Notes: generated by a model from the letters alone, not told the origin. DNA of 64,000 nucleotides from an uncultured Gemmataceae bacterium (GCA_963750165.1 CAVVPN010000003.1:2912001-2976000), one strand, 5' to 3'. Positions 1 through 64,000 are shown, counted from the stretch's first letter. Numbers and translations: made by a program.

Positions 1-9
1 GGTTCTTGT

Positions 10-964
10 CGGTTCACCCCCACGCTCGTGGGGAGCAGGTCGCCCTTGTGCGGAATGATGTGGTCCACCACGGTTCACCCCCACGCTCGTGGGGAGCAGT
101 TATTTCACGGGCTCGCTGACGGCATTGCTGTACGGTTCACCCCCACGCTCGTGGGGAGCAGGTGGCGACGCTGTTTGGCCTTTGCTGCATCTTCGGTTCA
201 CCCCCACGCTCGTGGGGAGCAGGCTTCCACCACGCCCGGATCGTGGCCGCTAGCGGTTCACCCCCACGCTCGTGGGGAGCAGATTCAATATCGTTGAGCA
301 AACCACCCAATCGGCGGTTCACCCCCACGCTCGTGGGGAGCAGGTCCGTGGCGGCCTCCTGGGCCGGGCTCAGCTTCGGTTCACCCCCACGCTCGTGGGG
401 AGCAGGTACGCGGACTGACCGCCCTCTGGTTCTCACTTCGGTTCACCCCCACGCTCGTGGGGAGCAGCAACCCTTCGACTTCGGCCGGTGCGGCGGAGAG
501 GGTTCACCCCCACGCTCGTGGGGAGCAGGCTGGTGCTGCCCGCCGGGTCGGAGCCGGGGCCGGTTCACCCCCACGCTCGTGGGGAGCAGGTGCTGGACGG
601 CACTCAAGCCGATGCCCCCACCGGTTCACCCCCACGCTCGTGGGGAGCAGGCAGACGCTCGGCACCGCCGGGGACATTGGCCTCGGTTCACCCCCACGCT
701 CGTGGGGAGCAGTTACAATTAGAGTGTCCGGTGGGTGATGTGACGGTTCACCCCCACGCTCGTGGGGAGCAGGAAAATCTCAGCCGTGCCCACCGGCAGC
801 CCGTCGGTTCACCCCCACGCTCGTGGGGAGCAGGGCCTTGTGCCAGTTGCGTTCGTCGTCCCAGGCGGTTCACCCCCACGCTCGTGGGGAGCAGGTAGGC
901 GTCGTCCTCAAGGTCGGCGCGCACTCGCTGCGTGCCGGTTCACCCCCACGCTCGTGGGGAGCAG
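10..964 (-). CRISPR. Type I-E CRISPR array, 16 visible 29-nt repeats and 15 complete spacers; probably continues past the left edge
   Basis: Repeat CGGTTCACCCCCACGCTCGTGGGGAGCAG (+) starts at 10, 71, 133, 194, 254, 315, 377, 439, 500, 561, 622, 684, 744, 805, 866 and 936. The reverse complement CTGCTCCCCACGAGCGTGGGGGTGAACCG has the I-E CCCCAC/GTGGGG stem and ends in AACCG. Spacers are 31-33 nt except one of 41 nt. Confidence 0.99.
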
Positions 965-1059
965 GCTAACCGAATGTCCACTGCATTCGAGCGATCCTAA
1001 CTGAAAAAGCGATCAGATAGTGAACGGTTGAATGCTAACAGAACTTGTCGTCGCAGCGA
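965..1059 (-). promoter_or_regulatory. CRISPR leader
   Basis: Relatively AT-rich non-coding segment between the cas2 stop and the first repeat in the transcribed orientation. Confidence 0.75.
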
Positions 1060-1386
1060 TCACCCATCCTTGGGACGTTGACGCGCTGCCGCCTTGCGGT
1101 TCTTCCTGGTCGATTTCTCAATGGTCACCAGGGCCAGCCCCTCGAAGTCTTGCAGCATCCGGTTACTTCGGCCAGCCTGACGGAATGTCCATCCTTGGGG
1201 GGTGCGGCTGCTCCATAGTTGCAGCACAAAGCCCGGTACCGGCCGCGCCGTGATTTGTTGCCACAGCTCATCCCGCACCCTCGGGCTGGGGTGGCCCAGA
1301 TAGGTCCCCGGGCGGATTTCGATCAGCCAACGACTCAGCGCGCCCTTCCATTTCGGCGGCATTTTCTCCAGAATCATGATTAACAC
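1060..1386 (-). CDS. cas2: Type I-E Cas2
   Basis: LIMILEKMPPKWKGALSRWLIEIRPGTYLG...RVRDELW...DFEGLALV; follows cas1; start (GTG 1386) estimated. Confidence 0.93.
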   Translation of the reverse strand: MLIMILEKMPPKWKGALSRWLIEIRPGTYLGHPSPRVRDELWQQITARPVPGFVLQLWSSRTPQGWTFRQAGRSNRMLQDFEGLALVTIEKSTRKNRKAAARQRPKDG

Positions 1387-2197
1387 CGAGCACCTCCGCA
1401 ATGTCGGGAAGGAGACGTTCCATCAGCTTAGCCGCGTGAAACGCCTTGCGGCACTCCTGGCGGATGGCCCGCTCCAGGCCCTCCGTGGTCGTCGCCGCCA
1501 ACCGGAACGCCACGGGGATCGTCACCTCGACCTTGTAAAAGTCTGCCACGTCGTACACGAATGACAGCATCTTGCCTGTGTGAATGAATCCGAGAGCCGC
1601 CGAGTAGCCGGCCGCCACAATGGCGGCGTGGCAGACGCCGTACAGGCAGGCATTGGCGGCGGACAACGCCCGGTTGGCGGGCGTGGCCCGATACCAGTCC
1701 TCTTGGCTGTAATCGCGGCCCGTCCAGGTGATGCCGAACTGCGCCGCGGCCTGCTGGTACGCCTGGCGGACCCGGGCGCCCTCCAGACCGCGGATCTGTT
1801 CGATGGACATGCTTCCCAGTTCGGTGCCGGGGAAGCGCCGCCGGTACATGCGGTGGACGACCTCCATGCGGAGTTTGTCATCGACCACCAACCGGGCCTG
1901 GTGCAGCAGGCGCCGCGAACTGAACGTGCCGCCGGTCGAGTGGGCGTATAGGCGGACGCCATCCTCGCCGACCCAGGCGGCCAGGCAGTTGTTGGCGGCC
2001 AGCGCCTTGACGGCGGCGTGCGTGACGCTGATGCCGGGGCCGAGCATGACCAGGCTGATCTGGTCGATGGGCACCAGGGTGTCGTTCTGTTGCTGGTGCA
2101 AGACCAGGCCGCTGTCTTCCTGATCGAGGACACCGCGTTCGAGGTAGAGGTAGCTCCAACGGTCCTCGAACCGGGGCAGGGAGTGTAGCGTTTTCAT
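1268..2197 (-). CDS. cas1: Type I-E Cas1 integrase
   Basis: DRWSYLYLERG, LVMLGPGISVTHAAVKALA, EQIRGLEGARVR, NRALSAANACLYG, LGFIHTG, SFVYDVADFYK. Confidence 0.98.
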   Translation of the reverse strand: MKTLHSLPRFEDRWSYLYLERGVLDQEDSGLVLHQQQNDTLVPIDQISLVMLGPGISVTHAAVKALAANNCLAAWVGEDGVRLYAHSTGGTFSSRRLLHQARLVVDDKLRMEVVHRMYRRRFPGTELGSMSIEQIRGLEGARVRQAYQQAAAQFGITWTGRDYSQEDWYRATPANRALSAANACLYGVCHAAIVAAGYSAALGFIHTGKMLSFVYDVADFYKVEVTIPVAFRLAATTTEGLERAIRQECRKAFHAAKLMERLLPDIAEVLGVNHDSGENAAEMEGRAESLADRNPPGDLSGPPQPEGAG

Positions 2198-2892
2198 GAG
2201 GTAGTCCTCGCCGGCGCGATGGACAGGAGCCCGAAGCCGAACCCTTTGGCGCTGCCGATGCCGTTTTGCAGGGTGAGGAGAAATCGGCCGGGGTCGGTGA
2301 CTTCCAGCATGCCCTCAAAGCGGACGGCGTGGAAGCGGCCGGCGGTGTGCCCGTCCTTGCCGCACCGGACCCAGCCCTCGGGCATCACATCGCAGCGAAA
2401 GTTCGGCGCTTTCCCGCCGTCCCCATCTTGCAGCCATTCGCCGGGGATGCGGAATCCGCCCTGTTCGGCTTTTTCCAGCAGCCAGGCCACCTGCTCGTCT
2501 TCGCGAAGCAATGCCAGCCGTTGGCCGTTGCCCTTTTTGCCGGCCAGGCGATCTTCCTTGGAAACGCTGCCGACTTTCTTGGTCGGGTTGGCCCGCAGCC
2601 GGAAGCACAGGCGCTGGCCCGGCGCGAAGGCCAGATCGCACCGCTTGGACTCGGCCGGCCCAAGGAGGTAGCACCTGGGCAGGCCGGACCAGTCGGGATT
2701 GTCGCGGGTTTGCACGAGAACGACGGGCTGCCCTGACCGCGACGGCTCGACGCGGAACAGCAAGTCGCAGCGATCATCGACGCGCGGGTAGGGGTAGGCG
2801 TTCATTAGGGTGCGGTGCATTTCGTAGGACTGGGCCAGGTCGCAGCGCGCCTGGCGGTCACGAGGGTTGAGAACCAGTTTGCTGAGGAACAC
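2194..2892 (-). CDS. cas6e: Cas6e (Cse3/CasE) crRNA endoribonuclease
   Basis: FLSKLVLNP..YEMHRTLM, FRLRANPTKK, C-terminal G-rich loop GIGSAKGFGFGLLSI; start GTG 2892 estimated. Confidence 0.96.
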   Translation of the reverse strand: MFLSKLVLNPRDRQARCDLAQSYEMHRTLMNAYPYPRVDDRCDLLFRVEPSRSGQPVVLVQTRDNPDWSGLPRCYLLGPAESKRCDLAFAPGQRLCFRLRANPTKKVGSVSKEDRLAGKKGNGQRLALLREDEQVAWLLEKAEQGGFRIPGEWLQDGDGGKAPNFRCDVMPEGWVRCGKDGHTAGRFHAVRFEGMLEVTDPGRFLLTLQNGIGSAKGFGFGLLSIAPARTTS

Positions 2893-3580
2893 GAGGGGAC
2901 TCCGGAATTGGTTCGAGGATCGGGATTGGGAGAATCGAAAATGTACAGTTCTGCACGTGCCGGATGCCGAAGCGGCGGTCGCGGCTGACGAATGACATCG
3001 GCACATCCGGCCGCGGCTCGCCGGTGCCGTAAGACACTTCCCGCACCCCGCGAAGAGTCTCGCCGGAAGGCTTGTCTCCGGGGTGCCGCTTCCGCCAGCC
3101 GTGGTTTGCCAGCACCGCCATCAACTCGCTTTCGCTCACCCCTTCGGGTGCGGCAACAGGGAGGGACGGTACGAACGCCTTGCGGCCAAGGAACAGCGGC
3201 CAGACCGGATGGCGGAGGGCGTCGTCCAGCCGCTTCAGGAAAGCGTGTTCACCCTCAAGGCCGACCAGGAAATCGGCGTCGGCGAGGTAAAACCGCTCGC
3301 TCAGCACGGTGTCCTGCGTAGCCTTGGTCGGGTCGGCGCGGCGGACATTCTGGGCGGTGTGGTAGTCGCGCATCAGCCGACCCTCACGGTCCACGCGGAC
3401 GGCCATCGTGAGCGGCACAAAGTCGTCCAGCGACTGTTCGCGCGGCCGGCCCAGCGCGGCGCACAACAGGCCGATGACGCCGGAGCGGGACGGCTCCAGC
3501 CCGGTGTCGCGGTTGCTGAACCGGCTGCGGGTGCCCCAGCTCTGCATCGGGCCAGCCAGGCGCATCAGCAGCACGCTCAT
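2858..3580 (-). CDS. cas5: Cas5e (CasD)
   Basis: LLMRLAGPMQSWG, PSRSGVIGLLCAALG, RDYHT, RFYLADADF, LFLGRK. Confidence 0.97.
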   Translation of the reverse strand: MSVLLMRLAGPMQSWGTRSRFSNRDTGLEPSRSGVIGLLCAALGRPREQSLDDFVPLTMAVRVDREGRLMRDYHTAQNVRRADPTKATQDTVLSERFYLADADFLVGLEGEHAFLKRLDDALRHPVWPLFLGRKAFVPSLPVAAPEGVSESELMAVLANHGWRKRHPGDKPSGETLRGVREVSYGTGEPRPDVPMSFVSRDRRFGIRHVQNCTFSILPIPILEPIPESPRVPQQTGSQPS

Positions 3581-4809
3581 GTCGCCCCCTTTCCGTCGAA
3601 GGCGGCCTTGGTGACCGCCGCGATCAGCGCCTCCACCGAGCCGACAGGGTCTTTCAAGTGTTGGAGGGTGAGGCGCTCCATTTGGCAAACGGCCGACGCC
3701 TTCCGGCCGCCGTCGCCGTACATGCCGACGAGCCGGCCGTAATAGTCGTCCAGCGCCTCAATTGACTTTCCGACCAGGCTTTCTTCGCCGCGTGGAGTGA
3801 TCGGTTTGACGAACGCATTGGCCAGCGACACCGGTGACCCATCGCGGACGATGGCGAAAACGAGCGACGGGCTGTTGTGGGCGGCAAAGCTGTTCTGTTT
3901 GCCGGTGGGGATGGCGTGGATGAACGCCTTGAGGAATGCGGAAGTAGTGGTCCTGGCAAGTTCGGAGTCTCCTTGCAGGCCGAACGACCGCGACTTTTTC
4001 TCATCCCTGTAGCCGCCGACCAACTCGGCGACATCCAGGGTGGCGTAGCGGTAGAAGCAAGCGGAGTTGAACTCGACCGTGCCAATCATGTCGGCTCCGG
4101 CCGTATCCTCCGGCTTGAGGTCATCCACGGCGGTGTAGTAGTCCATCTCCATCGTGTGGATCTTGTTGGTAGAGATTGCGTGGGCGACCTGGCAGGTGGC
4201 ATCGACGTTTCGCTCAGGCAGATCGGCAAGCATCCGGCCGAAGAGGGCCAGGTCGGCTGCCTTGCCGCCATCGAGAAGTTTCTCCACGGCTTTCGTGAAA
4301 CCTTCCGGAGCTTTTGGGCCATCATCGGTCGCCTTCGATTTGCCCCGTCCACGGGCGGCCGGTTTTTCGGCGGTTGCCGGCTTGGGATCAATTTTTGGTT
4401 CGGCAGAGAAGGCGTCCCAGTGTTGATTCACGACATCCGCGAACCGGGTGATTTCGCTATCCCCGAGGAAAAGAAGGTACGGCGTTTTGTGTTCGTCCTT
4501 GTCCTCCGACTTTGGCAGAAACGCCGACACGGCATTCTTGGCCGCCCGCAAAGCGGAGCCTTCATCACGGCCTTGTTTCTGCAAGAGTTTCGACACGGCC
4601 TCGGCCAGCCGTTTGGTGCGTTCGGCGCGGTTCGCGGCCGGGATCAGGTCGTGGTCCTTGAAATAGTTCCGGACAGCCCGCTTTTGACACTGGCTGGAGA
4701 TGCGGGCGCGACGGTGGCCGCCGAAGTCGGCATCCTTTGGGCTACCGGTGTCGTCGCGGTTCAGGTTCGAAGGGGCGAAGTTTTGCAAAACATGGATCTC
4801 GATGCGCAT
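3577..4809 (-). CDS. cas7: Cas7 (Cse4/CasC) Cascade backbone
   Basis: IHVLQNFAPSNLNRDDTGSPK, RARISSQCQKRA, DLALFGRM, VAHAIST, DYYTAVDD, PTGKQNSFA. Confidence 0.98.
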   Translation of the reverse strand: MRIEIHVLQNFAPSNLNRDDTGSPKDADFGGHRRARISSQCQKRAVRNYFKDHDLIPAANRAERTKRLAEAVSKLLQKQGRDEGSALRAAKNAVSAFLPKSEDKDEHKTPYLLFLGDSEITRFADVVNQHWDAFSAEPKIDPKPATAEKPAARGRGKSKATDDGPKAPEGFTKAVEKLLDGGKAADLALFGRMLADLPERNVDATCQVAHAISTNKIHTMEMDYYTAVDDLKPEDTAGADMIGTVEFNSACFYRYATLDVAELVGGYRDEKKSRSFGLQGDSELARTTTSAFLKAFIHAIPTGKQNSFAAHNSPSLVFAIVRDGSPVSLANAFVKPITPRGEESLVGKSIEALDDYYGRLVGMYGDGGRKASAVCQMERLTLQHLKDPVGSVEALIAAVTKAAFDGKGAT

Positions 4810-4832
4810 GGGGACTCCAGTGGGGTAAGGGA

Positions 4833-5366
4833 TTATTCGGAAACGGGTTGCTCCTGGTTTGCTTTTGCCTCTGCTTCAGGGGCGTTCCAGAAGCCGCGAG
4901 CCCATTCCTTCTGGACCCAACGGTCGGCGTGATTCCAGTTGCCAAGGTGTTGAATGAGCAACCGCCAGTCGAGGCCGATGCTATCTCGGGCAATCAAGGT
5001 GGTGGCTTGGCGGAGCTTGTAAGACAGTTCCTCGCCGTCCGTGTCGAGCAGGTCGATAAAGCGCTTCTCCCGTTGCTGCCTTTCCTCCAGGGTCAGTCCA
5101 GCCCCGAATGCCGCGCCAAAGTTCACCTGTTCGGTTTGGCGACAGTCGCCCTTCACCCAGGCGAATAGCCCAGCGGCGAGGACGGAATCGTCGAGCGCGA
5201 AATCTGGCACTCGGCGAAACAGCCAACCGACACGGCCGAGGGTGTAGTCCAGGGGCCGTTCGAGTCCACGGCGGAGGTGGGCCAACGCGGCCCGGTTCGG
5301 GTTGTCTGGGTTGGCAAGTTCGGTCAAATCATTGACCAACTCGATGTCCCACTTTGGAGCGCTCAT
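4833..5366 (-). CDS. cse2: Cas11 (Cse2/CasB) small subunit
   Basis: NRAALAHLRRGL, EKRFIDLLD, LDWRLLIQHL, WVQKEWARGFW; lies between cas8e and cas7. Confidence 0.93.
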   Translation of the reverse strand: MSAPKWDIELVNDLTELANPDNPNRAALAHLRRGLERPLDYTLGRVGWLFRRVPDFALDDSVLAAGLFAWVKGDCRQTEQVNFGAAFGAGLTLEERQQREKRFIDLLDTDGEELSYKLRQATTLIARDSIGLDWRLLIQHLGNWNHADRWVQKEWARGFWNAPEAEAKANQEQPVSE

Positions 5367-6925
5367 GCGACACCTTCTTTCTCTCGATTCGGGATGCGGT
5401 TGTCGTTGCGAATCTTCTTCAGACGGGAAAACAGCAGTCCCCGGCCGGCGTTGACGGCTTTGAGGTCGCGGCCGCCGTCGATTCGACCGATGGAATCGTT
5501 GAAGGCGTCCTTGGCGGTAGGGTGAAGAGTGTCCCAGTACCAGCTGTTGACGCACGCCCCAAGGTCCGCCCCGTCGGCGGCGAGGGTGACCAACAGTTCG
5601 CGGAACGGCCGCTCCAACCGAGACCAGTAGAGACGGTCTGGGGCAAAGGAATCGACCACGGCGCTGACGCGGTCTTTGTCCGGATTCATCTCAGCGCTGC
5701 CGGTTAACCAATTCGCCGCCGCCGCCCAGGCCGCTTTTCGTAGCGCGTCTTTGACGGCCTCCGCAAGTTCAAGCGAATGTTTAAGTGACTCCACCAGTTC
5801 TGGACGGTCGAGGTACGCGAGCGGCAACGGCAGGGTTTCGTGCCGCCAGAAATTGACCTTGGCCTTGTCCGTGCAAAGACCGAAGACGGACACGCGGTAG
5901 CGGGCCGCGCGAGGCAACACTTCTTTCAACTCGAAATGCGCCAGTGTGTGCAGCGTGGTCGGCCCCTTGAACTGGTCGGCCTCCGCAAATTGAAAGAGGG
6001 TCGCACTATCGCGCCACAGGTCGCGGTTCTCGCTCAGCCGGACAGGCCGGTCACCCTCTTCCTTGCTGCGTGAGTACGCGATCATCGGGTCGTAGAACCC
6101 AGCCGGGACTTCGAGCTTCCGCCCCTGGGCGTACGACACCCGGCGGACCATCACTTTCCCGTTAACTTCTTCGGGGTGCAACCGGAGTGTCCGACTCTGC
6201 CACGTCAGGTAGTCAAGGTAGCCACGCGGGCGGCCCGGTTGTTTGTGTGGTTCGGTTGGAGGCCGCTCCCACACTGGGACATCATCGGGCAAACTGGCAA
6301 CGGGGTCTTTGTTAGAGAAGACTGTGAGGTTCAACCACAAGGTCTCGAACAGGGTGTCACCCCGCGCGAGAACCACCGCTCCGGAGACGAGTGGGGCGTG
6401 CGTAGTGTTGCCGGTGTCGCTCTTGCCGCCTCCCACCGCGAACGCTTGCTCGGCAACCACAACTCGGGCGGCGCGGGCCGGGGTCAAGGCCGGTGGAGGG
6501 TCATCGGTCGTGTGGTCGAACAGGGCAGCGTTGTTGCCACGGGACAATTCTTGAGCCAGCCGGTTGATTCCACTCGGCTCTTTGGTGGTGAACCCCGCTC
6601 GTTGGAAGAACGGGTATTTCTCATGGAACAAATCGAACCGATCAGCCCACTCAGCGAAGTAGGTGTTCACGCGGTTGGCATCGAACATTCCAGCCTGCCG
6701 GGTGGCAACCCGGTCTGCCGACTTCCTCGGTCCCTGGTAACAACGGTGCAAGATTGCAAGGAGGAGTCGGTGCAGCGCGACAGTAACCAGAGGTGACTCG
6801 TCGCGGATTTCGGTAATCGTGTGCGCCTGAACCAGCACATCGTGGAGGCTGTACTCGACCGCCCTACCGTCGCGGAAGAGACATAGAATGACAGGTTCCC
6901 TTGCGAGATTAAATGACACTGCCAC
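5363..6925 (-). CDS. cas8e: Cas8e (Cse1/CasA) large subunit
   Basis: SFNLAREP, VALHRLLLAILHR, DRFDLFHEKYPFFQ, GNNAALFDH, GDTLFETLWLN, YLTWQSR; GTG start preceded by AGGAAGGGG. Confidence 0.95.
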   Translation of the reverse strand: MAVSFNLAREPVILCLFRDGRAVEYSLHDVLVQAHTITEIRDESPLVTVALHRLLLAILHRCYQGPRKSADRVATRQAGMFDANRVNTYFAEWADRFDLFHEKYPFFQRAGFTTKEPSGINRLAQELSRGNNAALFDHTTDDPPPALTPARAARVVVAEQAFAVGGGKSDTGNTTHAPLVSGAVVLARGDTLFETLWLNLTVFSNKDPVASLPDDVPVWERPPTEPHKQPGRPRGYLDYLTWQSRTLRLHPEEVNGKVMVRRVSYAQGRKLEVPAGFYDPMIAYSRSKEEGDRPVRLSENRDLWRDSATLFQFAEADQFKGPTTLHTLAHFELKEVLPRAARYRVSVFGLCTDKAKVNFWRHETLPLPLAYLDRPELVESLKHSLELAEAVKDALRKAAWAAAANWLTGSAEMNPDKDRVSAVVDSFAPDRLYWSRLERPFRELLVTLAADGADLGACVNSWYWDTLHPTAKDAFNDSIGRIDGGRDLKAVNAGRGLLFSRLKKIRNDNRIPNREKEGVA

Positions 6926-7008
6926 GCTGGCACCCCTTCCTGTCGGTGGTGTTGTCCAGATTGCGTTGAAATAGCAAGAATCCAGCAAGGCGATCCACTT
7001 GCCGGGTC

Positions 7009-7100
7009 GAGGACGCCCCCACACACGTGGGGAAGTTGAAAGGTCGGGGGTCAGAACCGCCCGTTACTCACGGTTCACCCCCACAACACGTGGGGAAACA
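7009..7100 (-). CRISPR. Degenerate one-spacer mini-array (candidate regulatory crRNA-like RNA, CreA/CreR-type)
   Basis: Pseudo-repeat 7071-7100 CGGTTCACCCCCACAACACGTGGGGAAACA keeps the GTGAACCG handle and the stem. Spacer 7038-7070 is 33 nt. Pseudo-repeat 7009-7037 GAGGACGCCCCCACACACGTGGGGAAGTT keeps the stem but has a decayed handle. Confidence 0.9.
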
Positions 7101-7128
7101 AAAAACGTGGGGGAGTCAGAAGGGTCAA

Positions 7129-7335
7129 TCAGCGGCCCAGTCGCGGTAGCGCTCCGCGTTTGCGGGCATTCGCCAGCAACCGCCAGAACTCAGCCTGCGT
7201 CAGGACAGCACCGGTGCTGCGCTGCACCTCCTCCCAAAGCCACTCGAACTCCTCCGTGTAAGGCAGCTGGTCTGCCGCCATTCCCTGACGCTGGTAGCAT
7301 TCGGCCAACACCGATAGCAGAGCCGTTCGGTCCAT
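7129..7335 (-). CDS. 68-aa protein of unknown function, first gene behind the guide-targeted promoter
   Basis: ATG with Shine-Dalgarno AAGGAGGTG (7341-7349) 5 nt upstream and its own promoter; helical-looking sequence with DQLPYTEEFE and WRLLANARKRGALPRL. Confidence 0.85.
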   Translation of the reverse strand: MDRTALLSVLAECYQRQGMAADQLPYTEEFEWLWEEVQRSTGAVLTQAEFWRLLANARKRGALPRLGR

Positions 7336-7365
7336 AAATTCACCTCCTTCCGGCTGCTAAACCGA

Positions 7366-7394
7366 ATCTTAGGCAGCAGGCTCTGCCATGTCAA
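7366..7394 (-). promoter_or_regulatory. sigma70-type promoter TTGACA-N17-TAAGAT
   Basis: -35 TTGACA at 7394-7389, 17-nt spacer, -10 TAAGAT at 7371-7366, immediately upstream of the ORF68 ribosome-binding site. Confidence 0.85.
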
Positions 7395-7418
7395 ACGTCT
7401 CTACCACCCGTCACTCAT

Positions 7419-7420
<2 letters not shown>
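7385..7420 (-). promoter_or_regulatory. Partial protospacer plus AAA PAM for the mini-array spacer
   Basis: Target TGAGTGACGGGTGGTAGAGACGTTTGACATGGC vs spacer TGAGTAACGGGCGGTTCTGACCCCCGACCTTTC; 5' flank AAA at 7420-7418. Confidence 0.85.
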
Positions 7421-10176
<2,756 letters not shown>

Positions 10177-11157
10177 TTATTCGTAAACTTCCCAACCACG
10201 CCGAAATTCGTCGCGCACCTGTTCGCGCAGCTCCGCCGGTTCCAGCACCTCACATTCCGGTCCGTACCCCATCACCCAGCGCCGCACTTCCAGCAAATGG
10301 CTCACCGTCAGCGTCAATTCCAGGCTGCCGTCGCGCCGCTCCTTGATGACCTGGCTCGGGTGCCACTCGCGCAACTTCACGTACCGCGCCGCTTCTCCGG
10401 TGAAGCGCAACCGTACGCGCTGCGGCCCGGCGTCGCCACGCATCGACCGAAAGCTCGCGTCCAGGTAGTCGCCAATGCGGAAGTCCGCCGGCCGCTCAAA
10501 GCGCTCACCCGTCTCGCGCAGGGAGCGAATCCGCGCCGGCACGAACATGCGCACCTCCTCCCGCAGGTGGCAAAACGCGACCAGATACCACTCGCCTTGC
10601 ACGGACGTCAGGTGGTACGGATCGACGGTGCGGCGGCACTCCTCGTCGCGCAACGCGCTCCAGTACAGCAGCTCCAACCGCCGGCCCTCGCGCACCGCCC
10701 GCATCAGCTGCCGGAAGCAGCGCACGGCGCCGGCGTCCGCCTGGGGGCTGCGGAACGAGACGGTCTCGCCCAGGTGCGACAGATCGACCGTCACCTCGTC
10801 CGGCAGCTGAGCCGTCAGTTTGCGGAAGGTGGTCGCCAGGTCCGCGGCGTAGGGGGTGCCGTGGTAGGTCTGCATCAGGCGTTCGGCCAGAAAGAGCGCC
10901 ACCAGTTCGCCCTCGCTGAGGCGCAACAGCGGCAAGGCGTAATCCGGCAGGCTGTAGTAATAGCCATGCCGGCGGGCGTCGTATTCCAGCGGCGCACCCA
11001 GCGAGTCGCGGAGGAACTCCAGGTCGCGCAGGACAGTCCGACGGTTGACTTCCAGTTCGCCGGCAAGCGTGCGGGTATTGGGGTAGCCGCCAGCGCGGAT
11101 GCACCGATCCACGGCCACCAGGCGGCGCAGCGGGGGACGAGAAGTTCGTTCCATCAT
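10177..11157 (-). CDS. HTH-WYL-WCX transcriptional regulator (YafY/PafB-like)
   Basis: HTH LAGELEVNRRTVLRDLEFLRD; WYL domain RTVDPYHL..GEWYLVAFCHLREEVRMF..RI; WCX region WVMGYGPECEVLEPAELR; ends 27 nt upstream of cas3. Confidence 0.95.
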   Translation of the reverse strand: MMERTSRPPLRRLVAVDRCIRAGGYPNTRTLAGELEVNRRTVLRDLEFLRDSLGAPLEYDARRHGYYYSLPDYALPLLRLSEGELVALFLAERLMQTYHGTPYAADLATTFRKLTAQLPDEVTVDLSHLGETVSFRSPQADAGAVRCFRQLMRAVREGRRLELLYWSALRDEECRRTVDPYHLTSVQGEWYLVAFCHLREEVRMFVPARIRSLRETGERFERPADFRIGDYLDASFRSMRGDAGPQRVRLRFTGEAARYVKLREWHPSQVIKERRDGSLELTLTVSHLLEVRRWVMGYGPECEVLEPAELREQVRDEFRRGWEVYE

Positions 11158-11199
11158 GGTGGGCTACCAGCGAAGGACGGCCATTCAACAACTTTAGAG

Positions 11200-11234
11200 A
11201 GTATATTCAAGGGGGTGCGACATTGCCTGTCATA
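11200..11234 (-). promoter_or_regulatory. Putative WYL-cas3 promoter: -10 TATACT with an upstream palindrome TATGACA-N5-TGTCGCA
   Basis: Minus strand reads TATGACAGGCAATGTCGCACCCCCTTGAATATACT, 43 nt upstream of the WYL start. Confidence 0.6.
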
Positions 11235-11287
11235 TGCGAAAAGCAATTCTTGAGGTTTACTTCTTGCCTGGCCTCTGCGCGGCTTAC

Positions 11288-11700
11288 TCACGTCTTCTTG
11301 CGTGGACGCTCCATCTCCAGCACGAACGTCCCGGCTTTGAGCGTGTCGCCGCCCTGGTTCCAGGCGGCCGCGTTCGGCCAGACGATCAGCGTCAGCCGCC
11401 CGGCCTTCAGCGTGCATGTGCAGGGCAGCGTGTTTCCCTTGCCCTGCACGTCGAGGCGCCCGCGTTTGGCGTCGAGTACCGCCCTGCCCGTGGTCTCGGT
11501 CTCGCTCAGTGGCGTCTGAAGTGTGAAGTTACCGACCTCCAACTTCAGATGCCAGTGCGAGTCCTCGGCGGGATGTCCACCGTGCCCTTGGCCGTCAGGA
11601 GCTTTACGGCGACCCACGAGCCAGCCAGTTTTGCCCGCTCGTCCTAGCGGGCCTCCAGGACGCAGGGAAAGGCCGTTGCCATAACGACAGCCAGGTGGGT
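11288..11700 (-). pseudogene. Disrupted small secreted protein, possibly planctomycete TIGR03067-like
   Basis: One frame reads LAVVMATAFPCVLEAR*DERAKLAGSWVAVKL, then shifts into the frame ending LKAGRLTLIVW...TFVLEMERPRKKT; boundaries approximate. Confidence 0.35.
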
Positions 11701-12182
11701 GAAATGCCTGGGTTCGGTTCCTGGGGTAAAAAGAGAATGGGCCGGCGTGTCCGTCCGCGGCATCGCCCAGTCAGCGCAGCCGTTCGGCCGGCCCAGGGCA
11801 CAGGAGACCGCGTCGCCAGCCCGGCGTCAAGGTGCATGCCAGGCTGGGGGCCGCGGGCCACAGCGAGATTTTCTTGGCGCCGGCGGGGCTGACACGATAC
11901 ACTCTTGGGAGTGTCGGCCCCGAGCCAACTCAGGAGCCAGAAAAAAGTACCATGCGGACATTTGCTGTACCAGTGCGGCCACGCCCTCCGAAGGGTGACA
12001 GAAACACGTCGATTTCCAGGGATCCGGCGCGTCTTCCTGGTAAGATTTTGGTAAGCCAGCTGGCCGTGTCAGCCCTGTTCTGCCCCAACGTGATCGGGAC
12101 GCAGATTAGCCTAAACTGAATAACGGAAAAGGGTTTCCAACGCGGAAGCCATGCGGCCTGAGTGTGGCTGAAATGTGCTTTT

Positions 12183-12240
12183 GCCGGACTCAAAATCCGG
12201 TCTCCGCAAGGGGGTGTGGGTTCGAGTCCCACCTTCGGCA
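12183..12240 (+). mobile_element. 3' fragment of tRNA-Leu(CAA); probable att site at the right end of an integrated island
   Basis: GCCGGACTCAAAATCCGG (anticodon arm, CAA), long variable arm, GTGGGTTCGAGTCCCAC (T arm), CTTCGGCA. The matching 5' acceptor strand (GCCGAAG) and D arm are absent upstream. Confidence 0.8.
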
Positions 12241-12312
12241 GTCAGGTGCTGCGGTGCTGCTCAGGACACGTCAGCAACCTTCCAGTTTCCTTCCAAAATC
12301 CTGGCAGAAAGA

Positions 12313-12378
12313 GGCGAGCGGCGCGGCGTCAGCCCGCCGGTTCTTCCCAGTACCGGCGCTGACGCCGCGCCGCTCGCC
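12313..12378. repeat. REP-like palindrome, family A copy 1
   Basis: GGCGAGCGGCGCGGCGTCAGC...GCTGACGCCGCGCCGCTCGCC. Confidence 0.85.
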
Positions 12379-12396
12379 TTTTCAGGAGTTTCGTGC

Positions 12397-12954
12397 ATGG
12401 CCGTGCCCCCCGTCCGCAAACCCACCCGCCAGGAGATCGCCGCGGCGCACGGCCGGACGCTGCCGGACCTGATCGGCCCAGGGCTGAAAGTGCTGTTCTG
12501 CGGCATCAACCCGAGCCTGTATTCCGCCTGTGTGCGGCATCATTTCGCGCGACCGGGCAACCGCTTCTGGCCGGCGCTGGCCGCCGCCGGCTTCACCGAT
12601 CGACTGCTACACCCGTCCCAGCAGGGGGAGTTGCTGCAGCGCGGCTACGGCCTGACGAACCTGGCGGGCCGGGCGACGGCGCAGGCGGCGGAGCTGACAG
12701 CCGCGGAGTTGGTCGCCGGCGCGGCACGGCTGGCGAAGAAGGTCCGGCGCTATCGGCCGGCGTTCGTGGCGTTCCTGGGCGTGAGCGCCTACCGCACGGC
12801 CTTCGACCGCCAGCGGGCGCGGCTGGGGTTGCAGGCCGAGCCGCTGGTCGGCGCGGGCGTGTGGGTGCTGCCGAGCCCGAGCGGGCTGAACGCGCACTAT
12901 CAGCTGGCGGACCTGGCCCGGCTGTACCGCGAACTGCGCGAGGCGGCGGCCTGA
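12397..12954 (+). CDS. mug: G/U mismatch-specific uracil-DNA glycosylase
   Basis: LPDLIGPGLKVLFCGINPSLYS, HHFARPGNRFW, GLTNL, VLPSPSGLN. Confidence 0.93.
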   Translation: MAVPPVRKPTRQEIAAAHGRTLPDLIGPGLKVLFCGINPSLYSACVRHHFARPGNRFWPALAAAGFTDRLLHPSQQGELLQRGYGLTNLAGRATAQAAELTAAELVAGAARLAKKVRRYRPAFVAFLGVSAYRTAFDRQRARLGLQAEPLVGAGVWVLPSPSGLNAHYQLADLARLYRELREAAA

Positions 12955-12966
12955 GGGAGGCGATTC

Positions 12967-13878
12967 ATGAAAGTCGGCTTACTGGTGGGTCGAGAATGGT
13001 CCTTCCCGCCCGCGTTCCTGGAGGAGGTCAACCGCCGCGGTGCTGGCGTCACCGCCGAGCACGCCCGCCTCGGCGGCACGCGCATGGACGAACCAGTGCC
13101 CTACACCGTCCTTCTCGACCGCATTTCGCATGAGGTGCCCTACTACCGCAGTTATCTCAAGTATGCCGTCCTCCAGGGCGTCATGGTCGTCAACAACCCG
13201 TTCATGTGGACGGCGGACGACAAGTTCTTCGAGGCGGCCCTGGCGACGAAGCTCGGCGTCGCGCACCCGAAGACTGTCGTGCTGCCGAACAAGGATTACG
13301 TGCCCGGCATCGTGCCGACCGAGAAGCTGCGCAACCTCGTCTATCCGCTCGACTGGCAGGACATCGTCGATCACGTCGGCCTGCCGTGCGTGCTCAAGGA
13401 CGCGCACGGCGGCGGCTGGCGCAACGTCTCGGTCTGCCAGTCGCTGGACGAGTTGATCCACCATTACAACCAGTCGGGCCTGTTGACGATGGTGGTGCAG
13501 GAGTTCATCCGCTGGGAGCACTACGTGCGCTGTCTGGTGCTGGGCCGGCAGGATGTGCTGCCGATGAAGTACGACCCGCATCGCCGTCGCTACCTGCCGC
13601 CGGACGACGTGCCGGCCGCGGTGCTGCAGCGCATCGTCCGCGACTCGCTGACGCTGGTGCGCGCCCTCGGCTACGACATGGATTCGGTGGAGTGGGCGGT
13701 GCGCGGTGGTGTGCCCTACATCATCGACTTCATGAACCCGGCGCCGGACATGGATGTCAATGCGCTGACGAAGCCGTACTTCGACTGGGCGGTGACGCAC
13801 ATGGCAGATTTGGCCATTCGACTGGCGCAGGAGCCGCGGCCGCCGGTGCGCGAGCTGCGCTGGGCGACGTTGTTCTAA
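12967..13878 (+). CDS. RimK/glutathione-synthase-like ATP-grasp protein
   Basis: VVNNPF..ADDKF, PKTVVLP, GLPCVLKDAHGGGW, VVQEFI, YIIDFMNPAPD. Confidence 0.8.
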   Translation: MKVGLLVGREWSFPPAFLEEVNRRGAGVTAEHARLGGTRMDEPVPYTVLLDRISHEVPYYRSYLKYAVLQGVMVVNNPFMWTADDKFFEAALATKLGVAHPKTVVLPNKDYVPGIVPTEKLRNLVYPLDWQDIVDHVGLPCVLKDAHGGGWRNVSVCQSLDELIHHYNQSGLLTMVVQEFIRWEHYVRCLVLGRQDVLPMKYDPHRRRYLPPDDVPAAVLQRIVRDSLTLVRALGYDMDSVEWAVRGGVPYIIDFMNPAPDMDVNALTKPYFDWAVTHMADLAIRLAQEPRPPVRELRWATLF

Positions 13879-13882
13879 CACT

Positions 13883-13950
13883 CTGAACGTGGGGCAGACA
13901 TTCCTGTCGGCCGGTCCCTTGGCAGACAGGAATGTCTGCCCCACGTTCAG
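13883..13950. repeat. REP-like palindrome, family B, between convergent genes
   Basis: CTGAACGTGGGGCAGACATTCCTGTC...GACAGGAATGTCTGCCCCACGTTCAG. Confidence 0.85.
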
Positions 13951-13983
13951 ACCGCCAAGCTGCCAGCGGCAGAAAGACCGGGA

Positions 13984-15624
<1,641 letters not shown>

Positions 15625-15660
15625 TTAACTGGTCCTTGTGGGGTAATTTCGGTTTTGCTT

Positions 15661-15690
15661 CGTGGGACAGACAGGAATGTCTGCCCCACG
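15661..15690. repeat. Short family B palindrome between groES and groEL
   Basis: CGTGGGACAGACAGGAATGTCTGCCCCACG. Confidence 0.75.
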
Positions 15691-15693
15691 GAA

Positions 15694-15996
15694 TTACTCG
15701 TCAATGACCGCGAGCACATCTTCCTCGCGCATCAGCACGACGCCCTCGTCGGTGCTGGTCGCGCGGGAGCGGAACTCGTCGCCGGCCCAGATGGTGAACA
15801 GCACCTTGTCGCCGGCCTTGACCTGCAGCGGCCGTCGCGTGCCGTCCTTGAGCAGCCGGCCAGGGCCGACCGCCACGATGGTGCCGCGCTGCGGCTTGTT
15901 CTTCGCGGTGTCCGGCAACACAATGCCGCCCGCCGTCTTGTCTTCCGCGGCCTGGCGGCGCACCACAATCCGATCACCCAGGGGTTTTACCGTCAC
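15694..15996 (-). CDS. groS: Co-chaperonin GroES
   Basis: KPLGDRIVV, TAGGIVLPDTAK, VAVGPG, VKAGDKVLF, MREEDVLAVI. Confidence 0.97.
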   Translation of the reverse strand: MTVKPLGDRIVVRRQAAEDKTAGGIVLPDTAKNKPQRGTIVAVGPGRLLKDGTRRPLQVKAGDKVLFTIWAGDEFRSRATSTDEGVVLMREEDVLAVIDE

Positions 15997-16048
15997 GATT
16001 CATCCTCCGTGTGCTCAGCGCTCGGGAAAATAGTTTCAACTACCCCAA

Positions 16049-16064
16049 AGCAAGTCTCATGCCC
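16049..16064 (-). promoter_or_regulatory. Putative sigma54 (-24/-12) promoter of groESL
   Basis: GGGCATGAGACTTGCT fits TGGCACG-N4-TTGCW with correct GG-N10-GC spacing, about 50 nt upstream of groES. Confidence 0.65.
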
Positions 16065-16263
16065 GAAGGAATGAAGCGCTGCAAGTGCTTGATTGGTTGA
16101 CGGTTGCGAGAAATCGCTGGAAGGGATCGCGGCAGGGCTCCTGCCAAGTTGTCCGGAGGAACGGCCGGCATCTGTCGGAATGGCAGTCCGAAGAGTCCAA
16201 GCCCGAGCGCCAGCGCGGGGCCTCGCGCTGGCGCTCGGACGGCAGACGTGATTCGCAAAAAAG

Positions 16264-16329
16264 GTCAGGCCGTGGCCAGTGTGGCAGGGCGTCCTCTCTA
16301 ACGCCCTGCCGCGCTGGCCACAGCCTGAC
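16264..16329. terminator. Long hairpin downstream of csrA
   Basis: GTCAGGCCGTGGCCAGTGTGGCAGGGCGT...ACGCCCTGCCGCGCTGGCCACAGCCTGAC, followed on the minus strand by a T run. Confidence 0.7.
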
Positions 16330-16355
16330 TGCGGTCTATCATCAGCCGATCGCGG

Positions 16356-16556
16356 TCACTGGTTCACGATCGTCGGCGCATCCGCCTTGGGGGGCTGATT
16401 GCCCTGAAGCGGCAACAGCTCCTGGCGGAAGATGGGCACATTCCGCGGGGCCTCGATCCCCAACCGAATCTTGCCGCGATCGATGTCCACGACCGTGATG
16501 CAGATGTTCTCGCTGATGTAGATCTTCTCTCCGAGTTTGCGACTCAATACCAGCAT
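16356..16556 (-). CDS. csrA: Carbon storage regulator CsrA
   Basis: MLVLSRKLGEKIYI...ITVVDIDRGKIRLGIEAPRNVPIFRQEL. Confidence 0.95.
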   Translation of the reverse strand: MLVLSRKLGEKIYISENICITVVDIDRGKIRLGIEAPRNVPIFRQELLPLQGNQPPKADAPTIVNQ

Positions 16557-16880
16557 AGCGCTACCCTCCGTTGAGCGTGGCTTGGTTGGCGTGCATCGAA
16601 TTCTACGCCATGAAAGTCTTCGACAAGGGCAAGGTCAGCCCAATTTCCTTCAGGTTCCCCACCCCCGACCTGCGCACATCCGGCACGCGCCGCGCAGGCG
16701 CCACGCCTTGCGCCTGCGGCAGGCTTTCAACTCCCGGAGGGTCATCGAGTTATGTACGGAAACTCAGATGATCTGACCGGCGGGGTGGGGCACTTATCCT
16801 ATTAGACTACGGCCGGGCGGCAATGGTTCCGTATTGCGCGATTTTTTGACCAAGACACTCGGGTTTTGGACAGCGGGCTG

Positions 16881-17891
16881 TCACTGCGGAGCGGTGGGGC
16901 GGAGCGCCAGGCCGGCCAGGAAGTTCCAGACCACCGCCGCCGCCCAGCGGACACTTTGGTGGTCGCGGTCGTACCGCGGGTTGATTTCCACCAACTCGAA
17001 ACTCCGCACGCACCGCTCACGCCCCGCGAGGTATGCGCACCACGTCACCCTCGTCCCGTCCAACCCCAGGGCGTTCGGAGCGCTCACCCCGGGCACATCG
17101 CGCGCGTGTACCACGTCGGCGTCCAGGGTGACACACACCTGGCAGCCCGCTGCCTGTAGCCGCTGCACTGCCAACGTGAACCGTTCCATCAGGAAGAATT
17201 CGCGAGCCAGTTCCGCCCAGCACACCACACCGCCGCGCTGTTCCAACCATTGCAGGTGTTGCCGGCTGACACTGTGAGGCTGGGCTCCCAGGCAAACGTA
17301 ATGCTCCCCGGGCAGGGGATGGGTGGGATGCTCCAGGGCTTGCCGAAACGGCGTCCCGCTATGCCCCTGGCCTTCCATCAGGGGCCGCACGTCCAGGTGG
17401 GCATCCAGATTGATGATGCCGGCCTGGAGGCCAGCCGTGACGTAGCCGAGGTAATGCCCGTAGGCCGTTTCGTGCCCGCCTCCCAGCACGACCGGGACCG
17501 CCCCGGCACTCAAAACCTGACCGACGACCTCCCCGAGCCGCGATTGTGTCGCCTCCAGGTCGGCATCACAGTGAACGTTGCCCGCGTCCAGCAGCGACGG
17601 CAATTCAACTCCCCAGCGGCCGTCCCACGGCGTCAACCGCCGTAACTGCTGCCGGATCGCGTCCGGCGCCGCCGCCGCCCCGACGCGGCCGCCGTTACGG
17701 CGCACGCCCTCGTCCTGCGGGAAGCCGACCAGCACCGGCCGTCCCGGATGCAACGCCGCCGGGTCGCCGTCCCACGTCTCAATGACCTCGCCCAGCCGCG
17801 GATCATCCGGGCGGCGCGGCAGCGCTTCCGGTGGAGGTGGCGGCTCAAGCAGCCCAAACCACGCGGCCTTTTTTGACGACGCGCCCGACAT
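16881..17891 (-). CDS. hutG: Formimidoylglutamase (arginase family)
   Basis: DEGVRRNGGRVGAAAAPDAIR, LGGGHETAYGH, NLDAHLDVR, HSGTPFRQ, TLDADV, PGVSAP, VEINP. Confidence 0.92.
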   Translation of the reverse strand: MSGASSKKAAWFGLLEPPPPPEALPRRPDDPRLGEVIETWDGDPAALHPGRPVLVGFPQDEGVRRNGGRVGAAAAPDAIRQQLRRLTPWDGRWGVELPSLLDAGNVHCDADLEATQSRLGEVVGQVLSAGAVPVVLGGGHETAYGHYLGYVTAGLQAGIINLDAHLDVRPLMEGQGHSGTPFRQALEHPTHPLPGEHYVCLGAQPHSVSRQHLQWLEQRGGVVCWAELAREFFLMERFTLAVQRLQAAGCQVCVTLDADVVHARDVPGVSAPNALGLDGTRVTWCAYLAGRERCVRSFELVEINPRYDRDHQSVRWAAAVVWNFLAGLALRPTAPQ

Positions 17892-19086
17892 GATTGACCC
17901 CGTAGTGGTAGAACAGCCGCCGGTAATCCGGCACGTCCGCGATGAGCAAATCCGCCTGCTTGCCCGGCGCCAGCGAGCCGACGCGCTGCGACCGCCGCAG
18001 CGCCGCCGCCGCGTTCAGCGTCAGCGCCGCCAGCGCCTCGGCCGGTAGCATCTTCATCTGTGCGCAGGCCATCGTGCCGATCAGCGGCAGGTTTTCGGTC
18101 GGGTCCGTGCCCGGGTTGCAGTCGCTGGCCAGCGCCACCGCGGCGCCGCCGTCGATCAGCCGCCGCGCTGGCGCGTACGGCAGTCCCAGGAAAAACGCCG
18201 TCCCCGGCAACAGCGTCGCCACCGTTTCCGACTGCGCCAGTGCCTCGACACCCGCGTCCGTCACGCACAGCAGATGATCCGCCGACGCCGCTCCCAATCG
18301 CACCGCCAGTTCCGCTCCGCCCAGCGGCGTCAGCTCGTCGGCGTGGACTTTCAGGCCCAGCCCCAGCGCCGCCGCCCGCCGCAGCAGTGCGTCGGACTCC
18401 GCGACACTGAAAACGCCCGTCTCGCAAAACACGTCGCAGAACTCGGCCAGCCCGCAGCGCACCACCTCCGGCAGCATGACATCGGTCACCAGACGCAGGT
18501 AGTCGGCGCGGTCGTGTGCAAATTCTGGCGGCACCGCATGCGCACCCAGGAACGTCGGCACCAGCTCCCACGGCCCCTCGGCGTTCAGGTCCGCAATCGC
18601 TTCCAGACACTTCACCTCGTCGGCCGGGCTGAGGCCGTAACCGCTCTTGACCTCAACGGTGGTGACGCCGAAGTGCAGCAACCGTTGCAACCGCGGCCGG
18701 GCCAGGTCGCGCAGCTGTTCGCGCGACGCCTGCCGCACGCGCCGCACCGTGGCGTTGATGCCGCCGCCCGCCGCCGCGATCTGTTGATACGTCGCCCCCT
18801 GCAAGCGGCGCTCGAACTCGTCCTCCCGGCTGCCGGCGAACAGCAGATGCGTGTGACTGTCCACGAAGCCCGGCAGCACCGTCTTGCCAGTCGCGTCGAT
18901 CGCGTTCGCGTCCGGCGGCAGCGGCGGCAGGTCGCGTGTCGGCCCCACCCATTCAATGGTGTCGCCGCGCACCACGACGGCGCCATCCGCAATGACGACG
19001 GGTTCGTGCAGGGCAGCGCCGCGCTTGACGTGCTCGCCTGGCTGGCCGACACAGGCCACCTGGGCAGCGTTGCGGATGACGAGCAT
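17845..19086 (-). CDS. hutI: Imidazolonepropionase
   Basis: PGFVDSHTHLLFAGSREDEF, GVTTVEVKSGYGL, TFLGAHAVP, DVFCE, KVHADEL, ASDCNPG. Confidence 0.96.
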   Translation of the reverse strand: MLVIRNAAQVACVGQPGEHVKRGAALHEPVVIADGAVVVRGDTIEWVGPTRDLPPLPPDANAIDATGKTVLPGFVDSHTHLLFAGSREDEFERRLQGATYQQIAAAGGGINATVRRVRQASREQLRDLARPRLQRLLHFGVTTVEVKSGYGLSPADEVKCLEAIADLNAEGPWELVPTFLGAHAVPPEFAHDRADYLRLVTDVMLPEVVRCGLAEFCDVFCETGVFSVAESDALLRRAAALGLGLKVHADELTPLGGAELAVRLGAASADHLLCVTDAGVEALAQSETVATLLPGTAFFLGLPYAPARRLIDGGAAVALASDCNPGTDPTENLPLIGTMACAQMKMLPAEALAALTLNAAAALRRSQRVGSLAPGKQADLLIADVPDYRRLFYHYGVNHVGRVVKKGRVVWAA

Positions 19087-19240
19087 GATGACTCCGAGTT
19101 TGCCGGTTGTAGGGCGCAAACGGTGCGCTAATTCAATCCGACCCGTGTGTGCGTGCTCCCCAGAACCGTTACAATGAGAGCGCAAGTTTGTCCAGCGGCC
19201 GCGTTCCCAGGCGGAAGCCCCACCTACTGCAGGAGAAGCC

Positions 19241-19807
19241 ATGCACCGTTCCCTGACTGCCGCCGTCGCCGTGGCCGTGCTGGCCGCCGGCGCATCCCGG
19301 GCCCACGCCCAGCAATTTTACCAGCCCGCCCCGATGTATCAGCCGGCGCCGGTGGTCGTGCAGTCGCCGCAGTTGCAGCTGGTGGGCGCCTGGTACATTC
19401 GCTACCTCGGCCGCGGCATGGACCCGGGGGCCATTGCTTGGGTGCGGCAGCTGGAGTGCGGCAAGCCGGCGCCGCTGGTGCTGTCGCATATCCTCGGCAG
19501 TCCGGAGTATTTCCAGAAGACCGGCTGCAACCCGGTTGGCTTCGTCGCCAGCCTGTACGCCGACGTGCTCAGCCGGCCCGCGGCGCCGCAGGAAATCCAG
19601 AGCTGGCTCGTCCGCCTCGGGGTGTGCCGGCAGAATCGACAGCGCCTCGCCCTGGAATTCTTGCAGGCCGCCAGCATCGAGTTGACCAGCACCCTGCCGC
19701 AGGCGCCCGCCCTGTTGCCGCCGCCGATGCCGCAGCAGCCGTTGCAGCAACCGCCACCGCCGCAACCGTTCAACCCCACCGGTGGCGTGCGCCTCATCAA
19801 GGCGTAA
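19241..19807 (+). CDS. Secreted hypothetical protein (DUF4214-like helical repeat, Pro/Gln-rich tail)
   Basis: Signal peptide; WYIRYLGRGMDP, ILGSPEYF, FVASLYADVLSRP; AGGAG ribosome-binding site. Confidence 0.7.
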   Translation: MHRSLTAAVAVAVLAAGASRAHAQQFYQPAPMYQPAPVVVQSPQLQLVGAWYIRYLGRGMDPGAIAWVRQLECGKPAPLVLSHILGSPEYFQKTGCNPVGFVASLYADVLSRPAAPQEIQSWLVRLGVCRQNRQRLALEFLQAASIELTSTLPQAPALLPPPMPQQPLQQPPPPQPFNPTGGVRLIKA

Positions 19808-19815
19808 CTTGCCCG

Positions 19816-19887
19816 GCGAGCGGGGTCGCGTCAGCGCCCCGTGTCTGCATCCGCTCGGACACGGGGCGCTGACGCGACCCCGCTCGC
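19816..19887. repeat. REP-like palindrome, family A divergent copy
   Basis: GCGAGCGGGGTCGCGTCAGCGCCCCGTGTC...GACACGGGGCGCTGACGCGACCCCGCTCGC. Confidence 0.8.
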
Positions 19888-19956
19888 TTGCACTTCCGTA
19901 TAATGCTCCCCCGGACAATGACGCTCAATGTCTTCCGGTGAAAGGAGCTTACCGAT

Positions 19957-20823
19957 ATGTCGTGGCCCCGTCTTTTCCCCGTCCTGTGCCTGGCGCTGCT
20001 GCTGCTGGCCCCCGTGGAGCGGCCCAACGCTCAGGAAAAAACCACCGCGTCCGGCGACAAGAAGCCAGACGGCCCCGCCAGCGCCACGATCCGCGTGAAG
20101 TTGCCGGCCAAGGCCCGCCTGCTGTTCGACGACCACGAGACGCAGCAGACCGGCGGCGAACGCCTGTTCGAGACGCCGCCATTGGAGCCCGGCAAGACCT
20201 TTCAGTACACCCTCAAGGCGACCTGGAAGAGCGACCCCAAGCGCGAAGCCGACAACATCACGCGCATGGCGGTCGCCCGGGTGCGGGCGGGCAAGGAAAC
20301 CGTCGTGGACATGACGCAGGAGAGCCCGGATGCCACCTCCAGTCAGGTCATCTACTTGCCGACGCCGCAGAACGTCGTGGACAAGATGCTGGACATGGCT
20401 AAGGTCACGAAGGACGACATCGTGTACGACCTCGGATGCGGCGACGGTCGCATCGTCGTTACCGCCGCCAAAAAGTTCGGCGCGAAGGGCGTTGGCATCG
20501 ACATCGACCCGGAGCGCATCAAGGAATCGCTGGCGAACGTCAAGAAGGCCCAGGTCGAGAAGCTGGTGGAGATCCGCCAGGGCGACGCGCTCAAGGTGCC
20601 GGACCTCTCGAAGGCCACGGTGGTCACGCTGTACATGCTGCCGCAGTTCATGGAGAAGCTGAAGCCGATCCTGCTGAAAGAGCTGAAGCCGGGCACGCGC
20701 ATTGTGGCGCACGACTACCCGGTGCCGGGCTGGGAGCCGCGGGAGCGGGTCACGGTCGAGCGCAAGATCGGCTTTTATCCGCACACGCTGTACCTGTGGC
20801 ACGTCCCGGGCAAAAAAGAATAA
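19957..20823 (+). CDS. TIGR03000-domain protein fused to a class I SAM methyltransferase, with signal peptide
   Basis: ATIRVKLP..TQQTGGERLFETPPLEPGKTFQYTLKATW; YLPTPQNVVDKML, YDLGCGDGRIV, GVGIDIDP, LKPGTRIVAHDY. Confidence 0.85.
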   Translation: MSWPRLFPVLCLALLLLAPVERPNAQEKTTASGDKKPDGPASATIRVKLPAKARLLFDDHETQQTGGERLFETPPLEPGKTFQYTLKATWKSDPKREADNITRMAVARVRAGKETVVDMTQESPDATSSQVIYLPTPQNVVDKMLDMAKVTKDDIVYDLGCGDGRIVVTAAKKFGAKGVGIDIDPERIKESLANVKKAQVEKLVEIRQGDALKVPDLSKATVVTLYMLPQFMEKLKPILLKELKPGTRIVAHDYPVPGWEPRERVTVERKIGFYPHTLYLWHVPGKKE

Positions 20824-20913
20824 ATCCACAGATGACCCCGCGGAACGCAGATAAAGACAAATCAAACCAATTGGTTTTGTCTTTACCTGCGTTCCGCGGG
20901 ATCTTCTGTGGAT
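20824..20913. repeat. Long imperfect palindrome between convergent genes
   Basis: ATCCACAGATGACCCCGCGGAACGCAGATAAAGACAAA...TTTGTCTTTACCTGCGTTCCGCGGGATCTTCTGTGGAT. Confidence 0.75.
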
Positions 20914-20925
20914 CGAGCTTCTTGT

Positions 20926-21378
20926 TCACGCTCCCGCGATCCACTGCGCGTCTGCCGGGGTGTAGTTGACCAGTTCGTTCGGCTGGAACCACAGGCCGAT
21001 CTCCAGCGCCGCGTTCTCGGGGCTATCGCTGCCGTGGACGAGGTTGTTCTGCACGCTCAGCGCGTAGTCGCCGCGGATGGTCGCCGGCGGCGCCTTGGTG
21101 CCGTCGGTCGCGCCCATCAGCGTCCGCGCGACCGTGATCGCCTCGCGCCCTTCCCAGACCAGCGCCACCGTTGGGCCGCCCGTCAGGAACGTCAGCAGCG
21201 ACTCGTAAAACGGCTTGCCCTTGTGGACGGCGTAGTGTTTCTCGGCGAGTTCACGGCTGGCCTGCACCAGCTTGAGCGCCACCAGGCGCAGCCCCTTCTG
21301 CTCGAAGCGCTGCATGATGGCGCCGACCAGCCGCCGCTGCACCCCGTCTGGTTTAATCAGAATCAACGTCCGTTGCAT
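20926..21378 (-). CDS. ndk: Nucleoside-diphosphate kinase
   Basis: MQRTLILIKPDGVQRRLVG, HYAVHKGKPFY, TIRGDYA, NLVHGSDS. Confidence 0.98.
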   Translation of the reverse strand: MQRTLILIKPDGVQRRLVGAIMQRFEQKGLRLVALKLVQASRELAEKHYAVHKGKPFYESLLTFLTGGPTVALVWEGREAITVARTLMGATDGTKAPPATIRGDYALSVQNNLVHGSDSPENAALEIGLWFQPNELVNYTPADAQWIAGA

Positions 21379-21440
21379 GACGCGCCCCTCGTGATTGAAT
21401 GTCGCGGTTGCGGTGCATTGTACGAACTCCGCCCGCCCGG

Positions 21441-22139
21441 TCACACGCCGCGCGCCTGCGGATCCCAGATGTACTTGTGCAGCTGCAACTGCAATCGCGC
21501 ATGCAGCCCCGCCGCCAGCAGCCACGCCGCCAGCAGCGCCAGCGGCACTGCCCCGAACGCCGCGCTGAGCAGCACCGTGAAGCGCCGGTCCAGCTGGTGT
21601 TCGCGGATCGTCGCCACCGCCCAGTCGAAGTCGCGCCGAGAGGCGATGACGAACTTGACCTCGTCCGCCGGCTTCAGTGCCGCCAGGTTTTCGAAGCGGT
21701 TGCCGGCACACTCGCCGCTGTCGGGGCACTTCAAATCCATGATGATGTGGACGCGCCGATCAACCGGCGCCACGTCCAGGGCTCCGCTGGTCTCCAGCAG
21801 CACGGTCCGCCCCGCGTCAGCGAGGCGCGTCATGAGCGGCAATGCCTCCGGCTGCAACAGCGGTTCGCCGCCGGTGACCTCGACCAGGGGGCAGCGCTCG
21901 TTGAGCACGCGCGCCACCACAGCGTCGAGGGGCCACAGTTCGCCCTGCTTGAAGGCGTGCGGCGAGTCGCACCAGACGCAGCGCGAGTTGCAGACGGTCA
22001 GGCGCACGAAGACGCAGGGCAGGCCGGCGAAGGTGGATTCGCCCTGCACGCTCTGGTAAATCTCGTGGATCAGGAGCTGGCCCGGCGGTTTGCCCTGGAG
22101 CGGGGCGAGCCGGTGGGCCAGGGAAGGTACGGGTGTCAT
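21441..22139 (-). CDS. queE: 7-carboxy-7-deazaguanine synthase (radical SAM)
   Basis: EIYQSVQGEST, FVRLTVCNSRCVWCDS, VTGGEPLLQ, LETSG, DLKCPDSG, LQLHKYIW. Confidence 0.9.
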   Translation of the reverse strand: MTPVPSLAHRLAPLQGKPPGQLLIHEIYQSVQGESTFAGLPCVFVRLTVCNSRCVWCDSPHAFKQGELWPLDAVVARVLNERCPLVEVTGGEPLLQPEALPLMTRLADAGRTVLLETSGALDVAPVDRRVHIIMDLKCPDSGECAGNRFENLAALKPADEVKFVIASRRDFDWAVATIREHQLDRRFTVLLSAAFGAVPLALLAAWLLAAGLHARLQLQLHKYIWDPQARGV

Positions 22140-22151
22140 GCCATCATCATA

Positions 22152-22259
22152 TCAGAAGTCAGAAGTCAGAGGTCAGAAGTCAGAAGTCAGAAAACAGCGC
22201 CAAGCCGCAAGCAGCAGAAAAGATAACCTGACCTCTGACTTCTGACTTCTGACCTCTGA
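22152..22259. repeat. Inverted arrays of the heptamer TCAGA(A/G)G
   Basis: (TCAGARG)x5-6 at 22152-22191 and (CTGACYT)x4-5 at 22227-22259. Confidence 0.9.
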
Positions 22260-22352
22260 GAAAATTGCCCTTCCCCTCCGACGGCCCGAGTGGGTATAAG
22301 CGCGCCCACGAGGGGGTGCCTTCGGGTACGGTTTTTGAGCAAGGAGGTAAGC

Positions 22353-23300
22353 ATGAGTGTGCGCAGAAGTGTGCTGCGAGGGCTGGCGAGCCTGGCGGCA
22401 CTGGGGGTGTTGAGCGGGGCCGTGGCGGCGCAGGCGCCGGGCGTCAAGCCGGCGGCGATGGTCAACGGCGAACCCATTCCGCTGTCCGACGTGCAGACGA
22501 TCCTCAAACAGCAGCCGCCGTCGCCCACACCGCTGCCCGCGGCGCAGAAACGCGAGTTGGAACTGTCGGCCCTCAACGGGCTGATCGACGACCTGCTCAT
22601 GAAGCAGTATCTACGCAAGAACGCCAAGCCGGCCGATCCGAAGGAGGTGGACACGGAGGTCAAGGAACTGGAAATGGCGCTGAAGACGGGCAAGAACAAG
22701 ATGACCTTGAAGGAGTTCCTGGACAGCAGCGGCCAGACAGAGGCCCAGCTGCGGGCGGACCTGGCGACGCGCGTGCAGTGGAAGGCGTTCATCCTGCCGC
22801 GGCTGCCGGATAACGTCGTCAAGGCGTACTACGACGCCAACAAGCTGTTTTTCGACAAGGTGTTCGTGCGGGCCAGCCACATCCTGATCAAGTTGCCGCC
22901 GACGGCGAGTGCGGCGGAGCGGCAGGCGGCGCACGCGAAGCTGGCGGCGCTGCGGGTGGAGATCGTGGCGGGCAAGCTGGACTTCGCCAAGGCGGCCAAG
23001 GAAAACTCGGACTGCCCGAGCAAGGAGAACGGCGGCGACATCGGGCCGTTCCCGTTCAAGTTCGCGGTGGTCGAGCCGTTCGCGCGGGCGGCCTTCGCGA
23101 CCAAGGTGGGCGACGTGACCGATGTGGTCACGACCGAGTTCGGCCTGCACCTCATCAAGGTGACCGACCGCAACGAGGGGCAGAAGTCCAACTACGAACA
23201 GATCAAGGACCAGGTTCGTGAGGTCTACGCGCAGGAGATTTATCAGAACATCATCTCGGACATGCGCAAGAACTCGAGGATTGAGACGAACCTGCCGTGA
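22353..23300 (+). CDS. Parvulin-type peptidyl-prolyl isomerase (PrsA/SurA-like)
   Basis: Signal peptide, AMVNGEPI, VRASHILIK, FAKAAKENSDCPSKENGGDIG, TEFGLHLIKV. Confidence 0.92.
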   Translation: MSVRRSVLRGLASLAALGVLSGAVAAQAPGVKPAAMVNGEPIPLSDVQTILKQQPPSPTPLPAAQKRELELSALNGLIDDLLMKQYLRKNAKPADPKEVDTEVKELEMALKTGKNKMTLKEFLDSSGQTEAQLRADLATRVQWKAFILPRLPDNVVKAYYDANKLFFDKVFVRASHILIKLPPTASAAERQAAHAKLAALRVEIVAGKLDFAKAAKENSDCPSKENGGDIGPFPFKFAVVEPFARAAFATKVGDVTDVVTTEFGLHLIKVTDRNEGQKSNYEQIKDQVREVYAQEIYQNIISDMRKNSRIETNLP

Positions 23301-23317
23301 ACCTCGACGTAACGGCT

Positions 23318-23349
23318 CCCCTCTCCCCCTGCCAGGGAGAGAGGGGAGA
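23318..23349. repeat. Short CCCCTCTCCC/GGGAGAGAGGGG palindrome between convergent genes
   Basis: CCCCTCTCCCCCTGCCAGGGAGAGAGGGGAG. Confidence 0.6.
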
Positions 23350-23357
23350 AAAACCCG

Positions 23358-25025
23358 TCAGCGCAGCGCCCGCCCGGGCCGCGCCCCCGTGTGCTGGCCG
23401 CGCTCCAGCACCACCTGCCCGTTCACGATCACGTACTCAATACCCTCGCTGTAGCGGAACGGCTCCGCATAGGTGGCCCGGTCGATAACGCGCTCCGGGT
23501 CGAACAGGGTAATGTCCGCGTAGTTGCCGGGCCGCAGCAGACCACGGTCGTAAACGCCGATCTTGACCGCGTTCTGCGAGGTCATCTTGCGCATCGCGTC
23601 TTCCAGGCGCAGCAGCTTTTTCTGACGGACGTAGACGCCAAGCACGCGCGGGAAGGTGCCGAAACTGCGCGGGTGTGGATGGCCGCGCCGCAGCGGCCCT
23701 GCCGTGGCGTGGGCCGTGCCGTCCGAGCCAATCGAGCACCACGGCTGCACCATTGCCAGGTTCATGTCCTTCTCGGTGTGATGGTCGTAAACCGTGGACA
23801 CCGAGCCGTTCTGTTCAATCAGGATGTCAAACAATTCGTCAAGGTAGTCAGGCGGCGGCTGCTTGTTTTTGGTGCGCGCCGCCAGGACGCGGTCCATCGT
23901 CAGGCCCTTGTAACTGTTGTTGGCGCTGATGAGCATGCGCGACCAGTCGCCGCCGACCGCGGTGTAATGGTTGTACCAGCCGGGAATGCCTTCGCGAATA
24001 TCCTTCTTCAATTTCACGCGCTCCTTGGAGTCTTTCAGACGCGCGAGCAGTTTCGCGGTGCCGCCCTCGTGCGCCCAGGGCGGAATGATGCTCGACAGGT
24101 TGTTATTGCCGCGCGTGTAGGGGTACACGTCGGCACCGACGTTGACGCCCTGCTTGCGGGCGTCGTCGATCAGCTTGACGACCTCGTTCATGCGGCCCCA
24201 GTTGACCTGATCGGCGATCTTGATGTGCAGGATTTCCACCGCGACGCCCGCCCGCCGGCCAACCGCGATGGCCTCGCGGATGGCGGCGAACACGTCGCTG
24301 CCCTCGTTGCGGATGTGGACGACGAAGATGCCGCGATAGCGAGCCACCACCTTGCACAGTTCCACCAGGTCATCCGTCGTCGCCAGCATGTCCGGCGTCT
24401 GCGCCAGGCAACACGACAGGCCCTTCGCACCGTTCTTCATCGCCTCCTCAACGAGGGCCTTCATCTGCTCGAACTCATCCTTCGTGGGCCGGCGGTGCGA
24501 GGTGCCCATGACGGAGCGCCAGACGTTGCCCAGGCCGACGAACGACGCGACGTTGGTGCTGACGCCGGCCTTTTCCACCGCGTCGAAGTAGCCGCCCAGC
24601 GTTTGCCAGCGCGTCTCCTTGCCGCGCACCATGAACTTCGGCGGCGTGTACTTGCCCTGGTAGGGGCCGGCGGAACCGCTCTCGCCGAGCACTTCCGTGG
24701 TGACACCCTGGCGAATCTTGCTCTGGGCGTTGCCATCCTCCAGGATCGTGAAGTCCGAGTGCGAATGGATGTCGATGAAGCCCGGGGCGACGACCAGGCC
24801 TTTGGCGTCGATCTCGCGCTTGCCCTTGCCCGCCACCCTGCCAAGAGCGGCGATGCGGTCGCCCTTGATCGCGAGGTCGCCGTGATACCAGGGGTTGCCG
24901 GTGCCATCGACGAGCTTGCCGTTGCGGATGACGAGATCGTAGGCGGCGTCCGGTTGCGGCGTTGTCGGGAGTGCCAGGGTGGCGAGCAGGAAGGGGGCCA
25001 GGAGGACGCAGAGGGAGCGGCGCAT
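23358..25025 (-). CDS. N-acyl-D-amino-acid deacylase (amidohydrolase), secreted
   Basis: YDLVIRNGKLVDGTGNP, APGFIDIHSHSD, QGVTTEV, HIRNE, DVYPY, IGSDG, HPHPRSFGTFPR. Confidence 0.93.
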   Translation of the reverse strand: MRRSLCVLLAPFLLATLALPTTPQPDAAYDLVIRNGKLVDGTGNPWYHGDLAIKGDRIAALGRVAGKGKREIDAKGLVVAPGFIDIHSHSDFTILEDGNAQSKIRQGVTTEVLGESGSAGPYQGKYTPPKFMVRGKETRWQTLGGYFDAVEKAGVSTNVASFVGLGNVWRSVMGTSHRRPTKDEFEQMKALVEEAMKNGAKGLSCCLAQTPDMLATTDDLVELCKVVARYRGIFVVHIRNEGSDVFAAIREAIAVGRRAGVAVEILHIKIADQVNWGRMNEVVKLIDDARKQGVNVGADVYPYTRGNNNLSSIIPPWAHEGGTAKLLARLKDSKERVKLKKDIREGIPGWYNHYTAVGGDWSRMLISANNSYKGLTMDRVLAARTKNKQPPPDYLDELFDILIEQNGSVSTVYDHHTEKDMNLAMVQPWCSIGSDGTAHATAGPLRRGHPHPRSFGTFPRVLGVYVRQKKLLRLEDAMRKMTSQNAVKIGVYDRGLLRPGNYADITLFDPERVIDRATYAEPFRYSEGIEYVIVNGQVVLERGQHTGARPGRALR

Positions 25026-25164
25026 GGGCTGCCCTTTCAGAAGCGGCGGAAGGATGGTTTCAACTGAAGTGGTATGATATACAACAAAGTCGGTGCGTGC
25101 CGTCGCTGGTGGTGTCGTGGCCGGCAACTTGTCGAGGGCAACCCGACGCGAAAGGAAAAGCCTC

Positions 25165-25500
25165 ATGAGCCTTGATGAAGCCATCGTCGCAGGGACGCTC
25201 AAGCCGGATGGCACGTTGGAGCTGGATCGCAGGCCCAACCTGGCGCCGGGGCGGGTCTCGGTGATTTTGCGACCGCTGCCGCAGTTGCCCTCGGGGGATC
25301 CCTTCTTCGACATGCTCAAGAACATCTGGGAGGCACGCGCCCGGGCCGGATTAACCCCCCGTTCGGTAGAAGAAGTGGAGGCCCACCGCCAACGGTTGCG
25401 GGACGATTCGGCGGAGGAATTGGCGGAAGCGGCGGGACTTCAGCGGGAGTGTGGGCCGGCCCAGAACCCCGCTTCCCCGACGAAGGGCGGCAGCGAATGA
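25165..25500 (+). CDS. Putative antitoxin partner of the PIN toxin
   Basis: GTLKPDGTLELDRRPNLAPGRVSVIL...RSVEEVEA; its stop overlaps the PIN start (ATGA). Confidence 0.7.
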   Translation: MSLDEAIVAGTLKPDGTLELDRRPNLAPGRVSVILRPLPQLPSGDPFFDMLKNIWEARARAGLTPRSVEEVEAHRQRLRDDSAEELAEAAGLQRECGPAQNPASPTKGGSE

Positions 25501-25898
25501 TCGTCTGCCTGGACGCGAATCTGGTGATTTATCTGGTCGAAGCGAACCCGGTTTGGACGCCGAAGGCGACGGCACGGTTGGCGCTGCTCCGGGCGGCGGG
25601 GGATGCAATTGCCGTCAGCGATGCGGCCCGGCTGGAATGCCTGGTCAAGCCCTTCACCATCGGGAACGCCGCCGACATCGCCAGCTATCAAAGCTTCTTT
25701 GTCAGTCCGCAGGTGACGATGTTACCTGTCACTGCCGCTGTGTGGGAGCGGGCGGCCCGAATCGGGGCAACGGTTAATCTCAAGCCGCTGGACACCGTGC
25801 ATCTCGCCACGGCCATCGAACACGGCTGCGGGCTGTTCCTGACCAACGACGCCAAGTTGGCCCGTTGCGCCGACATCCCCGTGGAAGTGCTGACCTGA
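25497..25898 (+). CDS. vapC: VapC-like PIN-domain toxin
   Basis: VCLDANLVIY, ARLECLV, WERAARI, DTVHLATA, FLTND. Confidence 0.9.
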   Translation: MIVCLDANLVIYLVEANPVWTPKATARLALLRAAGDAIAVSDAARLECLVKPFTIGNAADIASYQSFFVSPQVTMLPVTAAVWERAARIGATVNLKPLDTVHLATAIEHGCGLFLTNDAKLARCADIPVEVLT

Positions 25899-25929
25899 TG
25901 ACTGCCCCATCCTGGCAACTATCCTTCAC

Positions 25930-27330
25930 TCAGGCAAGAATTTCCCGAATCACATGCCCATGCACATCCGTCAGCCGCCGGTCCGCGCCGTTGACGCGGA
26001 ACGTCAGTTGCTCATGATCGACACCCAGCAGGTGCAGTAACGTCGCGTGCTGGTCGTAGCACATCGTCCGCCGTGTCGCGGCGTGGAACGAGAACTCATC
26101 GCTCTCCCCATAACTGACGCCGCCGCGCACACCGCCGCCGGCCATCCAGCTCACGAAGGTGTTGCCGTTGTGGTCGCGGCCGTTGCCGTTCTGGCTGTAC
26201 GGCGTGCGGCCGAACTCCGTCGTCCAGTACACCACCGTCTCATCCAGAAGCCCGCGCGCTTTCAGGTCGCGGAGCAGGCCGGCGATGGGTTTGTCACTGC
26301 GGATGCACATCCGCTCGAAGTCCGAGTTGCGGCGCACGTCGTTGTGGCTGTCCCAGTTGCCGCTGGCACCGTTCAGGCCGGAGCCGCACCACAACTGCAC
26401 GAAGCGCACGCCGCGCTCCACCAACCGGCGCGCGATCAAACAGTTGCGGCCGAAGTCGCGTGTACGCGCATCGTCCAGGCCGTACAGGCGCGTCGTCGCC
26501 GCCGTCTCGGTGCGCAGATCCAGCACCTCCGGCACCGCCAGTTGCATGCGCGCGGCCAGTTCGTAGGAGCGGATGCGCGCCTCCAGCCGGGAATCGCCGG
26601 GCGTCCGTTGCTGTTGCTGGCGGTTCAGTTCGGCCAGCAGGTCGAGTCCTTCGCGCTCGCTGTCGCGCGTGACGAAGCGCGTGGTGCGCGGCGCGAACAG
26701 GTCCGGCACCGGGTTGTCGGCGGCAGGCTGGAGCATGGTCGCCTGGTGCTGAGCGGGCAGAAAGCCGCTGCCCCACGCGGCCTGACCGGTCCAGGGCAGG
26801 CCGACCGGATCGGGCAGCGCCACGAACGTCGGCAGGTTGCGGTTGAGGCTGCCGAGGGCGTAGCTGACCCAGGCGCCGACGCTGGGAAAGCCGGGCACGA
26901 CGAAGCCACTGACCTGCATGGTCTGGCCGGCGCTGTGCTCGCTGGTCGGGGCGTGCATCGCCAGCAGGAACGCCAGGTCATCGACACAGCCGGCCAGGTG
27001 CGGCAGCGCGTCGGTCACCCAGCGGCCACAGCGGCCGTGCCGCCGCCACGTCCACGGGCTTTTCAGCACAGGGCCGGGCCGCGTCACGGTGCCGCCGGTC
27101 ACACGGAAGGGCACTGTCTGGCCGTGGCGGCGGATCAGCTCCGGCTTGTAGTCGAAGGTGTCGCACTGGCTGGCGCCACCGAGCATGAACAGCTGAATCA
27201 CCGCTTTCGCGCGAGCCGGTGCCGCCTGGCCCGCTGCGGCGTCCTGTTCGTGCAGCAGCCAGGCCAGGGCCAGCGAGCCGAGACCACCGCCGCATTGCTG
27301 AAGCCAATCCCGCCGGCTGATGGGAAGCAT
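25930..27330 (-). CDS. DUF1501 protein (Tat-like N-terminus)
   Basis: SRRDWL, AKAVIQLFMLGGASQCDTFDYKP, CLIARRLVERGVRFVQ, NWDSH, TEFGRTP, GRDHN, RRLTDVHG. Confidence 0.95.
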   Translation of the reverse strand: MLPISRRDWLQQCGGGLGSLALAWLLHEQDAAAGQAAPARAKAVIQLFMLGGASQCDTFDYKPELIRRHGQTVPFRVTGGTVTRPGPVLKSPWTWRRHGRCGRWVTDALPHLAGCVDDLAFLLAMHAPTSEHSAGQTMQVSGFVVPGFPSVGAWVSYALGSLNRNLPTFVALPDPVGLPWTGQAAWGSGFLPAQHQATMLQPAADNPVPDLFAPRTTRFVTRDSEREGLDLLAELNRQQQQRTPGDSRLEARIRSYELAARMQLAVPEVLDLRTETAATTRLYGLDDARTRDFGRNCLIARRLVERGVRFVQLWCGSGLNGASGNWDSHNDVRRNSDFERMCIRSDKPIAGLLRDLKARGLLDETVVYWTTEFGRTPYSQNGNGRDHNGNTFVSWMAGGGVRGGVSYGESDEFSFHAATRRTMCYDQHATLLHLLGVDHEQLTFRVNGADRRLTDVHGHVIREILA

Positions 27331-27359
27331 GGGGTCAAAACCTCTCGTTGGTTACGAAC

Positions 27360-27809
27360 AATTAGCCACAGAGGACACAGAGATCACAGAGAGAAGCGCT
27401 TGACGCCGTCCAGCAACCTTGGCAAACCAAAGTTAATGAGAAGGCCGCGTTTGAGTCGGGTGGCTTTCAAGTAGGAAAGGATCTGGGCGGTGGCGACTTC
27501 CGGTAATTTGGAAAGCGATTTCAATTCGATGATAACTTCCTTGGCGACCAGCAGGTCCAGTTTTTGGCCCTTGATGGTATGGCCCTTGTAGTACATATCG
27601 ACCTCGACCTGTCGGTCATACGGGATTCCGCGCAAATCCATTTCCACGCACAGGGCTTCCTCGTACACAGCTTCCAACAAGCCCGGACCGAGGATTCGGT
27701 GAACCTCGATCGCGGCCCCAATGATTTGTTCCGTCAACGGATCGTTATTCATTTCTTCCTCTTCTTTCTCTCTTTCTCTCTGTGCTCTCTGTGTCCTCTG
27801 TGGCTAATT
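27360..27809. mobile_element. GxxExxY gene enclosed by 36-bp inverted repeats (27360-27395 and 27774-27809)
   Basis: AATTAGCCACAGAGGACACAGAGA(T/G)CACAGAGAGAA on both sides, one mismatch. Confidence 0.7.
27384..27752 (-). CDS. GxxExxY protein (PD-(D/E)XK nuclease-like)
   Basis: IIGAAIEVHRILGPGLLEAVYEEAL, DLLV..VIIELKS, AQILSYLK, GLLINFG. Confidence 0.95.
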   Translation of the reverse strand: MNNDPLTEQIIGAAIEVHRILGPGLLEAVYEEALCVEMDLRGIPYDRQVEVDMYYKGHTIKGQKLDLLVAKEVIIELKSLSKLPEVATAQILSYLKATRLKRGLLINFGLPRLLDGVKRFSL

Positions 27810-27814
27810 CTTTT

Positions 27815-30800
27815 TCAGTGGATGAACAGAAAATCGTTGGTGTTCAACAGCACGCGGCAGACGTTGGCCAGCCCGTGGCGTTTCGCATACGCGCTCAGCA
27901 ACTGCGTCTCGCGCGGCTGCGGCGGCCGGCCCAGCACCAGCAGGCAGGCGCGGTCGATGCGCCCCGCCAGGTCGGGCGCCTCGCGCTCCAGGCGCGCGGC
28001 CAGATGCTCACACTGCCGCAGCACAAAGCGGTTGTTGTACAGCGTCAGCGCCTGCAATGGCGTGATCGTCTCGTTGCGCCGGGCCGCGGACAGCGACGGG
28101 TCCACCGCGTCGAACGTCTCCAGCAGCGGGTCGTTGACGTTGCGGAAGACGAAGCGGTAGACGCTGCGGCGGTAGCTGGCGGGGCTGTCCGGGTCAAAGG
28201 TGTCGTAGCGGATCTGCGGCGACACTTCCTTGTTCGGATCCTTGAAGTCGAACTGCATCACCGACGGCCCGCCCATCTTCAGATCAAGCTTGCCGCTCAC
28301 GGCCAGCAGTGTGTCGCGCAGCATCTCCGCGTCGAGGCGGCCGCGGTTCATCCGCCAGAGATACCGGTTGTCCGTGTCGATCTTCGCCTTGCCCGGGTCG
28401 CGGTCGGAAACCTGGCGGTACGCGGCGCTGGTGACGATGAGCCTGTGCAACTTCTTCAGCGATCCGCCGCCGTCGCGGAACTCGACCGCCAGCCAGTCAA
28501 GCAGTTCCGGATGCGATGGCAGCCCACCCAGGCGGCCCAGGTCGTTGGGCGAATCGACGATGCCGCGGCCGAAATGGTAGTGCCAGACGCGGTTGACGAT
28601 GCTGCGCCACGTCAACACGTTCGCCGGGTCCGTCAGCCAGCGCGCCAGCGCCGCCCGCCGTGCCCCCTCGTCCCTTGGCGGTACGTCGAATTCCGCCTTC
28701 AGGCCGGGCACACACGCCAGCGCCCCGGGGCCGACCGCCTCCAGCGGGTTCTTCACGTCGCCGCGGCGCAGCACGTGAACCGGCTGCGGCACCTTCGGCG
28801 CCCGATAATTGCGGAAGGTCGGGAAATCGCTGGCAATCGCCCACACCTTCGGCTGCGGCGGCAGTTTGGCCAGCTGCTCCTGGACGTGCCGGCGCAGGTA
28901 CTGTTTGGCGATCAGGGCCGCCTGCGCCGCGGTGCGTTTCGCGGTCGGCACCGCCAGCGCGGCGGCCAGGTCGGCCGGCAGCGGTTGGACGAGGCCCGGC
29001 GTCGGACTGGTCGTGACGGAGAGCCGCAGCCGGCCGATGAGATGGCCGCCACCGTGCAGCTGGTCGAGCCGCACGGTGAGCACGCCGGGACCGTCGAACT
29101 TCAGCGGCTGCTTCAACTCGAAGACCGCCTGGTGCGGCCGGCCGACCTGCGGGAAGATGCCCCAGGCGGTTTCCTTCTTGCCGTCGATGGCCCGCGCAAT
29201 GTCCCAGCCGGCCTGGTTGAAGTCCGCGGTCGCCTTGCGGATGGCCACGTCCGCAGTGCCGGTCCGCAGGCGGAACTCCGACAGGTGCAGGTTGCCATTG
29301 TCCTGGCGACCGGGGCCCTGCTTCGGCAGCGATTCGTGCGGCAGTACCTCCAGTCGTACCGCCGTGACGCCCTGCAGCGCTGTCCTGGCCGTGAGGGTGT
29401 ACGTGTCCCGCTCCGGCCGTGGGCCGCCGCACAGCAGCGAACCGTCCGCCAGCGCCGTGAATGTCGTGCCCTTTTCCGAGCGGGCGTCGAGCTTTGTCAG
29501 CACGCGCCACAGCGCCGCCGATTCGCCCACCGCTTTTTCCCATGCGGCCTGTGCGCCGGCCAGCGCCTGGCGTTCGGCGGGCGAGAACGCTGTCACCCAG
29601 TTGTCACCATCGAGCAGCGCCTGGCGGCGCCGCCAGCCCTTGCGCCTCGCGTCGACGACCAGGTCCGTCTCGTAGGGCCGCTCCGCCCGGCCAATGCCGG
29701 CGAACACGGCCTGCAAGCGGTAGTAGTCGCGCTGCGAAATCGGGTCAAACTTGTGCTCGTGGCAGCGGGCGCAGTGGACGGTGACGCTCAGGAACGTCGC
29801 GGCCAGGCTGCTCACCATGTCGTCGCGGTCGAGGTTCAGGGCGATCTTGCGACAGTCGGTGCCGTCGGTCTGCTCGACCAGGGCGCTCTGGTTGAACGGC
29901 CCCGCGGCGGCGAAGCCCAGCGCCGGCAGCAGCGTCGGATCGTCCGGGAACAGCACGTCCGCGGCGACCTGCTCCTGCACGAAGCGGGCGTAGGGTTTGT
30001 CCTCGTTGAAGGCGCGAATGAGATAATCGCGATAGGGCCAGGCGTTGAAGCGCGGCCGATCCATGCCGAAGCCGTTCGACTCGCCGTAATGCACCACGTC
30101 CAGCCAGTGCCGGGCCCAGCGCTCGCCGTAGTGCGGTGACGCCAGCAGGCGGTCCACCAATCGCTCATACGCCCGCGGTTCCTGATCCTTGACGAACGCT
30201 GCCACTTCCTCCGGCGTCGGCGGCAGGCCGTGCAGGTCGAACGTCAGCCGGCGGATCAGCGTGCGACGGTCGGCCTCCCGCGACGGGCCGAGGGTTTTTT
30301 CGCGCAACTTCGCCAGCACGAAATAGTCAATGGGAGTCCGCGCCCAGGCGGCGTTGTCCAGCTTCGGCAGCGGCGGCCGCTTCAACGGTTGTAGCGACCA
30401 CCACTCCAGACGACGGGCCTCGGCGGTGTTGACGGTGGTCGGGTAGGCGGCACCGCGGTTGACCCAGTGGACGAAATCCGCGATCACCGCGTCGGCCAGC
30501 TTCGGCTTCTGCAAGGGCATTTTCAGGTCGGGCAGCTGGTGGCGCAGGCTGCGGATCAACAAACTCTGGTTCGCCTTGCCCGGCACCACCGCCGGGCCGG
30601 AGTCGCCGCCCTGCAGCAGCCCCGCCCGCGTGTCCAGCGCCAGACCGCCGCGCGCCTTCCTGGAGGAATGACAGCCGTAGCACGACTCCGCCAGCACGGG
30701 CCGGATGCGGCTCTCGAAGAACTCCACGTCCGCCCGCGCCGGCGGCCCGACCTGCGCGGGGCCGGGCAGCGCCAGGGCGGCGAGCAACGGTACACAAAGC

Positions 30801-30817
30801 AGACTGCAACGGATCAT
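27815..30817 (-). CDS. Planctomycete cytochrome c / DUF1549 / DUF1553 protein
   Basis: FFESRIRPVLAESCYGCH, IRRLTFDLHGLPP, YGERWARHWLD, CARCHEHKFDPI, VNRVWHYHFGRGIV, PSHPELLDWLA, TPLQAL. Confidence 0.95.
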   Translation of the reverse strand: MIRCSLLCVPLLAALALPGPAQVGPPARADVEFFESRIRPVLAESCYGCHSSRKARGGLALDTRAGLLQGGDSGPAVVPGKANQSLLIRSLRHQLPDLKMPLQKPKLADAVIADFVHWVNRGAAYPTTVNTAEARRLEWWSLQPLKRPPLPKLDNAAWARTPIDYFVLAKLREKTLGPSREADRRTLIRRLTFDLHGLPPTPEEVAAFVKDQEPRAYERLVDRLLASPHYGERWARHWLDVVHYGESNGFGMDRPRFNAWPYRDYLIRAFNEDKPYARFVQEQVAADVLFPDDPTLLPALGFAAAGPFNQSALVEQTDGTDCRKIALNLDRDDMVSSLAATFLSVTVHCARCHEHKFDPISQRDYYRLQAVFAGIGRAERPYETDLVVDARRKGWRRRQALLDGDNWVTAFSPAERQALAGAQAAWEKAVGESAALWRVLTKLDARSEKGTTFTALADGSLLCGGPRPERDTYTLTARTALQGVTAVRLEVLPHESLPKQGPGRQDNGNLHLSEFRLRTGTADVAIRKATADFNQAGWDIARAIDGKKETAWGIFPQVGRPHQAVFELKQPLKFDGPGVLTVRLDQLHGGGHLIGRLRLSVTTSPTPGLVQPLPADLAAALAVPTAKRTAAQAALIAKQYLRRHVQEQLAKLPPQPKVWAIASDFPTFRNYRAPKVPQPVHVLRRGDVKNPLEAVGPGALACVPGLKAEFDVPPRDEGARRAALARWLTDPANVLTWRSIVNRVWHYHFGRGIVDSPNDLGRLGGLPSHPELLDWLAVEFRDGGGSLKKLHRLIVTSAAYRQVSDRDPGKAKIDTDNRYLWRMNRGRLDAEMLRDTLLAVSGKLDLKMGGPSVMQFDFKDPNKEVSPQIRYDTFDPDSPASYRRSVYRFVFRNVNDPLLETFDAVDPSLSAARRNETITPLQALTLYNNRFVLRQCEHLAARLEREAPDLAGRIDRACLLVLGRPPQPRETQLLSAYAKRHGLANVCRVLLNTNDFLFIH

Positions 30818-31167
30818 GAGTGGCAGTGGCCTCGGCGGGAAATTTTCCTTGATTGTCGCACCGCGCCCTGGCCGGCGGCAACTGTTTTCGCCGCCTCTTC
30901 CGAAGTGCAGGCGGGCCGCCCGCACTACGGCCTCAGCTGGACATGCGCGGCCTCCTGGACGCGGCCGCATTTGACGACTTCGCTTATGAGGCTACGAAGG
31001 CCGCCCGCACCGTCGCCAGGCGCACCCCGCGGTGCGCGGCGGTGCGCCGTGAAAAGCCCTTGCGAACCGACCGCCCCTCCGCATAATCACTTTATACCCC
31101 CAGGTACAAGCCGCCCGGGACGTACCCCCGGCACCGGCAACTGTCGCAACCTCCGAGGCAGACCATC

Positions 31168-34100
31168 ATGGCCACCCCCCGCTTGTCGCCGCACCGTCTC
31201 GCCGCGCTGTCCCTGCCCCTCACGCTGTTCGCCGCCCTCGCCCTGCTGTGGACCGCCGCCGGCCCGGCGCCGCAGTCCGTCGCCCAGGAAAAGGGCCCGA
31301 CCAAGCTCGACCTGAAGCCCGGCGACCACATCTCCATCATCGGCAACACCACCGCCGACCGCCTCCAGCACGACGGCTGGCTTGAAACCTACGTCTACAG
31401 CCGCTTCCCGAAACACGATCTCGTGTTCCGCAACCTCGGCTTCTCCGGCGACGAGGTGGCCCTGCGGTTGCGCTCCGCGAACTTCGGCAGTCCCGATTCG
31501 TGGATGACGAAGAACAAGACCGACGTGGTTTTCGCCTTCTTCGGCTACAACGAGTCCTACGCCGGCACGCCCGGCCTCGACAGGTTCAAGCAGGATCTCG
31601 ACGCCTTCGTCAAGAGCACGCTGAGCAAGAACTACAGCGGCAAGGGCGCGCCGCGGATGGTGCTGTTCTCGCCCATCGCCCATGAGAATCTGAAGAACCC
31701 CAACCTGCCCGACGGCACCGAGAACAACAAACGCCTGGAGCTGTACACCGCGGCGATGGCCGACGTGGCGAAGACCAACGGCGTCGTCTTCGTCGATCTG
31801 TACCGGCCCACGCTGGAGGCGTACGGCAAAACGGATAAGGCCCTGACCATCAACGGCGTCCACCTGTCGCCGGCGGGCAACAAGGTGCTGGCACAGATCA
31901 TCGATCAGGCGCTGTTCGCCGGCGCGGCGCCGCCGCGCAACGAGCGGCAGCTGGAAAAACTGCGGCAGGCCGTCCTCGACCGCAATTTTTACTGGTTCAA
32001 CCGCTACCGCACGGTGGACGGCTACTCCGTCTTCGGCGGCCGGGCCGACCTGCGCTTCGTCGGCGGCCAGACCAACCGCGTCGTTGCCCAGCGCGAGATG
32101 GCCATTCTCGACGTGATGACCGCCAACCGCGACAAGCGCGTCTGGGCGGTGGCCCAGGGCGGCGACCTGAAAGTCGATGACAGCAACATCCCCGAATTCA
32201 TCCCGGTCATCACCAACAAGCCCGGCAAGGGCCCCGGCGGCAAGCACCTCTTCCTCGATCCCGACGCCGCCATCAAAAAGATGACCGTCGCCAAGAACAT
32301 GAAGGTGAACCTGTTCGCCTCGGAGAAGGATTTCCCCGAGATGGTCAACCCGGTGCAGATGACCTTTGACGCCAAGGGCCGGCTGTGGGTGGCGGTGTGG
32401 CCGACCTACCCGCACTGGAAGCCCAGGGAGGACATGAACGACAAGATCCTCATCCTGGAGGACACCGACGGCGACGGCAAGGCGGACAAATGCACGGTTT
32501 TCGCGGACAAGCTGCACTGCCCGACCGGCTTCGAGTTGTGGAACGGCGGCGTCATCGTCGCCCAGCAGCCGGACGTGCTATACCTGAAGGACACGAAGGG
32601 CACCGGCAAGGCCGACATGCGCGTCCGCGTCATCATGGGCATGGACTCCGCCGACACGCACCACGCCGCCAACAGTTTTGTGCTCGACCCGGGCGGCGCC
32701 CTGTACTGGCAAGAGGGCACCTTCCATCACACGCAGGTCGAGACGCCGTGGGCGCCGACGCTGCGCAACGTCAACGCCGGCGTCTACCGCTATGAGCCGC
32801 GCACCCAGAAGTTTGACGCCTACGTCGCCTTCGGCTTCGCCAACCCGCACGGCCACGTCTTCGACCGCTGGGGCCAGGACATCGTCATCGACGGCACCGG
32901 CGCCAACCCGTACCACGCGGCTCTCTTCTCCGGCCACCTGCCGTATCCGCTGCGGCACAACCGGCCGCCGCAGGTCTACCAGCAGAAGACGCGGCCCTGC
33001 CCCGGCATGGAATACCTGTCCAGCCAGCACTTCCCGCCGGAGAACAACGGCAACCTGCTGGTCGCCAACGTCATCGGCTTCCAGGGCATCTTGCAGTACA
33101 AGGTCGTGGACAACGGCGCCAGCCTGAAGGGCATTGAGGTCGAGCCGATCCTGTCCTCGACGGACCTGAACTTCCGGCCGTCGGACCTGCGCGTCGGGCC
33201 GGACGGGGCCATTTACTTCCTGGACTGGCACAATCCGATCATCGGCCACATGCAGCACAACCTGCGCGACCCGAGCCGTGACCGTGAGCACGGCCGCATT
33301 TACCGCGTCACCTACACGGGCCGGCCGCTGTCGCGGTCGCCGAAAATCGACGGCGAATCGACGGAGAAGCTGCTGGATGTGCTCAAGCATCCCGAGGACC
33401 GCGTCCGCTACCGCGCCCGCCAGGAACTGGGCAGCCGCAAGGCCGAGGACGTGCTGGCGGCGGCCAACAAATGGCTGACCGGTCTCGACCGCAACGACAA
33501 GAACTACGAGCACCACATGCTGGAGGGGCTGTGGCTGCACCAGAACCTGAACGTGGTGAATACGGACCTGCTGAAGCGCACGCTGGGCTCCAGCGACTTC
33601 CGCGCCCGCGCCGCCGCGACGCGCGTGCTGTGCTACTGGCGCGACCGCGTGCCGGACTCCCTGGAACTGCTTAAGAAGCAGGCTGCCGACAAGCACCCGC
33701 GCCTGCGCCTGGAGGCGGTGCGGGCGGCGAGCTTCTTCAAGCAGGCCGAGGCGGTGGAGGTCGTGCTGATCTCCGCCGAGCAGCCGGCCGACGAGTACAT
33801 CGAGTTCGTTCGCGGCGAGACCATGCGGGCGCTGGACCCGATCATCAAAAAGGCGCTGTCCGAGGGCAAACAGCCGCGCTTCACCAGCCTGGCGGGCGCC
33901 CGCTACTTCCTGCGCAGCGTGGACACGCCGGCGCTGCTGAAAATGAAGCGCGACAAGGCGGTGGTGCTGGAAATCCTCACGCGCAAGGGCGTGCGCGACG
34001 AGGACCGCAAGGCTGCGGTCGCCGACCTGGCGAAGCTGGACAACGTCAGCGAGCCGGTTGCCTTGCTCAGTGCCGTGCGTCTGCAGGACGAGCAGTCCGC

Positions 34101-36204
34101 CAACCAGGACGAAACGATGCTCTTCAACCTGGTGCGTCTGCTCCTGGAGCGCGGGCCGCAGCAGTTGCAGGGTGTCCGCGGCGAGCTGGAGAAGCTGGCC
34201 ACCGACGCCAAGACGCCGGTGACGCGGCAGCTGGGTTACGTCGCGCTGATCGCGGCGGACGGCGGCGTCGAGCCGGCGTGGAAGCTGGGCACGAAGTCCG
34301 CCGCGGCACTGCAGGACCTGGTGCAGGCGGTGCCGCTGGTGCGCGACGCGGAGCACCGCGCCGCGCTGTACCCGAAGGTCGCGCCGCTGCTGCAGGGCTT
34401 GCCACGGGAGTTGCAGGGCAAGACCGGTGCCGCCATCATGGGCCGCTACGTCCGCGTTGAGATTCCGGGCAAAAAGAAGACGTTGACGCTCGCGGAAGTG
34501 GAAGTCATCAGCAACGGCCAGAACGTCGCCCGCCAGGGCAAGGCGACGCAGAAGAACACGGCCTACGGCGGCGACGCGAGCAGGGCCATCGACGGCAACA
34601 AGAGCAGCGCTTACAACGACGGCGGCCAGACTCACTCGGTCGAGGGCACTGACAATCCGTGGTGGGAGGTGGACCTCGGCAAGGAGTACGCCATCAACAA
34701 GGTGCTGATCTACAACCGCACCGACGGCGGCCTGGGCAAGCGCCTGAACGGTTACACGCTCAAGGTGCTGGCCAAGAATCGCCAGGTCGTCTACGAGCGC
34801 AAGAAGCAGCCGGCGCCGGCGGTGAAGGCGGCGTTCGCGGTCAGCGCGGCGTCACCGGAGGTGATCGTGCGGCACGCGGCCATGCAGGCGTTGACGGCAG
34901 TGCGTGGCCAGGAGGCGGCGACGTTCAAGACACTGACGCCGTTCGTGATGAAGGACGCGGATCGCCACGCCGCGGTGCAGGCGCTGCTGCGCATCCCCGG
35001 CAAATACTGGCCGAAGGAGGCGGTCAAGCCGCTGCTGGAGAAGGTGCTGACGTTCGTGAAGTCGGTGCCGGTGAAGGAGCGGACGACGCCGGAGGCACTG
35101 GACGCGCTGCAGCTGGCGGACAACCTCGCGGGCCAGCTGCCGCTGGCGGAGGCGCGGCAGGTGCGGCAGCTGCTGGGTGAGCTGGGCGTGCGCGTCATCC
35201 GCATGGGCACGGTGCCGGACCAGATGCGTTTCGACAAGGATCGCATCGTGGTCAAGGCCGGCAAGCAGGTGGAAATCCTGTTCGACAACAACGACCTGAT
35301 GCCGCACAACCTGGTGGTGGTGCAGCCGGGGTCGCTGGAGGAGATCGGCAACCTGGCGGAGGCGTCGGCGACGGACCCGGCGGCGCTGGCACGGCAATAC
35401 GTGCCGCCGAGCAAGAAGGTGCTGCACGCGACGCGGCTGCTGGCGCCGCGCGAGTCGCAGAAGCTGAGCTTCGTGGCGCCGAAGGTGCCGGGCGTCTACC
35501 CGTATGTCTGCACCTACCCCGGCCACTGGCGGCGCATGTACGGGGCGCTGTACGTGGTGCCGGACCTGGAGGAATATCTGGCGAACCCCGAGGGCTACCT
35601 GGCCAAGAACCCGCTGCCGGCCAAGGACGAGCTGCTGAAGTTCACGCGGCCGCGGACGGAGTGGAAATACGAGGACGTGGCGCCGGCGGTGGCGAAGATG
35701 AAGGACGGCCGGTCGTTCGCCAATGGCAAGCTGATGTTCACGGTGGCGAACTGCATTGCCTGCCACAAGCTGAACAACGTCGGCCAGGAGATCGGCCCGG
35801 ACCTGACCAAACTGGACGCCAAGCAGAAAAAGCCGCTGGAGGTGCTCAGGGACGTGCTGGAGCCGTCGTTCCGCATCAACGAAAAGTATCAGAGCTACAT
35901 CTTCGAGACGGACGAGGGCAAATTCATCACCGGCATGCTCGTCAAGAAGACGGGCAAGGAGTACCACGTGCTGGAGAACCCGCTGGCCAAGGCGCAGCCG
36001 ACCATCCTCAAGGCGGAGAACGTGGTCAGCAGCAAGAAGTCGCCGGTGTCCATCATGCCCAAGGGGCAGCTGGACCAGCTGACGCATGAGGAGATTCTGG
36101 ACCTCGTTGCCTATGTGGTGGCGGGCGGCAATCCGCGGGACGCGCTGTTCCAGGGCGGCCACGAACACCACGGGGAGAAGAAGGAGAAGGAACACAAGCA
36201 CTGA
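31168..36204 (+). CDS. PVC-type multidomain heme protein: SGNH/GDSL, beta-propeller dehydrogenase-like, HEAT, fucolectin-like, cupredoxin, CxxCH cytochrome c
   Basis: RNLGFSGD and INGVH; NPVQMTFDAKGRLWV and DTDGDGKAD; ASRAIDGN..THS..NPWWEVDLG; MPHNLV..YVCTYPGHWRRM; CIACH..IGPDLT..SIMP. Confidence 0.92.
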   Translation: MATPRLSPHRLAALSLPLTLFAALALLWTAAGPAPQSVAQEKGPTKLDLKPGDHISIIGNTTADRLQHDGWLETYVYSRFPKHDLVFRNLGFSGDEVALRLRSANFGSPDSWMTKNKTDVVFAFFGYNESYAGTPGLDRFKQDLDAFVKSTLSKNYSGKGAPRMVLFSPIAHENLKNPNLPDGTENNKRLELYTAAMADVAKTNGVVFVDLYRPTLEAYGKTDKALTINGVHLSPAGNKVLAQIIDQALFAGAAPPRNERQLEKLRQAVLDRNFYWFNRYRTVDGYSVFGGRADLRFVGGQTNRVVAQREMAILDVMTANRDKRVWAVAQGGDLKVDDSNIPEFIPVITNKPGKGPGGKHLFLDPDAAIKKMTVAKNMKVNLFASEKDFPEMVNPVQMTFDAKGRLWVAVWPTYPHWKPREDMNDKILILEDTDGDGKADKCTVFADKLHCPTGFELWNGGVIVAQQPDVLYLKDTKGTGKADMRVRVIMGMDSADTHHAANSFVLDPGGALYWQEGTFHHTQVETPWAPTLRNVNAGVYRYEPRTQKFDAYVAFGFANPHGHVFDRWGQDIVIDGTGANPYHAALFSGHLPYPLRHNRPPQVYQQKTRPCPGMEYLSSQHFPPENNGNLLVANVIGFQGILQYKVVDNGASLKGIEVEPILSSTDLNFRPSDLRVGPDGAIYFLDWHNPIIGHMQHNLRDPSRDREHGRIYRVTYTGRPLSRSPKIDGESTEKLLDVLKHPEDRVRYRARQELGSRKAEDVLAAANKWLTGLDRNDKNYEHHMLEGLWLHQNLNVVNTDLLKRTLGSSDFRARAAATRVLCYWRDRVPDSLELLKKQAADKHPRLRLEAVRAASFFKQAEAVEVVLISAEQPADEYIEFVRGETMRALDPIIKKALSEGKQPRFTSLAGARYFLRSVDTPALLKMKRDKAVVLEILTRKGVRDEDRKAAVADLAKLDNVSEPVALLSAVRLQDEQSANQDETMLFNLVRLLLERGPQQLQGVRGELEKLATDAKTPVTRQLGYVALIAADGGVEPAWKLGTKSAAALQDLVQAVPLVRDAEHRAALYPKVAPLLQGLPRELQGKTGAAIMGRYVRVEIPGKKKTLTLAEVEVISNGQNVARQGKATQKNTAYGGDASRAIDGNKSSAYNDGGQTHSVEGTDNPWWEVDLGKEYAINKVLIYNRTDGGLGKRLNGYTLKVLAKNRQVVYERKKQPAPAVKAAFAVSAASPEVIVRHAAMQALTAVRGQEAATFKTLTPFVMKDADRHAAVQALLRIPGKYWPKEAVKPLLEKVLTFVKSVPVKERTTPEALDALQLADNLAGQLPLAEARQVRQLLGELGVRVIRMGTVPDQMRFDKDRIVVKAGKQVEILFDNNDLMPHNLVVVQPGSLEEIGNLAEASATDPAALARQYVPPSKKVLHATRLLAPRESQKLSFVAPKVPGVYPYVCTYPGHWRRMYGALYVVPDLEEYLANPEGYLAKNPLPAKDELLKFTRPRTEWKYEDVAPAVAKMKDGRSFANGKLMFTVANCIACHKLNNVGQEIGPDLTKLDAKQKKPLEVLRDVLEPSFRINEKYQSYIFETDEGKFITGMLVKKTGKEYHVLENPLAKAQPTILKAENVVSSKKSPVSIMPKGQLDQLTHEEILDLVAYVVAGGNPRDALFQGGHEHHGEKKEKEHKH

Positions 36205-36311
36205 TTGGTGTTAGCATTTCCGTGGTGGCACCTCGGTGACGCCGGGTGCCATGCTTTCACGGCCCTTCGGAGACCTGGTTTGTGCATGATGGCAAGCAGG
36301 GCCGCGAAAGC

Positions 36312-37451
36312 ATGGCACCCCAGATGACGCTGCGCCTGGGCGTGGTGCGTGACGCCCGCGTGGAGCGCTGGCCGAGCATGGACCTGTGCGCCGACCAGCT
36401 CCTCGCCCAGCTGCCGCCGACCGTCGCCGCGACCGACCTCGACGCCCCCTTCCGCCGCCGCGCCCAGATGCTGCCGATCCTCGGCCGACGAACCGCCGCG
36501 TTCAACGCCGACCGGGCGCTGCACCGGCACGTCGCGCTGCCGCGCTTCCTCCGCCGCCGGGCCGCCGACTTCGACTTTTTCCACATCGTGGACCACAGCT
36601 ACGCCCATGCGGTGCTGGCGCTGCCGCCCGGCCGGGCCGGCGTCTACTGCCACGACCTCGACGCCTTCCGCTCGCTGCTCGAACCGGAGCGCGAGCCGCG
36701 GCCGTGGTGGTTCCGCTGGCTCGCCCGCCGCACCCTGCGCGGCCTCCAGACCGCCGCCCTGGTGTTCCACAACTCGACCGAGGTGGGCCGTCAGCTCACG
36801 GACAGCGGCCTCGTACCGGCGACCCGGCTCGTCCACGCACCGCTCGGCGTCGCCGCCGAATTCACCGCGGCCGAAACCGGACAGGTTGAGCTGCCGGCCC
36901 CGGGCTGGCCCACCGGTCCGTATCTCCTGCACGTCGGCAGCCACCTGCCGCGCAAGCGCATCGACGTGCTGCTCGACGTGTTCGCGGCCGTGCGGGCGAA
37001 GCATCCGGGCGTCCGGCTGGTGCAGGTCGGGCCGCCGTGGTCCGCCGCGGCCGCCGGGCGCATCGAGCGGCTCGGGGTCGGAGCGGCCGTCGTGCAGTTC
37101 AGCGGCCTGAGCCGCGGCCAGCTGGCGGCGCTGTATCGGCGGGCCGCGGCGGTCCTGGTCCCCAGCGCGGCTGAGGGCTTCGGCCTGCCGGTGATCGAGG
37201 CGCTGGCGTGCGGCGCGGCGGTGGTGGCGAGCGATCTGCCGGTGCTGCGCGAGGTCGGCGGCGCCGCCGTCGTCTTCCGCTCCGTGGCCGACGTGCCGGC
37301 GTGGGCCGCGGCCGTGGCGGCGTTGCTGATCGACCCCGCCCAGGCCCCGCCGCCGGACGTGCGTATCGCCCAGGCCGCGCGCTTCACCTGGACAGCCCAC
37401 GCCCGGGTCATCGCCGACGCTTACGGCCGGCTGGCCGCGGAGGGCCGATGA
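36312..37451 (+). CDS. Glycosyltransferase family 4
   Basis: FHIVDHSYAH, LHVGSHLPRKRID, PSAAEGFGLPVIEALACG. Confidence 0.92.
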   Translation: MAPQMTLRLGVVRDARVERWPSMDLCADQLLAQLPPTVAATDLDAPFRRRAQMLPILGRRTAAFNADRALHRHVALPRFLRRRAADFDFFHIVDHSYAHAVLALPPGRAGVYCHDLDAFRSLLEPEREPRPWWFRWLARRTLRGLQTAALVFHNSTEVGRQLTDSGLVPATRLVHAPLGVAAEFTAAETGQVELPAPGWPTGPYLLHVGSHLPRKRIDVLLDVFAAVRAKHPGVRLVQVGPPWSAAAAGRIERLGVGAAVVQFSGLSRGQLAALYRRAAAVLVPSAAEGFGLPVIEALACGAAVVASDLPVLREVGGAAVVFRSVADVPAWAAAVAALLIDPAQAPPPDVRIAQAARFTWTAHARVIADAYGRLAAEGR

Positions 37452-38785
37452 GGCTGTTATTGCTCAACCCCAGTGGCGGCCTCGGCGGGGCCGAGCGCGT
37501 GCTGCTCGCCGCCCTGCAGGCGCTGCGGCACGGTCGGCCGCGGGACGAGCTGCACCTGCTCACCCTCGCCGACGGCCCGCTGCTGGCCGCCGCCCGGGCG
37601 CTCGGCGTGACGGCGGAAGCGCTGCCCGTACCCGCGGGCCTGGCGGGCCTGGGCGACAGCCAGCTGCGCCAGGGCGGCTCGTGGCGCCGCCTTGGAAGCG
37701 TGCTCCGCCAAGGCCTGGCGGCTGCCCCCGCCGCCGCGGAACTGCTCCGTCACCTGTCGCGCCGGCTGCGCCAGCTGCGGCCCGCCCTGATCCACTCCAA
37801 CGGCCTGAAAACCCATATCCTCAGCGCCCTGGTCCGGCCGGCCGGTGTGCCGCTGGTCTGGCACGCCCACGATTTTTACGGCGCCCGCCCGCTGGCACGG
37901 CGGCTGCTGCCCTGGCTCGGCAAGGGCGTGCGCGTGCTGGCGATCTCGGCGGCGGTCGGCCGCGATGTGCAGGCGCTGCTGCCGCGCGCTCCGGTCACAG
38001 TGCTGCCCAACGCCGTGGACACCCGGGCCTTCGCCCCCGGCCCCGGCGACGGCGCCGGGCTCGACCGCCTCGCCGGACTGGACCCGGCCCCCGCTGGCGT
38101 GGTCCGCGTCGGCCTGGTCGCCACCTACGCGCGCTGGAAGGGCCACGGCGTTTTCCTGGAAGCGCTGGGCCGTCTGCGGCGGAGCCAGCCCGATCTGCCC
38201 GTGCGCGGCTACGTGGTTGGCGGCCCCATCTATCAGACGCAGGGCTCGCAGGTGTCGCGGGCGGAGTTGCGCGAGGCGGCCCGGCACTGGGGGGTGGCGG
38301 ACTGCGTTGGCTTCGTCGAGTTTCAGGCGGACCCCGTGCCAGTGTACCGCGCCCTGGATGTGATGGTCCACGCCAGCACGCAGCCGGAGCCGTTCGGGTT
38401 GACCGTCATTGAGGCCCTGGCGTGCGGCCGGGCGATCGTCGTCAGCGCGGCGGGCGGCGCGGCCGAGCTGTTCACCCACGACCACGACGCCCTGGGGGTG
38501 CCGCCGGGGGACGCCACCGCCCTGGCGGCGGCCCTGGAGCGACTGGCGAACGACGAACCCCTGCGCCGGCGGCTCGGCGCCGACGGCCGCGCCACCGTCC
38601 TCGCCCGCTTCGATCAGGAGCGGTTCGTCCGGCAGTTCCTTGGGTTCTATGAAGAAGTGTTGGCGAGCGGGGCGCAGATCCCGGGAGGAATCAACGATCG
38701 GCAAAGTTACACGGTGAATTCCACAAACTCTCAATCCTCGGATAAAACAGCCGCGGAGCAAAATGAAGATCCCGTAAAATTTTGA
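37448..38785 (+). CDS. Glycosyltransferase family 4
   Basis: GGAERVL, IHSNGLKTH, RWKGHGVFLEA, HASTQPEPFGLTVIEALACG. Confidence 0.92.
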   Translation: MRLLLLNPSGGLGGAERVLLAALQALRHGRPRDELHLLTLADGPLLAAARALGVTAEALPVPAGLAGLGDSQLRQGGSWRRLGSVLRQGLAAAPAAAELLRHLSRRLRQLRPALIHSNGLKTHILSALVRPAGVPLVWHAHDFYGARPLARRLLPWLGKGVRVLAISAAVGRDVQALLPRAPVTVLPNAVDTRAFAPGPGDGAGLDRLAGLDPAPAGVVRVGLVATYARWKGHGVFLEALGRLRRSQPDLPVRGYVVGGPIYQTQGSQVSRAELREAARHWGVADCVGFVEFQADPVPVYRALDVMVHASTQPEPFGLTVIEALACGRAIVVSAAGGAAELFTHDHDALGVPPGDATALAAALERLANDEPLRRRLGADGRATVLARFDQERFVRQFLGFYEEVLASGAQIPGGINDRQSYTVNSTNSQSSDKTAAEQNEDPVKF

Positions 38786-38897
38786 AGAATGCAATAATTG
38801 CGACATTGTAATGACTCGGGCCTGGGATAAAGTGATTTTTTATTCTTTCACGTGAATGCGAGTTGTTCTTGTCTCCGCCTTATTCATTGGAGGTCGC

Positions 38898-39845
<948 letters not shown>

Positions 39846-39878
39846 CGCGGGCGCAAACCGAAATCACGAGGACTCATC

Positions 39879-40343
39879 ATGGGGTATCGTTTGTGGGCGG
39901 TCGCTGGCGTCCTCGCGGCCGCCCTGGTCGGCGGTTGCGGCACGGGCAAACCGGAGCCGCCGCCGATCGTTCCGGTCGAGGGCGTCGTCCTGCTGGAGGG
40001 CAGGCCGCTGAACAAGGTCGTGGTGCAGTTCCAGCCGGCGACCAACCACGACCCGGAGTACCTGGCGACCGGCGTGACCGACGAGAAGGGGCGGTTCAAA
40101 CTGACCTGCAAGGGCCAGCCCGGGGCGTGCTCCGGGGAGAACCAGGTGGCCGTGAAGGAAGCGGATTTCCCGCCCGAGCTCATGGGCGCGGGCCCGACGA
40201 AATATCAGAAACGCCGGGAGTACCTCGACGCGCTGGGCCCCCGGCCGCCGACGAAGTACGGCAACTTCGCGGAAAGCCCGCTGAAGGTCCGGGTGTCCGC
40301 TGACAGGAAGGAATACACCCTGGAACTGAAGCGCGAGCAGTGA
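39879..40343 (+). CDS. Lipoprotein typical of DUF1559 neighbours
   Basis: Lipobox LVGGC, VPVEGVVLLEGRPL, GVTDEKGRFKL, PTKYG..SPL. Confidence 0.85.
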   Translation: MGYRLWAVAGVLAAALVGGCGTGKPEPPPIVPVEGVVLLEGRPLNKVVVQFQPATNHDPEYLATGVTDEKGRFKLTCKGQPGACSGENQVAVKEADFPPELMGAGPTKYQKRREYLDALGPRPPTKYGNFAESPLKVRVSADRKEYTLELKREQ

Positions 40344-40367
40344 CGGCTTCGCTCGGGCTCTGACAGG

Positions 40368-40418
40368 AAACGCCACGCGGCGGGTGGGAGATGTTCTCCC
40401 ACCCGCCGCGTGGCGTTT
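40368..40418. terminator. Perfect hairpin, probable bidirectional terminator
   Basis: AAACGCCACGCGGCGGGTGGGAGA TGT TCTCCCACCCGCCGCGTGGCGTTT between convergent genes. Confidence 0.8.
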
Positions 40419-40438
40419 TCCACGTTTGCCAGCGCCGG

Positions 40439-41039
40439 TCAGCAGAGCAGCAATTCCGTCAGCCCGAGCTGCTGGGCGACCCGGTTGCAGGCGCGGGACA
40501 GTTTCTTGCGCACTGCCTCGGCGGAGGAGCCTTGCTCGGCGGCGATAGCGGACCAGTCATCGCCCTGGGCGCACTGCTCAGCGAGACGGCGTTCCTCGCT
40601 GGTCAGGCGCCGAAAAAACTCGTTCAGCAGTTCATGGCCGGCGACGATGCGGCTCGGCGGCGGTTCGCTGGCGGCGAGCAGGGCCAGGTCGCCGCCCGAG
40701 CGCTGATCCTGCAAGCGCCGCCGGTCGCGCCGCTGGGCCTGGTACTTGCGGGCCTCGTCCCGGACCTTGTTGCGCGCCATGGTTACGAGCAGCTTGAGAA
40801 GCTGCTCGGCGTCGTCCACCTGGAACTCCCCCGCCACGGCCCGCGCGAAGAAGGTGGCCAGGATCGACTGCGAGATGTCACCGACATCCATGACGCGGTG
40901 CAGGCTGAAAACTGGTCAGGAACAGGCGAATCGGTTTGTAGATTACCGGCTCGACGCGTCGTACCAGTTCGGTGGCGGCCTCCTGCTCTCTCGCACGCAC
41001 CCGCCGGATCAAATCCTGAAACTGCGACTGCGTTATCAT
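40439..41039 (-). pseudogene. Planctomycete ECF sigma factor with one frameshift near 40910
   Basis: MITQSQFQDLIRRVRAREQEAATELVRR continues in another frame as MDVGDISQS..LLVTMARNKV..AQRRD..IAAEQGSSAEAVRKKLSRA. Confidence 0.82.
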
Positions 41040-41184
41040 GCAGGTCCTCCGTTAACCACTCGAAAACTACAGGGGCGGACAGCGACCGGGAGTGCCGGGG
41101 AGAAAGCGCCGCCCGCGCCCCTCCACGGTGACGGGACCGGTGACCTGGGAAGTGCAAACCGGCCGGCGCGGCTGGCTGAACGTC

Positions 41185-42594
41185 TTACGCATCCAACCCG
41201 AAGCAGGAAAGGGGGCCGAAATACCAGTCCTCGTGGCCGGGATCGTCGTAGTGCCAGCCGTCGCAGTCTCCGCCGTGGCCGCTGGTTTGGTTGCCGTAAA
41301 TCTGGTTGTTCGGCGAGTTCGTCAGCCGGATGGCCAGGCCAACGTTCTGGACGAGGACGTTGCCCGTGATCCGGTTGCCCGTCGAGTCGGTCAGACTGAT
41401 ACCGTCGCCGCCGGTGCCGGTCACGCGGTTGCCCTGGATCGCATTGTTGTTGGAGGTCACCAGCTGAATGCCGTACGCGGAGTTGTCGTCCAGCTCGTTG
41501 CCTTCGATCTCGTTGTGGTTGCTGCTCTCCAGGTACACGCCACCGAAGTTGACGCTCCCGGAGAGGTTGTTGTCCTCGATCTCGTTACCGCTGGAGTCCA
41601 GCATGGAGACGCCATCGCCGCCGCTGTGGGTGACACAGTTGCCCTCGACCTCGGTGTTCGTGGCGCTGGTCAGGATGATGCCGTCGTACAGGCTGTTGCG
41701 GACGGTGTTGCCAATCACGAAGGCGTCGCTCGCCTGCAACACCTGCAGGCCGGAGCCGTTCTGGCTCAGGTCATTGCCGGACACGAGGGTCGGCCGGCTC
41801 GTCTGGTAGATGAGGACGCCCAGGGCGGTGATGTCGCCGGGGGCGCTGTAATTGTTCTGGGAGATGGTGTTGCCCACGATGATGGCGGTGGCGCCGAAGC
41901 CGACCTGGACGCCGTTCTGGGCCACCACCGCCGTCGGCCCGATGCCGGTGATGGTGTTGTCCTTGACCACGGCCGCCGACTGGTTGCCGTCGATGATGAT
42001 GCCACCCTTCTCGTAGCCAGTGATGACGTTGTGCGTCACGAGGGCAGAGCCGCCTATGAACCCGGTCGGGTCGCCGTTGTCGCCCACGCGGATGCCGTAG
42101 CCGTATGGATTGCTGGGGCCGCTGAACGTGTTCTGAATGGTGTTATTGTGGATGTCGGCCGAGCCGTGGTTCAGGACGCGGATGGCCGCGTCCAGCGGTT
42201 GGTGGTTGCCGTCCACCACGAAGCCTTCGACCTCCACGCACGTGGCACCGATGATGTTGATGATGCCGGTGTTGCTGGCGATGTTGGTGGGGGCGATGAT
42301 GGTGGCCCGGCCGCTGTGCTCGGCGACCAGATCGATGCCGTTCTTGGTGATGGTGACCGACTCGGCATAGACGCCGTCGCTCACCCGAATGGTGTCACCG
42401 TTTTTGGCCGCGGTCAGGGCCGCGGTGATGGTGGAGTAGTTGTTGGCGCCATGGGGGCCTCCCACCGTAAGGGTGGACGGCACCCAACGCCCCTCAAGTC
42501 CTTCGAGGTGGAGGCGGTTGGTCGTCTTCCGGGCGGGACGGGAAGGCTTCGCGAACCAAGCCGCTATCCATTGTCGCAGCTTCTTGAACCACAT
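41185..42594 (-). CDS. Secreted right-handed parallel beta-helix protein
   Basis: LHLEGLEGRWVPS motif, YSTITAAL..GDTIRVSDGVYAE, many GI-x-L..N..I.GN repeats. Confidence 0.88.
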   Translation of the reverse strand: MWFKKLRQWIAAWFAKPSRPARKTTNRLHLEGLEGRWVPSTLTVGGPHGANNYSTITAALTAAKNGDTIRVSDGVYAESVTITKNGIDLVAEHSGRATIIAPTNIASNTGIINIIGATCVEVEGFVVDGNHQPLDAAIRVLNHGSADIHNNTIQNTFSGPSNPYGYGIRVGDNGDPTGFIGGSALVTHNVITGYEKGGIIIDGNQSAAVVKDNTITGIGPTAVVAQNGVQVGFGATAIIVGNTISQNNYSAPGDITALGVLIYQTSRPTLVSGNDLSQNGSGLQVLQASDAFVIGNTVRNSLYDGIILTSATNTEVEGNCVTHSGGDGVSMLDSSGNEIEDNNLSGSVNFGGVYLESSNHNEIEGNELDDNSAYGIQLVTSNNNAIQGNRVTGTGGDGISLTDSTGNRITGNVLVQNVGLAIRLTNSPNNQIYGNQTSGHGGDCDGWHYDDPGHEDWYFGPLSCFGLDA

Positions 42595-42950
42595 GCTCGT
42601 TCTCTCCGAGGAACCAGAAGGGATCATTCGACGCCGGTTGGCGGGCCCTTCAGAGGAAGGGCGGCACCTGGCACAACGAGTTCTACGGTGCGGGATGTGG
42701 GGAAGGTGAGGTGTAAGACGGCTCTGAAGAGCCGTCCTACATCTCCTCCATTCCCCACCTCGCACAGTAGAACTATCAAAACAGGGGTGAAATCTGACCG
42801 AACCGGGGGTTCCCAATCATCAGGAACGCGGTTAGGGGGAGCGGCCCAGTCTTTCGGAGATTGTTTTATTAACCCGTCAGGGTGGTGTCGTGAAAAGAAC
42901 GTGAAACACTAAAGTACGTTCCGTGTCACCCCACGGCCAACTCCGTTTCC

Positions 42951-44384
42951 TCAGAACTGATTGTCGTTCAAGACCGTACCCGTCGTGGCGCTGTCCTGGA
43001 AGAAGTTGCCGAGAGCATTGTTTTGCGCCAGGCTATAGCTGATCGTGTCGTTCGTCGCGCCATAAAGGGCGAAGCCGTAACCACCATTGTTTTGCGCCTG
43101 GCACTGGGTGATCGTGTTGTAGCTGCCGTCATGGTCGGCGATGCCGTTTTGGCCGTCCATGTTGGTCTGGTTGTTGCTCAGCGTGTTGTTTGAGGCGTTC
43201 TGAAGGGTGATGCCGTCAAGACCGTTGCCTTGCATTTGGTTGTTGATGATGGTGTTGTAGTTGCTGTTGTTGTTCCCGAAGGGGCCGACGTACAGGCCGC
43301 TGCCGGTGTTGTTCATGACCTGGTTGTTCGCCACGGTGTTGTAGCTGGAGCCTTGCACGGTGATGGCGTCACCGGTGACGGTGGAGTCGGGGCTCTGGCT
43401 GCCGACGCCGGAGACCTGGTTGTTCTGCACGACATTGTTACTGGAGTTGGTCAGGATGATGCCGTCGAAGGCGGTATTCGTGATCCGGTTGTTCTGAATC
43501 TGAACGTTCGAGGACTGCTGCGCCTCGATGGCCGATTCGTCGTTGGTCAGGGTGTTGTTGGTGACGGTCGTCGCCACGGTGGTGTTGAAAATCTCAATGC
43601 CCAGCGCGACAGTGTCGGCGCTGAAGTCGAAATAGCTGTTGGTGATGGTGTTGTTCTGGACCTGCCCCGACGCGCCGTTACTGACCTGAATGCCGTTCTG
43701 GGACACCGTCAAGAGCCCATTCGGGTTGGTGGTGGACCCGGTGACGATGTTGTTCTGAACGGTGGCGTGCGAGCCCGTGCCATCGACGATGATGCCGCCC
43801 TTGTTGTAGTTCAGGATTTTCAGATTTTGGAGCGTGGCGCTCCCGGTCGTGGGTGTGCCGAGGAGGGCGCCGTTGTCGCCGACGCGGATGCCGAAGCCGA
43901 GCTGGTTCTGGCCGTTGTTGAACGTGTTCTGGACGGTGACCTGTTGGATCTGGGCCGAAGCGCCGCCGATGACGCGGATGCCCGCGTCAAAGACCTGCCC
44001 GTTGCCGTCCACCACCAGGTTCTGGACCAGGACGCCGGTGGGGCCGTTGATGTCCAGGACAGCCCCAGTGCTCGAAATGCCGGCGGGGGCCTCGATGATG
44101 ACCCGGTTGGAGGTTTGCCCCATGATGTGGAGGTTGTTCAGCTGCACGCCGGCACTGTTCCTGGAAATAACCGCGTCCTGGGTGTACGTCCCGTTAGCAA
44201 GCACGATGTTATCGCCGGGGTTAGCCGCGTTCACGGCCGCCTGGATGGTGGCATATTGCGCGGGGACGTTGAGGTTGGCGGGAACCCAGCGGCCCTCCAG
44301 GCCCTCGACCTGTGGACGGAACGTGATCCCCGGGCGCCGCTTGGGGGAAGCCTGGAACAATTTCCGAACCGTTGCAATAATCAT
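42951..44384 (-). CDS. Secreted right-handed parallel beta-helix protein (tandem paralogue)
   Basis: PQVEGLEGRWVPA, YATIQAAVNAANPGD; shares DAxIRV, GIRVGDNG, GGIIxDG and QNGxQV with the neighbouring gene. Confidence 0.9.
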   Translation of the reverse strand: MIIATVRKLFQASPKRRPGITFRPQVEGLEGRWVPANLNVPAQYATIQAAVNAANPGDNIVLANGTYTQDAVISRNSAGVQLNNLHIMGQTSNRVIIEAPAGISSTGAVLDINGPTGVLVQNLVVDGNGQVFDAGIRVIGGASAQIQQVTVQNTFNNGQNQLGFGIRVGDNGALLGTPTTGSATLQNLKILNYNKGGIIVDGTGSHATVQNNIVTGSTTNPNGLLTVSQNGIQVSNGASGQVQNNTITNSYFDFSADTVALGIEIFNTTVATTVTNNTLTNDESAIEAQQSSNVQIQNNRITNTAFDGIILTNSSNNVVQNNQVSGVGSQSPDSTVTGDAITVQGSSYNTVANNQVMNNTGSGLYVGPFGNNNSNYNTIINNQMQGNGLDGITLQNASNNTLSNNQTNMDGQNGIADHDGSYNTITQCQAQNNGGYGFALYGATNDTISYSLAQNNALGNFFQDSATTGTVLNDNQF

Positions 44385-44538
44385 TCTGCAATCTCCTTAC
44401 AAGCTTGTGAACCAGGGGCGCCGATGAAGGGCGGTCAAATTGATGAAGAGAAAGTTTATCGGCTGATTAAGTTAACGCAGTTAAGATTTGGGAAAATAAC
44501 CAGGTGAGCGCGACTGAGCAAAAAATGCCGCCACGCCC

Positions 44539-47163
44539 TCAATCGCCCCCGGCGATCCGTTCCTGTAACGCCCGGTATAGGTCCCTGGCTTCGTTATGAT
44601 TGGGCTCTTGCCGGAGCACGCCAGCCAACTCCTGACTGGCCTCCTTGAGTTGGCCGGCCTGACTCAGTAACTGGGCGTACTCGAAGCGCCAGGCGGTCCT
44701 GTCCGGGGCCAGCGCCACCGCCTCGCGAAAGGCTCGCAGGGCCGGGGCTGTCTGGCCGAGCAGCAAATAACATTGCGCCCGCGCATACCCGCCTTCCGCC
44801 GTCAGCGCCCCTGGCGGTCGAACTGGCGCAGGGCCGCTTCCAGGTAAGGCCGCTGAGCCTCCGCCACATCGGGGCGGTCGTTCTGCAGCAGGGCGGCCTG
44901 ATAGAGCAAAAGCGGGTCCGGGGGGATGACCTGCTCCGCCACCGCGGCCGGTGTCAGGTGCTGCCCCGCCTGCGCGACGATGGTCGCCAAAAACTTCGGC
45001 GAACACTCCAGAGAACGCCGCCAGCTGGGCCAGGCTTCTGCCGCCCCCCCGTCTTCCAGAGCCCGGGCGCCGCGCACGAACCAGGCACGTTCGTCCTGCG
45101 GCATTAACTGGGTCGCCCGGCGCAGGTAGACGGCGGGCGTGTCGGCGTGGGCCAGCAGCTCCGTGTGGCTGGCGAGGCGGATGTTCGGCCAGCCCAGCAG
45201 CGGACACAGATTCCGCGCCCGCGCGTAGCTCAGCAGCGCTGGCTTCAAATACTCCTCACGGTCCCGGTCGCGCGCCGGCCGATCCGCCTCCCGGGCCGCG
45301 GCGTCGCGGAGCGCCGCGCCGGCCGCCCACGACAGGGCCGGCGGACAGCAGGGCGTCATGGTCGCCAGGACGCCGCCACCCCACACCACCTCGGCCGCCT
45401 GCCGCAATCGGGCCTGGCGCGCCCGGGCCGTCTCGTCCTTCTCGAAAGCGTCGTAATTGGCCTCGGCCAGGCTCAGCCACAGCAGCGCGTTGTCCGGGGC
45501 CAGGCGGACGGCCGCCCGCAGGTAACGCCGGCGTCGGGCCTGATCCGCGGCGTTCGGCGACGCCTGGCAGCGCTCCGCGGCCAACCGGTAGCGCTCGGCC
45601 CGATCCGCATTCCAGCCCTCGTGAACCAGGACCAGCCCGGCCACCACCGCCGCCGCCACGCCCACCAGCGGCGCCAGGCCGCCGAGCGTGTGCGTCCCCT
45701 CGGCCTCCGACGGCCCGGGCCGCGCGCTCGGCTCCGGAATCTTCCGGACGCTCAACTGCGCGGCGATCACCGTTGCCAGCAGGGTGACCGCGGGGATATG
45801 TAGCCCGTAGTCGAAGAAGCCGTGGACCGTTACCGTGGTCAGAGCGAAGAAGGCGCCGAGCCACAGGCCGGCAATCCGCGACCCGCGCAGCCGGCGGAAG
45901 GCCCGGCCGCCGAGCCAGTAAATCAGGCCCACCGCCGCGACCGCCAGGATCACGCCGACCGTGCCCCCTTCCAGGAGCAGTTCCAACCAGTCATTGTCAG
46001 CGTGCGCGAAATAGAAGTGTCGATCCTGACCGGGCGCCCGGGTCAACGGCTCCAGGTGGAAGAACGAGCCGAAGCCGGCGCCCCATACCGGGAAGTCCCA
46101 CCACAGGGTCAGCACCCGCGCCCACAGTCGTGGGCGGATTTCCTCCAGGGCGTCGCCGCGCCACAGCGTCCCCAGCCGCGCCTGCACCGCCTGGAAGGAC
46201 AGCCAGGCCACCAGGCCCACGGCGGCTGCGGCCACCAGCAGGCCGCCCCACACCTGCGGCGGACGGCGCCGCCGTGTCAGGGACAGGCCCAGGCACACGC
46301 CGCCGCCCGCCAGCAGCGCCACCAGGCCGCCCCGCGACAGGCAGATCGCCACCGCCGCGAGCATCAGCACCAGGGCAAGGCCGGCACACAGCACGCGCGG
46401 CCGCAGCAGCAGAGCCAACTCCCCCGGCCCGCCCGAACCGCCCGTCTCCCGGGCCGCTTCCGCATGTCTCAGGTACACCAGGACGCCGACGCCGAGCCCG
46501 ATACACAGGTTGGCGTAACAGGCGAAGTGATTGCGGTTGATGAACGGCCCGAACACCGTCCCTTGACTGGGCACCGACCAGTAGAGCAGGTTCTTTTGTG
46601 AGCTAAAAAACTGCAAGAGGCCGAACACCGACAGCAGCGCCCCGTTGACCAGGGCCGCCACCGCCAGCCGGCGCAGACAGTCGGGCGTGGTCAGGTTGTT
46701 CCGCACCACCGCGAACAGGACGACCACCGCCAGCAGTCCCACCAGGAACGAGCGCGTGCCCCCCGGGTACAGGCTGATGACCTGCCCCGCCGCGGCCCCG
46801 CCCGGGTCTACCGGCTCTCCCGCCGCGAACTGTTCCGGTGTGGCGGGGAGAAGTTCCCGGTGCAGGGCCGCTGTCCCGGGCGCGAGCACTTCGAGGACTG
46901 ATCTGGGCAGGGGGGTGATTTGCCAGACGCCCAGCAGGAACAGGCCGACCAGGCACACGAGGACTGGACAGCGCGCCCAGGTCACCCGCCACTCGACCGC
47001 CATGCGCAGCCCACAGCAGGAGCAGCGCCGCCAGGCCGACCGTCAGGAGTAGTTGTGCGAGTGGGTGAACGCTGCCGAACGCCCACGGGGAAAGGATGAC
47101 CAGCGCCAGAACGACAATTTCCATCGCCCCGCGGAGGTGGCGCAGCAGCCACGGGCGCAGCAT
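44539..47163 (-). pseudogene. O-antigen ligase/Wzy-like membrane protein with C-terminal TPRs; frameshifts near 47005 and 44810
   Basis: LSPWAFGSVHP, FGPFINRNHFACY, SRGG, FAHADNDWLELLLEGG, HGFFDYGLHIPA, TPR-like tail; start approximate. Confidence 0.85.
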
Positions 47164-47246
47164 CTCCCCAGGGGCGGACGGCAGGGCAGCGCGTTCGAGA
47201 GCCTTGGTCGGCACGAATGGTCCCGAAACCGGCGAGCGCAATCAGA

Positions 47247-47543
47247 TCAAATGCCGGGCGAACCGCTCTTGTCGTGGGTGAAGCGCCAGTCGCTCAGAAC
47301 CTTCTCGGAGGCCCTGTCCGCAAAGGCGGCGCGGGAGTTGCCAACGGTGGGGGCGGCGTCGGTTTTGACGACATGAAGGCCGTTGCTGACGGCGTCGTCC
47401 GACGCCTCAATGGCCGTCTGCTCGTCCGAGCCCTGGCCCCAGGTCGCGATGGTGCTGGCGGCGAGAACCGGAACCGACAACAGCAGGATTGCGGTCAGAA
47501 GGCCGCCCACCGTCACCAGCACACGCTTGCTTTTCTGTTGCAC
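47247..47543 (-). CDS. Small secreted or membrane hypothetical protein
   Basis: Basic then hydrophobic N-terminus (KSKRVLVTVGGLLTAILLLSVPVLAA); fills the gap in the operon. Confidence 0.5.
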   Translation of the reverse strand: MQQKSKRVLVTVGGLLTAILLLSVPVLAASTIATWGQGSDEQTAIEASDDAVSNGLHVVKTDAAPTVGNSRAAFADRASEKVLSDWRFTHDKSGSPGI

Positions 47544-47557
47544 GAGACACTCCTGGC

Positions 47558-48415
47558 TCAAAGAAAAAGAACCCAAACCTGCTGGCGGGGGTAAGCGGGC
47601 GTACAGCAAACCCATGCAATCCCCCTACCATAACTAACGTAAACCGGGGCCGAGACGGACAGGCGGACCGCAATTTGCCCGGATCGCCCCGCATCCGAGC
47701 GTTTCGGATTCGCCGCAGGTTGTTTGGCCGCTTCGGCCAACCAGTCCAGGGCGTTCCGTTTGAGGAAATCGTGAATTTCGCGCAGGTGGGTGTAATACCC
47801 CTTGCCGGCGCTGGTGCCGCTGGCCACGCCGATCACCCGGCCCTGGCGGTCGAACAGCGGCCCACCGGAGCGGCCGCGCACCTGGGCCTTCGCCGTCTCC
47901 CAGCTTTGCACCGCCTCCGCCGCGCCTGGCCGACGGATCATCGGGACCGCCTGCACCACATCGAGCAGCGGCTGCGGTTCGCCGCCGAGCCGGCAGCCGA
48001 CGGCCAGCACGGCAAAGCCCTTGCCAACGGGCGCCTGCTTCAGCGGACAGAGCGCCGCGACGGGCAGGGTGTCGCGTGTCGCCACGCGCAGCACGGCCAG
48101 GTCGGTGCGGGCGTCGCGGGCCAGCACCACCGCCCCCTTGTACACCTTCGCCTCCTTCGGATACGAGGCGGCCGAGAAGACGTAAATGTTCAGTTGCTTC
48201 GCCTTATCGACCACATGGTTCGCCGTCAGCACGTAGGCGTATGGTCCCTCGCGGTGGAGCAGGACACCGCTGCCGTCGGACCCAGCGCTGACGTTGGCAA
48301 CGCGGACGGTGGCGGTCACGGCGGCCTGCTGCACGGGTTTCGTGAAGTCCTTCGACTCCAGCGTGGGCACCTGGGCCGCGGACAGACACAGCAGCAACCA
48401 GAGCATTATCATCAC
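47558..48415 (-). CDS. Trypsin-like serine protease
   Basis: GSGVLL, VLTANHVV, DLAVLRV, GRSGGPLFDRQGRVIGV; the C-terminal about 50 aa may be read-through. Confidence 0.85.
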   Translation of the reverse strand: MMIMLWLLLCLSAAQVPTLESKDFTKPVQQAAVTATVRVANVSAGSDGSGVLLHREGPYAYVLTANHVVDKAKQLNIYVFSAASYPKEAKVYKGAVVLARDARTDLAVLRVATRDTLPVAALCPLKQAPVGKGFAVLAVGCRLGGEPQPLLDVVQAVPMIRRPGAAEAVQSWETAKAQVRGRSGGPLFDRQGRVIGVASGTSAGKGYYTHLREIHDFLKRNALDWLAEAAKQPAANPKRSDAGRSGQIAVRLSVSAPVYVSYGRGIAWVCCTPAYPRQQVWVLFL

Positions 48416-49548
48416 GCAGTCCTCCCGGTGGCGCCGGCACGCAGGGTGCCCAGGATTTGGGCCAGTTGTCTCATGCGGGCGGCCGGCTCCGAGACGGCCC
48501 GCGCTCGCGCCGGTGCGGCGGCCCCCAGTCGGCGGCGCTGGTCCGTGTCCTCGATGAGCCAGGCCAGAGCGTCGGCCAGCCGCTGCGGGTCGTCGGGCGG
48601 CACCAGCACGCCGCAGCTGTCATCGACGATTTCCAGGGCCCCGCCCAGCGCCGTGGTGACCACCGGCAGGCCGGCGTACAGGGCCTCGACAAAGGCGATG
48701 CCGAACGGCTCGGGGCTCAGGTTCGGCTGGCAATGAATGTCCGCGGCGGCCAGCAGCTGCGGCACGTCGGCACGCTGGCCCAGGAACTGCACGCGCCCGG
48801 CCAACCCCGCCTGTCGGGCCTGCGTCTCCAGCCCGGCGCGGTAGTGCTGCTCCTCCGGCCGCTGAGCGCCGCCCGCCACCCAGCACACCCAACCGGGCAG
48901 GTGCTGCAGCCGGGCCAGGGCCTGCAACAGTAGCGTGTGGCCCTTCCACGCCTCCAGGCGGCTGGTCTGGATGATGACCGTGGCCTTGGGTGGCGTACCC
49001 AGCGCGGCCCGCACAGCGGCGCGGCAGCCGGCGCGGTCGGCCAGCTCGGGGGCGGACACGGGCGGGTACACCACCTCACTCCGACAGGCCGGGAACAGGT
49101 GCTCGGCAATCGACTGCTGGGTGACGCTGCTGTTCGCCAGCACGAGGTCCGGGCGCGTGCGGCGGGCCCAGCGTTCCAGCCAGTGGCCGTCGCCCTGCAG
49201 TCCGTGGCCGCCGAACACCAGCGGCAGCCCGGCGGCCCGCACCACCGGGGCGAACACGGCGTGCGGCCAGCAGGAGTGACAGACCACCGCGTCGAAGGCT
49301 CCCGAACCGAGAAGCCGGCGCAGACTGCGGCGGGCACGCCAGAGCGTCCACGGCCGGCTGACGCGCACCGGCCCCAGGAGGTGGACCGGGACGCCGGCGT
49401 CGCGCAGTTCCTGGCTCAGCCGGCCCTCGAAGCACAGGGCGAAGTGCGGCTCCATCTCGGGGCACAGCTCGCGGCACCGCGCCAGCGTCACCAGGAGGGT
49501 TTCCAGGCCGCCGTGGAGGTTGCCGGCGTTCAGGTGCAGGATGCGCAT
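48412..49548 (-). CDS. Glycosyltransferase family 4
   Basis: MRILHLNAGNLHGGLE, SRLEAWKGH, PEPFGIAFVEALYAGLPVV. Confidence 0.93.
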   Translation of the reverse strand: MRILHLNAGNLHGGLETLLVTLARCRELCPEMEPHFALCFEGRLSQELRDAGVPVHLLGPVRVSRPWTLWRARRSLRRLLGSGAFDAVVCHSCWPHAVFAPVVRAAGLPLVFGGHGLQGDGHWLERWARRTRPDLVLANSSVTQQSIAEHLFPACRSEVVYPPVSAPELADRAGCRAAVRAALGTPPKATVIIQTSRLEAWKGHTLLLQALARLQHLPGWVCWVAGGAQRPEEQHYRAGLETQARQAGLAGRVQFLGQRADVPQLLAAADIHCQPNLSPEPFGIAFVEALYAGLPVVTTALGGALEIVDDSCGVLVPPDDPQRLADALAWLIEDTDQRRRLGAAAPARARAVSEPAARMRQLAQILGTLRAGATGRTA

Positions 49549-50723
49549 GGTTGCCTTTGATAGCGTGAAACCGTCACCCGCCGGTACACCTCCAGACTGC
49601 GGCGCGCCATGAGCCGCGCATCGAACTCCGCGGCGGCGCGGGCGCGGCCGTTGGCCGCCAGGCGCTCGCGCAGGCCGGGCTCGTCGAGCAACCGCCGGGC
49701 CGCGGCCGCCAGCGCCGGCGGATCATCGACCGGAACGGTCAACCCCGTCTCCTCGTGCCGGCTGACCCAGGCGACGCCGCTGGCCGGTATGGCCGTGTTC
49801 AGGACCGGACAGCCGCTGGCCAGCGCCTCCACCTGTACCAGACCGAACGCCTCGCTGCGGGCGTTGCTCGGGAACCACAATGCCGTCGCCGCCCGGTAAG
49901 CGCCCGCCAGGTCACGGTCGCTGAGCCGCGGCCGCCAGACCACGCGGTCGGCCACGCCCAGGGTGCCGGCCAGCTGCCGCAGTTCGCCTTCCAGAGGCCC
50001 GGTGCCGACCACGAGCAACCGCCCCGGCACCTCGCGCAGGGCGCGCAGGGCGTTATGCAGCCCTTTGTAGTAGACCAACCGGCCGACCGCCAGCCACAGC
50101 GGTTGTCCGTGGGTCGCCCGCCATTCCGCCGCCGCCGCGCAGACCTCCGCAGCCGGGTGCAGATACGGACTCACCTCGATCCCAAACGGCAGCACGCGAA
50201 CCTTGTGCCGATGCGCCTGCAGCAGTGCGGAGCCGGCGGCGTAGGTCGGCGAGGTGGCGAGGACGGCGCCGGCCCGGCGGAACACGCGGTCCTCGAACGG
50301 CCGCACCAGCTTCGCCAGGCGCTGCTGGTTGATGACATCGCTGTGGTAGGTGATGACCAGGGGCGTCCGCGACCGCTGCACCGCCAGCGGCAGCAGCATG
50401 GTCGGATTGGGCACGTGCAGGTGGAGCACGTCCGCTTCCAGCTGCTCCAGCAGCCGCGGCAGATCGGCGCACACATCCAGCCGTGCCAGGGAGGCCCAGC
50501 GGCCAACGCGCGTCACCCGTACACGACCGAGGCGCTCGCGCACCGTGCGGGTGCGGGCGAAGGTCGCGAAGGTCACGTCCCGGCCGGCGGCGTCCTGGTG
50601 GTTGACGCACAGCACCTGCACGTCCGCACCCAAGGCCGCCTGGGCCTGGGTCAGGGTAAACAGGTGCGTCTCGATGCCGCCGCACGCCGGCGGGTAGAAC
50701 TTGCCCAGGTGACAGACCCGCAC
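49530..50723 (-). CDS. Glycosyltransferase family 4
   Basis: HLGKFYPP..GGIE, HLHVPNP, TYHSD, VGRLVYYKG, RSEAFGLVQVEALASG. Confidence 0.93.
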   Translation of the reverse strand: MRVCHLGKFYPPACGGIETHLFTLTQAQAALGADVQVLCVNHQDAAGRDVTFATFARTRTVRERLGRVRVTRVGRWASLARLDVCADLPRLLEQLEADVLHLHVPNPTMLLPLAVQRSRTPLVITYHSDVINQQRLAKLVRPFEDRVFRRAGAVLATSPTYAAGSALLQAHRHKVRVLPFGIEVSPYLHPAAEVCAAAAEWRATHGQPLWLAVGRLVYYKGLHNALRALREVPGRLLVVGTGPLEGELRQLAGTLGVADRVVWRPRLSDRDLAGAYRAATALWFPSNARSEAFGLVQVEALASGCPVLNTAIPASGVAWVSRHEETGLTVPVDDPPALAAAARRLLDEPGLRERLAANGRARAAAEFDARLMARRSLEVYRRVTVSRYQRQPCASCT

Positions 50724-50941
50724 ACCGCAGCCCGGCAGGTCTTCCGCGTCTTCCAAAACAGCACCCCTTGCTCAAACCCCCGGCACACCAACTTGAACAA
50801 AAACCCTGGCAAATCCGGCTGCCCAGCGCGAGCCGGCCGGACAACTATTAAACCCGTCACGACGCTCCCGCCGATAAAAGTTTGTGGGGCCAGAGTGCGT
50901 CGCAGGTGCGTGTCGCCGAACAGCCTGTCAGCGAGTGACGA

Positions 50942-51571
50942 ATGATGAGACCGCATCCGCTGCTCTGTTTTCTCGTGCTCGCGGCCCTGAACACCGGCTG
51001 TTCGTTCTTCGTGTTCGCCGCCCGCAACATGGTCGAGTCGCCGCTGAAGGCCATCGACTACTGTCTGGAAAAGCGGCGTTTCGTCGCCTGGGCTCAGGAG
51101 GCCTGGGCCAAAATTCAGGCTGCCGACCCCGACCACCATTACTCGAACGACTACGCTCGCGGCTTCATCGACGGCTACGTTGATTTCATCGACGCGGACG
51201 GCGTCGGCGAGCCGCCGGTGGCTCCGCCGGATCGCTACCATTACTACCACCGCAACGCGACGCCAGAGGGCCTGGCCGCCATCCAGGACTGGTTCGCGGG
51301 CTTCCGCCACGGTGCCGCCGCGGCCAAGGCCAGCGGCCAGCGGGAGCTGGTCGTGCTCCCACTGAGCCTGCCGCCGCGCAAGCGCCCCGGCGACTACGGG
51401 CCGCCCTCGACCACCGCGTCCGGGGCGTCGTCGGCCCCGCAGCAACCGGTCGGGCCGTCCGCGCCGGCGGAGGTGGCACCGCCGCCGCGAAAAATGCCCG
51501 AGGTGGAGGAGATTCCGCTGCCCAAGAAGCTGCCGCCCGCGGCCGCCCAACCGCCGGCGGAAGCGCGCTAA
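50942..51571 (+). CDS. Hypothetical lipoprotein upstream of wza
   Basis: Lipobox NTGC, DYARGFIDGY, DWFAGFRHG, Pro-rich tail. Confidence 0.75.
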   Translation: MMRPHPLLCFLVLAALNTGCSFFVFAARNMVESPLKAIDYCLEKRRFVAWAQEAWAKIQAADPDHHYSNDYARGFIDGYVDFIDADGVGEPPVAPPDRYHYYHRNATPEGLAAIQDWFAGFRHGAAAAKASGQRELVVLPLSLPPRKRPGDYGPPSTTASGASSAPQQPVGPSAPAEVAPPPRKMPEVEEIPLPKKLPPAAAQPPAEAR

Positions 51572-51600
51572 GCGGCCCAGGGTTACTCAGGAGAACTCGT

Positions 51601-52926
51601 ATGCGCTCCTCGTTGCGGGCCGCGTTGCTGGCGCTGCTCTGCGCCCTGGGCAGTGGGTGTGCCTCGTGGACCAATCCCGTCAACCAGGGGGTGCCCGTCC
51701 GCCGGCTGTCGTCGGAGTACCTGGTCAGTCCCAAGAGCGAGACCCGCACCATCCCGCTGAGCCTGCTGACCCGTCCGAAACCGGAGATCTACCGCCTGGA
51801 CGCCGGCGACGTGCTCGGCGTCTACATCGAGGGGGTGCTCGGCGACAAGCTGCAGCCCATCCCGGTGACCCTGCCGCAACCCGGCGTGAACCAGGCGCCG
51901 GCCCTGGGCTACCCGGTGCCGGTGCGCGAGGACGGCACCATTTCGCTGCCGCTAACCACCGCGCCCATCGACGTGCGCGGCCTGACCATCCCCGAGATCA
52001 CCGAACGGCTCATCAAGCTGTACACGTCGCGCAAGGACAAAGGCAAGCAGATTTTCGAACCGGGTTTTCAGCGCATCCTGGTGTCGCTGATACGACCGCG
52101 GATGATCCAGGTGCTGGTGGTGCGCCAGGACGCGGGCCCAAGCACACCGACCTACGCGGCCGGCAGCATCGTCGGCACGCAGCGGCGCGGCACCGGCCAG
52201 GTGCTGGACCTGCCCGCGGGCGAGAACGACGTGCTCAACGCCCTGACGCGCACCGGCGGCCTGCCGGGCTTCGACGCCGTCAACGAGGTCATCATTGAGC
52301 GCGGCTTCAACCGCGGGCAGGGCGGGACAGCCTTCCCGCCGAACTGCCCGATGCCGTCCGGCCCATCCGGCGGCGGCACCGGCCTGGGCGGCCAGGTGAT
52401 CCGCATCCCGTTGCGGCTGCGCGAGGGCGAACCGCCGCCATTCTCCCCCAACGACATCGTGTTGCAGAACGGCGACATCGTGTTCATCGAGGCCCGTGAC
52501 ACGGAGGTGTATTACACCGGTGGCCTGCTGGCGCCGCGCCAGTTCGTGCTGCCGCGCGACTATGACCTGCACGTCCTGGAGGCCATCGCCCTGGCCGGCG
52601 GCCCGCTGTACAACGGCATCATCGTGCAGAACAACCTGACCGGCAGCATCAACCAGAGCGGCATCGGCTCACCGAACCCGAGCCGCGTGTCAGTGCTGCG
52701 ACGGACCAAGCACCGCGGCCAGGTCGTCATTCAGGTGGACCTGAACCGCGCCGCCAACGACCCCCGCGAGAACATCATCTTGCAGGCTGGCGATGTCATC
52801 ATCTACCAGGAGTCGCTCGGCGAGTCGTTGACGCGGTATCTCATTACGGTGTTCCGCTTCAACATCCTGGGCACCCTGATTAACCAGCGCGACCTGACGG
52901 CCACCGTCAACGGCAACCTGCCGTGA
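51601..52926 (+). CDS. wza: Polysaccharide biosynthesis/export lipoprotein (Wza-like)
   Basis: Lipobox GSGC, YRLDAGDVLGVYI, VREDGTISLP, SLBB-like VLEAIALAGG, ILQAGDVI. Confidence 0.88.
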   Translation: MRSSLRAALLALLCALGSGCASWTNPVNQGVPVRRLSSEYLVSPKSETRTIPLSLLTRPKPEIYRLDAGDVLGVYIEGVLGDKLQPIPVTLPQPGVNQAPALGYPVPVREDGTISLPLTTAPIDVRGLTIPEITERLIKLYTSRKDKGKQIFEPGFQRILVSLIRPRMIQVLVVRQDAGPSTPTYAAGSIVGTQRRGTGQVLDLPAGENDVLNALTRTGGLPGFDAVNEVIIERGFNRGQGGTAFPPNCPMPSGPSGGGTGLGGQVIRIPLRLREGEPPPFSPNDIVLQNGDIVFIEARDTEVYYTGGLLAPRQFVLPRDYDLHVLEAIALAGGPLYNGIIVQNNLTGSINQSGIGSPNPSRVSVLRRTKHRGQVVIQVDLNRAANDPRENIILQAGDVIIYQESLGESLTRYLITVFRFNILGTLINQRDLTATVNGNLP

Positions 52927-52936
52927 TCGGGGGGTC

Positions 52937-53004
52937 GGCGAGCGGCGCGGCGTCAGCCCGCCGTGGATCTCCAGACACGGCGGGCTGACGCCGCGCCGCT
53001 CGCC
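52937..53004. repeat. REP-like palindrome, family A copy
   Basis: GGCGAGCGGCGCGGCGTCAGCCCGCCGTG...CACGGCGGGCTGACGCCGCGCCGCTCGCC. Confidence 0.88.
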
Positions 53005-53010
53005 ACGAGT

Positions 53011-53793
53011 TCAGCGCAACGCCGGCAGCCACCACCAGCGCCGCGTCCGCGGTGCCGGCTCGGGCACCCGCAGCGGCAGACCGTGCAGGACCGCCATGCC
53101 GTGCGTACTGCACACACGGTCGGCGACTGCGACCCCGGCCCACGCGCCGATCTGCTGGTAGGCCGCCCGTAGCCGCGGCGGCCGCCGCCGCGGCGAGTGT
53201 CCATCCGAGCCAATCAGGTGAACCAGCCCGCGCCGGAACCAGTCGCGCAGGGCCCTGGCGTCCTCGGGGCCGCGCGGTTCGGTAACGCTGGCGGAGGACA
53301 CCTGCACCAGGCAGCCGTCGCCGACCAGTTCCTCGATGAGCCCCGGCACGTGCAGGAAGTCGCGTTCCCGTTCGGGGTGGGCGAGGATGACGCGCACCCC
53401 CGCCTGCCGCAGCGCCCGCACGGTCGGCCGCAGATCGACGAACACGCCGCGCGGCATCTCCAGCAGCACATACTGACCGCGGTCGCCGACACTCAGCAGC
53501 GTACCGGCGCGCCAGGCCGCCGCAGTGCCGGGGGCCGCCATGACCTCGGCACAGGGAAACACGCTCATCGTGTTGCCCGCGGCGGTGAGCGCCTGTCGCA
53601 GTTCGGTGGTCGCCTGGCGGATGCGCTCGGGCGTGACCGCAGGCCAGCGCTCGTTTTGATGGGCCGTGGCCGACATCATGCCGACGCCCTCGGCGCGGGC
53701 CATCGCGCACATGCCCAGGGCGTCCTCCAGGGTTTTCGGCCCGTCGTCCATACCGGCCAGCAGGTGGCAGTGAATGTCAACCAACGGGATCAT
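53011..53793 (-). CDS. CpsB/CapC-type PHP tyrosine phosphatase
   Basis: VDIHCHLLAGMDDGP, ATAH, YVLLEMP, ILAHPER, IGSDGHS. Confidence 0.92.
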   Translation of the reverse strand: MIPLVDIHCHLLAGMDDGPKTLEDALGMCAMARAEGVGMMSATAHQNERWPAVTPERIRQATTELRQALTAAGNTMSVFPCAEVMAAPGTAAAWRAGTLLSVGDRGQYVLLEMPRGVFVDLRPTVRALRQAGVRVILAHPERERDFLHVPGLIEELVGDGCLVQVSSASVTEPRGPEDARALRDWFRRGLVHLIGSDGHSPRRRPPRLRAAYQQIGAWAGVAVADRVCSTHGMAVLHGLPLRVPEPAPRTRRWWWLPALR

Positions 53794-53846
53794 GTTCCTC
53801 CCTCGCTCGCGCCAGGTCGCCAGCGGCTCGGACAGTGCGCTGCCCG

Positions 53847-56251
53847 TCACAGCCACCAGCTCAGCAGCCAGCTCAGCAGTCCGCCCTTACCGCCTTTCGG
53901 CCCGGCCAACGAGCCCTTGGTCGAGGGCGGTTGCACGGACGCCGTCGGCCTGGGAGGCAGCACCGGTTTGGTCTCCCCGGCGTCGGGCTCGGGGTCCGCC
54001 TTGTAGTAGCCGTCGCCGTCCTCCTCCTCGGTCTCCTCGTAGCTCTCGGTGTAGTCGTATCGCTCGGCGCTGTAGAGGCCGGGGCCGCCCTGGCGGGTGA
54101 TGCCGTTGACCACGACGCCGAAGACCTTGACGCCCAGGCTGCTCAGGATTTCGCGGGCGCGCTCCGCCTTGGGCCGGGCCTCGCGCGTCAGGCGAATCAC
54201 CAGGAACAGGCCATCGACGCGCGCCGCCACCACGCACGGATCGGTGACCGCCAGCAGCGGCGGCGTGTCCACCAGCACATAGTCGTAGGCGTCGCGCAGG
54301 CCGTCGAGCAGTTCCTGGAAGCGCGGCGTCGTGAGCAGTTCCGCGGGGTTGGGACGAACCGGCCCGGCCGGCAGCAGGTCCAGCCCCGGGACGCAGGACC
54401 GTTGCACTGCCGCCTCGAGTTCGACCTCGCCGGCGAGCACGTTGGTCAGGCCGACGGGGGCGGACAGACCGAAGATCTTGTGCTGCCGCGGCCGCCGGCA
54501 GTCCGCGTCGATCAGGATGACCTTCTTGCCCGACTGGGCGATAGACACGGCCAGATTGGCGATCATCAGGCTCTTGCCGTCGCCCTTGGTCGGGCTGGTG
54601 ACCTGGATGATCTTGCGGCCCTCGTCCTGGGTGCTGAAGAACAGGGCGGTGCGCACGGCCCGGTAGGACTCGGCCTCGACCGACATGGAGTTGTAGTGCG
54701 AGACCAGCAGTGGGTCGGCGGTCGCCTCGCCGGCAGCGACCTGGCGGACCGCCTCGGCGTTCGGCTTGAGGAACGGGATGTGGCCGACCAGCGGCAGCCC
54801 GAGCCGCAGCCGCACCTCCTCGGAACTACGGAAGCCGCGGTCGGAGTACTCCGCCAGGTACGCCAGGCCGACGCCCGCGAAGCCGCCCAGGAAGAACCCC
54901 GCCAGGAGCGTCATCATCAGGTTCGGCGCCACCTGGCCGCCCGGGCCCGGCCGCGACAGCACCTGGGCGTTGAAGCCACCGACATCCTTGGTGAGGCTCA
55001 TCTCGGTCAGCCGCTTGACCGTGGCCTTGTGCAGATCCTCCAGCTGGACGATGTTGCGCGCAGATGCGACTCCTCCGCCTCCAGACTGCTCATCGCCCGG
55101 GCTTCCTTGTTGAGGTCGTTCAGGACTTCTTCCAGCGATTTGTGCAGGGCCGTCACTCGCCCCAGTTCGTGCCGCAGCGTGGCCAGGTAGCGCTGCACGG
55201 GGTCCAGGGGTTGGCTGTCCGCCTGGTCCCCCTTGCGGTGGGTGCCCTGGGACTTCTCGTACAGTTCCTTGAGTTTCTCCATCTGGCGGGTGACCGAGAT
55301 CACGGCGGGGTGGTCGTCGCTGTAGCCCTGCTCGGTCCGCAGTTTGATTTCCTGCTGGCGGAGGGGCCACAGAATCTCGTCCAGGCTTTTCTGCTCCCCG
55401 GCGGCCGTCTTGCCCTCGTTCAGGTTCTGCGTGGCCACCACCAGGGCCTCCCGGTAGCGCTTCGCCTTGAGATCCTCCTCCAGCGCCGTGATCTTTCCGC
55501 GCAGTTCCGCCCGGCTCTTCAACAGCACTGTGCGCTGGCTTTCGATTTCGTGGAACCGCTCCTGGGGGATGCTGACTCCGTCCTTGTTCAGCCACAGCTG
55601 GTGATTGTTTTTCCGGAAGATTTGATACTTGGTCCGGGCTTCGTCCAGGTCCTTTCTGAGGTGCTCGCGGGCCTGGGTGATGAGGTTGAGCGTCTGGTCG
55701 TTGGCACTGAGGTAAGCCTGATCGAGGAACTCGCGGTAGGTTTCGATCAGGGCGTTGAGGACACGCGGGCAGTCGTCCGACACCGGGCCCTTGAAGGACA
55801 TGTTCAGGATGTTGCTGGGGCCGGAGGAACCGTCCTTGGGGTTGTCCCGGGCGACGAACAGGCCCGCGGCGATGGCCCCCACGGGCTCGCGGTTCTCGAA
55901 CGACTTGAGCGTGTGCAGCTCAAACTTCTTGACGGACTTCTCGATAATCAGCGGACTCTGAATCAATTGCACGTGCGTGGCCAGGTAGTCCTCCATGAAG
56001 GCGGCGCCCGGGTTGGTGCCGAAGATGGGCAGCATCCTGTCGTGGTTTTTCTTGATGACCAGCACCTTCGCGCCGGTCTGGTAGACCGGCGCTTGCTGGC
56101 TGAAGAACAGCGCGCCGATCACCAGGCCGGCCGCGGCCCCGATGACGATAAGGGCCTTGCGCCGCCACAGAATCTGCCCCAGGCCGCGCGACAGGGACGC
56201 GGCGTTCGCGGGCGGGGCTTCGTCGTCCGACCACTGCTCGGAGTGTGCCAC
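53847..56251 (-). pseudogene. wzc: Wzc-like polysaccharide copolymerase/tyrosine autokinase with a frameshift near 55060
   Basis: N part: LWRRKALI, PVYQTGAKVLV, YSDDHPAV. C part: AESYRAVRT, TSPTKGDGKS, LIDADCRRP, VLVDTPP, Tyr-rich tail. Confidence 0.9.
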
Positions 56252-56305
56252 GGCGTTTCCTTTCGGGACCACGGGGACCGTGCGAATCGGGGTGAGTGCA
56301 ACGGC

Positions 56306-57793
56306 TCAGGCCGGCTCCGCAACCAGGGCGGCAGCGGCGGGGGAACTGCCACAGGCCAAACTGGCGATGACGCTCTCAAAATCCTCGACCGCCCGGGTGA
56401 TCGTGGCGATCTTGGCCCACACCGGTTGGCTGTCCGGCAGGCCGGCGAGTTCCAGCCGGCCGACGATGCTGCCCAGCGCGGTGATCGGGATGGCGGCCCG
56501 CCACAGGCTCGGCACCTCGCCGTCCTCGTGGGCGCGGTCCCAGCGGGCGTGATAGCCCTCATGCAGGGCCGGGGCGTTCACGTCCAGGCACAATTGCTGC
56601 AAATTCAACTGCTCGGCCGCCGCGGTCAGTGTCGTCCACAGTCCGCGCCAGTCGGCGTTGCCCTGCAACCGCACCTCCAGTTGGCGGGCCCGGCCGTGGA
56701 TGCTGGGGCTGAACAGCACACGCCCGAAGGCCAGCAACCGCGTCTTGACCAGCAGCGCCTCGGCGTGGCCGAACAGCCGCGTGGTCAACAGGATGCCGAT
56801 CACCGCCAGGCCCGTGACCAGGGCGATCCACTCGTTGTTGAACGCCTGGCTGGCGAGCACACTCAGGCCGGTGACCAGGCAGAACCCCGACACCAGCAGC
56901 AGCACCGCCCACACCGACATCCCGCGACGCAGCAGGCAGTGGTGCAGGTGGCCGCGGTCGGTGGCGTAAATGCTGCGGCCGGTGAGTTTGCGACGCAGGA
57001 TGGCGGCCGCCGTGTCCGCGATGGGCAACGTGAGCAGCACCACCGGCAGGGCCAGGGCGATGGTGGCCGGGGCCTTGAGCGAACTCTGGATGGCCAGGGT
57101 GCCCACTACCAGCCCGATCAACATGCTGCCCGAGTCGCCCAGGAAGATGCTCGCCGGCGGCAAGTTGTAGCGGAGGAAGCCGAGCAGGCCGCCCGCCAGC
57201 GCGCTGGCCACGGTCGCCGCGGCCCAGTGGCCGGCCAGGGCCGCCATCGCCGCCAGGGCCAGGCAGATGATGCCGGCCAGGGTGCCCAGCAGCCCGTCCA
57301 TGCCATCAATCAGGTTCAGGGAGTTGACCGCCCCCAGCAGCAGGAAAGCGGTGAAGGGCACGGCCAGCAGCCCCAGGTCGGTGCGGTAGCCGAACACCTG
57401 GATGTGCTGGACCAGCACCCCAGCGCCGATGAGCACGCCGACCGCCAGGCACTGGCCGACCAACTTGTGCCGGCCGCGTAACCGGCCGAGATCGTCCGCC
57501 ACGCCGACCGCACAAATGATCGCCACCGCCAGGAACAACCCCAGCAGAAACGGGGCCTGTGCCCGCAGCGCGTCCTGGTGTTCGTGGGGCACGAGCAGGG
57601 CGCCGGCCAGGGTAAGCGTGGTCGCGGCCAGGATGGCCAGGCCGCCGGCCAGGGGGACAGCACGGGCGTGGATTTTCCGCCGCCCGTCGGGGCGGTCCAC
57701 CAGGCCGAAGCGCTCGGCCAGGACGCGGACGGCCGGCACCAGAACCAGGCACAGCAGACAACTCGATCCCAGGATGTAGAGCAACGCGGTCAT
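56306..57793 (-). CDS. WecA/TagO-like undecaprenyl-phosphate sugar-1-phosphate transferase (MraY family)
   Basis: VDRPDGRRKIH..PLAGG, GVADD, NSLNLIDGMDGL, YNLPPASIFLGDSGS, DRGHLHH. Confidence 0.93.
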   Translation of the reverse strand: MTALLYILGSSCLLCLVLVPAVRVLAERFGLVDRPDGRRKIHARAVPLAGGLAILAATTLTLAGALLVPHEHQDALRAQAPFLLGLFLAVAIICAVGVADDLGRLRGRHKLVGQCLAVGVLIGAGVLVQHIQVFGYRTDLGLLAVPFTAFLLLGAVNSLNLIDGMDGLLGTLAGIICLALAAMAALAGHWAAATVASALAGGLLGFLRYNLPPASIFLGDSGSMLIGLVVGTLAIQSSLKAPATIALALPVVLLTLPIADTAAAILRRKLTGRSIYATDRGHLHHCLLRRGMSVWAVLLLVSGFCLVTGLSVLASQAFNNEWIALVTGLAVIGILLTTRLFGHAEALLVKTRLLAFGRVLFSPSIHGRARQLEVRLQGNADWRGLWTTLTAAAEQLNLQQLCLDVNAPALHEGYHARWDRAHEDGEVPSLWRAAIPITALGSIVGRLELAGLPDSQPVWAKIATITRAVEDFESVIASLACGSSPAAAALVAEPA

Positions 57794-58090
57794 CTCGAAA
57801 AATCCTCCCCGCGAATCCGAACCAGTCTGACGGGTAGCGCACCCCTGCGGGCTGGCGCCGGCCAGGTCAGACGGAGAGGCAGTCGGGGGTTCGGTGGCCT
57901 GTCGGTTGCGAGCGTGAGGGACGCTGGACCAGGCGATTACATTCGGGGCGGTTGCCGCGCGGACTCCGTCCCCGTCGGTTGCACAGCCTGCGCGACCGAT
58001 CGGCGATCTCTCTCTGGGCTACGGTTGCAAGACGGCTGGAAATCAGGCGATCAACAACAGCGGCAGCGATTCGTCTCAGGGCAGATCAGC

Positions 58091-58654
58091 TCAGTCGAAC
58101 ACTTTCACCAGTCCCACGTCGTCCAGCAGCACGGAGGCGCCGCGCTGGATGAAATCCACGCGCACGAGAAACCGCCGGCCCGAGACGGACTGGATGATGG
58201 TGCCGCGCAACCCGGTCAGGGGACCGCTGCGGATTTCCACGGGCGTCCCCGGCAACAGCTGCCCTTCGGGCGTCAGTGGCGCACCGCTGGCGATCAACCG
58301 CTGGATTTGCCAGAGGTCGCGCCAGAGGCCCTCCTGGTCGTTCACCTCAAGCGCTTGCACGACCCGGCCCGTGTTGAGGGCCGCCAGGCGTTCCTCGCGG
58401 GTTCCGAGCAGGAACAGGTAACCGGGGAACAGGGGTAGATGGGAGAGGACGGTGCGGGAGCGCACCCGAACCTGCCGCGCAATCAGCGGCAGAAAGAACG
58501 GCATCTCGCCCGTGTGCAGGTGGTGAGCCAGGCGTTTTTCCTGGCGCGGGCGGGTGTGCAAGGCCCACCAGGAGCGCTCGGCCAGCTCCAGCGGTCGGAC
58601 CTCGTCGAACAGGAACTCCGGATAGAGTGCGGGTTCGGCGGCCAATATAGGCAT
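58091..58654 (-). CDS. NusG paralogue (RfaH/UpxY-like antiterminator) heading the EPS operon
   Basis: WWALHTRPRQEKRLA, FFLP, PLFPGYLF, KOW motif GTPVEIRSGPLTGLRG. Confidence 0.9.
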   Translation of the reverse strand: MPILAAEPALYPEFLFDEVRPLELAERSWWALHTRPRQEKRLAHHLHTGEMPFFLPLIARQVRVRSRTVLSHLPLFPGYLFLLGTREERLAALNTGRVVQALEVNDQEGLWRDLWQIQRLIASGAPLTPEGQLLPGTPVEIRSGPLTGLRGTIIQSVSGRRFLVRVDFIQRGASVLLDDVGLVKVFD

Positions 58655-59083
58655 CACTGCATCCCTGGTGTAAATTCATCGGTGAAGCACAAACACACGG
58701 CAGGTCGAGCGGTGGGAAGGCGAAGCTGCGTTACTCGGACTCGAAGCTCCGCTTCGCACCATCCCCCACCCCATGGAAATATATCCAGAAAGGGGGAACT
58801 GGGTAGTGGGAGGAAATCTAACCGCCCCATGTGAAGCCCGAATGCCAGAAATGTGAAAAATTCGTGAAGGCCAACGCTTCCCTAAATCAAGGATCAATAC
58901 GCCCGTTCACATACAACAAATGCCCACTTCTTTGGCCGCAGAGACGGTAGCGGTTTCCACAATCACTGCCAATTTTGTTAATTTTCCTCACAATCTTCAT
59001 CCAGGCAGCGACCGGGCCGCGTATCATACCCCCTTGACATTTTTTTCATACCACTGGGTGGACATCCCATGAGGAGGGCCGCG

Positions 59084-60039
59084 ATGAGAAGGACCGGCTT
59101 CACGCTGATTGAGTTGTTGGTGGTGATTGCCATCATCGCCATCCTGATCGGCCTGCTGCTGCCCGCTGTCCAGAAGGTCCGCGAGGCCGCCACCAATTCG
59201 CAGTGCCGCAACAACCTGCACCAGCTGGGCGTGGCGGCACACAACTACCACGGCGTCTACAAGCGCTTCCCGCCGGCGGTGAACCTCCCCCCCAAACGGC
59301 CCCTGCCGGCTGGCCGGTAGCCCCCCTGGGGTCGAACCGGTGGACCAACTTGCACATCCTCCTGCTGCCCTACATCGAGCAGGACAACCTCGTGGGCACC
59401 GGGTTCGTCGATAACATCGCCAACCCCCAATACACCAACTGCGCCACACCGAACTCGCTCGGCGCCCAGGTGGTGAACGCCTACATCTGCCCTGCGGAAA
59501 GTCTGCTGCCCCCCTACACCGGCGTCTACAGCGGCGCGACCTTCGCCCTGACCACCTACGGCGGTTGCTCGGGCACTTCGGCGACCAACCCGGGCGGCAA
59601 CACGAGCGGAACGATGAACCTGCAGAACGGCGTCTTCTTCATCAACAGCAGTGTGCGCCTCACCGACATCCGCGACGGCACCAGCCAGACGTTGATGTTC
59701 GGCGAGCGCTCCCGGCTGAACCTGCCCGCGACCAGCACTTCCGAGGTGCTCGGCGGCTGGGCATGGGTCAACGCCTACGCCCTGGAAGACAACTGCATGA
59801 ATACGTCGTCCCCCATCGAAGGCGGTCAGGGGTGCAACCCGACGACTTACCTCTGCCCGGACGGGGTCACGCGTGACCTCAATCAGTTCGGCAGCCAGCA
59901 TTCCGGCGGCAACACCACCAACTTCTGCTTTGCCGACGGCTCGATTCACACCCTGCAGAAGTCCATCAGCATCGTTGTTTACCAGCAGCTCTCGGCCATC
60001 AAGGACGGGAATGTGGTGGACCCGACCCAATATGATTGA
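59084..60039 (+). pseudogene. DUF1559 prepilin-like protein with a frameshift in the C7 run (59287-59293)
   Basis: [17 protein letters not shown]..., continuing in another frame as LLPYIEQDNL, DIRDGTSQT..GE, HSGGNTTNFCFADGS. Confidence 0.9.
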
Positions 60040-60478
60040 CCCGCGCCGCACCGCGACCCTGATTTCGGGTCTCGTCCTGTTCGGGCTCCTGGCCGGTTGC
60101 TCCGGTCAGCAGCCCGAATTGGCGGAGGTGCGCGGCAAGGTCACCCTGAACGGCGCGCCCTTGAAAGACGTGATGGTCGTCTTCTACCCCGACACGGAAG
60201 TGAACGCCAGGGGGCAGGTCTTCCGCGGCAAGACGGACGCCACGGGCGCCTACACCCTGACCACCGCGACCGGCCAGCCCGGCGCGATGGTTGGGAAATA
60301 TCGCGTGATCGTCCAGGTGCCCACGCCCGAACGACCCCCGAACTGGGAGAAGTCCACCACGCCGACGCCCAAAGTCGTGGCGATCCCGCTGAAATACACC
60401 GTCGTGAGCGACACACCGCTCCGCGTCGAGATCAAACCAGGCGGATCCCAGACCATCGACTTGCCGCTGCAACCGTAG
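60032..60478 (+). CDS. Lipoprotein typical of DUF1559 neighbours
   Basis: Lipobox LLAGC, VRGKVTLNGAPL, TDATGAYTL, GKYRV, IPLKY..TPL. Confidence 0.87.
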   Translation: MIDPRRTATLISGLVLFGLLAGCSGQQPELAEVRGKVTLNGAPLKDVMVVFYPDTEVNARGQVFRGKTDATGAYTLTTATGQPGAMVGKYRVIVQVPTPERPPNWEKSTTPTPKVVAIPLKYTVVSDTPLRVEIKPGGSQTIDLPLQP

Positions 60479-60498
60479 CTGACCGCCTGAGGCGTTTG

Positions 60499-60573
60499 GC
60501 GAGCGGCGCGGCGTCAGGCCGCCGTGTGCGCCAGGTGCTGGCGCACACGGCGGCCTGACGCCGCGCCGCTCGC
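60499..60573. repeat. REP-like palindrome, family A copy
   Basis: GCGAGCGGCGCGGCGTCAGGCCGCCGTGTGCGCCAG...CTGGCGCACACGGCGGCCTGACGCCGCGCCGCTCGC. Confidence 0.88.
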
Positions 60574-60588
60574 TTAAACCGAAACGCC

Positions 60589-60626
60589 AGGGGCCTCCCG
60601 CGATCCGTAGACCGCGGGAGGCCCCT
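60589..60626. terminator. Hairpin downstream of the PEP-CTERM gene
   Basis: AGGGGCCTCCCGCG...CGCGGGAGGCCCCT. Confidence 0.65.
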
Positions 60627-60654
60627 TGATGTTTTCAGCAGTCCGGGGAGAGGG

Positions 60655-61314
60655 TCACTCGGCGGCCGCCGGCGTTTGCTTGCGGGACCAGCGGCGGCGC
60701 AGCACGCCGGCACCGAGGCCCGCCGCGGCCAGGCCGCCCAGCAGCAGTGACCCCGGCTCGGGCACGGCGGTGACGGTGATGACCGCGCTGGAGTTGGCGA
60801 TCATGCCGTCGAGCACCGTGCCGTCATTCAGCACGTTATTGTCGAACGGCGCCGGGTGCGGCTGCGCCGTCAGAGTCACCGTCGTGCCCGCCGACACCCC
60901 CGTGAAGTTGAACGTCCCCAGCAGCACCGCTCCCGTGTTCGGTCCGGTCGTCGGCGCGAACACCGGCCCGCTGGCCACCTGCTGCTCATTCAGGCTGGCC
61001 GTGCCCGTCCCCACGCTCGTCTGACTCGTGTTGAACGCCGGGTTCGGCGTGATCGCCGCCGCGTTCGGCACATTGGCGATCGCCTGGTTGAAGTTCAGGG
61101 CCACGCCGGCGGACGTCAGCCCGGAGGCCGTCAACCCGGTGGCGCCGTTCGTCTGCATCAGGTAGACCTCGACGCTCACCGTCGAGCCCTGCGCGACCGT
61201 GAAGCTGTTCGCATAGGTACCGGTGGAGTCGGCGAACACGAAGGAGTAATCGGCGGCGGCCCGGCCCGGTAGGAGGGTCAGGGCTGCGATCAGGATCACG
61301 GAACGGATGCGCAT
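60655..61314 (-). CDS. PEP-CTERM sorting domain protein
   Basis: Signal peptide; C-terminal AVPEPGSLLLGGLAAAGLGAGVLRRR. Confidence 0.92.
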   Translation of the reverse strand: MRIRSVILIAALTLLPGRAAADYSFVFADSTGTYANSFTVAQGSTVSVEVYLMQTNGATGLTASGLTSAGVALNFNQAIANVPNAAAITPNPAFNTSQTSVGTGTASLNEQQVASGPVFAPTTGPNTGAVLLGTFNFTGVSAGTTVTLTAQPHPAPFDNNVLNDGTVLDGMIANSSAVITVTAVPEPGSLLLGGLAAAGLGAGVLRRRWSRKQTPAAAE

Positions 61315-61506
61315 CAGAAGTATCCTCACGGGGTCAGGAATCTCGGGTCCACACTCACGCAGGCCCGGCCGCCGGCACACTACCGATTTATGGCGCGGGC
61401 TCTTCGGGGTCCAGGCCCCGCTTCGGGCATTTCTTTTTGAGCCCGCAGCGCCAGCGAGGATCCCGCGCTGGTGCTGCGGGCTCAAGAACATCAAGGCGCT
61501 GCGGTA

Positions 61507-64000
61507 TCACGCGGGCAGTTGCGTGAACAGGCGGTTAATCAGCTGGGTCTGGTCCAGCGTGTTGCCCACGTCGATGTTGCCGTCCTCATTGTAGTCCAGA
61601 TACCACTGGTACGAGTTCAGCGTCGCCGCCGCCCCCGTCGGGTTGGTTACCGCCGTCAGGCCGCTCGTCGGCGCCATGTACGTGAACGTGTTGCCGTTCA
61701 CCGACAGGATCACGAACGAGCCGTTGTACCCCGCCGGCAGACCCACGATATTCACGATCTCGCCCATCAGGAAACCACTCGGCCCGTTGGTCGTGATCGT
61801 CACCGTGTTGTTCGACTCGCTCGCCGCCGTGATCCCCGCCGTCATCCCACTGGTTTCCTGGGTCACGCCGTTCACCGTGCGGAAGTTCGTCGTGTCCACA
61901 CCATCCACCTGCCGCCGCCCCTCCGTGTCGCCGAACAGCCGCCAGAACTCGTCCACCTGGTTGACACCGTTGCCGTTGAGGTTGCCGGTCCCGCTTGTCG
62001 TGCTGCCGCTCATGCCGTTTTTGGCACCGTCCAGCAGCACCGCACTATTGCTGGCGGCGCTGATGTCGGCCACCTTCGTGTTCAGGAAGTAGTTGCCGTC
62101 CACCAAGCCGACCGTCAGCGTGTTGCCGAACTGGTCCAGGTACGGCGTGATGAAGTTGAACGTGTGCGTCGCGTCGGCGTTGAAGGTGACGAACAGTTGC
62201 GTCGCTCCGCTGTCCGGCACCGGGCCGCTGGCCCCCTCCGTGGTCGCCCCGGTGCCCGGGTCGCTGACGTTGATGCTCAGCGGGTTGCCCGACGCATCCT
62301 TGAGCACGAAGTCGCTCGCCAGATCGACGATGTTCACCGGCGTGCTGAACGTCAGCGTCAGCTCCGCCACCTGCGAGTGCTGGTTGGAACTGTCGTCGTT
62401 CACCGCCACCGTCAACTGCGGCGCCCAGTCGTTCGGCCCGCCGATGCTGTTCAGCGGCTGTCCCGCGAACGCCGTGCTGTTCGGGCTCCCCAGGAAGAAC
62501 ATGCCGCTGCTCGGCGTGCCGGTGACCACGCTGCCCAGCCAGTCGGCGCCGCTGCTGCCGGTGTTCTGGGCGATGCGGCCCACGTAGTTCGCCACCCAGG
62601 TGCCCGTGTTCACCACGTTCGAGCCCGCCAGCGTCGTGCCGGTCGCCCCCGTCGGCTTGAAGGTGATCGCCGCATACGCGTGGCTGGTGCTGGCGCTGTC
62701 CAGGATGCCCACCGAGTCCAGCACGTTCCAGCCGTTGTACGCCGATGTCTGGTTGCTCGGGTTGCCAGTGTTGGCCGGATCAATGTTCGTCGTCGTCGTC
62801 GGCGCCGTCGGCGTCTGAATGAGCAGGAAGCTCTCCGCCCCCGTCAGGATGTCGGTGGCCAGCTGGCCGCTCGGCCGGGTGCTGCCGGTATGCACGCCAG
62901 TGACCGTGCCGAACTTGCTCGTGTTACCGCTGCCGAACCCGACCCCCGTACCGCTGTTGTCCAGCTGGTTGCCACCGGCCACCTCAAAGCCGCCGCTGCT
63001 GTACTTCTCGTTCTTCTGCAGCAGCGCCAGGTAGCCGTTGCTGCCGGTCGTGAAACCGCTCAGGTTGAAGATGTCGGCCACCACACCCGCGGCCGGCGTG
63101 CTGCCCGAGACCCCGTTGATGCCCGTCAGGTACACGCCCGGCGGGATGGTGTAGCTGGGCACCGTCGAGAAGACCTCGATGTACTGGCTGGGGTTGGTCG
63201 TGTTGCCCTTGAGCGTGTCGATCTCACTCAGGAACAGGCCGACCACGGTGATGCTCGTGGAGCGGACATCCGTCAGCGAGCCGCCGTAGCCGCTGTTGCC
63301 GTTGTCGGTGGTGCTCACCGTCAGCGTCGCCGTGCCGAAGAAGCCGGGGCCCGGCGTGTACACCAGGCTGCTGAGCGTGTTCGTGATGTCGCTCGGGCTG
63401 CCGGTGATGACCAGCGGCTGCGTGCCGCCGCCGCTGACCATGGCCTGGCCGCTGGCCGCTGCCGTCAGCGTGCCCACCGGGCCGCTCGAGGTGCCCGCCG
63501 GCGAACCGGTCAGGGTCAGCGTCGTCGTCTCGGGGGAGCCGCTCGCGGTGTAGTCGCTGTCGGTCACGATGATGGCGTCGCCAGTGGCTGACGAGAAGGC
63601 CACGGTGTTGGGCGTAACCGTCTGCAGGCCGGCGTGGGCCGCCGGGTTGAACAGCGCCTCCGGGATGACCGCCGGCACCGGCAGGCTGGCGTAGGGCGGC
63701 TGGTTGGGCTGCACCACGATGTTGAGGTTGCCATCCACGCCGGTCACGAACACGGGGTTGCTGCCGGTGCCCTGCGGCGCCGGCGTCAGCGTGATGGCGC
63801 CGTTGTCGTCGTAAACCGCGGTCGTGGTCGTGGTGTTGTTGCTGTCGGTGTAGGACTGCAGGATGTACAGCGGGATGCTACCGCTGGCCGAGCCATTGAC
63901 CGCGAAGGTGATCTGCAGCACTGCCCCGACCTGGCCGCCGCTGACCGCCGCCTCGTTGGCGGTGAACTCGCTGGTGCGCAGCACGCCGTTGGTGTTATCC
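61507..64000 (-). CDS. Large secreted Ser/Thr/Gly/Asn-rich surface protein, 5' end outside the window
   Basis: Cadherin-like LVYTPGPGFFGTATLTVSTTDNGNSG; lamin-tail-like LFLSEI..QYIEV; planctomycete C-terminal QHSQV..FWRLFGD..LDYNEDGNID. Confidence 0.85.
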   Translation of the reverse strand, partial: DNTNGVLRTSEFTANEAAVSGGQVGAVLQITFAVNGSASGSIPLYILQSYTDSNNTTTTTAVYDDNGAITLTPAPQGTGSNPVFVTGVDGNLNIVVQPNQPPYASLPVPAVIPEALFNPAAHAGLQTVTPNTVAFSSATGDAIIVTDSDYTASGSPETTTLTLTGSPAGTSSGPVGTLTAAASGQAMVSGGGTQPLVITGSPSDITNTLSSLVYTPGPGFFGTATLTVSTTDNGNSGYGGSLTDVRSTSITVVGLFLSEIDTLKGNTTNPSQYIEVFSTVPSYTIPPGVYLTGINGVSGSTPAAGVVADIFNLSGFTTGSNGYLALLQKNEKYSSGGFEVAGGNQLDNSGTGVGFGSGNTSKFGTVTGVHTGSTRPSGQLATDILTGAESFLLIQTPTAPTTTTNIDPANTGNPSNQTSAYNGWNVLDSVGILDSASTSHAYAAITFKPTGATGTTLAGSNVVNTGTWVANYVGRIAQNTGSSGADWLGSVVTGTPSSGMFFLGSPNSTAFAGQPLNSIGGPNDWAPQLTVAVNDDSSNQHSQVAELTLTFSTPVNIVDLASDFVLKDASGNPLSINVSDPGTGATTEGASGPVPDSGATQLFVTFNADATHTFNFITPYLDQFGNTLTVGLVDGNYFLNTKVADISAASNSAVLLDGAKNGMSGSTTSGTGNLNGNGVNQVDEFWRLFGDTEGRRQVDGVDTTNFRTVNGVTQETSGMTAGITAASESNNTVTITTNGPSGFLMGEIVNIVGLPAGYNGSFVILSVNGNTFTYMAPTSGLTAVTNPTGAAATLNSYQWYLDYNEDGNIDVGNTLDQTQLINRLFTQLPA

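Follow-up and report, generated by a model that had tools for sequence, protein, structure and literature searches.

The closest described counterparts of the element that we report here are the crRNA-like regulatory RNAs known as CreR, which have been demonstrated in CRISPR systems of types I-B, I-E, and V-A (10.1101/2023.03.10.532045). In the type I-E system of S. enterica, CreR matches 15 consecutive nucleotides of a site that is flanked by AAG and lies about 140 bp upstream of casA, and it repressed a reporter 8.6-fold (Liu et al., 10.1101/2023.03.10.532045). Shmakov et al. (10.1101/2023.03.03.530964) report mini-arrays for about 19% of the type I-E loci of bacteria; the arrays usually lie between cas3 and cas8, and their targets are in the cas8 promoter, with mismatches at the sixth position. 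The same work describes cargo genes that are regulated by mini-arrays, mainly in type I-D systems. In a type I-F system, a protein toxin (CreP) is under the control of a mini-array (10.1101/2024.01.05.574328). According to a 2026 preprint (10.1101/2024.10.29.618823), CreTA modules are known from types I-B and I-F, and CreR is known from types I-E and V-A.

We analyzed 64,000 nucleotides from the genome of an uncultured Gemmataceae bacterium (GCA_963750165.1, CAVVPN010000003.1:2912001-2976000); we will call this whole stretch the window. Its minus strand carries a type I-E cas locus (10149-1060, as annotated with Pfam) in the order cas3, a 497-nt gap, cas8e, cse2, cas7, cas5, cas6e, cas1, cas2, and the CRISPR array. 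A gene for a WYL/HTH regulator adjoins cas3 on its upstream side. The gap between cas3 and cas8e holds a promoter-like site, a small open reading frame (ORF68), and a mini-array of two degenerate repeats (PsiR1 and PsiR2) around one spacer (PsiS), which partially matches the promoter (Table 1). Judging from its sequence and from related loci, this element is very probably a CreR-type (crRNA-like) regulatory mini-CRISPR of the Gemmataceae type I-E system. No Rfam family matched the region from 6850 to 7500 at E ≤ 1.

Table 1. Features of the type I-E locus, in window coordinates.
Feature	Position	Strand	Remarks
cas3	7419..10149	-	Pfam: HD, DEAD, and two C-terminal domains
PAM-side flank AAA	7418..7420	-	Overlaps the cas3 stop TAA (7421-7419)
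Protospacer-like target	7385..7417	-	21/33 identical to the guide spacer
Sigma-70-like promoter, TTGACA-N17-TAAGAT	7366..7394	-	-10 box at 7371-7366
ORF68, 68 aa	7129..7335	-	Strong SD GGAAGGAGGTG at 7351-7341
PsiR1, degenerate repeat	7071..7099	-	Hairpin CCCCAC-GTGTT-GTGGGG; 5' handle GTGAACCG at 7078-7071
PsiS, guide spacer, 33 nt	7038..7070	-	Between PsiR1 and PsiR2
PsiR2, degenerate repeat	7009..7037	-	Hairpin CCCCAC-GTGT-GTGGGG; last 8 nt degenerate (GCGTCCTC)
Stem-loop with weak U-rich tail	6982..7005	-	Directly 3' of the mini-array
cas8e	5363..6925	-	Start codon GTG at 6925, set by alignment to homologues
cse2-cas7-cas5-cas6e-cas1-cas2	1060..5555	-	Remainder of the type I-E operon (Pfam)
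CRISPR array, leader-proximal part	8..993	-	Extends past the start of the window

Much of this layout is shared with the type I-E CreR elements of S. enterica and E. coli, as described in 10.1101/2023.03.10.532045 and 10.1101/2023.03.03.530964. Both have a degenerate mini-array of two repeats in the cas3-cas8e gap; in both, the first repeat retains the 5' handle and the second retains the 3' hairpin; and in both, about 15 nt of PAM-proximal identity links the guide to a site in the Cascade promoter. The predicted outcome is also the same, namely binding without cleavage and an autorepression that senses crRNA load and anti-CRISPRs. There are also differences from the CreR elements that these papers describe. 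In the Gemmataceae locus, the target and the promoter lie upstream of the mini-array, whereas in E. coli the target lies downstream and the array has its own start region (10.1101/2023.03.03.530964). The Gemmataceae targets are flanked by AAA or AAT instead of AAG. And a conserved small ORF lies between the promoter and the guide, in an element that belongs to a planctomycete and is known here from sequence alone.

The canonical array comprises 95 repeats genome-wide, of which 74 match CTGCTCCCCACGAGCGTGGGGGTGAACCG exactly, and the mini-array is the only other repeat-like site in the genome. Unlike the canonical array, the mini-array has repeats that deviate from the consensus and from each other, and it has a single spacer, which matches the host's own promoter. 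PsiR1 ends in the same 8 nt (GTGAACCG) as the canonical repeat. When the repeats are folded singly, the hairpin energies are -11.9 kcal/mol for PsiR1, -13.0 for PsiR2, and -12.4 for the canonical repeat, so both degenerate hairpins match the canonical one in stability. (A global RNA fold of 7128-6926 gave z = -0.8, which is not informative because the C-rich and G-rich halves of the repeats cross-pair.) The sequence-only reading of this locus had described an intact handle, both CCCCAC/GTGGGG stems, and a 33-nt spacer, and its coordinates and letters all proved correct. The Cas6e of E. coli cuts at the bases of the hairpins. By analogy, we infer that the Gemmataceae Cas6e would cut after 7017, which would yield a 62-nt RNA (7078-7017). 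The stem-loop just beyond the mini-array is possibly an attenuator or a stabilizer of the 5' end of the cas mRNA; three of the related loci described below (L042, L043, and L022) have a hairpin of different sequence at this position.

PsiS and the site at 7417-7385 are identical at positions 1-5, 7-11, 13-15, 19-21, 26-28, 30, and 33 (21 of 33), and the sole mismatches within the first 15 positions are at 6 and 12. The TTGACA -35 box corresponds to protospacer positions 24-29. The alignment that had been proposed from the window, including the two mismatches, the AAA flank, and the placement of the -35 box, is thus accurate.

By itself, this match is not significant genome-wide. We scanned both strands of the 9.6 Mb genome (19,240,836 positions) for matches to the 13 base-pairing positions of the seed. 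Matches at all 13 positions occur twice (the spacer itself and the promoter site), matches at 12 positions occur ten times, and matches at 11 positions occur 103 times, and about one match at all 13 positions is expected per genome by chance. Within the window, no other non-self site matches as well as the promoter site; the runner-up matches at 11 of the 13 positions. What makes the seed match meaningful is its location, about 350 nt upstream on the same strand and in the same intergenic gap, together with its replication in related loci.

Among 252 genomes from the family, 14 (one of them the source of the window) encode a relative of Cas8e, and from a metagenome scan we took the best 80 of 260 Cas8e relatives. 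The module, in the order cas3 stop, target, sigma-70-like promoter, mini-array, and cas8e, is also present in L042 (73% Cas8e identity), L043 (67%), L022 (64%; the same as L037), L048 (63%), and L024 (51%). The mini-array module is present as well in L041 (76% Cas8e identity), whose target is not visible because the contig begins inside the promoter. Five distinct close relatives lack the module (L021, which is the same as L034, and L045, L046, L047, and L068), as do the more distant relatives L025 and L027-L030. In the loci without the module, the stop codon of cas3 adjoins or overlaps the start of cas8e. (The count leaves out L023 = L035 = L044, with only 134 nt of upstream sequence, and L026, L036, and L049, with partial genes.) Present in some relatives and absent from others, the module is thus an optional insertion within one Cas8e clade.

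Table 2. Pairing of each guide with the target in its own locus; the mismatches are those inside the pairing run.
Locus	Pairing run	Mismatches	Flank
Window	1-15	6, 12	AAA
L024	1-15	6, 12	AAT
L022	1-16	6	AAT
L043	1-14	12	AAT
L048	1-19	10, 12	AAT
L042	weaker	3, 6, 7, 12	AAA

The sequence-only reading had pointed to covariation between spacer and promoter in homologous loci as informative, and the complementarity is indeed kept in six loci (Table 2). Among the spacers of these loci, we distinguish at least four types that look unrelated in sequence, and every target tracks its own spacer. In all six, the similarity between spacer and target starts exactly at the first base 3' of the 8-nt handle. 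Summed over the six loci, the base-pairing positions among 1-15 match in 74 of 78 cases, while the flipped-out positions 6 and 12 match in 3 of 12 cases, which is the random level. (Fisher's exact test of paired versus flipped-out positions gives p = 1.9e-7, but this overstates independence, because the six loci are relatives and the window and L042 clearly share spacer ancestry.) At positions 20 and beyond, 28 of 79 match, which is about random. Selection that acts only to preserve type I seed pairing would be expected to leave such a pattern. Pairing is kept imperfectly in L042, which has seed mismatches at 3 and 7.

As a control, we searched the region up to 900 nt upstream of cas8e in 91 Cas8e-relative loci for pairs of same-strand sites that share all 13 positions. 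Four of the 91 loci were positive, which correspond to three distinct loci (the window, L024, and L022, whose contig is identical to that of L037), and all of them bear the module. None of the remaining 87 loci had such a pair.

Across the seven mini-arrays that we aligned, two parts are invariant or nearly so: the PsiR2 stem, and the 3' half of the PsiR1 stem with the handle (GTGGGGGTGAACCG), where L048, L024, and L041 each have a single change. What varies are the loops (3-8 nt), the spacers, and the tails of PsiR2. PsiR1 of L048 has a compensatory stem, CCCCAT/ATGGGG, and the PsiR2 stem of L043 has one G-U pair. In all seven loci, the 5' handle survives in PsiR1 and the 3' hairpin in PsiR2, with the other parts degenerate. 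The distance from the hairpins to the cas8e start is also fixed in all seven, at about -170 and -108.

Degenerate repeats could instead be what is left of an old array or of a self-acquired spacer that is decaying neutrally, with a functionless match to the promoter, and the five distinct close relatives without the module and the decay of the seed in L042 are compatible with this. However, mere decay does not account for a handle and stems that are conserved amid divergence, down to 51% Cas8e identity, for hairpins at a fixed spacing from the cas8e start, or for spacers and targets that co-vary with 6-nt periodic mismatches. It also sits poorly with the lack of such pairs in all 87 control loci. 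We consider a functionless remnant to be very improbable.

We also considered that the two similar 15-nt sites might be duplicate operators for a protein, with no RNA guide. The WYL/HTH regulator encoded beside cas3 could be that protein, or ORF68 could be, since its predicted structure is a three-helix bundle with weak HTH-like fold hits. But the downstream copy always begins right after the repeat-derived 8-nt handle and is followed by the second repeat hairpin, and mismatches at positions 6 and 12 are the signature of Cascade and not of an operator. Furthermore, the copies are direct repeats rather than palindromes, and the module survives where ORF68 is gone. Operators in place of a guide are scarcely credible.

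In the window, TTGACA-N17-TAAGAT is the only promoter-like site between 6800 and 7600, where shuffled sequences lead us to expect 0.1 such sites (these counts use the sigma-70 consensus, which is not validated for planctomycetes). Equivalent sites, with TTGACA, TTGACG, TTGCCA, or TTGCCG followed by N17-TAnnAT, are present in L022, L024, L042, and L048; L043 has a clear -10 box only. In five of the six loci, the target overlaps or adjoins this conserved -35/-10 pair, and the first base of the -35 box is at protospacer position 16, 24, 26, 29, or 39. In the loci that lack the ORF, the promoter is about 60-90 nt upstream of PsiR1. Because the gap has no other promoter-like site, and because this one is so near to PsiR1 in the ORF-less loci, the guide is probably made from the same promoter that it shuts, as part of the operon leader.

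We propose that the locus represses itself as follows; we infer each of the steps (transcription, processing, loading, binding, repression, and relief). The promoter after cas3 would give rise to a transcript that runs through ORF68 and the mini-array into cas8e-cse2-cas7-cas5-cas6e-cas1-cas2. Cas6e would cut this transcript at the bases of both hairpins, leaving an RNA of about 62 nt with an 8-nt handle (GUGAACCG), the 33-nt spacer, and a 21-nt hairpin. Cascade loaded with this guide would bind the AAA-flanked site at 7417-7385 through base pairs at positions 1-15, apart from the flipped-out bases 6 and 12, and at 19-21. The partial R-loop, of about 15-21 nt, would be too short for locking and for the action of Cas3, and the bound Cascade would cover the -35 box, so that ORF68, the guide, and the Cascade genes would all be transcribed less. 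If Cascade became scarce, or was diluted by the 94 crRNAs of the array, or was inhibited, then the promoter would reopen. By analogy to published work on CreR (10.1101/2023.03.10.532045), both competition from crRNAs and anti-CRISPRs should relieve the repression.

Autorepression by guide-loaded Cascade was the central suggestion of the sequence-only reading, and the comparison of six loci argues for it: they share the architecture, their spacers and targets co-vary, mismatches cluster at the flipped-out positions 6 and 12 and past position 15-19, and the handle and stems are selectively conserved. In E. coli, interference and priming need more than 18 bp of contiguous pairing (PMC5904413), a length that the proposed R-loop would not reach. 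The same study reports that promoter occlusion in E. coli is weakened by PAM-distal mismatches (PMC5904413), so repression at the window's locus may be modest.

All six targets have an AAN flank in which N is not G (Table 2). The absence of AAG, the canonical flank in E. coli, weighs against our proposal, which requires that this Cas8e accept AAA or AAT. In three of the loci, the neighboring stop codon of cas3 may be part of the reason for the AAN flank. The 94 spacers of the array had only partial matches to their own genome, with inconsistent flanks and no protospacer among them, and the two array spacers that we compared to IMG/VR had no exact match there.

The state of this CRISPR system is uncertain because cas3 is frameshifted twice in the assembly. 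The gene is collinear with an intact homologue of 950 amino acids, yet it is spread over three reading frames, with junctions near 8575-8602 and 8150-8162, and the second junction falls in a run of G. Since the other ~6 kb of cas genes are intact, a true pseudogene is more likely than a random assembly error. If cas3 is truly broken, then Cascade can only bind, and the regulatory reading is unchanged.

ORF68 lies behind the guide-targeted promoter, and its start at 7335 is 31 nt past the -10 box (7371-7366). It has 25 homologues at 57-85% identity, nearly all of which are exactly 68 amino acids long, and an alignment of 21 sequences (including the query) has 14 invariant residues, with the pattern DQLPYT..F...W...RKR..LP. 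Relative to the copy in L043, dN/dS is 0.16. This conservation indicates that ORF68 is a real gene under purifying selection. Intact copies are present at the same position in L043 and L048. In L041, the ORF is frameshifted and has lost invariant residues; L042 and L022 have C-terminal remnants; L024 has none; and in all of these loci the guide is retained. On at least three occasions, then, ORF68 disappeared or was disrupted and the guide stayed. The guide and target outlive ORF68 in these relatives, and ORF68 is thus ancestral to the module, which can do without it.

ORF68 is not similar to any family in Pfam, PADLOC, or PHROG; it has neither KilAC nor another known domain, and these searches relate it to none of the known CreT and CreP toxins (tRNA-sequestering RNA and KilAC-domain protein). 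AlphaFold models ORF68 as a three-helix bundle (mean pLDDT of 75.5). A Foldseek search against the PDB gave no match at E ≤ 0.001; the best E value was 1.3, and the weak rows were HTH- or homeodomain-like. A sequence profile search of the PDB gave spurious hits only, to de novo TIM barrels, and the ESM Atlas gave unnamed planctomycete clusters only. A profile of the domain (about 55 amino acids) retrieved 609 cluster representatives at E ≤ 0.001, of which 142 were at E ≤ 1e-10. The domain is frequently a tandem pair. Among 28 longer proteins and the genomes of the family, it is fused to AAA_14/DUF4143 ATPases, AXE1 esterases, argininosuccinate lyase, DinB, glyoxalase, Mrr_N, DUF3644, and ASCH. 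Distant standalone paralogues lie directly 3' of FRG-domain genes in 3 of the 12 loci that we inspected, and others adjoin DndB-like or SIR2 genes. From the model and the profile, ORF68 appears to be a standalone member of an undescribed family of three-helix domains. Such promiscuous fusion favors a binding or adaptor domain over a toxin.

The position of ORF68 recalls the CrePA system of Acinetobacter baylyi type I-F (Shu et al., 10.1101/2024.01.05.574328). There, too, an ORF and a mini-array occupy the gap between cas3 and the gene for the large subunit, and the ORF's promoter bears a partially matching, PAM-flanked target of the guide beside the -35 box. CreP, as that paper describes it, is a KilAC-domain protein with demonstrated toxicity, whereas ORF68 has neither KilAC nor another known domain. 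Also, creA is upstream of creP there, whereas the Gemmataceae guide is downstream of ORF68, and the subtype is I-F there and I-E here. The mini-arrays that regulate cargo in type I-D loci, as described by Shmakov et al. (10.1101/2023.03.03.530964), are similar in that their spacers match the promoters of non-cas genes between cas3 and the large-subunit gene, and in that the cargo is variable: some relatives have a mini-array without cargo and others are empty. In the type I-D loci of that description, however, the cargo is downstream of the mini-array and consists mostly of TA or regulator genes, while the Gemmataceae type I-E locus has a single 68-aa ORF, of an unnamed family, upstream of the mini-array.

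These similarities led us to consider that ORF68 and the guide form a pair like CreTA or CrePA, in which ORF68 is a toxin that the guide and Cascade keep silent, so that the cell depends on an intact Cascade, attack by anti-CRISPRs is punished, and the regulation of the cas genes is a by-product. ORF68, which has a strong SD, comes immediately after the targeted promoter; in Acinetobacter type I-F, CreP occupies this place between cas3 and csy1 (10.1101/2024.01.05.574328). The close ORF68 family is conserved under purifying selection (dN/dS of 0.16). And at least three losses of ORF68 with the guide kept are the asymmetry that is expected of a toxin and its antitoxin. But this seems inconsistent with the fusion of the domain to many unrelated proteins, which is unlike a toxic domain, and ORF68 has no Pfam, PADLOC, PHROG, or fold match. 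Furthermore, ORF68 appears to be co-transcribed with the cas genes, so a toxin would be induced at every physiological de-repression. The guide also persists without ORF68, which suggests that regulation of the cas genes alone suffices to maintain it. A toxin-antitoxin pair is therefore improbable.

Returning to CreR-type autorepression, ORF68 might have a part in it as the first member of a three-part unit: a single Cascade-gated promoter would express ORF68, then the guide that shuts this promoter, and then the Cascade genes. All parts of this reading are unlikely to hold together, and we offer it tentatively. If it is true, then titrating or blocking Cascade would release ORF68 as a functional output, perhaps as the equivalent of CreP in type I-E systems, or as a regulator or adaptor that turns on a second layer of defense. 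Placing the guide in the leader of the operon that it represses would fix the ratio of guide to Cascade, and AAA or AAT would be a selected weak PAM that further prevents the recruitment of Cas3.

The CreR principle has already been published, including type I-E cases between cas3 and cas8, so the Gemmataceae locus adds no new principle. Specific to this locus are the position of the guide downstream of the promoter that it targets, the conserved and repeatedly lost ORF68 between them, and the AAA and AAT flanks. A literature search for Planctomycetes with CRISPR and mini-arrays found no paper. The text supplements of Shmakov et al. (PMC10120712) have no entry for Gemmata or Planctomycetes, but the clade may be listed in the larger tables of that paper or of the CreR papers.

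If our proposal is correct, it would extend RNA-guided autorepression of Cas genes to the Planctomycetota. The related loci offer clean comparative evidence, in that the seed mismatches that are tolerated fall on the bases that Cascade flips out, as an evolutionary footprint of the geometry of type I pairing. In planctomycetes, which are difficult to manipulate, the promoter and guide would be a natural pair with which to tune Cascade. And the unnamed family of ~55-aa domains has one branch inside CRISPR loci, under predicted control by Cascade, which makes its function testable.

Just upstream of the mini-array, the probable CreR-type guide in the cas3-cas8e gap, a short sequence followed by a run of six T's (see the table) looks like the residual half of an additional repeat, which suggests that the mini-array formerly had more units. 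On the other side, the stem-loop past the mini-array is stable (-12.8 kcal/mol), and only 1 of 200 shuffled sequences gave an equally good fold. Stem-loops with differing sequences occur at the equivalent place in three relatives with a mini-array (L042, L043, and L022), and a third repeat-like hairpin takes its place in L024. This stem-loop could be an attenuator, or it could protect the 5' end of the cas mRNA that remains after Cas6e cleavage.

Features in and around the type I-E locus (window positions, except for the array)
Feature	Position	Strand	Remarks
CTCCCCCACG, then T6 run	7100-7128	minus	past the ORF68 stop codon, ahead of PsiR1 (first mini-array repeat)
Stem-loop	6982-7005	minus	a few bases past PsiR2 (second mini-array repeat), ahead of cas8e
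cas3	7419-10149	minus	collinear with the intact 950-aa homologue from L047 (close relative without a mini-array)
HTH-WYL-WCX regulator	10177-11157	minus	CRISPR-associated WYL type; adjoins cas3 on its upstream side
87-aa ORF	11154-11417		precedes the regulator gene; no family
Canonical array	genome C3:2907133-2912959		95 repeats

The domain of the 68-amino-acid protein ORF68, with the motif D.LPYT.EF...FW...RK.G.LPR, belongs to a large family that has no name; at E ≤ 0.001 this family comprises 609 cluster representatives (loci L003-L017 and L122-L137, proteins P0027-P0175). No Pfam model covers this domain. It is frequently found as a tandem pair of ~143 amino acids and is also fused to widely differing enzymes and ATPases. 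In three Gemmataceae genomes, an FRG-domain gene lies immediately upstream of the ORF68-domain gene.

In the canonical array, 18 of the repeats have the loop variant GTGC instead of GAGC. The first 19 nt of spacer 72 are identical to a chromosomal sequence with three copies (genome positions C3:2409690, C4:1179944, and C4:1186432), flanked by GCA. This seed-proximal, partial self-match is probably aimed at a multi-copy mobile element.

The WYL-type regulator may provide a second, protein-based layer of cas control. All of the cas genes are intact except for cas3, whose coding sequence is spread over three reading frames. Relative to the L047 homologue, the frame junctions are near 8575-8602 and 8150-8162, and the second junction has a GGGGG run. 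Either cas3 is a real pseudogene or the split is an assembly error. If cas3 is truly a pseudogene, then Cascade would be left binding-only.
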